Shown: positions 1 through 18,057 of the stretch, piece by piece | Layout: each line of letters starts with the position of its first letter | Position numbering within the stretch: position 1 is the first letter of the stretch | Source of the DNA: a virus | Reading direction: 5' to 3' (one strand) | Length of the DNA: 18,057 nt | UHGV virus genome: UHGV-0071990 | Program-made: the position numbers and the translations under genes | The notes under the pieces: generated by a model | What the model saw: the letters and a program-made list of their open reading frames with translations, nothing else | Told to the model about the DNA's origin: nothing | Database searches by the model: none

Positions 1-532
1 CACCATAACCGATAGCCCCCCTTCAGACACACCCCCCCCTCCCCCCAGACAGGGTGCCCTTTACCGGAGTTCCGGCCCCTTCTCAAAAGCATCAAAAAAA
101 GCTCGAGATCGAGTACCGGAACTCATGCCACCAGATAGCTCCACATCGTTTCCAATGCTTCGCCGCCGTGTGCGCCCTGTGGCCCACAATCATGCCATTG
201 GTCGTCTGATATACCTTCTTCTGCTCATTGAGCACAGGCGAGTTGTCGCACTCCTGCCTTTCTCAGACTCGACTTAGTTTAGATCGCTGTTCCTGGCTTG
301 CGTCAGCACACTTTCCCCTTGTACGCATACCCGCGCGCCACTTCGCCCAAAAACACCGAACCCAACGAAGTGGCAAAGACAACGACGCGAGCGTGAGTCT
401 GAAATGGGCACCAGTAAAAAAGGGGTTGCAGGCGCAAAAAGATTTGATTATCTTTAGACGCAAGAAAGCCGCCCCAATCAAGAGGTGTCTTTTTAAATCC
501 AGCCTACCAAGCAAGATTTAAATTTCAGACTG

Positions 533-557
533 AAAACCGCCCGGCAAGGCGGTTTTT
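533..557. terminator. GC-rich hairpin (AACCGCC-loop-GGCGGTT) flanked by an A-run upstream and T-run downstream; possible bidirectional intrinsic terminator
   Basis: Seen directly: aaaaccgcccggcaaggcggtttttgtctttc. It lies just downstream of the minus-strand HTH gene ending at 618 and at the end of the low-coding region 1-530. Confidence 0.5.
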
Positions 558-617
558 GTCTTTCTGGCGCTTACATTACACCACCATAAAACGATCCGTA
601 AAGGATCATTTGATCCC

Positions 618-878
618 TTATTCCAATTCTGACGACACTTTAACCTTTTCCCATACAAGGGTTTGCAGCCTTAACAGAATCGCATCTTTATCAAGGTGTG
701 AAAGATCCTTAACCATATCGTCAAACGACAGAACGCGAATGGCCATCTCAATGACCCTCGGCGGCTCACCCTTCTCATATCGCTTATATGTAGCCAACGA
801 TATCCCAAACTCTTCGGCGGCTCGCTCCTGCGTCCAGTTCATCCCACGACGCCATAATTTCAATTCGTAACCCGTCAT
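618..878 (-). CDS. XRE/Cro-CI-type helix-turn-helix transcriptional regulator (86 aa)
   Basis: Translation MTGYELKLWRRGMNWTQERAAEEFGISLATYKRYEKGEPP has the typical HTH_XRE signature. ATG at 878 is preceded by AGAGGA. It is divergent from the gene at 980. Confidence 0.8.
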   Translation of the reverse strand: MTGYELKLWRRGMNWTQERAAEEFGISLATYKRYEKGEPPRVIEMAIRVLSFDDMVKDLSHLDKDAILLRLQTLVWEKVKVSSELE

Positions 879-979
879 TACATCCTCTACCTTTCCCTAG
901 ATATTCAATAAATTAGACATAGCCACTCACAACAAAGTAAGATGTATTAACAATCCAATCTTTAGGCTTTAGGTAAAAA

Positions 980-1405
980 ATGAGTTCATCTGCTTTTGTC
1001 ACCGTGGTCACTGGTGTAAGTGTTTTTGTTCTAGGCCAACTCATCGTCAAAGGAGCTATTGAGCCTTACATTTCATTCAGGGAACAACTAGGGAAAATAT
1101 CCAATCTGTTATTGTGTAACCAAGCAAAAATAGTGAATTCTGGCTCGAACTTAAAGCCAGAAATCATTCATGATCTAAAAGATTCCGCAGCACAATTAAT
1201 GGCGAAATATTCCACTTTACCTTTCTATATCAAAAAGTTACATATCGGCTTTCGTCTTGTTCCATCAGCCACCGAGATTCTTGGGGCAGCTCGAAATTTG
1301 AACTATATAGCGTCAATACATGAAGGTAAGACTGGGGAGAATCCATCTAAGCATCTCGAAGAGATTGGCCATATGCTCAAAATACCAACTACCTATTCAA
1401 GCTAA
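980..1405 (+). CDS. Hypothetical small membrane-anchored protein (141 aa) with one N-terminal hydrophobic helix; low-GC cargo gene
   Basis: ORF has an ATG with an AGGT Shine-Dalgarno-like motif upstream. The N-terminus AFVTVVTGVSVFVLGQLIV is hydrophobic. Local GC is visibly lower than the flanks. I recognise no family. Confidence 0.55.
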   Translation: MSSSAFVTVVTGVSVFVLGQLIVKGAIEPYISFREQLGKISNLLLCNQAKIVNSGSNLKPEIIHDLKDSAAQLMAKYSTLPFYIKKLHIGFRLVPSATEILGAARNLNYIASIHEGKTGENPSKHLEEIGHMLKIPTTYSS

Positions 1406-1473
1406 CCCAATGTAAGTTATCGGCTTGCCCCACAATAAGTTATCTATCTTCAAACGCCCCTATATTAACACTC

Positions 1474-1498
1474 GCAAAGTGTCAAAATGACACTTTGC
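1474..1498. terminator. Perfect 11-bp inverted repeat (GCAAAGTGTCA-AAA-TGACACTTTGC) between convergent genes; hairpin, possible terminator or protein-binding site
   Basis: Seen directly. There is no strong T-tract on either side, so terminator function is uncertain. Confidence 0.35.
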
Positions 1499-1507
1499 GC
1501 ATTGTGT

Positions 1508-1888
1508 TTACTTAACGAGGAATAAAAATGGTTTATCGTTCGGCGGTGTAATCGGGGCTGGCTCGCTTTTGCTCATGCGATCAGTGTACCAGGCCAACTC
1601 CTTGTCAAAGTAAGCCTGATTAAAATAGGCCATGAATGTGGTTTCAAATCCATAACGACCGCTAATACGCAGCATCTGATTGCCGTTCTCTGTTTCCAGA
1701 TATACCTGGGCACGTTCCTGATTCTCCTTCAGCCAGGTTAAAGCCTCGTCGCACGAGGACACACGATACTCATCATCGTAGCCGTCATCGATGCGGCTTG
1801 AAGAAGAACGGCAAATCACGCCAACAGAACCAGCCAGGATAGTTTGAATTTTAAGGAAAGCGTTTTTGCGGATTTTGATCATGCTCAT
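1508..1888 (-). CDS. Hypothetical protein (126 aa), unknown function
   Basis: ORF with ATG at 1888 preceded by GGAGA at appropriate spacing. It has its own upstream intergenic region (1889-2007). No family recognised with confidence. Confidence 0.6.
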   Translation of the reverse strand: MSMIKIRKNAFLKIQTILAGSVGVICRSSSSRIDDGYDDEYRVSSCDEALTWLKENQERAQVYLETENGNQMLRISGRYGFETTFMAYFNQAYFDKELAWYTDRMSKSEPAPITPPNDKPFLFLVK

Positions 1889-2007
1889 CGGGTTATCTCC
1901 GGTTTAACCAGGGCGGGTATCGCTCGGTTTCGGGTATAACCTTAGGAAATTTTTTCCCATCTGTAAAGCAGTTTTATATAAATCTATAATTATATAATTC
2001 TATGAGC

Positions 2008-2035
2008 ACAAAAAAGCCCCTTTGCAACAGGGGCT
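2008..2035 (-). terminator. Rho-independent terminator for the toxin-antitoxin operon
   Basis: Hairpin AGCCCCT-ttgcaac-AGGGGCT. On the minus strand it is followed by a T-run (plus-strand A-run 2010-2014). It sits 16 bp downstream of the antitoxin stop. Confidence 0.6.
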
Positions 2036-2050
2036 TATCATTCGTTCTGA

Positions 2051-2350
2051 TCAGATGTTAAACGCTATTCGTTTTCCTGTGGGAAGCTCAACATCCAGGC
2101 TTAATTTGCCTCCCATAGCTTCAACGTAACGCTTTAATGTCGCCAGCTTTAAATCATTTCCGCGCTGCTCCAGCTTTGTTACTGCTGGCTGACTAATACC
2201 CATCGCCTCAGCAACCTGTTTTTGTGATAACTGGAGTTCTTCACGCATCATCTGCAAGCCGACCTCAAGAATCATCTCATCTGCCATTTCTTTAATTCGC
2301 GCCTGGCTTTCCGGTGAACGGCTGGCAATCACCTCATCTAATGTTCTCAT
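2051..2350 (-). CDS. HTH (XRE-type) antitoxin of a type II toxin-antitoxin pair, HigA-like addiction-module antidote (99 aa)
   Basis: HTH motif LSQKQVAEAMGISQPAVTKLEQRG. Its start overlaps the stop of the upstream toxin gene by 1 nt (TAATG). Toxin-first gene order is typical of HigBA-type modules. Confidence 0.8.
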   Translation of the reverse strand: MRTLDEVIASRSPESQARIKEMADEMILEVGLQMMREELQLSQKQVAEAMGISQPAVTKLEQRGNDLKLATLKRYVEAMGGKLSLDVELPTGKRIAFNI

Positions 2351-2697
2351 TACTTGCTCTCCAGTGTGTTCAGATGTGCTGCAAACTCATCCTCAGCTAT
2401 ACGCACCAGTTTTTTATAAAACCGCTTATCGTTACTTTTGTCTCCTGCACAAAGAACGATAGCCCGGCGAATCGGATCGAACGCATAAAAGGCTCTTATC
2501 GGACGGCCAGAAAACTGAACGCGAAGCTCTTTCATATTTTTGTACCGAGAACCTTTTACGGTATCGGCATATGGCCTGGGTAACTCAGGTCCGTAAACCT
2601 GTAGATTTTTCAAATCAGCCAAAACCTTTTCCTGAAGAGCGTCTTCTTGCTCATTTAGCCAGTCGTCAAATCGCTGGCTAAAAAGTACCGTCCACAT
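2350..2697 (-). CDS. RelE/ParE-superfamily (HigB-like addiction-module killer) toxin, about 115 aa
   Basis: Translation has the conserved pattern of this family (KELRVQFSGRPIRAFYAFDPIRRAIVLCAGDKSNDKRFYKKL). The likely true start is the ATG at 2697, preceded by AGGA; the ORF track extends to a TTG at 2703. Confidence 0.8.
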   Translation of the reverse strand: MWTVLFSQRFDDWLNEQEDALQEKVLADLKNLQVYGPELPRPYADTVKGSRYKNMKELRVQFSGRPIRAFYAFDPIRRAIVLCAGDKSNDKRFYKKLVRIAEDEFAAHLNTLESK

Positions 2698-2706
2698 GAT
2701 CAATCC

Positions 2707-2752
2707 TATAACCTGTGGTTTATATCACTAACTATATAACCCGTAGGTTATA
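2707..2752. promoter_or_regulatory. Two palindromic operator-like sites (TATAACC-n3/4-GGTTATA) in the toxin-antitoxin promoter region
   Basis: Seen directly: tataacctgtggtttata (2707-2724, imperfect) and tataacccgtaggttata (2735-2752, perfect 7-bp arms). They lie immediately upstream of the toxin start, as expected for antitoxin autoregulation. Confidence 0.45.
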
Positions 2753-2941
2753 ATTTCAAGAAAAACGGGGCTATTTAACATAATGGACGTTATCGGCACC
2801 ACCGGATCACCGTTCATTGTCGGATCTAAAAAATCCGCTCAAAAGATCATGTTTTCCTGGGCGTTTTCCACCGTTTTTTATGTTGCTTATTTGTTAATGA
2901 GATCTCGTTTTCAGTTTCGCCTCATTTTCGACGCGAAAGCC

Positions 2942-3232
2942 CTATTTTTGTGACTTTACTCCTGGCATATGGACTTCCCAGCGCCGAATCCCCATAGCTG
3001 CGCAAAAATCAGCCACATAATTCAATCCCGCCCATTCGCGGATACCACCGCGGGCTTTTTCAATGAAAACGGCAATCCCTTTTTTATTGAGAGCAAAAAG
3101 CCGCCAGCTTTTTGTCACTTCGTCCTGGGTAGCCACAACACAAGTGAAAGCTCCCATGCGATACAGGTCCAAGAACTCTTTGCGTGTTTTGCGTACAAGT
3201 TCCACAACAAACCTCATATTTGCATGTTTCAA
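2942..3232 (-). CDS. Hypothetical protein (91-96 aa), second gene of a two-gene operon
   Basis: ORF whose start region (TTG 3232 or ATG 3217) overlaps or abuts the stop of the upstream gene (TGA at 3229-3231), suggesting translational coupling. There is no obvious Shine-Dalgarno motif. No family recognised. Confidence 0.5.
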   Translation of the reverse strand: MKHANMRFVVELVRKTRKEFLDLYRMGAFTCVVATQDEVTKSWRLFALNKKGIAVFIEKARGGIREWAGLNYVADFCAAMGIRRWEVHMPGVKSQK

Positions 3233-3528
3233 ACATCTGTTTTGTTATCAATGAAGATTAATCCCAACCCAGCGAAGTAACACAGCAGCGCCCAGGCTGC
3301 ATACGGAATGCTGGATCTGGATGTGGACTCCTTTAACATCTGCCAATTGCGAACATTGCGACTGTCTTTTAGGCCAAGTTTTTTAGCCAACTGCGAGCCA
3401 CTCATTCCAGTCAGGCCAATGACTGCCCGAACTTCTCCACATGTAGGAGATTCCCATTCATCCGCTTTTTTTAAACAAGCCGGATTCAACATTTTTAAAA
3501 CAGTATCTTTATCCATAATCATCTCCAT
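3229..3528 (-). CDS. Putative HTH DNA-binding protein with a C-terminal hydrophobic segment (95-99 aa)
   Basis: HTH-like stretch RAVIGLTGMSGSQLAKKLGLKDSRNV and hydrophobic C-terminus IPYAAWALLCYFAGLGLIFI. The likely start is the ATG at 3516, preceded by GGAG. A palindrome TAGGAAA-tct-TTTCCTA sits at 3547-3563 just upstream. Confidence 0.55.
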   Translation of the reverse strand: MEMIMDKDTVLKMLNPACLKKADEWESPTCGEVRAVIGLTGMSGSQLAKKLGLKDSRNVRNWQMLKESTSRSSIPYAAWALLCYFAGLGLIFIDNKTDV

Positions 3529-3724
3529 TTATTACATCTACGATGGTAGGAAATCTTTTCCTATGTGGCAATAAAAATTTACCACGTTTCGTATAAGACA
3601 AGTTTTCTATGCCTAATAGGAAATGATGATTCTTACGTTTTATCACGTTCTGATGGCTACTGTGTGCGTATTTATCAACGTTTATTGATAAGGCTCGCCC
3701 CTTCCTCCTGCAAAGCCCGGCCGT

Positions 3725-3876
3725 AGGCCTTATTTCGGCCTTATATAAATTGATTTTGTATAGTTCGAAACGCGCCGTTTCGAAAAGAATGATCAGGCTG
3801 CTCCATGCCTCCGGCAAGTGCCGGAGGAGGTATATTTGAGCGTAGCGACTCGAACCGGCGCGAGCTTTAGCTCGCT
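3725..3876. repeat. Cluster of four GC-rich hairpins in an otherwise AT-rich intergenic region
   Basis: Seen directly: AGGCC-ttatttc-GGCCT (3725-3741); TTCGAAACG-cgc-CGTTTCGAA (about 3765-3785); CCTCCGG-caagtg-CCGGAGG (about 3808-3827); GCGAGC-ttta-GCTCGC (3861-3876). Function unknown. Confidence 0.4.
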
Positions 3877-3899
3877 GCAAGGGCGAACATATTCACAGG

Positions 3900-4159
3900 C
3901 AAAGCCTGCGTAAGTTAAATAAAGAAAGTCTTAATAAAAGAAAGTGATTTTGCATTTATTTGTTTAGTGCATCTATTATAAAAAACCATTTGCATATACA
4001 TATCAAAACTGTGGATAACTTAATTAGCCGATGCCTGTAAAGGCGATATTTACGCTGTGTTCAGGTTTAGAGAAAATTAACTTAGATTATTTTTTGAACA
4101 GATATTTTATTGCGACGTAGATAATCCTCCGGTAAAACCGGATTCATCATTCAGGTGGG
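3900..4159. other. Candidate plasmid-type replication origin (oriR-like): AT-rich region immediately downstream of repA
   Basis: Very AT-rich stretch located 3' of the RepA gene, which is where oriR lies in IncFII replicons. It contains a perfect DnaA box. No ORF of 60 aa or more is present. Confidence 0.4.
4010..4018 (-). promoter_or_regulatory. Consensus DnaA box (TTATCCACA on minus strand)
   Basis: Plus strand reads TGTGGATAA at 4010-4018, a perfect 9/9 match to the DnaA box consensus. Confidence 0.5.
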
Positions 4160-5008
4160 TTAATGTTGAAGTGATTTCCAGGTCTTTCTTAGCCTGTTAT
4201 AACGCTGCTCAACGAGGGAGCGTAAATATGCAAGGTCAGCACCAGGATACATGCCATCAGCAAACTCCTGGCTAACCTCTCTAGTGATTTGATGACGAAG
4301 TTCGGCCTCTCCCTTTTCCCGGACAAGACGCGCAGCTCTCTCCGCTGCTTTCTGTTTTGCCTTTATCTCTCTGGCCGTCTTCCTCTGACGCCATACATTC
4401 TCCATCTGCTCCTGAATAACAATACGCTTATAATCAGCCTCCGTTATCGCTTTTTTAAGCCGTTCGCTATTCTTCGCATTGAAGTAATTAAGTTTCTGGC
4501 TAACCGCACGTCTCCATGCTTGTTCAGTAATACCAACGGTTTCCAGCAGTTGATCACGAATCTCTATTTTCGCTGGCCAATACTGTTTATTCACCCGATC
4601 CCAGCGACGTTCATAATCAATAAAACCTAACGCTTTCAGTTGCGACAACGCCCTTGTACAGCGCGTTATAGACTTGTTCCCAGCTTCAGATACGGTAGAC
4701 AGGCCGCAAAAATCAGCCAACGCCTCAGCACTAGCCAGAACCCGCTTAGAAATGATGTTTACATGGTGCAAAATCGCAGCGATCACAGCATTAATCGCCC
4801 GACGACGATGCTCGTTTATCCGGCGCTTCCGCTCTGACGGTTGATTAACGTAGAACGCAACCTCACACGTAAGATCACGCCCATTAATGCGCTGTAAAGC
4901 ATCAGATAACACCAGTGGCAGCTTGTGCGTATGGTGCTTTGGAGGCTGGAACTCCGGCGATAAATTACAAACGTAAGCTGAACGTAGAGACGGCATTGGT
5001 CTATCCAT
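4160..5008 (-). CDS. repA: Plasmid replication initiator, IncFII RepA-family (about 282 aa from ATG at 5008)
   Basis: Translation contains RRAINAVIAAILHH...CGLSTVSEAGNKSITRCTRALSQLKALGFIDY and a basic, coiled C-terminus, which resembles the R1/R100 RepA1 protein as I remember it. The ORF track extends in-frame to 5170, but the ATG at 5008 gives the expected size. Confidence 0.75.
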   Translation of the reverse strand: MDRPMPSLRSAYVCNLSPEFQPPKHHTHKLPLVLSDALQRINGRDLTCEVAFYVNQPSERKRRINEHRRRAINAVIAAILHHVNIISKRVLASAEALADFCGLSTVSEAGNKSITRCTRALSQLKALGFIDYERRWDRVNKQYWPAKIEIRDQLLETVGITEQAWRRAVSQKLNYFNAKNSERLKKAITEADYKRIVIQEQMENVWRQRKTAREIKAKQKAAERAARLVREKGEAELRHQITREVSQEFADGMYPGADLAYLRSLVEQRYNRLRKTWKSLQH

Positions 5009-5018
5009 ATGTTCGCTC

Positions 5019-5046
5019 TTGCGTCCACGGAAAACCAACGTATAAT
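5019..5046 (+). promoter_or_regulatory. Sigma70-like promoter (-35 TTGCGT, 16-bp spacer, -10 TATAAT) directing transcription antisense to the repA leader
   Basis: Seen directly: ttgcgt at 5019-5024 and tataat at 5041-5046. Together with the terminator at 5105-5135 it defines a roughly 80-nt transcript. Confidence 0.5.
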
Positions 5047-5052
5047 GGGAGT

Positions 5053-5135
5053 TGTCGAGGCGCCCATGGATTGTTTTGTTGGTTTTCCGTGGATGTCGCA
5101 AGAAGCCCGCAGATTTATCTGCGGGCTTTTTGTTT
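5053..5135 (+). ncRNA. Putative CopA-like antisense RNA complementary to the repA mRNA leader (copy-number control)
   Basis: Promoter at 5019-5046 followed about 60 nt later by a strong intrinsic terminator. The unit lies 45-130 nt upstream of the repA start on the opposite strand, the same layout as CopA/CopT in IncFII plasmids. The transcription start is inferred, not observed. Confidence 0.5.
5105..5135 (+). terminator. Rho-independent terminator (GCCCGCAGA-ttta-TCTGCGGGC followed by TTTTTGTTT)
   Basis: Seen directly: a perfect 9-bp stem, 4-nt loop and T-tract on the plus strand. Confidence 0.65.
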
Positions 5136-5174
5136 CCATATCTGGTCAGTTTCCAACCAGACACCCACAATCGT

Positions 5175-5191
5175 AACCACGTTACGTGGTT
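5175..5191. promoter_or_regulatory. Perfect 17-bp palindrome (AACCACGT-T-ACGTGGTT) upstream of repA; candidate operator
   Basis: Seen directly, between the invertase stop (5321) and the repA leader. Confidence 0.3.
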
Positions 5192-5320
5192 TTAAGAGAA
5201 CTCTACCACAACACTTTCGGTCATGCACGAAGTCTCTCGCTAATCGAACGATAATCCACCAGTAAAAGGATCTAAATCGGATCTCGTGTTGCGAGCATCA
5301 TACTACTGGTCTTACTCCAG

Positions 5321-5875
5321 TCAATGATTCCCAGCCGGAAACCTGCGGTAAAGCGTGGATAAAGCAACATCGAAGATAATCGCTATCTGTTTACGTGAAA
5401 CACCATTCGCAATAAGCCTTCCGACCTGTTCCCATTGCTCTGGAGCCAGTTTTGAGCGGCGCCCCCCTATCCTGCCGTTAGCCCTTGCCACCGCTAATCC
5501 CGCACGCGTTCTTTCAATAATATTTTCCCGCTCCATTTCTGCGACCGCACTCAGCATTGTGTAGGCAAAGCGGCCAATTGATGTGCTAATTTTTATTCCT
5601 TCTGTAACAGAAATAAACTCAATGTTGTTTGATAAAAAATAGTTAAGTAATTCAACAAGATGAATCAGAGAACGTCCCATTCTGTCCAGCTTCCAGACAA
5701 TAACCGTATCGCCCGGCCGTAACGCTTTTATCAGCTTATCCAGTCCTGGTCGTTTTGACTTCGCGCCAGATATTTTATCTTCAAAAATCCGGTCACATCC
5801 TGAACTCCTGAGCGCTTCCAGTTGTAATTCCAAATTCTGGTCAAAAGTTGACACTCTCGCATAGCCGTATTGCAT
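5321..5875 (-). CDS. Serine-recombinase DNA invertase of the Hin/Gin/Cin/Pin family (184 aa)
   Basis: N-terminal catalytic motif GYARVSTFDQNLELQ, then VWKLDRMGRS, AEMERENIIERTRAGL, GRIGGRR and a C-terminal HTH (RKQIAIIFDVALSTLYRR), all collinear with Gin/Pin as I remember them. It lies directly adjacent to a crossover site. Confidence 0.93.
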   Translation of the reverse strand: MQYGYARVSTFDQNLELQLEALRSSGCDRIFEDKISGAKSKRPGLDKLIKALRPGDTVIVWKLDRMGRSLIHLVELLNYFLSNNIEFISVTEGIKISTSIGRFAYTMLSAVAEMERENIIERTRAGLAVARANGRIGGRRSKLAPEQWEQVGRLIANGVSRKQIAIIFDVALSTLYRRFPAGNH

Positions 5876-5939
5876 ACTTTCTAACCCGCAATTGTTGCTA
5901 AAAGCGGGAAAAAATATCGTTCAGACGACACGGAGGCAA

Positions 5940-5965
5940 TTCTCAAAAACCTCGGTTTGCAGGAA
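5940..5965. promoter_or_regulatory. 26-bp invertase crossover site 1 (gix/cix/pix-like), core TC at 5952-5953
   Basis: TTCTCAAAAACC-TC-GGTTTGCAGGAA. The inner half is a perfect inverted copy of the inner half of site 2, and the outer half matches 9 of 12. It resembles the gix consensus TTCCTGTAAACCGAGGTTTTGGATAA. Confidence 0.8.
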
Positions 5966-6943
5966 ACGATAAACAAGGCTGGTAACGCCGTCCAAAAGAC
6001 AGGTGATGACTTATCAGGTGGACTTACTTTTACAAACGATTCAGTCCTTGCTTGGGGGAGAAATACTGACAGCGCAAAAATCGGATTTAAAAATGATGCC
6101 GACAGCGACACTGATTCATACATGTGGTTTGAAACGGGAGATAACGGCAATGAATATTTCAAATGGAGAAGCAAACAAAGCACAACAACAAAAGACCTGA
6201 TGACGCTGAAATGGGATGCGCTAAATATTCTTGTTAATGCCATTGTAAATGGCGAAGTCATATCAAAATCAGCAAACGGCCTCCGTATTGCTTACGGTAA
6301 TTACGGATTCTTTATTCGTAATGATGGTTCAAACACATACTTCATGTTGACAAACTCCGGTGACAACATGGGGACTTATAACGGATTAAGGCCATTATGG
6401 ATTAATAACTCTACTGGCGCTGTTTCGATGGGGCGTGGCCTTAGTGTTTCAGGAGAGACATATTCAGACCGTTTTGCGATTAATAGCGGCAACTCCATGT
6501 GGGTTGATATGCGCAAACAGAATGTCATTTTTGGCCGTAATGCGGTATCTAACGACAGTGCCCAGGCATTGTTACGTCAGGACCATAAAGATCGCAAATT
6601 TATGATTGGCGGTCTGGGAAATAAGCAATTTGGCATCTACATGATTAATAACTCAAGGACAGCCAATGGTACTGACGGTCAGGCGTATATGGACAATAAC
6701 GGTAACTGGCTTTGTGGTTCACAAATTATTCCCGGAAATTATGGAAATTTTGATTCCCGCTATGTGCGTGACGTTCGTATGGGAGCTAACCAGAGCGGAA
6801 TAAAATGGGGTGGTGAAGGTGGAACACTCCCGGCGGGGTATGTTCTTACAGGAGGTAACTTTGATGATGACTGGGAGTGGCCTGTTTATGCGCCCGTCCA
6901 GAAATATATTAATGGTCAGTGGTACAATGTAGGACGTGCTTAA
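5954..6943 (+). CDS. Silent alternative tail-fiber C-terminal cassette (about 329 codons, no own start)
   Basis: The open frame begins at the crossover with [15 protein letters not shown], paralleling GLQETVNQAAGALQK in the expressed fiber. It ends with the conserved C-terminal motif [11 protein letters not shown] (expressed copy: INGTWYNAGSI). It has no upstream start or Shine-Dalgarno motif. Confidence 0.8.
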
Positions 6944-6944
6944 T

Positions 6945-7472
6945 ATGCAGCATTTAAAAAATATTAAAGCAGGAAATCCAAAAACCATCGAACAGTATCA
7001 ACTTACAAAAGAATTTGATGTTGTCTGGTTATGGTCGGAAGACGGTAAGAACTGGTATGAGGAACAAAAGAATTTTCAGCCAGACACGTTAAAAATGGCA
7101 TATAACCAGGAGGGTATTATTTGCTGCATAGAGAAAGACGTATCCCTGATTAACCCGGAGGGAATGAGTGTGATTGAGTTACCCAATATTACGGCAAACC
7201 GACGCGCTGATATTTCCGGCAACTGGATGATTAAGGATGGTGCTGTAATTAAAAGAGTCTATACAGAAGATGAATTACAACAGCAGGCTGAATCACAAAA
7301 AGCAGCTTTGCTTTCCGAAGCTGAATCAGTCATCCGGCTGCTGGAACGTGCCGCCAGGATGAATCTGGCAACAGATGAGGAACGTACACGGCTGGATGGC
7401 TGGGAACGCTACAGCGTTCTGCTCAGCCGCGTGGATACGGCAAATCCAGAATGGCCACAAAAGCCTGAATAA
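6945..7472 (+). CDS. tfa: Tail fiber assembly chaperone, cognate to the silent cassette
   Basis: [20 protein letters not shown]... is closely paralogous to the 7499..8032 protein (shared [40 protein letters not shown] motifs). It starts 2 nt after the cassette stop. Confidence 0.85.
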
Positions 7473-7477
7473 AAAAT

Positions 7478-7495
7478 AAGGCCCGAACGGGCCTT
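7478..7495. terminator. Bidirectional hairpin terminator between the convergent tail-fiber assembly genes
   Basis: AAGGCCC-gaac-GGGCCTT with an A-run upstream and T-rich sequence downstream. Confidence 0.5.
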
Positions 7496-7498
7496 CTC

Positions 7499-8032
7499 TC
7501 ATTCTGGTTGTTCGGGGAACGTGACTGGCAGGACGGAGGTATCCGTAGACTCTACTTTCTGCGCGTAGAGCAGCCACTCGGTCAATTTTTGTTTATTCTC
7601 AGCAGAAATAATTCCAAGTCGTAGCTGAGAATCCCATAGCTGAGTTTTATCCCTGACGAGTTGTAACAGGTTTTGCTTCTCATTTTCCGCCTGTTGTCTC
7701 TGTTCTTCTTCGGTATATTCCCGCTTTATCACTGCGCCATCTTTGAACATCCAGTTACCAGAAATATCGACTCGCCTATTGGCTGTAATATCAGGAACCT
7801 CAACAACGCTTAAACCTTCAGGATTAATTGTCGATACATCCTTATCTACAGCCACAATGATTCCATCGGCAGTGTAAGCAAATTTTATTGTATCTTCCTG
7901 AAAGTTTTTCTGTTCCTCATACCAGTTTCTATCGTCATTAGAATACAACCAGACAACACCAAATTGTCGTGTTAATTCATATTGCTCTACGGTTTTGGGA
8001 TTTCCTGATTTGATATTTTTTAAATGCATCAT
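7499..8032 (-). CDS. tfa: Tail fiber assembly chaperone, cognate to the expressed fiber C-terminus
   Basis: MMHLKNIKSGNPKTVEQYEL... is paralogous to the 6945..7472 protein. It lies 2 nt downstream of the tail fiber stop. Confidence 0.85.
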   Translation of the reverse strand: MMHLKNIKSGNPKTVEQYELTRQFGVVWLYSNDDRNWYEEQKNFQEDTIKFAYTADGIIVAVDKDVSTINPEGLSVVEVPDITANRRVDISGNWMFKDGAVIKREYTEEEQRQQAENEKQNLLQLVRDKTQLWDSQLRLGIISAENKQKLTEWLLYAQKVESTDTSVLPVTFPEQPE

Positions 8033-8034
8033 AA

Positions 8035-10347
8035 TTAAATACTTCCCGCATTATACCAGGTGCCATTGATACAATATTGCACTGGCCTTGCCTGTGTTGT
8101 ATCAATAAGTTCATCTTTGTTTGAGTTAACGGAACCTGTAACAACGTAACCAGATTTATCGCCCCAGCCCGGACCATTCCATGTTTGCGCTGATGATTTT
8201 GTACCTAATCGAATACCTGTAATAAATCGTGAATTACATTCCGCTTTAGTATATGCCCCAACATCTGCTGCTGAAGGTTTTCTGGTTGTGGTGTAAAACT
8301 CTGACCAGTCAGCCTCGAAGCCATAACCATCACGCGCTGAACGATAATAAATCCCACCGTTCTTATAATTTACGCGGAACTGTACAGCAGGGCAGCTCCC
8401 CGCGTTCATATTGAAGTGGAGGATTAATGTCGATGCGCCACCAATATTTGCGTTATATACCCCGCTATTCCAGTTCCAGCCAACAGCTTTATCATTTCCG
8501 ACAGTGCTTCCTGTTATCCCTAAAGCAAAAGCGGCCTGCTGATTTTTCGTGTTGTAGTCACGTCGCCAGCCAGGTAAATACTCTGAACCATGGTTAATAT
8601 ATATAAATTGTGCATTAGTGGTGCCACCACCGCTAGAGGTACTCGGTGTGGTTATACGAATGGTCATGGCGCCTTTATGGCCCATAACTTCAATAACACA
8701 ACCCGCAAGGTGAATAAGTCCACATCCGGTGTCAGTAATAATTTTATTATTGCCGTATGACCATGAGCATTTACACAGCCAGTATGGATGATTGAAGGCC
8801 CATTGAGATTCCAGCCATTCGATAAATTGTGCCGTTGTCCAGTTCCCTGCTCCTGTGCTGATAGAGCTATGAAAAGAGCGGCAAGCACCTATTGTTTGCG
8901 TAAATTTATCTTTGTTTGGAATATCTGCGCCGTTCTGGTCTTTCTGCAATGCGCCAGCGGCCTGATTTACCGTTTCCTGCAAACCGAGGTATTCGATAAC
9001 GGCGGCAACGGTCGCTTTAGCCAGAATATCCCGCCCGACTTTTGTCAGAGTTGCCAGGCTGGCGGTGTCATTCCCTGTAAAATACGGAAACCTGTCTGCC
9101 GCAGTAGCAAGCCCGGCCAGCGCCGTCAGGGTGGCGTCTTTCGGCTGCTTGCCCGCAAGCGCGTTGGTCATAGTGGTCGCAAAGTTCGGGTCATTGCCCA
9201 GTGCCGCAGCCAGCTCGTTCAGCGTATTCAGTGCGTCAGGTGATGAGTCTACAAGTGCGGCAATCGCGGCCATAACGAACGCCGTGTTTGCTATCTGAGT
9301 ATTGTTAGTACCCTTTGGCGCAGTTGGTGTTGTTGGCGTTCCGGTCAGTGCCGGGCTGTTCAGGGGCGCTTTCTTGTTCGTTTCATCCATTACCGCCTTA
9401 ACCGCTTTCGATGTTGCGGCCAGTGTTTCAGACGTGCTGTTGGTCGCACTACTAAGCTGAGTGATGCCTCTTACTGTCAGTGAAGCTACAGGCACATTTG
9501 TAATCTGATTCCACGAATGCGTGTGATTGGAAGGAGCCTTTCCGGCCGCAAGATCATACGCTTCCTTAACAGCCTTTGGTGTTGCTGCTAGCGTTTCAGA
9601 CGTGCTATTGGTAGCGCTACTGAGCTGAACAATCCCTTTTCGCGCTGTGGTAGCGTCCTGTGCGGTGTATTTGCTATTAGCCAGGTCATATGCCTCCTTA
9701 ACAGCCTTAGGCGTCGCAGCAAGCTTTTCAGACGCGCTATTGGTGGCGCTACTAAGTTGAACAAAGCCTTTTGAGGTTAAAGTTGCATCAGGATGATTAC
9801 GTGATTGCTCATGTTTCACAATGGCTTGCTTAAGCCGCTTTGCTGAAACAGCAAGGGAATCATCTGTACCTGCATCAATTTCTTGTTCATTAGCAAATCT
9901 TGCTACCCCAACAACAGTTTCGGTCGCGGGAGGATTAATAAACTCAATATCACCAAATGTAATATTTTTAGTATCAAGAGTCTTAATTGCTATATCACTT
10001 GATATTAAAGCGATAGTAGATGATGCTTTATTTATTATTGCTTGTTCTTGTGAGTATACAGCAAACAAGGTTCCCTTATTCGTATACAATCCTATTGTAT
10101 GGACAACATACTCATCTTTACTATCATCCTTCGCCGTTACATGAATTGTATCAGGGGAAACAACTTTGCCACCTATTGTAGTAAGTCGTTTTATTTCGTT
10201 TGTTATATTTGTTTGTGAGGTTGACGTGACATAATATCTACTACCTAAACCAACAGAAACAATCTCAACTTTATTTGTTCCTGTTTTGTTGGCATTAACC
10301 AGCTCCTGACGCCCGGCATCAGTCATCGTAAATAATAATTTACTCAC
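8035..10347 (-). CDS. Phage tail fiber protein (770 aa) in its currently expressed orientation; constant region to about codon 454, variable C-terminus inside the invertible segment
   Basis: A long ORF directly after the gpI-like gene, with internal tandem repeats typical of fibers. The crossover site lies in-frame at codon 454 (IEY-L-GLQET). It is followed by a tail-fiber assembly gene. Confidence 0.9.
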   Translation of the reverse strand: MSKLLFTMTDAGRQELVNANKTGTNKVEIVSVGLGSRYYVTSTSQTNITNEIKRLTTIGGKVVSPDTIHVTAKDDSKDEYVVHTIGLYTNKGTLFAVYSQEQAIINKASSTIALISSDIAIKTLDTKNITFGDIEFINPPATETVVGVARFANEQEIDAGTDDSLAVSAKRLKQAIVKHEQSRNHPDATLTSKGFVQLSSATNSASEKLAATPKAVKEAYDLANSKYTAQDATTARKGIVQLSSATNSTSETLAATPKAVKEAYDLAAGKAPSNHTHSWNQITNVPVASLTVRGITQLSSATNSTSETLAATSKAVKAVMDETNKKAPLNSPALTGTPTTPTAPKGTNNTQIANTAFVMAAIAALVDSSPDALNTLNELAAALGNDPNFATTMTNALAGKQPKDATLTALAGLATAADRFPYFTGNDTASLATLTKVGRDILAKATVAAVIEYLGLQETVNQAAGALQKDQNGADIPNKDKFTQTIGACRSFHSSISTGAGNWTTAQFIEWLESQWAFNHPYWLCKCSWSYGNNKIITDTGCGLIHLAGCVIEVMGHKGAMTIRITTPSTSSGGGTTNAQFIYINHGSEYLPGWRRDYNTKNQQAAFALGITGSTVGNDKAVGWNWNSGVYNANIGGASTLILHFNMNAGSCPAVQFRVNYKNGGIYYRSARDGYGFEADWSEFYTTTRKPSAADVGAYTKAECNSRFITGIRLGTKSSAQTWNGPGWGDKSGYVVTGSVNSNKDELIDTTQARPVQYCINGTWYNAGSI
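8974..8999. promoter_or_regulatory. 26-bp invertase crossover site 2, core GA at 8986-8987, inside the tail fiber coding sequence
   Basis: TTCCTGCAAACC-GA-GGTATTCGATAA. Bases 8971-8990 are the exact reverse complement of 5949-5968. Confidence 0.8.
9390..9790. repeat. Three imperfect tandem repeats (about 140-160 bp each) within the tail fiber constant region
   Basis: The DNA motif ccttaac(a/c)gc...gtttcagacg(t/c)gct(a/g)ttgg...gc(a/g)ctact(a/g)ag(c/t)tga recurs near 9398, 9557 and 9698. It encodes the repeated peptide QLSSATNS(A/T)SE(K/T)LAAT(P/S)KAVK. Confidence 0.6.
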
Positions 10348-10377
10348 GTTTAATTCCTTGAATTAACACATTGCGAA

Positions 10378-10959
10378 TTAGCACTCGCCAATTAATCGTA
10401 CATAAGACACAGGCTGACAAGCACCAACAATACCGACACCACCAGAAACATTGGCAGCTTGCGAAAATGTAAATAATGTTCTTGCCGACTTTGCGCTCTT
10501 GATACTTCTTAACGTATCTTCCAACATCTCTTTCGAAGGAACGGCACCATCAAAAGAGTTAATCGAAGCAACAATTGAGGCTGTATATGGTTCGCCAGGT
10601 GGTGATGTTTCAAACCATTCTGTTATGTTTACTTCTCCACCCAAACTATTTACTACATCTTCAACTGCTGCCCGTGTGCCCTTTATTCGCTTTGTTCGTA
10701 TTATTGATTTAAAAACAGAACGCTTTAACGATACAGGCCAACTATCCCTCCATGTGTCAGCATTCCATTGCCAGGCTAAATGGTCGAGAACAACTGAGTC
10801 AAGGTTATCAACAGCGCTATATATTTCTGTCTTATATATTAAATTGTTAATTGCTTGTAGTTCATCATCAATAGCTTTCGACATAGCTATTACGTTGGGA
10901 TCTCTAGCTAAGTTAGGAGGTAAAACATCTAACAAGCTAACATTAAAGATATCAGCCAT
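10378..10959 (-). CDS. Tail/baseplate protein, P2 gpI-like (YmfQ/DUF2313-like), 193 aa
   Basis: It sits between the baseplate J gene and the tail fiber gene, overlapping J by 8 bp. Size and position fit the gpI-like family. The assignment rests on synteny and general resemblance. Confidence 0.7.
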   Translation of the reverse strand: MADIFNVSLLDVLPPNLARDPNVIAMSKAIDDELQAINNLIYKTEIYSAVDNLDSVVLDHLAWQWNADTWRDSWPVSLKRSVFKSIIRTKRIKGTRAAVEDVVNSLGGEVNITEWFETSPPGEPYTASIVASINSFDGAVPSKEMLEDTLRSIKSAKSARTLFTFSQAANVSGGVGIVGACQPVSYVRLIGEC

Positions 10960-12076
10960 CCTCTAACCCCGCATACTGGCAATTTATGTTTCTCTCTCTG
11001 GCAACCTGCGTCTCTCCAACTACAGTAAATACAGGACTTGATATTTCTAATCTCTTAGCCCCGGCATTTTTCAAACGTTGAATAATTTCATCTGGATTTA
11101 TATCTCTTCCCATAACAGAACGTTGCCATTGTTTATACTCATCAATAGCTTTCTCGACCTCACTTTGAATTAATGTTGTTCGGTTTTTATCCGATGAGTT
11201 AATCCAGTATTTAATTATTATATCGTATTCAATGGTATCTGGTTTCTTAACAAGAACTTTATCTGTGAATGGCCGAATATTAGTTGCCGAGAGGACGCTA
11301 TTTATCTGCTCTAATAATTCATCAGATGGTATATCTCCATTCTCTAGCAAAGAACGGATTTCTACAGTTCCTGGAGATGGTGTATATACATTCACATCCT
11401 TTATATTCTGATTTGCTGTTCTTGTCCAATATTTATAAGAATCCTCTGGCCCTGCTGTAGATAGTTTTTCCGGCGATAATTTTATTCTTTCAGCATAATT
11501 ATTATCTGACTCTATATCGGCACCAGAATTAGATGTTGTTAAATTCCTTACGCTGGAAACATACGGTAATGGAGTCACCAACTCGTTAATTTGCCCAGGT
11601 AAAAAACCATTCCCTGATGAGCCAGGTATAAGAGCATATCCAGAGACTGTACCAACTGTTTTTCCTGCGGGGATTTCCAACAATATATCTGTTTGGAAAA
11701 TAACACCATTTCCAGTTGAAACCTGAGTACCAGCAGGGATTGTATATATCCCTGACAATTTTGTTGACAGATTAAACTCAAATGTAGTTAATGCAGATTG
11801 AGCCTCCAACCTAGGTGTATCCGTCAGATGGCCTATATGGTCGAGATATTCACCTTCACCATATGTAAGAAGATTTTGTTTTGCAGAAAAATCGATAGCT
11901 TTTCTTTGCTGTATAATAACCTCACACAATGACAAGATGAATAATCTACGTGGATCAGCAGGTGCTAATGTTTCATCTGTTATACTCTCAAAAGCCCTGA
12001 TTGCACGAGTTGTTATATCAGTCGGGTTAGAATCTGCGAAAGTAATATCTGGCAAACCACCGCGCGGCAACTTCAT
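10952..12076 (-). CDS. Baseplate J-like protein (374 aa)
   Basis: Size and position immediately after the gp25/W-like gene, with a 4-bp overlap (ATGA-type coupling). The sequence is consistent with the baseplate J family. Confidence 0.8.
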   Translation of the reverse strand: MKLPRGGLPDITFADSNPTDITTRAIRAFESITDETLAPADPRRLFILSLCEVIIQQRKAIDFSAKQNLLTYGEGEYLDHIGHLTDTPRLEAQSALTTFEFNLSTKLSGIYTIPAGTQVSTGNGVIFQTDILLEIPAGKTVGTVSGYALIPGSSGNGFLPGQINELVTPLPYVSSVRNLTTSNSGADIESDNNYAERIKLSPEKLSTAGPEDSYKYWTRTANQNIKDVNVYTPSPGTVEIRSLLENGDIPSDELLEQINSVLSATNIRPFTDKVLVKKPDTIEYDIIIKYWINSSDKNRTTLIQSEVEKAIDEYKQWQRSVMGRDINPDEIIQRLKNAGAKRLEISSPVFTVVGETQVARERNINCQYAGLEDG

Positions 12077-12393
12077 TCTCTAACTCCTATCACCAGTTTT
12101 GGCCTAATAAAACCATCAGAAACGTCCGTCCTTTCAAAAGTAACAGAATGGATGATAGCTCTAGGCTCAAACTCACTAATTTTTTGAATTATTTCTCGTG
12201 TTGCTGTAGCAATAAAAATTGGACTTGGGCTATCAACAAAACTTGAATTAATTCCTAATTTTCTGGCATATGGTACGGTGCCAATCTGAGTGTTAATAAT
12301 AGTAGAGACATTTTGCAAAACTTCTTCTACAACTGTTTTTGGCGACCAATCAATCAAGTAAGAAGATGATGGTACGGTAAACATATTATTCAT
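12073..12393 (-). CDS. Baseplate wedge protein, gp25/gpW-like (106 aa)
   Basis: Size of about 105 aa and position upstream of J. The sequence is consistent with the GPW/gp25 lysozyme-like baseplate family. Confidence 0.75.
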   Translation of the reverse strand: MNNMFTVPSSSYLIDWSPKTVVEEVLQNVSTIINTQIGTVPYARKLGINSSFVDSPSPIFIATATREIIQKISEFEPRAIIHSVTFERTDVSDGFIRPKLVIGVRE

Positions 12394-12857
12394 AATAATT
12401 TACCTAACACACTTCGAGTTTTTGATTCTATATTGCCAGCAATATCAACTAATGCTTCTTTCAGCGAGGTCTGTCCGACTTCCTGTAATTTAATGCCGAC
12501 GATAATCACTCGTGGATTCCCAGTTGGACCGAAATAAGTCCATGACTCCTCTATATCTGTAATTATAAAATTACCAAAATACTGAATACCAATTACAACA
12601 GGATTTACTTCCTGAATTGATTGCATTGTCCTAAGTAATGAAAGCGCAGCCAATGGAACAATGCCAAGTGTTGTATCCAACCGCATGTTAAAACTAACTT
12701 CATCCAGATCGGGACCTATATCCTCCAGAACAGGTTTAAGCCCAATAACATCATGGCGCGCCACACGACGCTTTGACGTCCTTTTAAAATTATTGAACGT
12801 ATTCACCACTATTGATGAAGCAAAAAAAGGCATTGTACCAAGCATACCCACAATCAT
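12390..12857 (-). CDS. Tail/baseplate-associated protein of unknown function (155 aa)
   Basis: ORF translationally coupled (4-bp overlaps) to gpV-like upstream and gp25-like downstream. I recognise no family. The true start may be internal. Confidence 0.55.
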   Translation of the reverse strand: MIVGMLGTMPFFASSIVVNTFNNFKRTSKRRVARHDVIGLKPVLEDIGPDLDEVSFNMRLDTTLGIVPLAALSLLRTMQSIQEVNPVVIGIQYFGNFIITDIEESWTYFGPTGNPRVIIVGIKLQEVGQTSLKEALVDIAGNIESKTRSVLGKLL

Positions 12858-13474
12858 GCCTGAGCCTCCGTTGTCGGAGCGTATTCTCCCTGAGCTGTGT
12901 GATGGTGGGCTTTAGATTTAATCCCATCAACATCTATATCACCACCAACAACCTTAACATTTCCAGAAATTGTAGCTGCAACTCCTCCAGCAGAAGATCC
13001 TTTCATTCCACCCTTGAAGGTTAGTAATCCTTCAACTGTAGCATTTCCGGTAATGATAGTTTCTGGAGCATCAATAGTTACGGTTCCTGTAGCCTTAACG
13101 GTTACATCTCCGACAGCATCAACAATGAGTAAGTTAGATTCTCTGTCTATCTCAATACGAGTTCCGTTATTAAATCTAATAACGCGTTTATTAACAGTAT
13201 TAGATGGCGGTTTCTGTGTTTCATCATAAAAACTACCAAGAATAAAACCTTGTTGCGGCCCCGCGGGATGAAAGATACACAAGACTTGTTCACCAATATC
13301 TGGCATCCAGTAATCAGCATTCTTATCTGTATTTTTCACAATAACTGATAACTTTGCCGAAGTGACGTTATCCTGATCATCGAAAGTAACTCTTGCCGTA
13401 ACATCACTATCATCAATATCAGAAACAACGCCAATTCTTATAGTCTGACGTAATAATGTTTCTAAATCGTTCAT
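12854..13474 (-). CDS. Baseplate spike/assembly protein, gpV-like (206 aa)
   Basis: Size, position after the hub gene, and a C-terminal beta-rich region ending in an HHH motif (TVKATGTVTIDAPETIITGNATVEG...KAHHHT), typical of gpV/Mu gp45-type spikes. Confidence 0.75.
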   Translation of the reverse strand: MNDLETLLRQTIRIGVVSDIDDSDVTARVTFDDQDNVTSAKLSVIVKNTDKNADYWMPDIGEQVLCIFHPAGPQQGFILGSFYDETQKPPSNTVNKRVIRFNNGTRIEIDRESNLLIVDAVGDVTVKATGTVTIDAPETIITGNATVEGLLTFKGGMKGSSAGGVAATISGNVKVVGGDIDVDGIKSKAHHHTAQGEYAPTTEAQA

Positions 13475-13476
13475 AA

Positions 13477-14478
13477 TTAATACCCATTAATTACTCTTCG
13501 GACATCAATCGAGGTGGTATAACCACTAACCCCAATTGAATGTGCAGCTTTCGATATAAGATATTTTCCAGAAAATGAACCGAATCCGTCCAGATTTATA
13601 GTTACACCAGCTACCAGCCTAGTGTCTCCAACCAATACTAAAGACCCGGTATTTTGATATCTATTTTTAAGCCGCAAAGCGGCCTTTGCCTTACGTTTTG
13701 CTTCATCTAAATTAGCTACCACTTTTCTTATTTTAAGATTTGACCCTTCTTCTATGGATGGATCTACCCAAGTATATGAAAGCGATTTTCTTTTCTTCGG
13801 AATACGATATTTACATGTACAACTTTTATACAAATCCGTAGATTGTGTGCTAAAGCTATATCTTATTATCTCATCAACGCCTAATGTAAGCGTGGCGATA
13901 GGATCTCTTTGCTCAAACATCTCTTGAGCAAATATCACTAATTGGGTATCAGTAACCTTTAACGATAGCCCTTCATCCTGGCAAAGCCGATGGAGAAATT
14001 TTAAATCGCTTTCCTCAGTCTGATCTTCACGCGCATAATATGGATTACTATCCTTATCAATAAGAAACAACAATTCAATATTAGCTAATTTAGCTATAGA
14101 TGCAGCAATATCTTTGAGTGTTGTCTTTTCCCATGCATTACTTTTTAAATTACGTCTGATTCCTGACGACACAGGAACAGAAACAGCTGTAACCTCAACA
14201 ACAGAAGGAGGACCAGAACAAGTTACACCATCTACCTGGAATTTCCCGCACTCAAGAACGATTTGATTAATCGGCTTAAAGTTTAAATCAATAAAATCAC
14301 CCTTTTTAGGTGTCCAGTCTCCAGACCATTTTCCATCATCATTTTTTAATGTAATAGATATATCATCGACCTGACCATCTTCATTATCCGTATAAGATAT
14401 TGATAAAATATCAGGCGACATATGAGCGGTAATATTTACATTCTGATATATAACATCAAAAAGCGTTTTACGTAACAC
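13477..14478 (-). CDS. Baseplate hub protein, P2 gpD-like (late control D family), 333 aa
   Basis: Position between the LysM-like X gene and the gpV-like gene, as in P2/PBSX-type tail modules. Family assignment is by synteny and size. Confidence 0.65.
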   Translation of the reverse strand: MLRKTLFDVIYQNVNITAHMSPDILSISYTDNEDGQVDDISITLKNDDGKWSGDWTPKKGDFIDLNFKPINQIVLECGKFQVDGVTCSGPPSVVEVTAVSVPVSSGIRRNLKSNAWEKTTLKDIAASIAKLANIELLFLIDKDSNPYYAREDQTEESDLKFLHRLCQDEGLSLKVTDTQLVIFAQEMFEQRDPIATLTLGVDEIIRYSFSTQSTDLYKSCTCKYRIPKKRKSLSYTWVDPSIEEGSNLKIRKVVANLDEAKRKAKAALRLKNRYQNTGSLVLVGDTRLVAGVTINLDGFGSFSGKYLISKAAHSIGVSGYTTSIDVRRVINGY

Positions 14479-14686
14479 TATTGCGTCTCCACGGAGGCAA
14501 ATTGTTTACTGCTGTTGGCATATCTGGAGCATCAGGAACTTTAAGAATAATTCCCGCAGAAAAAAGCACCGTAAAACGGTGCTCTGTATTAGCATCAATC
14601 AGAAGGTAAGACAGGTACTCATTACCATATAACTTTAATGCGATACTATCCCATGAATCCCCCTGAACCGTTCTGTAATCATCCAA
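14468..14686 (-). CDS. Tail protein X-like (LysM-like), 72 aa
   Basis: YRTVQGDSWDSIALKLYG...LIDAN...ILKVPD follows the P2 gpX/LysM pattern. It overlaps the tape-measure stop by 8 bp. Confidence 0.7.
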   Translation of the reverse strand: MDDYRTVQGDSWDSIALKLYGNEYLSYLLIDANTEHRFTVLFSAGIILKVPDAPDMPTAVNNLPPWRRNSVT

Positions 14687-17471
14687 AACTTAATCTCCGT
14701 TGTTGGAACAGATGAGCACTCAATTTCTTCTCAAAATCAGAATATCCCGCATCTAATGCTCTTTTAGCTGCAGCCTCAGTTTCCTTTGGTGAGCCAGCCG
14801 GAAGATTGATTACAGGCGAATAGGTTATCCCACCAGTCACTGCGTTAACGTTCTGGCGAGGTCCAGAACTCCCGGCAGCAGAGATCCCGTGAGGTGATAA
14901 ATTTGATTGCCCGAACTGGGTTGCGATTGCATTCTGTAAGCTGTTATTTCTGCTAACACCAGATGCCAGAGTAGTCATTATTGCACCACCTGACTTTGTT
15001 AGCTGTGAGAATGGACCTTTTTTCGCATCAGAGAACGGCAAGTACTCACGTACAGAAGAAAAAACGCCTTTTACTTCATTGATTAAAGCATTTGCTTTTG
15101 ATTTTATCCCTGTGATTAACGTCTCAATTATTTTTGCACCTGACTCACTCCAGTTTATTCCAGACAAATAAGCTGTTACAGATTGAAATGCTCTTATAAA
15201 GAGTCCAACTGGTGAAAAACGCATAAAAACAGATACCAGCGTATCTATGATTTTCTTTCCTGTTTCGCTCCAGTTAATGCCAGAAAGGTAATTTGCTGTA
15301 AGTTTAAACGCTTTAATTAATAACGGAAGCGGAGACATCCATTTAAAAGCACTAATTAATGTATTGTAAATTCTTACTCCTGCCGAACTCCAGTTTATAT
15401 TGGAAAGATAATTCCATGCTTTACCAAACATAGATATAATCCATCCATTGAGATCAAAGTTTAAGATAAAGTTTTTTATAGCCTCAAACGATTTAACTGT
15501 ATATTCCTTAACAGAAGGCCAAACTCTGACAGCATAATCTCTGATCTTATCCCAGTTCTGATAGAGCAATATTCCTGCCGCAACCAGCGCAGATATAGCA
15601 ATCTGAATCCACCCGAAGGGTGTTAGCTTTGTCGCTACAGATAAAGCCAGCATAGCTACCCTACACGCTATAACCACACTTTTCATGGTTAGAAACGCAC
15701 CTGCTGCCATCACAATCTGAGACACAAAATTGGGGTTGTTAGCTACAAATTCACTAATTTTTGTAATCAGCGGAACCAAAACACTAAGCGCGGCATTCAA
15801 AGCAGGTTGCAAGGCCTGACCAAAACTTAATGATGCATTGCTAGCCTGAATACGTAATTGTTTCAATCGCTCCGCATTGTCTTTCGTTATGTTGGCAAAA
15901 TCGCGGTCAATAACGGCACTTCCAGCTCCAAGAGATGTTGCTTTGATCCTCTGGTATTCCTTCCAGTTTTGAATCATCGGACGAACAAAGTTCTGAACCT
16001 GCATATCGCCAAATAGTTCACCAAGTAACTTCTGATCTCCGTTCTTAGTCATTTTCATGACAGAATGCATTGCAGCTTCGAATGGATTCTTCCCTTTTTT
16101 CTGCGCTGTTGTGACAATTTTATATAAATCTACACCGAAATTTTTCTTTGCTTTTTTTAGTGTTTCAGGGGAAAGTATTTTTGCCAAAAAGTTGTTCATA
16201 TTATTAGCAGCCTCATCCGAAGTTGCAGCACCTTTGCGAGCTATCTGCAAAGCTGCCCCCATCGTCGCGGCGGCTTCTTTACCTCCCATTTTTAATGCCT
16301 GGAACTGAGCACCAAGCACAGGAAGATTTTTGGCCATATCTTTAAATTCAAAGTTCCCCTCTTTCCCTGCCTGAACCAAAATCCCCATTGCAGACTTCAT
16401 TTGAGATGGATCAATCTTCAATGAGTCACTTAATGTAAATGATGCTTTCGAAACATCGAGGATATCAGAGCCAGTAGCTGTAGCCGTTCGCCCAATCGTT
16501 AGTAGATTCGCCTGAGCCTCTTTATAATCCTGCCCGGCAGCAACGAGAAAACCCTGAGCGGCCTGAATATCAGATGCAAACTGGTTGGTGGCCGTTCCGG
16601 TAACAAGCATCGCTCGCCCCATCGCCTGAACTTCTTCCGGCTTCATATCTGCCGTAAGACCAATCATTTTGTTTTCACGATTAAAATTTGCTGCATTATT
16701 AGCAGCAGCAAATGCGCCAGCCGCTACAGCACCAGTTTGTAATCCTGATCTTACAAGTTGACTCTTTGCCTCACCAAGATGCTCTCGCTTCAATTCACGC
16801 TGTCTTTCCAGCGCGCGGTTTAACTCTTCCTGAGCACGTTTTACTGCAAGAACATTTTTCCGTGCTTCAACCAACGCATTTTTATAGCTGTTAATTTTAT
16901 CAATACGTTGTTTTTCTAATGCCCGGTTAAGTTCCTCCTGCTGCTTTTTCACTTGCTGGACATTTGCTCTGGCTAAAGCCAAAGCCGTTCTGTAGCGGTT
17001 AACCTGCTCAACGCTACGGGCCTGAGCCTCACGATTACGATCAATGCTGGCTGTAAGCTCTTTCTCTCTTAAGGCCAAAGCTCTGGCAGATGTATCAGTG
17101 CCCTGATAGGCAGACTTTAAAGCGGCCAGTTCTTCACGCTGAGAACGTAGTGATGCTCGTAAATTCGATGAATGTGTTTTTGCCTTCTCAAAGTCACGAA
17201 GCATCGCTCTGGTTGGATTGGCCGTGTTTTTTATTTGCTTCTGTAACTCTTCAACGCGAGCGGCAGCTTTATGATATTCGAGGGCTGTCTGTCCAACCTT
17301 TACTTTTACAGATTGTAGCTTTTGAATTTCCCCATGTTCTTTCGTTAATCCAGCAAGCTCGGCATTTAATTTAGCAACAGCCTGATTAGCTGTAGTAAAA
17401 CTTTTGGGGAGAGAGGCGGCAACTTTGCCGCCAATTTCAAAAGCCAGCTTAAAGTTCTTATTGCTGGCCAT
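14679..17471 (-). CDS. Tail tape measure protein (930 aa)
   Basis: A long ORF with an extended Ala/Lys/Glu/Gln-rich coiled-coil N-terminal half, a central hydrophobic segment and repeated W-containing motifs in the C-terminal half. It lies immediately downstream of the frameshifted chaperone gene. ATG at 17471 is preceded by GAGGA. Confidence 0.9.
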   Translation of the reverse strand: MASNKNFKLAFEIGGKVAASLPKSFTTANQAVAKLNAELAGLTKEHGEIQKLQSVKVKVGQTALEYHKAAARVEELQKQIKNTANPTRAMLRDFEKAKTHSSNLRASLRSQREELAALKSAYQGTDTSARALALREKELTASIDRNREAQARSVEQVNRYRTALALARANVQQVKKQQEELNRALEKQRIDKINSYKNALVEARKNVLAVKRAQEELNRALERQRELKREHLGEAKSQLVRSGLQTGAVAAGAFAAANNAANFNRENKMIGLTADMKPEEVQAMGRAMLVTGTATNQFASDIQAAQGFLVAAGQDYKEAQANLLTIGRTATATGSDILDVSKASFTLSDSLKIDPSQMKSAMGILVQAGKEGNFEFKDMAKNLPVLGAQFQALKMGGKEAAATMGAALQIARKGAATSDEAANNMNNFLAKILSPETLKKAKKNFGVDLYKIVTTAQKKGKNPFEAAMHSVMKMTKNGDQKLLGELFGDMQVQNFVRPMIQNWKEYQRIKATSLGAGSAVIDRDFANITKDNAERLKQLRIQASNASLSFGQALQPALNAALSVLVPLITKISEFVANNPNFVSQIVMAAGAFLTMKSVVIACRVAMLALSVATKLTPFGWIQIAISALVAAGILLYQNWDKIRDYAVRVWPSVKEYTVKSFEAIKNFILNFDLNGWIISMFGKAWNYLSNINWSSAGVRIYNTLISAFKWMSPLPLLIKAFKLTANYLSGINWSETGKKIIDTLVSVFMRFSPVGLFIRAFQSVTAYLSGINWSESGAKIIETLITGIKSKANALINEVKGVFSSVREYLPFSDAKKGPFSQLTKSGGAIMTTLASGVSRNNSLQNAIATQFGQSNLSPHGISAAGSSGPRQNVNAVTGGITYSPVINLPAGSPKETEAAAKRALDAGYSDFEKKLSAHLFQQRRLSFG

Positions 17472-17476
17472 TAGTA

Positions 17477-17907
17477 TTAATCCTCATTAAACACGTCAAT
17501 CCAGGCGACGATTCGCCTCAACCGAAGCGAAAGCCAGTAGGATATAGGTGTTGATTGAGATGATTGAGATAGAGAACTCGCGGCCCTCATTATTTGCTTA
17601 TCAATAGGTTTTTTCTCATCAAAACCTACGAGAGCAAAAAATTCTGTACCTTTTGGCAAACTTTAACAAAGTCTTTCGCTGGCAATCCATTCAGATACTC
17701 TATCGGACGGCCAATACAGCGAGCAGCCAGAGCAACATGGACTTTATGATCAAGTGATGTTTGAACTGTAACATGCCCTTGAGATTGCAGTAAGTCTGAT
17801 ACTTCTAAAATATCGCTGCCTTTTAGTTTGTCTAAATCAAGGTTGAGTTCAGTCACCGGCTCGAAGTCTTCAAAACGATACTCTTTACTTAATTTAACGG
17901 TTTCCAT
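17477..17907 (-). CDS. Tail assembly chaperone, predicted -1 frameshift fusion product (about 140 aa)
   Basis: The -1 frame is open from the slippery site to a TAA at 17477, 6 bp before the tape-measure ATG. This is the same architecture as P2 E/E' and lambda G/GT. Confidence 0.6.
17626..17907 (-). CDS. Tail assembly chaperone (93 aa), zero-frame product
   Basis: A small acidic ORF directly upstream of the tape measure gene. ATG at 17907 is preceded by AAGGTGA. It ends with a slippery heptamer. Confidence 0.7.
   Translation of the reverse strand: METVKLSKEYRFEDFEPVTELNLDLDKLKGSDILEVSDLLQSQGHVTVQTSLDHKVHVALAARCIGRPIEYLNGLPAKDFVKVCQKVQNFLLS
17635..17641 (-). promoter_or_regulatory. Programmed -1 ribosomal frameshift slippery heptamer T_TTT_TTG
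   Basis: The minus strand reads CAG AAT TTT TTG CTC TCG TAG in the zero frame, and the heptamer T TTT TTG is 3 codons before the stop. The plus strand has CAAAAAA at 17635-17641. Confidence 0.65.
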
Positions 17908-18057
17908 TTTGTCACCTTATAAACCTAAATCATCACGAACGCTTTTTAATATATCTTCACCATCAAAGATACAAATAAAGTTCAATTTATCAATTTCCAG
18001 GACTGAAGTGGCACACTGAATTTGGCCACCTGAACAGAGGTGATATGCTCACCTCAG

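Follow-up and report, generated by a model that had tools for sequence, protein, structure and literature searches.

A single-gene cassette in an Escherichia coli phage-plasmid encodes a member of a large unnamed family of predicted inner-membrane proteins

The window considered here, i.e. the whole 18,057-nt stretch of DNA that was analysed, contains at positions 888-1461 a segment that, on anatomical and evolutionary grounds, is very probably a moron: a horizontally acquired, putatively self-promoted unit of one gene. That gene (980-1405, plus strand) encodes a predicted single-pass inner-membrane protein of 141 residues, and is part of a large unnamed family of membrane proteins of about 145 residues that no Pfam, NCBIfam or PADLOC entry captures. 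Our best explanation of the locus as a whole, a moron-type membrane protein serving phage exclusion or abortive infection, has in our estimation slightly less than an even chance of being correct; it builds on a directly observed insertion/deletion, gene family, signature of selection, topology signal, pattern of genetic contexts and conserved promoter motif, from which expression, localisation and anti-phage function are predicted.

Replicon and gene order

The replicon is a temperate phage-plasmid of the RepA/ParA myovirus type (48 kb, E. coli). A set of circular, non-mobilizable E. coli plasmids (47-50 kb) shares 98.5-98.8% identity with this region, and related phages include Yersinia vB_YpM_39, vB_YpM_41 and vB_YpM_44. 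Annotated relatives encode ParA, an IncFII-type RepA, a HigB/HigA-like pair, and tail-fibre and assembly genes, and the temperate phage setting of the original prediction is borne out. Within the window the gene for the IncFII-type RepA lies at 4160-5170, and the HigB/HigA-like pair at 2051-2703. A pSLy3-like replicon was considered and rejected, pSLy3 being a member of the SSU5 supergroup of roughly 100 kb.

The three open reading frames at this locus are all present on the strands, and with the divergence and convergence, that had been described. An XRE-family helix-turn-helix (HTH) gene of 86 codons (618-878, minus strand) diverges from the 141-aa gene across a 101-bp intergenic region, and the latter converges on a gene for a 126-residue protein of alpha/beta fold (1508-1888, minus strand). 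The hairpin reported between the convergent genes is likewise there, as a perfect stem of 12 bp at 1473-1499. A bidirectional terminator-like hairpin lies downstream of the HTH gene, at 531-558, and an Rfam scan of positions 1-4300 returned no match.

A binary insertion of 574 bp

All three genes, with the hairpin, had been taken together as one island of low-GC cargo. Comparison with relatives narrows the variable DNA to 888-1461: in blastn alignments with the empty relative L002 and with L003 homology stops at 887, 9 nt upstream of the HTH start codon, and restarts at 1462, just left of the 1473-1499 hairpin, leaving the HTH gene, the 126-aa gene and the hairpin as conserved backbone. In L002, which represents the common allele, 8 bp stand in for the 574 bp and the junctions are clean. 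A joined-flank census of PLSDB covered 59 close relatives: 12 have the segment and 47, including the E. coli ATCC 25922 plasmid (NZ_CP009073.1), have an empty site. This upholds the description of the 141-aa gene as accessory DNA of a temperate element whose presence varies. Among 5426 complete E. coli genomes, 13 contain the segment, every one on a plasmid, and the cassette is at least 98.6% identical and intact in all 12-13 carriers.

In the empty relatives the 126-aa gene is followed on the same strand, after about 63 nt, by the HTH gene, and a distant Salmonella relative has the empty arrangement too. Given that the empty state is found in most relatives and in this distant one, the 126-aa gene ancestrally preceded the hairpin and the HTH gene on one strand, with a spacing of 63-71 nt, and a single insertion probably brought the cassette into a sub-lineage of the phage-plasmid. 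The insertion point falls within this conserved pair, bounded by the intra-operon hairpin on one side and the ribosome-binding site on the other. Just one further allele was observed at the site, a 318-bp non-coding MITE in Yersinia phages vB_YpM_41 and vB_YpM_44, with 38-bp terminal inverted repeats opening GGGG and a 5-bp duplication (ATAGC). Variation here is a binary indel, and not a diversified, multi-allelic hotspot. A search of the cassette ends in the window found no terminal repeats or target duplications, only degenerate remnants of a repeat known from plasmid copies (see below).

The composition of the 141-aa gene (39.4% GC, GC3 36%) had been called markedly AT-richer than its surroundings. 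This is so relative to its two neighbours (46.5-46.7% GC, GC3 about 53%) but does not extend to the window, whose mean is 42.5% GC and in which 31% of 426-bp intervals are as low or lower, so that the gene is no outlier. Family genes elsewhere lie 7-15 points below the GC content of their flanks in most phage hosts, and the direction is the same in seven other phage-type hosts; in lambdoid, P2-like and P1-like hosts both GC and GC3 are below those of the flanks. A moron in the sense of Juhala and Hendrix is extra DNA between two genes that are adjacent in relatives, of differing composition, with a promoter and terminator of its own, and is expressed from the repressed prophage (PMC3594210); the 888-1461 segment is extra DNA between the same two adjacent genes, and its composition differs, modestly.

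The HTH and 126-aa genes as a backbone pair

The 86-residue protein is indeed an XRE-type regulator, as originally named: it scores above cut-off against Pfam HTH_3 (E=5.8e-7) and HTH_31, falls in PHROG 6962, and shows sub-threshold similarity to RstR, MqsA and HipB. A real HTH domain, and the divergence of the two genes about a short intergenic region, are what speak for the proposal that this protein is a dedicated repressor of the 141-aa gene, the two forming a regulated exclusion or abortive-infection module, perhaps together with the 126-aa gene. Comparison across relatives and across the family makes that proposal very improbable. The HTH gene is present in all relatives, whether or not the cassette is, and stands next to the 126-aa gene without any 141-aa gene in 47 of the 59 and in the distant Salmonella relative; conversely, neither the HTH protein nor the 126-aa protein was found in roughly 17 other contexts of the family, and replicons with no such HTH gene retain the putative promoter found ahead of the 141-aa gene. 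The position of candidate operators argues in the same direction, since a search of the intergenic interval 879-979 revealed no palindrome and no operator-like repeat, and no operator common to 879-979 and 1889-2050 was found, whereas two TTATATAAWTCTAT repeats with overlapping palindromes occur at 1968-2005, upstream of the 126-aa gene.

The 126-aa gene, previously regarded as an orphan cargo gene, proves to be a lineage-specific part of the backbone that empty relatives keep; its product is confined to this phage-plasmid lineage, and no small convergent ORF downstream of homologs of the 141-aa gene is related to it. Profile scans of this protein, as of the 141-aa protein, against Pfam, NCBIfam, PADLOC and PHROGs yielded nothing beyond PHROGs of unknown function. 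Its leader and promoter region (1889-2005, minus strand) is marked by the repeats and by conservation: the upstream region and leader share about 90% nucleotide identity with the Salmonella relative, although the 126-aa homologs encoded on Salmonella contigs reach only about 66%, and the leader folds (z=-3.8). The conserved structured leader and the repeats point to regulatory sequences that would act on the 126-aa-HTH pair itself. In carriers, the cassette stands between the HTH gene and both the 126-aa gene and the presumed promoter, so that transcription of the HTH gene would have to read through the 141-aa gene in antisense or start from a promoter within the cassette; a consensus scan identifies one extended -10 candidate there, at 1233-1206 on the minus strand.

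This arrangement invites the alternative that the 126-aa-HTH operon, as a toxin-first toxin-antitoxin (TA)-like unit or a regulatory pair, is the important element of the locus, and that the cassette is a near-neutral hitchhiker splitting it. The conservation, common orientation and close spacing of the pair, its structured leader, the weak similarity of the HTH protein to MqsA- and HipB-type antitoxins, the adjoining HigBA-like pair and the separation of the HTH gene from its presumed promoter by the insertion are all in keeping with this alternative. We nevertheless judge it improbable, because comparison of the 126-aa protein with toxin folds gave no similarity, a hairpin-containing spacer is atypical for TA operons, and the 141-aa family is widely retained under purifying selection, with the cassette intact in every carrier.

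Expression signals of the cassette

A putative sigma-70-like promoter for the 141-aa gene was located by consensus scan at 914-943 (plus strand; TAGACA, 18 nt, TAAGAT), and a ribosome-binding site, AGGT, can be read at 971-974, 5 nt ahead of the ATG. The promoter agrees with the sigma-70 consensus at 9 of 12 positions, matches of this quality being no rarer than chance in the region. A scan of homolog loci found a TAGACA-17/18-TAxGAT element 59-66 nt upstream of the start codon at four others, otherwise unrelated to this one, and the same element was seen by eye in three more aligned upstream regions; both the promoter element and a TAGGT ribosome-binding site are retained in the 70 nt ahead of the gene at eight enterobacterial loci whose flanks are unrelated. 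The putative promoter thus appears to travel with the 141-aa gene. A LexA box overlying the -35 region of the homologs (CTGTCCAGTAGACAG) was rejected on inspection by eye, its spacing being CTGT-N7-ACAG and not N8.

Scanning 1406-1461 revealed no strong terminator belonging to the cassette itself. The nearest hairpin, at 1473-1499 (z about -3.6, with weak U-tracts on both strands), is part of the backbone: it lies to the right of the junction at 1462, empty relatives have it between their 126-aa and HTH genes, and the Salmonella relative conserves it in part. In the window, transcripts of the 141-aa gene probably end at it as well. Terminator-like hairpins are present after several homologs elsewhere.

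A large family of predicted single-pass membrane proteins

The description of the 141-residue product as a small membrane protein with a single N-terminal transmembrane (TM)-like helix was confirmed, in that it has one hydrophobic segment, at about residues 5-23 (Kyte-Doolittle 2.23; next best window 0.73). It matches PHROG 7512, a group of no known function, over its full length (E=2.8e-73). No match was obtained for it in Pfam (none at E<=1), NCBIfam or PADLOC (PADLOC-DB v2), and 68 diverse members of the family gave no Pfam, NCBIfam or PADLOC family either, with scattered single weak PADLOC matches at most. The AF2 model (pLDDT 79.8, pTM 0.72) is a generic helical bundle; searches of the PDB with the single sequence and with the family profile produced no meaningful match to a solved structure, Foldseek against BFVD produced no match, and in the literature and its supplements we found no mention of the protein accessions, the PHROG identifiers or the Yersinia phage names. 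The profile, structure and literature searches therefore agree with the original prediction that no known family can be named, and the remote-homology and structure checks that it had set out beforehand brought to light no housekeeping or structural homology, in a gene whose presence varies among relatives.

A word-indexed search detected only 36 enterobacterial clusters, and a profile search of 1.84 billion representatives 693 clusters (50% identity) at E<=1e-3, of which 126 reach E<=1e-10. Nearly all members are 135-155 residues long, about 145 being typical, and PHROG 7512 covers only the enterobacterial tip of this 693-cluster family. Among enterobacterial homologs dN/dS is 0.1-0.5, indicating purifying selection. 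That the reading frame at 980-1405 is a chance ORF or a decaying remnant, for which its low GC content and the absence of any database annotation could be cited, is scarcely credible in view of this selection, of hundreds of homologous clusters with the same length and architecture, of a confident AF2 model and of the full-length PHROG match.

Across 119 representatives the single TM segment starts near residue 5, with Lys/Arg counts of 0.21 ahead of it and 2.29 over the following 15 residues. Positively charged residues flank the cytoplasmic side of TM segments (the positive-inside rule), and this skew accordingly predicts an N-out/C-in topology with a cytoplasmic bundle. On these sequence features, the product would be a single-pass inner-membrane protein with its TM segment at about residues 4-24 and a helical bundle in the cytoplasm. 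The TM segment is the most conserved part of the protein (entropy 1.81 bits, as against 2.0-2.6 elsewhere), and T8, G12, F16 and Q20, spaced at i, i+4, i+8 and i+12, fall on one face of the helix. Outside it only P29, L45, P95, N108 and L133 are near-invariant; near-invariant residues overall are confined to Gly, Gln, Pro, Leu and Asn, and the bundle has no conserved catalytic residues. Conservation of one TM face, together with so few invariant residues, suggests specific helix-helix packing within the membrane and a non-enzymatic role.

Genetic contexts of the family

In every context examined the family gene stands alone, within cargo DNA or a mobile element. Four different lambdoid prophages (from Leclercia, Atlantibacter and two metagenomic sources) have it on the strand opposing the early operon, flanked by replication genes on one side and DUF1367/nin/Q genes on the other. 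It follows the tail-sheath gene, adjoining a HEPN gene, in a P2-like Chromohalobacter prophage; in a P2-like Pseudoalteromonas element, as in a small satellite-like island, it is part of the integrase-proximal cargo; and in P1/D6-like phage-plasmids it stands between a humD-like gene and phd-doc. A further 333 plasmids encode it, 263 of them conjugative, with neighbours that include ParE/Phd, Abi_2, resolvase, microcin-C or ColV/sit genes and an EcoRII-C nuclease. At one chromosomal site it is two genes away from a ThsA-Macro protein, and Acidobacteriota are also among the hosts.

The plasmid cassettes are associated with a repeat of roughly 45 bp (TTAATyCC...CTGGAC-N14-GTCCAG), copies of which flank an Abi_2 gene as well. 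The record of defence and TA genes next to family members is anecdotal, since TA genes are common on plasmids.

Proposed function and relation to known systems

We tentatively propose that the 141-aa protein has an anti-phage function, giving this part of the explanation somewhat less than an even chance. The protein would be made constitutively in a lysogen or plasmid carrier, and would work without enzymatic activity, by helix-helix contacts of its TM segment in or at the inner membrane. The protein might self-associate to form a conductive or disruptive oligomer, or it might bind a membrane component of the host or phage, and the carrier cell and its resident element would be protected from superinfecting phages either by a block to entry or by abortive disruption of the membrane. 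Protection is favoured by the spread of the family over unrelated temperate phages, satellites and plasmids, by its location where protective genes expressed from prophages are typically found, and by the repeated presence of TA, Abi, HEPN, restriction-enzyme and Macro-domain neighbours. The earlier suggestion of superinfection exclusion or abortive infection is plausible as a hypothesis. Against an anti-phage reading stand the failure of homology searches to connect the family with defence, exclusion or Abi proteins and a fold that is a generic helical bundle; against receptor masking in particular, the predicted cytoplasmic C-terminal domain is unlike receptor-masking exclusion proteins.

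Much of the same evidence would be compatible with a moron membrane protein whose benefit is of another kind, e.g. in envelope physiology or stress tolerance, bacteriocin tolerance, membrane sequestration of a cytoplasmic host protein, or maintenance of the plasmid or prophage. The anatomy of the cassette serves this alternative equally well, many homologs lie in plasmid maintenance regions (par, TA, resolvase) or near microcin-C or ColV/sit genes, the C-terminal domain is predicted to be cytoplasmic, nothing in the defence databases matches, and morons are functionally diverse (PMC3594210). We consider it unlikely, if far from negligible: hosts and elements as different as lambdoid, P2-like and P1-like phages, a satellite, Chromohalobacter, Pseudoalteromonas and Acidobacteriota imply a target common to many bacteria or phages and not a niche trait, and Abi_2, HEPN, EcoRII and ThsA-Macro neighbours recur. 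A bolder version of the anti-phage proposal, which we think distinctly unlikely, sees in the 141-aa protein the first representative of a widespread class of anti-phage systems built from one gene and one single-pass membrane protein (at least 693 clusters in several phyla), one that would work through its TM helix face and would be disseminated in Enterobacteriaceae as a promoter-bearing mini-cassette bounded by the roughly 45-bp repeat; as this repeat also brackets Abi_2, it would then delimit an unrecognised plasmid system of defence-gene cassettes.

Small membrane proteins with which resident phages counter incoming ones at the inner membrane include lambda RexB, which needs RexA, and T4 Imm and Sp. 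The 141-aa protein differs from these in the number and topology of its TM segments, gives no profile match to them, and has no partner gene, its family being always solitary.

Closer parallels are found among single-gene exclusion functions. HK97 gp15, a YebO-like inner-membrane superinfection-exclusion moron with a predicted N-terminal single TM segment, has homologs outside phages (PMC3594210). Like gp15, the gene described here is a lone small gene of differing composition, added between conserved genes of a temperate phage with expression signals of its own (predicted in our case), its product has a predicted N-terminal TM segment, and its family likewise extends beyond phages; unlike gp15, the 141-aa protein is much larger, with a cytoplasmic bundle of roughly 115 residues, and no homology to gp15/YebO was detected (no Pfam family at E<=1, no related PHROG). 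P22 SieA is a prophage-expressed inner-membrane protein of 162-164 residues that is sufficient on its own for exclusion and has three predicted TM segments and a conserved motif, FxRYPxEAxxFNK, on the cytoplasmic side (PMC10883804). The 141-aa protein resembles SieA in size and in its predicted inner-membrane location, and is distinguished from it by a single TM segment, by absence of the motif from our alignments and by a lack of detectable homology.

Morons of this sort are common in temperate phages; the present one is well delimited, and its analysis defines an unnamed family of membrane proteins. Were the 141-aa protein to exclude or abort phages, it would constitute a very compact and easily transferred single-gene system, already present in clinical E. 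coli phage-plasmids, in ColV-type and other conjugative plasmids and in many prophages, and as such would bear on host range in phage therapy and on competition between phage-plasmids. Near-isogenic elements with and without the cassette exist naturally, one example of the latter being the empty-site relative in E. coli ATCC 25922.

Repeats flanking the 141-aa gene homologs

On conjugative enterobacterial plasmids, homologs of the 141-aa gene are flanked on both sides by an intergenic repeat of ~45 bp, with the consensus TTAATyCCnCGCnCCAnC-TGGACGTTCAGGTnATTCTGTCCAG and inverted arms of 6 bp each separated by a spacer of 14 nt. Among the loci holding such homologs, copies were located at positions 4941 and 5987 of L004, 3658 and 4941 of L005, 4042, 4940 and 5489 of L008, 3913, 5915, 6434 and 7031 of L016, and ~2245 and ~2760 of L044, and degenerate remnants are found in the window at ~892-913 and ~1406-1433. 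An Abi_2 gene that adjoins the homolog in L005 and in a further locus, L007, is likewise flanked by the repeat, and a conserved TAGACA promoter directly adjoins the upstream copy. A 50-nt version of the repeat matched at least 1353 plasmids in PLSDB, mostly in intergenic DNA. The repeat may serve as an operator, mark the edge of a cassette or act as a site of recombination.

The 126-aa/HTH gene pair and its surroundings

Where related phage-plasmids lack the cassette (empty relatives), the gene for the 126-aa protein and that for the HTH protein are co-directional and separated by a gap of 63 nt, which contains a conserved hairpin (window 618-878 and 1508-1888, compared with 3107-3823 in the empty relative L002). 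This gene order, with the 126-aa protein first and the XRE-type HTH protein second, is like that of toxin-first TA modules, and a HigB/HigA-like pair (window 2051-2703) adjoins the two genes; no toxin fold was found, however.

Upstream of the 126-aa gene, non-coding DNA (window 1889-2005) is more conserved than the coding sequence, with ~90% identity to a Salmonella relative, as against only ~66% for homologs of the 126-aa protein encoded on Salmonella contigs. Within this interval lie palindromes, TTATATAAWTCTAT repeats in tandem and a structured leader ~95 nt long (z=-3.8). The interval is a candidate phage-plasmid regulatory element.

Exactly at the empty site, Yersinia phage vB_YpM_41 carries a non-coding element of 318 bp (L003 3383-3700), and vB_YpM_44, judged by span, has the same allele. 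Its terminal inverted repeats (38 bp, 35/38 matching) begin GGGGTTCCGTGGG... and end ...GCTAAG, and the insertion has a 5-bp target duplication, ATAGC; the whole looks like a Tn3-family miniature element. It immediately adjoins the HTH start codon and displaces the ribosome-binding site of that gene.

Neighbouring regions

Upstream of the IncFII-type repA, window 3509-4160 is AT-rich, its GC content falling to 32% at 3901-4200. The interval, in which no convincing ORF and no Rfam match was found, is probably a replication-control or origin region. Just left of the window start, upstream of the region studied here, an IS21 element (istA/istB) is inserted beside a Rha-family regulator gene in the closest plasmid relative (NZ_CP032259.1, L001 3089-5058); other relatives have an ORF6N/Rha-type gene at the same place without the IS.

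Follow-up and report, generated by a model that had tools for sequence, protein, structure and literature searches.

Comparative analysis points to an IncFII_repA-family replication origin, followed by conserved hairpins, downstream of repA in an Escherichia coli phage-plasmid

An element that combines the genes of a tailed phage with a plasmid initiator raises the question of where its replication begins, and at which sites. We addressed it in a stretch of 18,057 nt (hereafter the window), for which a preliminary description had proposed an origin in the AT-rich 260 nt that follow repA (3900-4159). The ~1.6 kb around repA and the putative origin are 98% identical to ~60 non-mobilizable plasmids of ~48 kb from E. 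coli, E. fergusonii, and Salmonella, and equally close to three Yersinia phages (vB_YpM_39, 41, and 44). The records of these relatives contain a full tailed-phage set (terminase, portal, capsid, contractile tail, baseplate, and tail fibres) and, in addition, a Hin-type invertase, ParA, toxin-antitoxin pairs, and one plasmid initiator. Since phage genes and a plasmid initiator occur together in near-identical records, the window is, judging by these relatives, a piece of a ~48-kb E. coli phage-plasmid. Our literature search found no paper on the replicon of this phage-plasmid group or on the Yersinia phages. To find an origin downstream of repA would not surprise a plasmid biologist, and origins of this kind are already known. 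We estimate at roughly 85% the probability that the segment from ~4020 to ~3700 is the vegetative, oriR-type origin of an IncFII_repA-family replicon that maintains the ~48-kb phage-plasmid.

The initiator matches the Pfam family IncFII_repA (PF02387) with E = 8e-44, covering profile positions 2-272 of 275, and ~60 E. coli plasmids of ~48 kb encode the identical RepA. Its identity to classical IncFII RepA is only ~31-41%, over 83-126 of its 282 residues. The minus-strand open reading frame of repA spans 4160-5170 (336 codons), and both this frame and the 326-aa RefSeq RepA are over-extended at the N terminus (5009-5170), the first ~40 residues of the RefSeq protein stemming from an indel variant or from another frame. 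Translation probably starts at ATG 5008 or ATG 4996; relatives, which begin at MP(S)LRS, suggest that it may be the latter. Upstream of repA, on the plus strand at 5022-5135, we observed a candidate RNA with two hairpins (MFE -66.6 kcal/mol, z = -10 against shuffles), which ends in a perfect intrinsic terminator (GCCCGCAGAtttaTCTGCGGGC followed by T5) and runs antisense to the repA leader. Its position antisense to the leader makes it a likely copy-number control RNA of the CopA/Inc type; as a strongly structured antisense-RNA candidate upstream of repA, it resembles CopA of R1. It belongs to no Rfam family at the gathering score.

We compared the repA loci of relatives at 85, 83, 81, 63, ~60 (three loci), and 37% RepA identity, and aligned the 660 nt downstream of repA in nine lineages spanning 37-100% RepA identity. 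Conservation is 0.70-0.95 from ~4025, at the DnaA box, to ~3800, and fades left of ~3700. The box, the motif triplet, the AT-rich repeat block, and the distal hairpins (Table 1) persist downstream of repA to 37% RepA identity, while the genes past the conserved block differ between relatives (Gp49/HTH, HicAB, or ParE). One of these relatives, pCAV1311-34, is annotated as a mobilizable plasmid and has no phage genes in the stretch examined. As neighbours and backbones change while the block persists, the block travels with repA. The interval proposed initially, 3900-4159, has to be shifted: the conserved module runs from ~4020 to ~3700, and 4019-4159 is variable spacer. Since the module extends ~200 nt to the left of 3900, the fragment 3900-5320 suggested for a cloning assay would cut conserved parts. 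Other properties ascribed to this interval hold. The DNA 3' of repA is strongly AT-rich, with a GC content of 0.29 (3900-4099) and 0.355 (4000-4199) against 0.40-0.52 around it, and it has no credible gene, as no open reading frame of at least 50 aa overlaps 3881-4159.

Table 1. Features of the repA locus and its putative origin, in window coordinates and in repA-sense order.
Feature	Position	Strand	Remarks
repA, replication initiator	4160-5008	-	282 aa from ATG 5008; Pfam IncFII_repA
Spacer, repA stop to DnaA box	4019-4159	-	141 nt; position of the CIS region in R1, IncB, and IncI replicons
Small conserved stem-loop ATCCGGTTTTACCGGAGGAT	4125-4144	-	just past the repA stop; then a conserved A-run (~4086-4100)
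DnaA box TTATCCACA, 9/9	4010-4018	-	repA-sense orientation; + strand reads TGTGGATAA
Three ATGCA(A/C) motifs	3995-3991, 3972-3968, 3955-3951 (span 3951-3995)	-	putative RepA sites; one is ATTTGCAT
AT-rich block, putative DNA unwinding element	3905-3947		16-nt tandem direct repeat at 3915-3946
Weak DnaA-box-like motif ATATTCACA	3889-3897	+	inverted relative to the box at 4010-4018
Hairpin A, CCGCCCTTGCAGCG-(4-bp variable stem, loop)-CGCGCCGGTTCG	3850-3887		imperfect ~13-bp stem
Hairpin B, CCTCCGGC-loop-GCCGGAGG	3808-3827		preceded by conserved (A/T)AGGTAGCACC / TACCTCC
Distal conserved block, minus strand GGCCTACGGCCGGGCTTTGCAGGAGGAAGGGG	3696-3731		approximate left limit of the conserved module

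The module opens with the minus-strand DnaA box that had been reported as a 9/9 match, and which is indeed an exact TTATCCACA, 141 nt past the repA stop. It is the only exact box of the window. In the complete relative that we used for whole-element checks (L014, NZ_AP022164.1, 47.4 kb), the sole exact box lies 142 nt after repA, and eight of the nine aligned lineages keep the box, seven of them exactly and the 85% relative as TTATTCACA. The repeated motif described beside the box is real, but not in the form given: ATTTGCAT occurs exactly only once, at 3988-3995, and the presumed second copy is ATTTTGCAT, which shares with it the 7-mer TTTGCAT at 3949-3955. With a third TGCAT at 3968-3972, the repeat consists of three TGCAT/ATGCA motifs. 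These start 23, 46, and 63-64 nt after the start of the box (a spacing of 23/23/17-18), and do so in all relatives with 59-100% RepA identity. Their columns are invariant across the nine lineages, the window conservation being 0.77-0.95, and the first conserved element in repA-sense order is gTTATCCACAgtttt.

The repeated motif beside the box varies with the lineage of the initiator. It is ATGCAA here, CTGCAA in L122, CCGCAA in L059 and L131, CCGCGA in L097, and CTACAA or CTACGA in further lineages; in IncI-gamma/K it reads AATCCGCAA, AAGCTGCAA, and AACCTGCAA, and in R1-like origins CTGCAAGGG and GTGCGTGG. A repeat that tracks the Rep lineage is what one would expect if initiator sites evolve together with their initiator, and we regard the three ATGCA motifs as putative RepA binding sites. 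Betteridge et al. (J Bacteriol 2003, 2004) are said to have found that the RepA of IncB binds AANCNGCAA repeats next to the DnaA box, which would agree with the lineage-specific repeats seen here; a text search of the searchable literature gave no match to AANCNGCAA.

Past these motifs lies the AT-rich block, where a direct-repeat search found the minus-strand 16-nt tandem repeat ACTTTCTTTTATTAAG / ACTTTCTTTATTTAAC. Of all 40-mers in the 18-kb window, the one at 3911-3951 ranks among the ten with the lowest stability (z = 2.54), and the block occupies the place of the TCNTTTAAA repeats in R1-like origins (TCTTTTAAA, TCCTTTAAA, and TCATTTAAA). The least stable 40-mer of the neighbourhood is 4071-4111, inside the spacer, so that stability alone does not uniquely define the unwinding site. 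The weak box-like motif that comes next is preceded by a small hairpin (3896-3908). Its ATATTCACA is the complement of the conserved repA-sense CCTGTGAATATG and belongs to a family-wide CTGTGRAYA motif that is nearly invariant among 28 origins. Several lineages have a full or 8/9 box at this position (TGTGGATAA in L141, L152, and L122; TGTGGATTA in IncL/M), and DnaA perhaps binds here as well.

How does this arrangement compare with known origins? The oriR of R1 comprises 188 bp next to repA, contains one consensus DnaA box, and directs unidirectional theta replication; the binding of DnaA depends there on RepA bound immediately downstream of the box, which reads TTATCCACA in repA sense in the MiniR1-1 primer sequence (PMC5883639). 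As in R1/R100 (NR1), an IncFII_repA-family gene and a spacer of 140-175 nt precede the origin, whose repA-proximal edge is marked by one consensus box of like orientation; an initiator-binding stretch (putative here), AT-rich short repeats, CTGTGRAYA, and hairpin B then follow in that order. In the R1-like L003, for instance, the spacer is 175 nt long, and three TCNTTTAAA-type repeats lie ~95 nt downstream of the box, followed by CCTGTGGACAG and a GC-rich hairpin. The two differ in several respects. The Rep-binding stretch has no nucleotide similarity, with ATGCAA at 23/23/17 nt here against the R1-type sequence; the R1-like sequence has no hairpin A; and R1/R100 are conjugative plasmids, whereas the host element here is a tailed phage-plasmid. 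The TGCAA motifs of the R1-like origin lie at a distance of 68 bp from each other, which would not fit the site spacing of R1 RepA, and we make no claim on them. Taken with the Pfam family of the initiator and the orientation and distance of the box, the conserved order of the elements supports the initial assignment of the locus to the IncFII-type oriR found downstream of repA.

The same order recurs further afield. For this comparison of elements we fetched IncI-gamma/K and IncL/M (pOXA-48) plasmid sequences directly. The IncI complex (IncB pMU720, IncI1 ColIb-P9, and IncK/Z) and IncL/M have the spacer, TTATCCACA, several NGCAA-type repeats, and an AT-rich stretch, and continue with CTGTGRAYA, a variant of hairpin A (GCAGCG..CGCGCCG), and hairpin B. 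Their Rep (RepZ type, ~340 aa) is too distant from this RepA for BLAST and is linked to it only via the Pfam family. They carry four repeats instead of three, and their spacer has a clear intrinsic terminator, whereas the spacer hairpin here has no U-run. We also observed that, some hundreds of nt past the origin, an R1-like IncFII replicon (L003, 3540-3720) and an IncI-gamma/K replicon (L164, 1550-1720) share a nearly identical stretch, e.g., CCTCATAACTGAAAAGCG...CGCTTTTAATTATGAATGTTGTAACTAC...GTAAGCGGCCCT.ACGGCCCGCTAACGCGGAGATACGCCCCGA, though their Rep genes and origins differ. This near-identity may reflect a shared G-site region or recombinational exchange. The G-site of R1 lies ~400 bp beyond oriR and is not adjacent to it.

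These likenesses bear on the alternative that survives best, although we consider it improbable: that the region has a regulatory role or belongs to the 3' end of repA, the box titrating DnaA or damping copy number, the ATGCA motifs being an operator or a CIS element that holds RepA, and the origin lying elsewhere. Two observations speak for it. First, mutation of the DnaA box in the oriR of MiniR1-1 raises the copy number from 1 to ~6, i.e., the box acts negatively, and in R1 it is auxiliary and dispensable (PMC5883639). Second, a conserved stem-loop follows the repA stop. This small structure retains its stem in the alignment despite substitutions in both arms (CCGG/CCGG vs CCAG/CTGG), folds as a single sequence no better than shuffles (z = -0.96), and may be a CIS or terminator element; it lacks a U-run, and a promoter/terminator scan calls no minus-strand terminator after repA. 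Against a purely regulatory role stand three facts: the order of box, repeats, and AT-rich repeats matches the R1-like, IncI-gamma/K, and IncL/M origins; the 47-kb relative has no other exact DnaA box; and repA keeps its conserved block even on unrelated backbones. An auxiliary box with a negative effect on copy number, as in R1, marks the origin and not its essential core, and by analogy the box is probably auxiliary here too. We retain the reading of the module as the probable origin.

Beyond the weak box, the module continues with two hairpins. We searched one-genome-per-species and viral collections with a pattern for hairpin A and obtained 149 matches. The bare pattern GCAGCG-N9/10-CGCGCCGGTTCG was dropped as too GC-rich, 121 of the 149 being chance matches in genomes of ~67% GC, and our counts use the 28 matches that have an extended flank not required by the search (CCCTTGCAGCG). 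An IncFII_repA-family gene lies less than 1.5 kb upstream on the same strand in 26 of these, the other two being at contig edges; they include R1-like origins from Mixta, Erwinia, Klebsiella, Pantoea, Buttiauxella, and Cedecea, as well as RepZ-like (IncI-complex) replicons. Over 28 distinct origins, 98.9% of the hairpin A cells are paired, and 38 cells have changes on both sides, against 11.4 +/- 2.4 in shuffles (0 of 500 reach 38); slid controls drop to 25-44% paired. Three variable pairs of the stem are free of the constraint of the search pattern, and an extra compensatory change, G:C to C:G, was found in L009, a lineage recovered via RepA and not via the pattern. An invariant T:G pair of hairpin A would be a C:A mismatch on the other strand, an asymmetry that hints weakly at the repA-sense strand as the one that folds. 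The R1-like L003 lacks hairpin A, through an apparent deletion of ~55 nt, and retains hairpin B.

The stem of hairpin B differs by lineage yet remains complementary (CCCGGC/GCCGGG, CCCGC/GCGGG, or CCCATCGC/GCGACGGG), and the hairpin is present in L003, IncI-gamma/K, and IncL/M. As single sequences, the hairpin region folds no better than shuffles on either strand (z = -1.65 and -1.89), so that the support for the hairpins is comparative and comes from covariation. Two automatic calls in this segment were set aside. A plus-strand 'terminator' at 3808-3827 is hairpin B itself, with no gene upstream on that strand, and an open reading frame at 3509-3880 (minus strand, 123 aa, TTG start), which overlaps the hairpins, has no Pfam match, is unannotated in relatives, lies in a region with non-triplet indels among them, and was rejected as a gene. 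A perfect palindrome with 9-bp arms (TTCGAAACG-cgc-CGTTTCGAA) was observed at 3764-3784; it is kept only in the closest RepA lineages (81-100%) and is absent from the ~60% group.

At the left edge, GCAGGA followed by a G-run (minus strand) is common to eight of the nine lineages. The plus strand at 3704-3717, CCTCCTGCAAAGCC, matches the primer start of phage G4, CCTACTGCAAAGCC, at 13 of 14 positions; the G4-origin alignment scores 23 against a shuffle maximum of 26, in a test of low power, since an R1-like positive control also stays at background. The block is a weak candidate for a priming site. As in the complementary-strand origin of phage G4 and in plasmid G-sites, conserved stem-loops are found here just beyond the predicted unwinding region, in DNA that would be exposed first; the positions of the hairpins relative to CTG differ between G4 and this locus. 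Because the hairpins lie just past the predicted unwinding region, priming or replisome loading is our preferred guess for their function. Hairpins A and B could form a family-wide single-stranded-DNA signal, so far undescribed, for leading-strand priming or helicase/replisome loading, shared by IncFII-like, IncI-complex, IncL/M, and phage-plasmid replicons; we put this forward tentatively, as a possibility that is less likely than not.

The repeats and hairpins could also serve another function altogether: they might be a site for partition or for packaging (pac/cos), a phage operator, or a gene for a structured RNA, which we find more unlikely still than a regulatory role. In favour of this, the phage-plasmid carries ParA, ParB-like genes, and a terminase, and hairpin A covaries like a structured RNA. 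However, the same module follows repA in the non-phage plasmids pCAV1311-34, IncI-gamma/K, and IncL/M; in the complete relative, ParA is ~6.7 kb away and the terminase more than 20 kb away; and hairpin A was found only behind IncFII_repA-family genes. Nor does the Rfam scan of the window give a match at the gathering score. A permissive scan of 3400-5400 returned chance-level matches only, none of them in 3690-3900 and one in the origin region (snoRNA sn3071 at 3970-4033, E = 2.9, 17.5 bits against a gathering score of 40). The sequence of hairpin A had no text match in the searchable literature.

There remains the question of chance. Shuffles of the whole window contain 0.21 exact DnaA boxes on average, and at least one in 40 of 200 cases, so the box alone is not significant window-wide. 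In a pre-specified target of 260 nt an exact box is expected ~0.003 times; the box is significant for that target and through its conservation. The least probable reading, an ordinary AT-rich intergenic spacer with a box and short repeats by chance, could appeal to these window-wide shuffles and to one-mismatch boxes that are not enriched (6 found vs 5.1 expected), but it is already contradicted by conservation, the box and the three motifs being (near-)invariant down to 59% RepA identity next to a scrambled spacer (column conservation of only 0.43-0.59 over most of its length), and by the TGCAT trio, whose spacing is fixed across lineages and which is expected 0.01 times per window at that spacing (1 of 200 shuffles has such a trio).

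A GC-skew switch on the full element had been proposed as a check of the origin, and there is none: the cumulative skew of L014 rises monotonically, and in 46 of its 47 one-kb bins the repA-sense strand has more G than C. As 57 of its 65 genes are on one strand, the uniform skew is equally explained by gene co-orientation, and it neither locates nor orients the origin. It fits unidirectional replication in the direction of repA, and no switch is expected for a unidirectional, co-oriented element.

From the elements, their order, their conservation, and their covariation we infer a course of protein binding, DNA opening, directional replication, and priming. This process would involve 1) RepA, translated from the minus strand and probably acting in cis across the 141-nt spacer; 2) its binding to the three ATGCA motifs (3951-3995) beside the DnaA box; 3) binding of host DnaA to the box at 4010-4018 and perhaps also to the inverted weak box at 3889-3897; 4) opening of the AT-rich repeats (3905-3947) by RepA and DnaA, and loading of DnaB; 5) theta replication running unidirectionally away from repA, toward lower window coordinates; and 6) exposure of the stem-loops at 3808-3887 and the block at ~3700-3730, which would be single-stranded first and serve leading-strand priming or replisome assembly.

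Some further observations concern the host element. The annotation of L014 names no initiator, helicase, or primase besides RepA. The phage-plasmid may reuse RepA and its origin for lytic growth, or some of its hypothetical genes may form a lytic replication module that has gone unrecognised, and a separate origin for the lytic cycle may exist elsewhere on it. At 5321-5875 on the minus strand, the window encodes a Hin/Gin-type serine invertase (domains Resolvase and HTH_7), which adjoins tail-fibre and tail-fibre-assembly genes of opposing orientation (5321-10347). A 178-nt inverted repeat (6944-7121 / 7856-8033, 75% complementary) lies between them, and together these features look like an invertible host-range switch in the style of Mu Gin or P1 Cin. 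A RelE/ParE-family toxin with an HTH antitoxin (2051-2703, minus strand) is presumably a plasmid addiction system; the equivalent place in relatives is taken by HicAB, ParE, or Gp49/HTH pairs instead.

Our analysis proposes where, to the nucleotide, the origin and the initiator sites are likely to lie in a widespread family of ~48-kb phage-plasmids of E. coli, Salmonella, and Klebsiella, which has also been recovered as infectious Yersinia phages. This would be of use for replicon typing, for the prediction of incompatibility, for vectors built from this replicon, and for the study of the switch between plasmid maintenance and lytic growth. The comparison indicates that the whole IncFII_repA superfamily follows one blueprint, in which a DnaA box is succeeded by lineage-specific GCAA-type repeats, then AT-rich repeats, an inverted weak box, and conserved hairpins. 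The conserved hairpin module is specific to the origins of this superfamily, and no description of it was found in the literature that we searched. If it does act as a signal in single-stranded DNA, it was perhaps overlooked because R1 has lost hairpin A and the minimal oriR was defined without that region.

Follow-up and report, generated by a model that had tools for sequence, protein, structure and literature searches.

How does a gene for a plasmid replication initiator come to stand beside the tail genes of a phage, and is the element that carries both kept as a plasmid? The question is raised by an 18,057-nucleotide stretch of UHGV virus genome UHGV-0071990, referred to here as the window. 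An earlier note on the same DNA, made from the sequence alone, had read the locus as an IncFII-family RepA within a phage that replicates as a plasmid, and both of these central claims hold. The replicon region very probably comes from a temperate myovirus of about 48 kb which is maintained as a circular plasmid, the replicon serving the plasmid (lysogenic) state.

The initiator was examined with protein profiles. A single long open reading frame occupies the minus strand of 4160–5170. The product of 4160–5008 matches the Pfam family IncFII_repA (PF02387; E=8e-44, 150.5 bits against a cut-off of 22.9) over profile positions 2–272 of 275, the family that the earlier note had expected such a search to find, and the NCBIfam family RepA_IncFII_LM (NF040977; 232.2 bits, cut-off 70). 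RepA is a full-length member of the IncFII_repA superfamily, scoring above the curated cut-off. The incFII_RepA equivalog (TIGR03474) gave 79.2 bits, below its cut-off of 446.9, and identity to the RepA of a genuine IncFII plasmid is 39% over 105 residues. Near-identical homologs are in a plasmid of Escherichia coli ATCC 25922 and in Yersinia phages vB_YpM_39, vB_YpM_41 and vB_YpM_44 (99.6–100% identity); the phage records label the protein "hypothetical protein" and PGAP names it RepA. Outside this family the closest RepA from PLSDB, in a spread sample of the protein search, is 36% identical, and a genome-contig search with the RepA alignment returned distant matches only (33–37% identity; Buchnera and Bowmanella). 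A lineage of about 60% identity is found in Citrobacter freundii and in metagenome and IMG/VR contigs, where it adjoins Mu-type baseplate genes, and a relative at 63% identity sits on a VirB-type conjugative (T4SS) plasmid without phage genes. The lineage to which the RepA of the window belongs also occurs on 11 IMG/VR viral contigs.

The earlier note correctly recognised the reading frame as repA and placed its start at 5008. On comparison with related sequences the start is the ATG at 4996 (MPSLRS...), since the annotation of the Salmonella orthologue begins at the corresponding ATG, eight homologs (58–86% identity) align from that residue, and indels of 1–7 nt disrupt the upstream frame in relatives. 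Two long upstream extensions, a 336-residue frame opening with TTG and a 326-residue PGAP call, were rejected on account of this indel-broken frame.

An AT-rich region with a DnaA box had been claimed directly downstream of repA, and this was borne out. The motif TTATCCACA at 4018–4010 on the minus strand is the only perfect DnaA box in the window; it lies 142 nt past the repA stop codon and is followed by approximately 110 nt of 75% A+T. At least one perfect box appeared in 40 of 200 shuffles of the window, so that a lone match is in itself unremarkable. The relatives keep the box at this position, and it is found, together with the ATGCAAATGGTTTT, GATGCA and ATGCAA-ATCAC blocks, in all of them, the T4SS plasmid included. 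The hairpin just after the stop codon is preserved in the 60% group through compensatory changes (TCCAG/CTGGA). The sequence TGTTCAAAAAA between this hairpin and the DnaA box reads TGTATAAAAAA in relatives. Beyond the AT-rich tract, the block ACTTACGCAG...CTGTGAATATG..CGCCCTTGCAGCG...CGCGCCGGTTCG of G+C-rich hairpins is kept in every relative and may possibly provide a priming signal; a listed open reading frame (3509–3880) which overlaps it is probably spurious. The origin features as a set are conserved across relatives with 60–85% RepA identity, also in the 63% relative on the conjugative plasmid. In a genuine IncFII plasmid, repA is followed by the same kind of features: this post-stop hairpin, a DnaA box at a distance of 176 nt from the stop codon, an AT-rich tract, and a similarly placed hairpin with a GC block. 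From what is known of R1 and R100, RepA, acting in cis, and host DnaA would together open the AT-rich tract. The features of the locus and its surroundings are collected in Table 1.

Table 1. Features of the replicon and of neighbouring genes, in nucleotide positions of the window
Feature	Position	Strand	Details
Type II toxin-antitoxin pair	2051–2703	-	HigB/HigA-like
Three G+C-rich hairpins	3808–3908	-	Downstream of the AT-rich tract
Origin core	3896–4018	-	DnaA box TTATCCACA (4018–4010), three ATGCA motifs (3995, 3972, 3955), 75% A+T tract
Post-stop hairpin	4126–4142	-	TCCGG-N7-CCGGAGG just after the repA stop codon
repA	4160–4996	-	278-residue replication initiator, IncFII_repA superfamily
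Stem-loop SL-I of the repA mRNA leader	5018–5102	-	About 23 bp; apical loop GCCUCGACAACU (5061–5050)
Candidate antisense (countertranscript) RNA gene	5019–5137	+	Putative promoter and terminator hairpin; predicted RNA of about 85 nt
Candidate repA promoter	5297–5324	-	TTGACT, 16-nt spacer, TATGAT; 10/12 in promoter scan
Serine-recombinase DNA invertase (Cin/Gin/Hin type)	5321–5875	-	Resolvase and HTH_7 domains, E=2.9e-45
Invertible tail-fibre segment (S', U', U, 3' part of S)	5940–8999	.	58-nt inverted repeats at 5940–5997 and 8942–8999
P2-type tail genes I, J, W, U, V, D, X, tape measure, chaperone	10378–17907	-	
Insertion-sequence end	18005–18057	+	Cuts the tail-tube gene 86 nt short of its 3' end

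The neighbouring genes are those of a phage. As had been claimed, a DNA invertase, annotated "hin" in phage vB_YpM_44, is the upstream neighbour of the replicon, and the fibre segment flanked by inverted repeats shares about 80% identity with the G segment of Mu and the C segment of P1. The toxin (2350–2703, minus strand) is Gp49/HigB-like (E=7e-23) and the antitoxin (2051–2350, minus strand) contains an HTH_3 domain; the distance from the pair to the repA stop codon is 1.46 kb, in agreement with the 1.5 kb or so given for it. The earlier note had further described a complete myovirus tail module. Genes for the tape measure, chaperone, X, D, V, U, W, J, I and the fibres are indeed present, and "complete" goes too far, the sheath gene lying beyond the right end of the window and the tube gene being cut at 18004 by the end of an insertion sequence.

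The window comprises 18 kb without contig ends and itself holds the replicon with baseplate, tape measure and fibre genes. Its replicon region (3500–5400) is 97–98% identical to at least 54 (about 60) circular plasmids of 46–52 kb from E. coli, E. fergusonii, E. albertii and Klebsiella aerogenes; Salmonella relatives show about 75% identity. Two annotated plasmids are instructive, namely the near-identical NZ_CP009073.1 (48,488 bp) of ATCC 25922, a reference strain for quality control and antibiotic testing, and a 47,244-bp plasmid of S. Weltevreden. Each carries terminase, portal, ClpP-type protease and major capsid genes on one circle, and the annotation further includes tail, tape measure, baseplate, holin and lysin genes as well as a CI-like repressor, ParA and Ref. 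A 488-residue tail protein encoded upstream of the tube gene is presumably the sheath. Gene order around repA is identical in the two. Plasmid replication genes and a full virion gene set are accordingly found on a single replicon in relatives 94–98% identical to the window.

The same genome, including the RepA of the window, is represented by Yersinia phages vB_YpM_39, vB_YpM_41 and vB_YpM_44 (OR545053–55; 49 kb), the window covering 80–86% of these genomes at 95–96% identity. No other record in a set of 50,697 phage records holds this RepA at high identity. The three records name Y. pestis EV76-CN as host; no paper describing these phages was found in the literature searched, and the evidence that virions were isolated consists of these GenBank phage records.

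The location of the element in lysogens was surveyed in 5,426 complete E. coli genomes. The replicon was found at 82 places in 71 genomes, all 82 on plasmid records, and a 3.5-kb baseplate probe at 77 places in 71 genomes, again all on plasmids; the two sets of 71 genomes were counted separately. No integrated form of replicon or baseplate was found in these genomes at the sensitivity of the search, and in this collection the element is extrachromosomal. An integrated prophage carrying a mere remnant of a plasmid replicon, for which nothing speaks beyond the fact that the window lacks contig ends, is in consequence most improbable: the number of chromosomal places is zero for replicon and baseplate alike, the annotated relatives are without an integrase, and repA is intact and conserved. 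That reading is close to refuted. The phage-plasmid reading is well supported for the family and, for the copy in UHGV-0071990, is supported through relatives 94–98% identical. The earlier note could assign the element to no known reference; near-identical references do exist, the ATCC 25922 plasmid among them.

The right end of the window sets this copy apart. In all cases the match of the relatives to the window stops at 18004, and the 53 nt beyond this point form one end of a multicopy insertion sequence found in 4,013 of the 5,426 E. coli genomes, with up to 24 copies per genome; in another copy a transposase gene begins 19 nt past this end. Because the insertion falls inside the tail-tube gene, this copy may have lost the ability to form virions and may survive solely in the plasmid state. 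The chances are about even that the copy is a defective phage-plasmid which produces no infectious particles, its tube gene inactivated by the insertion and the element kept by RepA, the toxin-antitoxin pair and ParA. Other family members likewise carry IS3-family insertions, which speaks for this reading; against it, the window shows no more than the first 53 nt of the insertion, a chimeric end of the window is possible, and the remainder of the window is intact. A defective copy would refine the phage-plasmid explanation and does not contradict it.

The region upstream of repA was analyzed for control elements. Salmonella relatives keep the candidate repA promoter as TTGACT-16-TATCAT. Its -35 hexamer overlaps the invertase stop codon, which leaves no room for a copB gene, and no open reading frame for one was found between invertase and repA. 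In the sense orientation, a 216-nt leader segment with SL-I (4985–5200) folds with z=-8.4. The plus strand of 5015–5140 folds with z=-10.1 and forms a long stem-loop with a G+C-rich hairpin and then a U-run behind it, and that of 5050–5140 with z=-6.6. This strand has a putative promoter consisting of TTGCGT (-35; 5019–5024) and, 16 nt apart, a perfect TATAAT (-10; 5041–5046), which escaped the promoter scan because the -35 hexamer is weak, matching at 3 of 6 positions. A terminator hairpin (5099–5132) is followed by a U-run; in Rfam it gives partial matches to terminator-containing models only. From these signals an antisense RNA transcribed from the plus strand of the repA leader is likely, and we infer a start near 5050–5054 and a length of about 85 nt, ending at the terminator (5099–5137).

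Comparison among relatives points in the same direction. A perfect TATAAT with a TTGC -35 element is present on the antisense strand in every lineage, the 60%-identity lineage keeping both hexamers, by eye, as TTGCAT-18-TATAAT. Some 110 nt do not vary between the copies of E. coli and those of Salmonella (alignment columns 206–250 and 273–333), with flanks that are about 75% identical. In the 60% lineage both stems have been rewritten while the two-hairpin layout, the apical loop GCCTCGACAACTCC and the TATAAT are kept. Independent folds of all unique leader variants (13 segments, 10 distinct trimmed sequences) yielded one architecture, with two or more standard pair types at 14 of the 26 paired positions of SL-I and at 3 of 11 in the terminator; RNAalifold detected three compensatory pairs within the close clade alone. 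U-G and G-U pairs in the Salmonella stems are valid only in the sense strand, which is consistent with an antisense RNA whose start lies within SL-I and which can do without the stem. The single-stranded 5' tail of the predicted antisense RNA is complementary to the SL-I loop.

The leader was also compared with the described control systems. Neither CopA (Rfam RF00042) nor PK-repBA (RF01089) had a match in the window at E<=1, and a control IncFII plasmid gave 98.9 bits with CopA. No complement between a loop and the ribosome-binding site, as a pseudoknot would need, was found by eye in the leader. A Tap/RepY-like leader peptide was considered and rejected: the sole candidate start codon, an ATG within SL-I (MGASTTPIIRW...), lacks a Shine-Dalgarno sequence and is replaced by ATC in the 60% lineage, and the frame runs 85–181 nt beyond the repA start with variable length.

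These observations suggest a scheme for copy-number control. An RNA of about 85 nt, made constitutively in antisense to the leader, would set the output of RepA and, with it, copy number. Its 5' end or tail would nucleate on the exposed loop of SL-I; pairing with the 5' arm of SL-I might then free the 3' arm by strand exchange, and the freed arm could pair with the repA ribosome-binding site and block translation. Binding was mimicked by forcing the covered segment of the leader to be unpaired during folding and scoring the pairing probability of the ribosome-binding site (-14 to +3). In the window this probability rose from 0.41 to 0.82, a value reached by none of 100 shuffled sites. The shift was in the same direction in the five relatives scored, L021 having been left out; 1 of 100 shuffles did as well in relative L023 and 17–22 of 100 in the four others. 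In this model the hypothesised sequestration of the ribosome-binding site is convincing only in the window and L023, and weak in the other four. The toxin-antitoxin pair and ParA, the latter encoded outside the window in relatives, would add stability.

The predicted control RNA also bears on what the replicon is for. In PHROGs RepA falls in phrog_7060 (E=6e-123), filed there as a phage protein of unknown function. In the ATCC 25922 element, one of whose proteins shows partial primase similarity, the early region gave no second recognisable initiator; in the lack of another such initiator RepA could also, or instead, serve lytic replication. That RepA and its origin are mainly a lytic replication module of the phage, with plasmid maintenance secondary, is nevertheless unlikely. 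Throttling of an initiator by an antisense RNA is a copy-number control device, the RepA with 63% identity drives a conjugative plasmid devoid of phage genes, and each of the 82 copies in the complete E. coli genomes is a stable plasmid. A plasmid-state replicon is the preferred reading. More tentatively, and with the odds rather against it, the leader may represent a family of antisense copy-control RNAs outside Rfam which works by strand exchange without a leader peptide, pseudoknot or CopB, with RepA perhaps as the sole initiator for both plasmid and lytic replication.

The ATCC 25922 plasmid and phages vB_YpM_39, vB_YpM_41 and vB_YpM_44 belong to the same element family as the window, with a replicon 97–98% identical, the same order of invertase, repA, origin and toxin-antitoxin genes, and the same tail genes. 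They differ in tail-fibre and small accessory genes and in the insertion in the tube gene of the window, which covers 76–91% of these records at 94–96% identity.

With the IncFII plasmids R1 and R100 (copB, copA/copT, tap, repA, oriR) the replicon shares the RepA superfamily and control from the antisense strand of the leader, for which the window has a candidate RNA. It also shares an origin 3' of repA, with the TCCGG...CCGGAGG hairpin, the TTATCCACA DnaA box, the AT-rich tract and the G+C-rich hairpin block. Unlike them, the window has a RepA of low identity, no CopA match, no copB and no conserved tap, the control IncFII plasmid possessing both copB and tap, and its control RNA and target are unrelated in sequence. 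By sequence comparison the replicon is "IncFII" at the superfamily level only and is not of the strict R1/R100 type; the designation "IncFII-type" or RepA1-like in the earlier note stands in the wide sense (PF02387, NF040977) and falls in the strict one (TIGR03474, CopA). The IncB and IncL/M replicons of repBA type are alike in that the RepA of the window falls in RepA_IncFII_LM and in that a target stem-loop lies upstream of the ribosome-binding site in both. They differ in the PK-repBA match, the conserved leader peptide and the recognisable pseudoknot, none of which the window has. The T4SS-plasmid relative (L007) does carry a PK-repBA leader (49.3 bits).

P1 is likewise a myovirus kept as a plasmid, with an invertase-controlled fibre segment corresponding to that of the window, and the relatives of the window carry a P1-type C4 immunity RNA. 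The element is about half the size of P1, similarity extends to only 16% of the window, the tail of the window is P2-type, the relatives have a portal, ClpP-type protease and major capsid set, and the replicon family is different. The P1 replicon has an iteron-type RepA. A P1-like or D6-like identity was rejected, as P1 and D6 match only the invertible fibre segment. A pSLy3-like identity was rejected as well: elements of the SSU5 supergroup are siphoviruses of about 100–125 kb (those including pSLy3 are described in the literature as siphophages of 107–111 kb), and the family of the window is 46–52 kb with contractile-tail genes. The "plasmid-like" Yersinia phage HQ103 is an unrelated 32-kb peduovirus and was discarded as a relative.

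The element in the window is real, largely known at the sequence level, and an ordinary member of a phage-plasmid group without a name. No name for the group was found in the literature searched, though it may have been catalogued elsewhere, and it is not among the ten typed phage-plasmid groups. Two members are entered as "ND" (not detected) for PlasmidFinder in PMC7366661, MOB-suite assigns no replicon type to the relatives' plasmids, and two partial members reported in a preprint were not identified there as plasmid prophages. Published lists already give IncFII-type replicons for the phage-plasmid groups P1 and pMT1, and with such phage-plasmids on record no concept is changed. The control RNA in the repA leader is the sole part not described in the databases and literature searched.

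About 1.3% of complete E. coli genomes carry the element, ATCC 25922 included. Since standard typing is blind to the replicon and its RepA is listed as hypothetical, surveys of plasmids and of phage-plasmids can miss or misfile it. Recognition of RepA, the origin and the control RNA would provide a marker for the group and a compact mini-replicon.

Directly downstream of the repA promoter lie two GATCC motifs, a pair also kept in the Salmonella relatives, which could constitute a Dam/SeqA-sensitive site. The leader further carries a conserved hairpin, of which Salmonella retains the stem with a different loop. Together with the conserved extended -10-like TGGTAGAGT immediately upstream, this hairpin could represent a second promoter or an operator. 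In the origin region, the listed 123-aa ORF is probably not a gene.

RepA is the only initiator recognised in the element of ATCC 25922 (L001). The sole other replication-like gene there specifies a DUF3560 protein with a C-terminal half similar to a phage primase family (E=1.8e-36).

Features of the window and of related loci
Feature	Locus	Position	Remarks
Listed 123-aa ORF	window	3509-3880	overlaps conserved G+C-rich hairpins
Leader hairpin	window	5175-5191	AACCACG-TAA-CGTGGTT
-10-like motif	window	5200-5208	
GATCC pair	window	5268-5283	11 bp apart
Invertible tail-fibre segment	window	5940-8999	58-nt inverted repeats, 5940-5997 and 8942-8999
Insertion-sequence end	window	18005-18057	86 nt ahead of tail-tube stop codon
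DUF3560 protein gene	L001	26015-27082	
P1-type C4 RNA	L004	32257-32343	
P1-type C4 RNA	L006	16477-16565	
PK-repBA leader	L007	9869-9989	49.3 bits
Extra ORF	L006	9516-10004	weak winged-helix match
Extra ORF	L009	5528-6004	
Extra ORF	L010	1236-1712	
Extra ORF	L011	1-378	cut by contig end

The invertible tail-fibre segment comprises two chaperones and two alternative fibre tips, and shows ~80% identity to the G segment of Mu and the C segment of P1. The tail-tube gene is broken by an insertion sequence, a multicopy element found in 4,013 of 5,426 E. coli genomes, and the copy of the phage-plasmid in the window may therefore be virion-defective. In two relatives a P1-type C4 immunity antisense RNA adjoins a Rha/Ant-like gene; the corresponding place would be just past the left end of the window.

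In relatives whose RepA is about 60% identical to that of the window, an extra ORF of 125-162 aa sits between the antisense-control region and repA, overlapping the start of the latter by 4 nt. Among its four copies only that of L006 gave a match, a weak one, to a winged-helix domain, and the window contains no counterpart. The 63% identical RepA of L007, encoded on a VirB-type conjugative plasmid, is preceded by a leader matching the Rfam family PK-repBA, which indicates that a single RepA clade employs at least two designs of leader control.

Follow-up and report, generated by a model that had tools for sequence, protein, structure and literature searches.

The locus described here raises the question of what is encoded opposite the leader of a repA gene, and how that leader might govern the replication of the element that carries it. 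It occupies positions 5019-5135 of UHGV virus genome UHGV-0071990, a stretch of 18,057 nucleotides that was analysed as a whole and is called the window below. The repA gene lies on the minus strand (4160..4996), is annotated as repA in plasmid records, and codes for 278 aa from ATG 4996 or 282 aa from ATG 5008; the open reading frame (ORF) containing it spans 4160..5170 on the same strand. Its product, an IncFII/L-M-type initiator, matched Pfam PF02387 (IncFII_repA) with E = 1.5e-43 and 149.7 bits (cut-off 22.9) and NCBIfam NF040977 (RepA_IncFII_LM) with 231.4 bits (cut-off 70). A gene for a Cin/Hin-type invertase (5321-5875) is located upstream of repA on the same strand. Two candidate repA promoters were found on the minus strand, including an upstream one (5297..5324, TTGACT-16 nt-TATGAT) with 10 of 12 consensus positions and a -10 conserved in clade A, the window-type relatives introduced below, and a second one with an extended -10, TGGTAGAGT (5200..5208), which emerged from sequence comparison. 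The TGnTAGAGT of the latter was present in 12 of the 14 leaders listed, in both clades, and the other two showed one hexamer substitution. Upstream of the antisense target, folding and comparison revealed two sense leader hairpins on the minus strand (5175-5191 and 5140-5162). The loop of the former varies and its arms are conserved; in the latter, pairing is kept despite replaced sequence, and G-U pairs occur only in the sense orientation.

A DNA similarity search of the stretch 4100-5400 returned about 60 non-mobilizable Escherichia plasmids of 46-52 kb with 97-99% identity. The plasmid of E. coli ATCC 25922 is among the close relatives, and the window is 98% identical to E. coli phage-plasmids of about 48 kb and likewise to Yersinia phage vB_YpM_44, one of three close phages (vB_YpM_39/41/44). 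The relative records code for P2-like tail, head and terminase genes together with ParA/ParB and repA, which implies that the element is a phage-plasmid. Carriers amounted to 71 of 5426 complete E. coli genomes (the reference strain ATCC 25922 included), and the location was always a plasmid. Two copies on separate records were never seen among these 71 genomes, the prevalence being too low to expect any; a 94-kb record that has it twice looks like the ATCC 25922 plasmid duplicated head to tail. MOB-suite left the replicon untyped in the records examined, only protein genes were annotated there in the region of the antisense cassette, and no description of this replicon turned up in a literature search. 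Two elements from the literature, phage vB_YpM_HQ103 and the phage-plasmid group pSLy3, are different from it.

The preliminary description of this DNA had placed on the strand opposite repA a near-consensus promoter, a perfect intrinsic terminator, and between them a gene for an RNA of roughly 80 nt complementary to the repA leader. On the plus strand, we read a -35 hexamer TTGCGT (5019-5024), which is invariant in all clade A cassettes, and a perfect -10 hexamer TATAAT (5041-5046) at a spacing of 16 nt. Both hexamers and the spacer are thus as described, but the wording "near-consensus" was too generous, as only three of six positions of the -35 agree with TTGACA. The terminator (5098-5135) was confirmed, with a 9-bp G+C stem (5105-5113/5118-5126), a TTTA loop and a U-tract (5127-5135); its stem is extended by five A/G-U pairs (5100-5104/5127-5131), after which TTTTTGTTT runs to 5135. 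The RNA bore out the description as well, the predicted product of about 80 nt being complementary to the repA leader from 45 to 127 nt upstream of ATG 5008 (57-139 nt upstream of ATG 4996). The putative promoter is of the sigma-70 type and constitutive-looking. By itself, the promoter pattern is not significant: TTG-N19-TATAAT occurred once in the 18-kb window against an expected 0.30, and at least once in 51 of 200 shuffles. A scan for consensus promoters and terminators listed neither the antisense promoter nor its terminator. The promoter is absent because its -35 falls below the rule of the scan, which asks for at least four of six matches, and the terminator was probably missed since the T run is consumed by the A-T pairs that lengthen the stem.

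With its ends inferred from promoter and terminator, the antisense RNA would extend from about 5053 to 5133. Its sequence, folded as 5054-5134, was predicted to form two hairpins at -41.2 kcal/mol (z = -6.5; 0 shuffles as good). In this fold, the RNA begins with a short unpaired tail, next comes a 5′ hairpin (SL1) whose loop is large and rich in U, and the terminator hairpin stands last. SL1 (5059..5097) consists of stems 5059-5062/5094-5097 and 5064-5070/5086-5092 and carries a hypervariable, U-rich apical loop of about 15 nt (5070..5085), which is presumed to be the recognition, or specificity, loop. Three of the 11 SL1 pairs are G-U, and their equivalents on the sense strand are C-A mismatches. 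The same two-hairpin architecture was predicted for all 15 of the 25 alleles that were folded.

These alleles came from relatives gathered by DNA similarity, from viral contigs scanned with protein sequences, from viral and metagenome contigs scanned for DNA patterns, and from RepA homologues at 60-85% identity together with their contigs; a protein scan and a DNA-pattern scan of genome contigs gave no match. The collection comprises 25 distinct cassettes in two clades, with RepA identity down to 60%. Clade A, the type of the window, has RepA proteins 62-100% identical and occurs in Escherichia, Salmonella and Klebsiella aerogenes, while clade B (RepA about 60% identical) was found in Citrobacter freundii and in viral contigs of 45-47 kb. 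Among four clade A lineages, 5130-5086 and 5070-5011 were invariant at 87-93%, compared with 27-47% in the flanks and 33-40% in the first repA codons, and the conserved islands coincide exactly with the terminator and its U-tract, the RNA 5′ end, the -10 and the -35. The TATAAT -10, a TTGC(G/A)T -35, the RNA 5′ end GUCGAGGC and the U-tract were kept in all 25 cassettes, and the core ATTATA...GTCGAGGC, which includes the -10, was conserved in 25 of 25 across both clades. Clade B keeps the core GCCTCGACAACTCCGATTATA, that is, the RNA 5′ end and TATAAT; its -35 is TTGCAT with an 18-nt spacer, and its terminator stem differs from that of clade A.

Covariation points in the same direction. In the terminator, three pairs showed compensatory changes among 18 cassettes, one position occurring as three pair types. 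For 12 clade A alleles, the terminator was 100% paired, SL1 had 97.7% of cells paired with one compensatory pair, and SL1 and terminator together were 99.1% paired with two compensatory pairs, a level that 9 of 500 shuffles reached and that compares with 43-53% in slid controls. Most stem positions never vary, so these pair statistics rest on few events. RNAalifold over both clades recovered the terminator alone, a limit due to the fact that a sequence alignment cannot register replaced arms; energies of arm duplexes were used instead, as described below for the long helix. For the A-run conserved on the sense strand, the only known role is that of U-tract in the antisense RNA. The promoter pattern alone proves nothing; it is the conservation and covariation in relatives that lift the unit beyond chance, and this comparative evidence supports a real antisense RNA gene, at the level of sequence.

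One part of this frozen block changes rapidly. In the four-lineage comparison, the SL1 loop was 13% invariant versus 87-93% on either side, and at least 15 loop alleles in clade A and at least nine in clade B were distinguished; indels in SL1 always fall in the apical loop and have lengths that are not multiples of three. Within the E. coli group (21 loci), 12 variable alignment columns in 5070-5083, several of which come from indel placement, gave eight haplotypes, as against two haplotypes in 53 nt on one side and three in 116 nt on the other. Diversity in that group was 0.136 in the variable part of the loop (5069-5078) versus 0.017 elsewhere. The incompatibility of IncK and IncB plasmids is altered when the top loop of their antisense RNA, RNAI, carries a single change (PMC10724649). 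By analogy, a frozen gene with a fast-changing loop has the look expected of an antisense specificity determinant. Part of the hypervariability could come from slippage at CAA repeats or from relaxed constraint, and not from diversifying selection.

The position at which repA starts matters for any model of its control. The translation start region (4994..5009, minus strand) contains ATG 5008-5006 and ATG 4996-4994; the CCAA in front of ATG 4996 can pair with GUUGG of the 3′ helix arm described below. ATG 4996 is the only in-frame repA start found in every lineage examined; in the E. coli group, ATG 5008 is likewise in the repA frame, after an AAGAG motif. The RepA proteins of relatives are called at 274-283 aa, mostly 277, and at 277-279 aa in Salmonella and more distant relatives. 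ATCC 25922-type records annotate 326 aa from an ATG inside the terminator (window-equivalent 5139). The SL1 loop of the window is one base shorter (CAACAAAACAA vs CAACAACAACAA), and this 1-nt indel puts the ATG out of frame in the window; the ATG is missing altogether in Salmonella and more distant relatives. We therefore rejected a RepA extension from 5139 and consider the annotated N-terminal stretch as non-coding. A leader peptide from the conserved ATG 5068 (MGASTTPIIRW...), considered as an analogue of tap or repB, was rejected too: it is without a ribosome site, its AUG sits inside the SL1 stem palindrome CCAUGG, and its frame ends 32-83 codons later at variable places. More generally, the conserved upstream AUG frames stop at varying places, 13-83 codons on, and in the window the repA start does not coincide with the end of any ORF that has a ribosome site. 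In the Salmonella and L012 lineages, an ORF in another frame begins at an SD-proximal AUG and continues past the repA start. In clade B, an ORF of 158-162 aa follows the cassette, and we observed in it a RepA-like winged-helix region.

The repA leader also contains a long inverted repeat (5023-5039 and 5078-5094), which had been reported to bracket the antisense promoter and to form a long stem in the repA mRNA. We confirmed the repeat with 16 perfect pairs, and in the predicted fold of the sense leader (z = -6.6; 0 shuffles as good) it does pair as a long helix. Its position was misdescribed in one respect, as it does not bracket the whole promoter: one arm lies inside the spacer. In the minimum-energy fold, the 5′ (upstream) arm (5078..5105, minus strand), which is inside the antisense target, pairs with the 3′ (downstream) arm (5016..5039, minus strand), which is in the spacer of the antisense promoter and outside the antisense RNA. 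Because of this location of the downstream arm, the antisense RNA complements the upstream arm only. Comparison of the arms among relatives gave CCACGGAAAACCAAC / GTTGGTTTTCCGTGG for the window type, CCACCGGAATCCAAC / GTTGGATTCCGGTGG for L035, CCACAGAAATCCAA / TTGGATTTCTGTGG for the L012 type and, with unrelated sequence, TTGTCAGCCAGG..GCCACAC / GTGTGGCCCTGGCTGACAA for clade B. Cognate arm duplexes had energies of -39.0 kcal/mol (window type), -41.8 kcal/mol (L035) and -30 to -38 kcal/mol (clade B), as against -12 to -29 kcal/mol for non-cognate combinations, so that the cognate partner was better by at least 10 kcal/mol in three arm families. The long helix is weaker or mismatched in Salmonella, L040 and L034, the latter two having a C-A mismatch in the sense orientation. 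Judged by these sequences, the arms of the inverted repeat co-evolve, and the full replacement of the arm sequence in clade B with complementarity kept favours an RNA helix over a site bound by protein.

Taken together, these results led us to propose that 5019-5135 is probably an antisense RNA gene that controls repA, copy number and incompatibility through a refolding switch in the leader. We infer from the sequence comparison that the RNA is made and represses repA, and that it would thereby set the copy number and incompatibility of the phage-plasmid. In the proposed mechanism, the level of the antisense RNA would follow plasmid copy number. In the free leader, the 5′ arm (5078-5105) and the 3′ arm (5016-5039) would be paired and the repA start single-stranded, so that translation is possible. 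The antisense RNA, which would complement the 5′ arm and not the 3′ arm since its promoter sits between the arms, would pair with the leader starting from the SL1 loop and the 5′ tail. Once the 5′ arm is captured, the 3′ arm would be freed to pair upstream of and across the start codon, closing the start. Less RepA would be made, and negative control of copy number together with incompatibility between replicons would follow.

Folding of the leader was consistent with such a switch. When the 79-81 nt complementary to the antisense RNA were made unavailable in a constrained fold, the unpaired probability of AUG 4996 fell from 0.94 in the free leader to 0.02, and CGUUGGUUU paired with AGACCAAUG and UCCGUG with UAUGGA. 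In the seven lineages folded first, the long helix gave way to a hairpin that covers the start region when the target was blocked; similar refolding was found for Salmonella, L012, L034, L035 and L040, and in clade B the first ORF has its start covered in this way. In 15 of 15 cassettes folded with the target blocked, opening the start-codon footprint became costlier by 1-8 kcal/mol. The partner of GUUGG before the start codon reads CCAAU, CCAGC, UCAAC or CCAAC, and pairing is possible in every case. Two segments are single-stranded in both leader conformations, namely the complement of the RNA 5′ tail and that half of the target loop which is hypervariable; this fits a model in which they would nucleate the antisense interaction. 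The footprint of ATG 5008 was about equally closed in both states, and the AAGAG motif was partly paired at the base of the long helix. Shuffling of the start region gave an equal or larger rise in opening cost in 16 of 60 cases for the window, one of 60 for L034 and five of 60 for L033; with 16 of 60 shuffles matching its effect, the refolding step in the window is plausible but not established. That the 5′ arm is complementary to both the antisense RNA and the 3′ arm can be read from the sequence; the consequence of the competition is predicted by folding alone, and refolding as the actual mechanism is presumed from these models.

An antisense RNA might instead repress repA in a more classical manner, by blocking an SD-proximal AUG frame that is coupled or fused to repA, or through RNase III cleavage and decay of the mRNA. 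Precedent for such a route is provided by R1, which works through tap (PMC5717011), and several features of the relatives are compatible with it. The clade B cassette precedes the ORF of 158-162 aa, or a 63-codon remnant of it, which overlaps the repA start by ATGA in a tap/repB-like coupling arrangement; ATGGATAGACCA at 5008 of the window resembles the start of that ORF, ATGGAAAACCAC, to which ATG 5008 looks homologous on the basis of sequence; the SD-proximal AUG of Salmonella and L012 opens its out-of-frame ORF across the repA start; and the shuffle control does not single out the refolding of the window. However, the antisense RNA stops 34 nt upstream of AAGAG, which makes direct occlusion of the ribosome site impossible, and the overlapping ORF ends 13-46 codons after the start, at a place that differs by lineage and is not the repA start. 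The classical route would also leave unexplained a co-evolving long-range helix of 16-22 bp that has an arm inside the target in both clades, and we regard it as rather unlikely.

Two further explanations dispense with an antisense RNA and are still less probable. The block could act only in cis, as a structured part of the repA mRNA that enhances translation, stabilises the message or senses temperature, with the likenesses to a promoter and a terminator as by-products; the non-significance of the promoter pattern alone, the weak -35, and the structural selection on the sense leader evident from the long helix and the upstream hairpins agree with this proposal. Yet TATAAT is correctly spaced from TTGC(G/A)T in 25 of 25 cassettes though the sense fold leaves it unpaired in an apical loop, the A-run 5′ of the sense hairpin has no known role other than as a plus-strand U-tract, the G-U pairs of SL1 exist only in the antisense orientation, and a hypervariable loop within a frozen block is the signature of antisense/target specificity (PMC10724649), all of which renders a purely cis-acting block quite improbable. 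We give the least credence, and very little, to a hairpin (5100-5131) that merely separates repA from the invertase gene, as an insulator or as a terminator working in both directions, combined with an inverted repeat that is a DNA site for protein binding or cruciform formation. The hairpin does lie 190 nt downstream of the invertase stop, the two genes are on the same strand, and the sub-threshold Rfam hits are only of a generic terminator- or attenuator-like kind; on the minus strand, however, what comes after the hairpin is UUCUUGCG, which makes a poor U-tract, and both candidate repA promoters lie upstream of the hairpin, whose place is within the repA leader. Sequence conservation would be expected of a protein site, whereas the arms change wholly between clades with complementarity kept, and the promoter and the hypervariable loop would have no explanation.

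Antisense control of IncFII-type replication is textbook knowledge, and such an RNA is unsurprising here. What appears to be new, judging from the sequence, is an unannotated and Rfam-undetected antisense gene with its own sequence, fold and probable switching mechanism on a common phage-plasmid. More tentatively, the locus may represent an undescribed class of replication riboregulator in at least two clades of enterobacterial phage-plasmids of about 45-49 kb. In such a class, the antisense gene would be nested in the loop of its target's long-range helix, the promoter spacer would double as an anti-RBS arm, and the switch would be translational, without leader peptide or pseudoknot; the loop, with at least 24 alleles, would be an incompatibility barcode for escaping the replication control of relatives, and the module appears to move between repA contexts. 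If the model is correct, loop alleles could serve as a sequence-based predictor of phage-plasmid incompatibility groups, a leader-peptide-free, helix-competition variant would be added to the known antisense mechanisms, and a widespread mis-annotation of the RepA start would be fixed. The cassettes also form a natural series, in which the cassette precedes a coupled 160-aa ORF, the 63-codon remnant or, directly, repA, and which would allow the evolution of coupling-dependent versus coupling-independent control to be studied.

How the locus relates to known control systems was addressed through Rfam and through comparison of the individual elements. No family reached its gathering threshold anywhere in the window, and CopA (RF00042), PK-repBA (RF01089) and PK-repZ (RF01087) gave no match in 4900-5350 at E <= 10, in line with the earlier remark that the sequence does not obviously match CopA. 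Permissive matches to Thr_leader (31.5 bits) and to the CsrC terminator were read as a resemblance of shape and not as homology. As a positive control, the nearest classical outgroup leader, L005 (Klebsiella, RepA 37% identical), scored 56.7 bits with PK-repBA, above the gathering score of 45 bits, and 36.9 bits (E = 4e-5) with CopA, whose gathering threshold is 60 bits. The general antisense logic of copy-number control in IncFII replicons, also put forward in the preliminary description, is supported at sequence level by the PF02387/NF040977 repA, the conservation on the plus strand, the covariation and the hypervariable loop. As in CopA/CopT of R1, the antisense RNA of the window would be made constitutively, opposite the leader of a repA of the IncFII family, and would have two hairpins and about the same length; two candidate repA promoters lie upstream, and copy number and incompatibility are expected to depend on loop-loop recognition. 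Unlike in that system, the recognition loop is in the 5′ hairpin and not in the terminator hairpin, and the window is without a copB gene and without a tap-like leader peptide ending at the repA start. Between the end of the predicted RNA and the nearest ribosome site there are 34 nt, so that a steric block of a leader peptide is unlikely, and the mechanism modelled for the window probably differs from that of CopA/tap.

Countertranscript-driven attenuation offers another comparison; of its examples, pT181 is cited in PMC10724649. In pT181 and pIP501, an antisense RNA bound to segment 1 stops the pairing of segments 1 and 2, whereupon segment 2 pairs with segment 3 and expression is turned off. 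The proposal for the window shares this three-segment logic. The off-structure of pT181 and pIP501 is a transcription terminator, whereas in the window it would cover the ribosome-binding and start region; no U-tract follows the alternative helix of the window, where coding sequence continues, and no minus-strand terminator was listed by the scan between 5054 and 4990. The Rep family is also different, and the hosts of the window's element are enterobacteria.

The I-complex and IncL/M replicons (ColIb-P9 repZ, pMU720 repBA and pMU604; RF01087, RF01089) form a third group for comparison. They differ from the window in the form of the interaction, as they use a pseudoknot of 7-8 bp in place of a nested helix of 16-22 bp and carry a UUGGCG target-loop motif that the window lacks (TTGGCG and CGCCAA are both absent from 5019-5135). 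The window is also without a leader peptide of the repB/repY type, and its antisense promoter lies inside the loop closed by the helix. The UUGGCG hairpin is present in leaders L005 and L029 (RepA of L029 63% identical), and its occurrence in front of related repA genes implies that control modules have been exchanged among them. RepA is of the NCBIfam IncFII/L-M type in both, and in the I-complex and IncL/M replicons specificity comes from the loop sequence (PMC10724649), as is presumed for the window. In these replicons, the antisense RNA competes with a rep-proximal segment for an upstream target, and its binding prevents a long-range interaction that is needed for translation; folding predicts the like for the window. 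By analogy, the I-complex/IncL-M scheme is the closest functional counterpart of the control proposed here.

Among RepA relatives of 60–85% identity, the called protein length is 274–283 aa, and 277 aa in most. A 326-aa RepA annotation is nevertheless widely propagated (protein P0001, a cluster with 525 member sequences; window 4996–5139, minus strand). Its ATG sits within the terminator of the predicted antisense RNA, and in the window a 1-nt indel in the loop breaks the reading frame from this start. The additional N-terminal residues thus seem to be an artefact of annotation.

Further upstream on the minus strand, the candidate repA promoter TTGACT-16 nt-TATGAT (5324–5297) is directly followed on its 3′ side by phased GATC(C)TTT repeats (about 5262–5290), two or three in number; the clade B loci, whose RepA is about 60% identical, have three copies. 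These repeats could be a Dam-methylation/SeqA-sensitive element that would couple repA transcription to replication. On the same strand, an extended −10 type motif, TGnTAGAGT (5200–5208), was found in 12 of the 14 listed leaders, covering both clades, and the motif carries one substitution in the other two. Directly after it lies a hairpin, AACCAC-N5-GTGGTT (5175–5191, minus strand), whose arms are conserved while the loop differs between leaders. Together, motif and hairpin could form a second repA promoter with a 5′-terminal stabilising stem-loop, or alternatively an operator. Another sense-leader hairpin is located just beyond the antisense target (5140–5162, minus strand); its pairing is retained in the Salmonella, L012, L034 and L035 lineages even though the sequence has been replaced, and G-U pairs occur in the sense orientation only.

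A Cin/Hin-type invertase of 184 aa (Resolvase and HTH_7 domains) adjoins a tail-fibre gene (5957–6943) and two tail-fibre assembly genes in opposite orientations (6936–7472, plus strand; 7499–8032, minus strand). The stretch 5321–8032 thus resembles the invertible segments that set host range in P1 and Mu. The repA region is present twice in the linear 94,204-bp record NZ_CP032086.1 from strain ATCC 25922, the length of which is about twice that of the 48.5-kb plasmid; the duplication probably reflects concatenation during assembly, not the co-residence of two replicons.

In clade B (L030, L031, L038 and L039; about 1016–1504), the same antisense cassette is followed by an ORF of 158–162 aa, which contains a RepA-like winged-helix region and for which Pfam IncFII_repA is recorded in its 158-aa form in L031 and L032. 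The stop of this ORF and the repA start overlap (ATGA), and in locus L033 of the same clade (1323–1515) only a 63-codon remnant of the ORF is left. The full ORF, the L033 remnant and the window suggest a series that begins with coupled control through two genes and ends with direct control, the latter represented by the window. Related repA genes also seem to swap antisense control modules, since a leader with the classical UUGGCG hairpin precedes the repA of both L029 (1360–1460; RepA 63% identity) and L005 (1350–1470; RepA 37% identity), the L005 leader scoring 56.7 bits for PK-repBA and 36.9 bits for CopA in Rfam.

Follow-up and report, generated by a model that had tools for sequence, protein, structure and literature searches.

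The Mu G segment with its invertase Gin and the P1 C segment with Cin are the closest described systems to the locus that we analyze here, and switches of this Mu/P1 type have been known since the late 1970s. Members of the broader 'Din' invertase family cross-complement. Our locus lies in a window of 18,057 nucleotides (the whole stretch of DNA that was analysed), taken from a human gut metagenome; the carrier is a myovirus phage-plasmid of ~48 kb whose RepA is of the IncFII type. At the DNA level, a query that included flanks matches the annotated Mu G and P1 C segments with 80-81% identity over 76-78% of the query, and the cassette and chaperone proteins of the locus share 76-86% identity with the S/U and S'/U' proteins of Mu and P1.

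We are confident in reading the region as an invertible host-range switch of the Gin type with two states, orthologous to Mu G and P1 C and carried on a phage-plasmid. The switch is genuine; it is probably active, and of the 3-kb "G-segment" type as in phage Mu, the current orientation corresponding to the "G(-)-like" state. A preliminary description made from the sequence alone had proposed gix-like sites, a Gin/Pin-like invertase, an in-frame crossover and a joint swap of fibre C-terminus and chaperone, and our analysis reproduced that layout throughout. The kind of system is already known and nothing new is added on mechanism, but the locus brings the classic Gin/G-segment switch to a family of ~48-kb phage-plasmids that is widespread, with members in E. 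coli, E. albertii, E. fergusonii and Salmonella and among phages that infect Yersinia; in the literature open to searching we found no earlier account of such a switch for this family.

Table 1. Positions of the switch components in the window; strand as read 5' to 3'
Feature	Coordinates	Strand	Description
Serine DNA invertase, Gin/Cin-type	5321..5875	-	184 aa; reads away from the segment (Mu gin-like); Pfam Resolvase (2.9e-45) and HTH_7
Putative Fis-dependent recombinational enhancer	5791..5853	-	Invertase 5' end; two Fis-consensus 15-mers
Crossover site 1, gix-like, invertase-proximal	5940..5965	+	TTCTCAAAAACCTCGGTTTGCAGGAA; central dinucleotide TC at 5952-5953
Silent fibre 3' cassette A, Mu S/P1 S-like	5951..6943	+	330 codons from LGLQET; Gp34_trimer domain
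Silent assembly chaperone A, Mu U-like	6945..7472	+	175 aa; Caudo_TAP 5e-34
GC-rich hairpin between convergent chaperone genes	7478..7495		Terminator-like match on - strand, AAGGCCCGTTCGGGCCTT then ATTTTTTATT
Assembly chaperone B, Mu U'-like (predicted expressed)	7499..8032	-	177 aa; Caudo_TAP 2.7e-34
Variable fibre part B, Mu S'/P1 Sv'-like (predicted currently expressed)	8035..8988	-	Residues 454-770; weak gp37_C domain
Tail-fibre ORF	8035..10347	-	770 aa; GTG start, AAGGA Shine-Dalgarno 7 nt upstream
Crossover site 2, gix-like, within fibre gene	8974..8999	-	Codons ~450-458; reverse complement TTATCGAATACCTCGGTTTGCAGGAA; central dinucleotide 8986-8987
Constant N-terminal fibre part Sc	8989..10347	-	Residues 1-453; ORF and three Phage_fiber_2 repeats (Pfam)

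Crossover sites, fibre cassettes and chaperones

The two 26-bp gix-like sites in inverted orientation that had been proposed earlier were borne out, each sharing 23 of 26 positions, and the same central TC, with Mu gix (TTATCCAAAACCTCGGTTTACAGGAA). Both are built from 12-bp half-sites around a 2-bp core: site 1 reads TTCTCAAAAACC-TC-GGTTTGCAGGAA and site 2 reads TTATCGAATACC-TC-GGTTTGCAGGAA, with the cores of the two identical to each other. The inverted repeat in which they lie reaches 58 nt at 76% identity, and an exact 20-bp core is common to both copies (5949-5968 and 8971-8990). In the 18-kb window, a 17-bp core occurs exactly twice, even at 3 mismatches (chance expectation 0.03), and a search for further crossover-like sites found none within 3 mismatches of this core or 8 of the 26-mer. 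A multiple-inversion system was therefore rejected for the window. Separately, a weak half-site lies at 7189-7202, without a second half.

Given the GTG start with its Shine-Dalgarno sequence, the central TC of site 2 falls in codon 454 of the fibre gene (CTC, 8988-8986), where the preliminary description had put the crossover. That description also predicted that inversion would exchange a 316-aa for a 329-aa C-terminus after codon 454, with the frame held through LGLQET. In-silico inversion agrees: the 770-aa fibre becomes an open 783-aa fibre, the two being identical through residue 459. The proposed accompanying exchange of chaperones was likewise upheld, as a Caudo_TAP gene follows each cassette. 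Cassette A has neither a start codon nor a promoter of its own, and both it and chaperone A are intact ORFs although silent. The chaperone genes run towards each other and meet in the middle of the segment, and the hairpin between them is, judging from its sequence, likely to act as the terminator for whichever cassette is expressed.

Each half of the segment has its own counterparts in Mu and P1. Cassette A is 80% identical in amino acid sequence to the C-terminal parts of Mu S and P1 S, and chaperone A is closer to Mu U (76%) than to Mu U' (58%); part B shares 82% identity with Mu S' and 86% with P1 Sv', and chaperone B is closer to Mu U' (80%) than to Mu U (55%). The exception is the distal (tip) block of cassette A, which is only ~30% identical to Mu and P1, so that the receptors may differ from Mu's. 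The earlier characterization of the two halves as clearly diverged paralogs suits the chaperones, which are 55% identical to each other, but does not hold throughout the variable fibre parts: their global identity is 24.5%, only the first ~30 and last ~64 residues align by BLAST, and their Pfam domains differ (Gp34_trimer in A, gp37_C in B). Given what is known of Mu and P1, it is reasonable to infer that the two states confer two receptor specificities.

The module might instead mainly serve the bacterial host, with inversion products blocking the adsorption of other phages. This idea draws on PinQ and PinR, serine recombinases of cryptic prophages, for which inversion is reported to inhibit T2 adsorption (PMC12529663; bioRxiv 10.1101/2025.03.28.646004). 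For our locus we regard its probability as close to negligible: the downstream tail module (tape measure, baseplate V/W/J/I, tube) is complete and intact, close relatives have been isolated as infectious phages, and in Mu and P1 the orthologues of the cassettes are fibre parts that determine host range. The relatives vB_YpM_39, vB_YpM_41 and vB_YpM_44 have been deposited as phages of the host Yersinia pestis EV76, and the family therefore forms virions.

The invertase and the predicted inversion reaction

The gene beside site 1 was correctly described as Gin-like, the product being 57% identical to both Mu Gin and P1 Cin, although the gap between gene and site is 64 bp rather than the 65 bp first given. 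Residues 2-181 align without gaps to the Gin crystal structures 3UJ3/4M6F (E=5e-63), and the match to gamma-delta resolvase is weaker (E=1e-31). The preliminary description had considered that the gene might prove inactivated; we find instead an intact ORF with its catalytic and regulatory residues kept, namely Ser9, the DRxGRS motif (here DRMGRS) and Met114 (for the roles of S9 and M114, see PMC3575834).

The 5' end of the gene contains a putative recombinational enhancer, with Fis-consensus 15-mers at gene nt 23-37 and 71-85, spaced 48 bp. Mu gin and P1 cin also match the consensus at both of these positions, which fall within the annotated P1 enhancer (cin nt 19-90). Only 3 of 20,000 shuffles matched at both positions, a figure to be read alongside the degeneracy of the consensus (~4.6 chance matches per 555 nt) and the constraint on this region as coding sequence.

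In the expected reaction, dimers of the invertase would bind both 26-bp sites, which would synapse on supercoiled DNA with the Fis-bound enhancer in the 5' end of the invertase gene. Cleavage at the central TC of each site, 180-degree strand rotation and religation would then flip ~3,034 bp. In the present state Sc, read from the late tail operon, would join cassette B and chaperone B (Mu S'/U'-like), and in the flipped state cassette A and chaperone A (Mu S/U-like), so that virions of the two states would carry fibres with unlike receptor-binding tips.

Segment orientation and possible module exchange among relatives

Inversion of the segment in nature is supported indirectly but strongly, by assemblies and by relatives. 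Metagenome ERZ28665518 contains a backbone scaffold of 45,985 bp that shares 99.98% identity with the window and stops at window position 5968, and a separate 3,042-bp scaffold that corresponds to window positions 5949-8990 at 100% identity. The scaffolds thus break exactly at the 20-bp shared repeat, and they are the de Bruijn-graph edges expected if the reads held all four junctions. An independent Logan assembly of the window's own run, ERR525694, also places the segment on a separate contig (5939-8990), although this contig implies just one of the two flipped-state junctions. Segment-only contigs L026, L027 and L028 stop at 8990, and several independent contigs terminate at or within site 1. 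Besides the backbone scaffold, three contigs stop at 5968-5972, and a 45,787-bp isolate contig stops at 5947.

Both fusion states are found among relatives. One element (L016) encodes an invertase identical to the window's and carries the segment flipped. Plasmid pFDN11_2 has the same segment in the opposite orientation to pRHB23-C01_4 or pE100248_50, with colinear flanks (the segments of pFDN11_2 and pRHB23-C01_4 are 93-94% identical). In E. albertii (L012/P0001), the cassette and chaperone that are silent in the window (95% DNA identity) are joined in frame to an Sc that is 97% identical to the window's, with the junction at the crossover site. Among relatives generally, Sc is 92-97% identical irrespective of the attached cassette, and among IMG/VR contigs the half-site on the Sc side leads into an A-type cassette in 66 cases and into a B-type cassette in 38.

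These observations weigh against a frozen relic, that is, an ancestral Mu/P1-like architecture whose switch no longer works (invertase activity low or absent, enhancer lost or sites drifted), leaving the fibre fixed in its present state. Such a relic would fit the single orientation seen in all four ATCC 25922-derived assemblies of a related plasmid and in two equal-sized Gambian plasmids of the same family, which may also reflect slow switching or minority forms hidden by consensus assemblies. It would also fit the 3/26 differences from gix in each site, the complete loss of the module from many relatives and the E. albertii L012 segment, which has no adjoining called invertase gene. We nevertheless consider it very unlikely, since the invertase retains its ORF and key residues, the two sites have the same core, the silent cassette and chaperone remain intact ORFs, backbone and segment assemble apart with breaks at the repeat (in an element of 99.98-100% identity and also in the run from which the window came), and both orientations occur among elements encoding an identical invertase.

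Where the exchange takes place can be narrowed down from half-site variants. The outer half-sites always remain with the flank in the relatives compared, and in L002, L003 and L010 the inner half-site variant moves with the cassette, which confines the exchange to an interval that surrounds the central TC, site positions ~10-19. L004 is an exception: its inner half-site variant, at site position 20, remains with the flank and not with the cassette, as though exchange lay further inside. This case might point to homologous (RecA-dependent) recombination over the imperfect 58-nt inverted repeat, with its 76% identity and 20 exact bp, rather than to the invertase. Strain mixtures are another conceivable source of mixed junctions and flipped relatives, as they are possible in the metagenomes that gave the two best assembly signatures. 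We find either account exceedingly improbable. An exact match of 20 bp is no longer than the shortest substrate on which RecA works efficiently, a dedicated invertase adjoins cognate gix-like sites, and the interval drawn from L002, L003 and L010 includes the central dinucleotide; moreover, with the ERZ28665518 backbone and segment 99.98-100% identical to the window, 'two strains' would have to differ by the flip alone.

Besides inverting, the switch may move between elements. We suggest, tentatively, that a ~4.2-kb unit of invertase, segment and distal Sc (about 5353-9553) could be a portable host-range module, gained, lost and re-assorted among phage-plasmids and Mu-like, P1-like and P2-like phages, for which the gix-like sites and the conserved end of Sc would serve as inter-element exchange junctions as well as inversion sites. 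Three patterns support this possibility: relatives have flanks that are 95-98% identical and cassettes that are just 44-94% identical, with homology breaking at the sites; in the commonest relatives a different, fixed fibre occupies the same slot; and in IMG/VR the same Sc-side half-site appears in about 100 contigs, the invertase-side half-site being almost private to the phage-plasmid family. For these ~48-kb phage-plasmids, orientation affects fibre and host predictions as well as plasmid assemblies: contigs break at the sites, and annotation pipelines call the silent cassette a partial or pseudo gene.

Comparison with known inversion systems

More distant systems share parts of this design. 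The e14 P segment with Pin, Shigella PinB/D/F and Salmonella Hin/hix, set beside the window by description, belong to the same class of small Fis-dependent serine invertases acting on 26-bp sites, although Hin switches a promoter and not the 3' end of a coding region. The p15B Min system and the R64 shufflon also use DNA inversion to diversify the C-terminus of a receptor-binding protein; they do so with at least 6 crossover sites and many cassettes, compared with two of each in the window, and R64 relies on a tyrosine recombinase, Rci.

P1 is itself a phage-plasmid, and its C/Cin system (cixL/cixR) resembles ours in sequence (Sv' 86%, Sv 80% and chaperones 78-80% identical; Sc 57% identical to P1 S over 285 residues of the constant region) and in having its annotated enhancer at the same gene positions as our Fis-consensus matches. 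However, the P1 C segment is larger (4.2 kb), its inverted repeats measure 0.6 kb and its variable parts are longer; cin reads towards the segment and is overlapped at its 3' end by cixL; the cix core is TT rather than TC; and the replicon and virion modules are unrelated to those of the window.

The Mu G/Gin system (gixL/gixR, sis enhancer) matches the order of elements, Sc / site / Sv U > < U' S'v / site / invertase, with the invertase reading outward. Segment length is similar (~3.0 kb in the window), identity is 80.6% for DNA across the segment and 76-82% for cassettes and chaperones, each site agrees with gix at 23/26 positions including the central TC, and the Fis-consensus positions in the 5' end of gin are conserved. 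Among the differences, the window invertase shares only 57% identity with Gin, against 77% between Gin and Cin; Sc is far longer than in Mu (453 vs ~170 residues) and, with its three Phage_fiber_2 repeats, resembles P1 S and P2-type fibres; and repA lies beside the invertase in place of com/mom. Within the segment, the distal tip block of cassette A stands apart from Mu S, with its ~30% identity. Finally, Mu is a transposable phage, whereas the carrier of this switch replicates as a plasmid and has a P2-like tail.

Crossover sites, invertase and fibre gene

Both crossover sites lie where the preliminary description had placed them: site 1, the invertase-proximal one, reads TTCTCAAAAACCTCGGTTTGCAGGAA at 5940-5965, and site 2 reads TTATCGAATACCTCGGTTTGCAGGAA as the reverse complement of 8974-8999. 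They share an exact core of 20 bp (5949-5968 and 8971-8990), and a repeat finder returned an inverted repeat of 58 nt (76%) that contains both. A 17-bp core was found at only 2 places in the window with up to 3 mismatches allowed (0.03 expected by chance). The check for additional crossover-like sites, proposed at the same time, was run on the window by scanning for the 26-mer and its palindromic centre and found no third site, which speaks against a multi-inversion system; a weak half-site at 7189-7202 stands without a counterpart.

Coordinates of features in the window
Feature	Position	Strand	Remarks
HTH antitoxin	2051-2350	-	annotated so in relatives
RelE/HigB-type toxin	2350-2703	-	annotated so in relatives
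Invertase ORF	5321-5875	-	184 aa; start 64 bp from site 1
Cassette A (silent)	5951-6943	+	Gp34_trimer domain
Chaperone A	6945-7472	+	Caudo_TAP; after cassette A
GC-rich hairpin	7478-7495		between chaperone genes
Chaperone B	7499-8032	-	Caudo_TAP; after cassette B
Cassette B (currently expressed)	8035-8988	-	weak gp37_C domain
Fibre ORF	8035-10347	-	770 aa; GTG start

The invertase has Resolvase and HTH_7 domains and shares 57% identity with Mu Gin and with P1 Cin. Its residues 2-181 align without gaps to the Gin crystal structures 3UJ3 and 4M6F (E=5e-63), a stronger match than that to gamma-delta resolvase (E=1e-31). Both the nucleophile Ser9 and Met114 are conserved; in Gin, replacing Met114 with Val confers Fis independence (PMC3575834). 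The window's invertase gene, gin and cin all match the degenerate Fis consensus at gene nt 23 and again 48 bp further on, at nt 71, and both positions fall inside the enhancer annotated in P1 (cin nt 19-90). Both positions were matched in 3 of 20,000 shuffles, a figure to be read with a loose consensus and a coding region in mind; for that reason we call a putative Fis enhancer at 5791-5853, within the invertase gene, likely only.

The GTG start of the fibre gene has an AAGGA Shine-Dalgarno sequence 7 nt upstream, and the alternative ATG at 10326 has none. Counted from this GTG, the central TC of site 2 falls in codon 454 (CTC). In-silico inversion of 5949-8990 gives an uninterrupted ORF of 783 aa, the same as the 770-aa fibre through residue 459, which bears out the earlier proposal of an in-frame crossover at codon 454. 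Within the segment, the two cassette-chaperone units are convergent. The chaperones are 55% identical and diverge mostly in the C-terminal third. The earlier wording, clearly diverged paralogs, is too generous for the fibre parts, which are largely unrelated (24.5% global identity) and alignable at both ends only. A sigma-70 promoter scan of the silent cassette found no strong promoter, with fewer matches than in shuffles, and an Rfam scan of the window gave zero matches at gathering score.

Anatomy, homology and frame support the preliminary interpretation of a two-state tail-fibre switch with a chaperone swap. On the best reading, inversion would proceed by Gin-type serine recombination, assisted by Fis and the enhancer, at the central TC of both gix-like sites; it would turn about 3,034 bp and replace the last third of the tail fibre along with the chaperone that serves it, and lysates would then hold particles with two adsorption specificities. 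Here the enhancer's function, the switching rate and the receptors are what we infer. A PinQ-like role in host defence is an unlikely reading of the segment.

In the constant N-terminal part (Sc), a 93-nt unit is present three times (9380-9772; Phage_fiber_2 repeats), and its copy number differs among relatives: one 44-aa unit is missing from the E. albertii protein P0001, and the fibre of L014 is 689 aa long, which suggests that fibre length varies by gain or loss of Sc repeats. Homology of four related records (L001-L004) with the window breaks inside cassette A at 5994-6253, and two independent Logan contigs, L025 and L028, both begin at 6190, suggesting a mosaic boundary or a variant branch point there.

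Both orientations among relatives and in assemblies

Both states occur naturally. Between the plasmids pFDN11_2 and pRHB23-C01_4 the flanks are colinear (95-98% identity), and the segment that both carry (93-94% identity) is inverted; pE100248_50 gave the same outcome, with the segment inverted between colinear flanks. In L016, a contig that ends at the site, the invertase protein is identical to the window's and the segment is in the opposite orientation. An apparent isogenic flip between two E. fergusonii records was rejected, the opposite strands being only reverse-complemented records.

Outer half-sites keep to their flank in all 7 family members compared, and an A/G variant in the inner half-site moves with the cassette in L002, L003 and L010, implying that exchange is confined to about 10 bp around the central TC. 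The exception is pRHB23-C01_4 (L004; sites at 2975-3000 and 6047-6072), in which the position-20 A/G variant keeps to the flank rather than the cassette; mutation, gene conversion or exchange deeper inside the repeat are possible causes.

Searching 5.8 billion proteins with the predicted flipped fibre returned many full-length Sc-A fusions on contigs of about 48 kb, at up to 91% identity, and zero 100% matches to the flipped fibre of the window's own element. The best match was P0001, 96-100% identical per block except for one block at 90% and one lost 44-aa repeat; at its locus, window 5940-7456 is present at 95% identity, inverted, and meets, at the site, an Sc that is 97% identical. Among IMG/VR contigs, the half-site on the Sc side is joined to A-type cassettes in 66 and to B-type cassettes in 38. 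The invertase-side outer half-site is nearly missing from that collection (0 and 2 matches), leaving a symmetric four-junction count uninformative for the invertase side.

Assembly breaks point the same way. In the metagenome ERZ28665518, one scaffold of 45,985 bp matches window 1-5968 at 99.98% identity and stops exactly at 5968, and another, of 3,042 bp, is identical (100%) to 5949-8990. Such backbone and segment edges are expected in a de Bruijn graph only if reads join each flank to both cassettes, since a repeat of 20 bp is not by itself enough to interrupt an assembly with k > 20. Logan assemblies use k=31. That of the window's own run (ERR525694) holds a separate 3,052-bp contig spanning 5939-8990, and at this k its ends fit the parental junctions plus an invertase-flank/cassette-B junction, which would be a minority flipped form. 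Other contigs end at 5968 (L021 and L022), 5972 (L017) and 8990 (L028), and the end of L019, an isolate contig of 45,787 bp, is at 5947. RecA-mediated recombination or strain-mixture artefacts are an unlikely source of the two orientations.

A frozen relic, in which the switch architecture was inherited and no longer operates, would be consistent with the single orientation in 4 of 4 ATCC 25922-derived plasmid assemblies and the identical orientation of the Gambian plasmids pE100248_50 and pE100117_50, which we count against activity. Single-orientation assemblies also fit slow switching or consensus assembly, though they are not positive evidence, and we consider the relic unlikely.

The carrier phage-plasmid family

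The window is 100% identical to the human-gut-metagenome contig ERR525694 k127_9614. The isolate genomes GCA_039864335.1, at 99.99% identity, and GCA_040935765.1 also have the element. Its family consists of circular plasmids of about 48 kb from E. coli, E. fergusonii and E. albertii, with flanks 94-97% identical to the window's. These carry an IncFII-type RepA, ParA, a RelE/HigB-type toxin-antitoxin pair and a P2-like contractile tail module. Homologues of the fibre protein on contigs of about 48-52 kb add Salmonella to the hosts. Members have been deposited as the Yersinia phages vB_YpM_39, 41 and 44 (host Y. pestis EV76), implying phage-plasmids that make virions; a literature search found no mention of these three. 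As names for the family we rejected pSLy3 (an SSU5 supergroup member), vB_YpM_HQ103 (a 32-kb phage) and those in papers on 'phage-like plasmids' (about P1-like elements).

In the commonest members the invertase and segment are absent and the fibre is a single fixed one, with homology to the window breaking at 5352 and 9554; the switch, of about 4.2 kb, therefore behaves as a replaceable module. In these most common relatives (L008) the slot holds a single 948-aa fibre, one chaperone and a 'transferase'.

Several records stand apart. The E. albertii locus L012 (GCA_037910785.1, 440-kb contig; sites at 11217 and 14068) has a tail module and segment closely related to the window's beside chromosomal-looking genes (ZinT, GGDEF, Lactamase_B), a different, shorter second cassette, and no gene called as an invertase past the second site; this locus may be a derivative that has integrated or is decaying. 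NZ_CP032086.1 (E. coli ATCC 25922 plasmid, 94,204 bp) is about double the size of the other phage-plasmid records from ATCC 25922 and has twice their matching places; it probably represents a dimer or assembly duplication.

In the window's invertase-RepA leader (5008-5320), two perfect or near-perfect hairpins (5024-5039/5078-5093 and 5099-5114/5117-5132) are present, the second followed by TTTTTG on the + strand; they could form a putative antisense countertranscript of the CopA kind that controls the IncFII-type repA. On this leader Rfam gave only weak generic hairpin matches, below gathering score. The true start of RepA is likely nt 5008, as in the 282-aa call of L013. Directly upstream of the tape-measure gene, 17477-17907 (-) holds two small overlapping ORFs, one called 'phage tail assembly protein' in relatives, in the place of the frameshifted tail-assembly chaperone pair of P2-like phages.

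Comparison with Mu and P1

The segment DNA is 80-81% identical to the annotated Mu G and P1 C segments, with further matches in D108, D6, P7 and SfMu. From the annotated Mu and P1 records, we computed 80% identity of cassette A to the variable parts of Mu S and P1 S and 76% of chaperone A to Mu U; the values for cassette B are 82% with Mu S' and 86% with P1 Sv', and that for chaperone B is 80% with Mu U'. These identities place the window in a G(-)-like state. Cassette A is 90-97% identical to Mu/P1 S over most of its length and about 30% in one distal block of 40 residues; because of that block, its receptor may differ from the Mu G(+) receptor. Each window site matches gix (TTATCCAAAACCTCGGTTTACAGGAA) at 23 of 26 positions, with the same central TC, and the invertase gene points away from the segment, as it does in Mu.

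A systematic catalogue of programmed tail-fibre inversions exists and covers Mu-homologous prophage fibres that were confirmed by long reads (PMC9881135), and our literature search found no paper on such a switch in the window's phage-plasmid family. Programmed tail-fibre inversion is already textbook material, and the window's switch is an orthologue of Mu G and P1 C.
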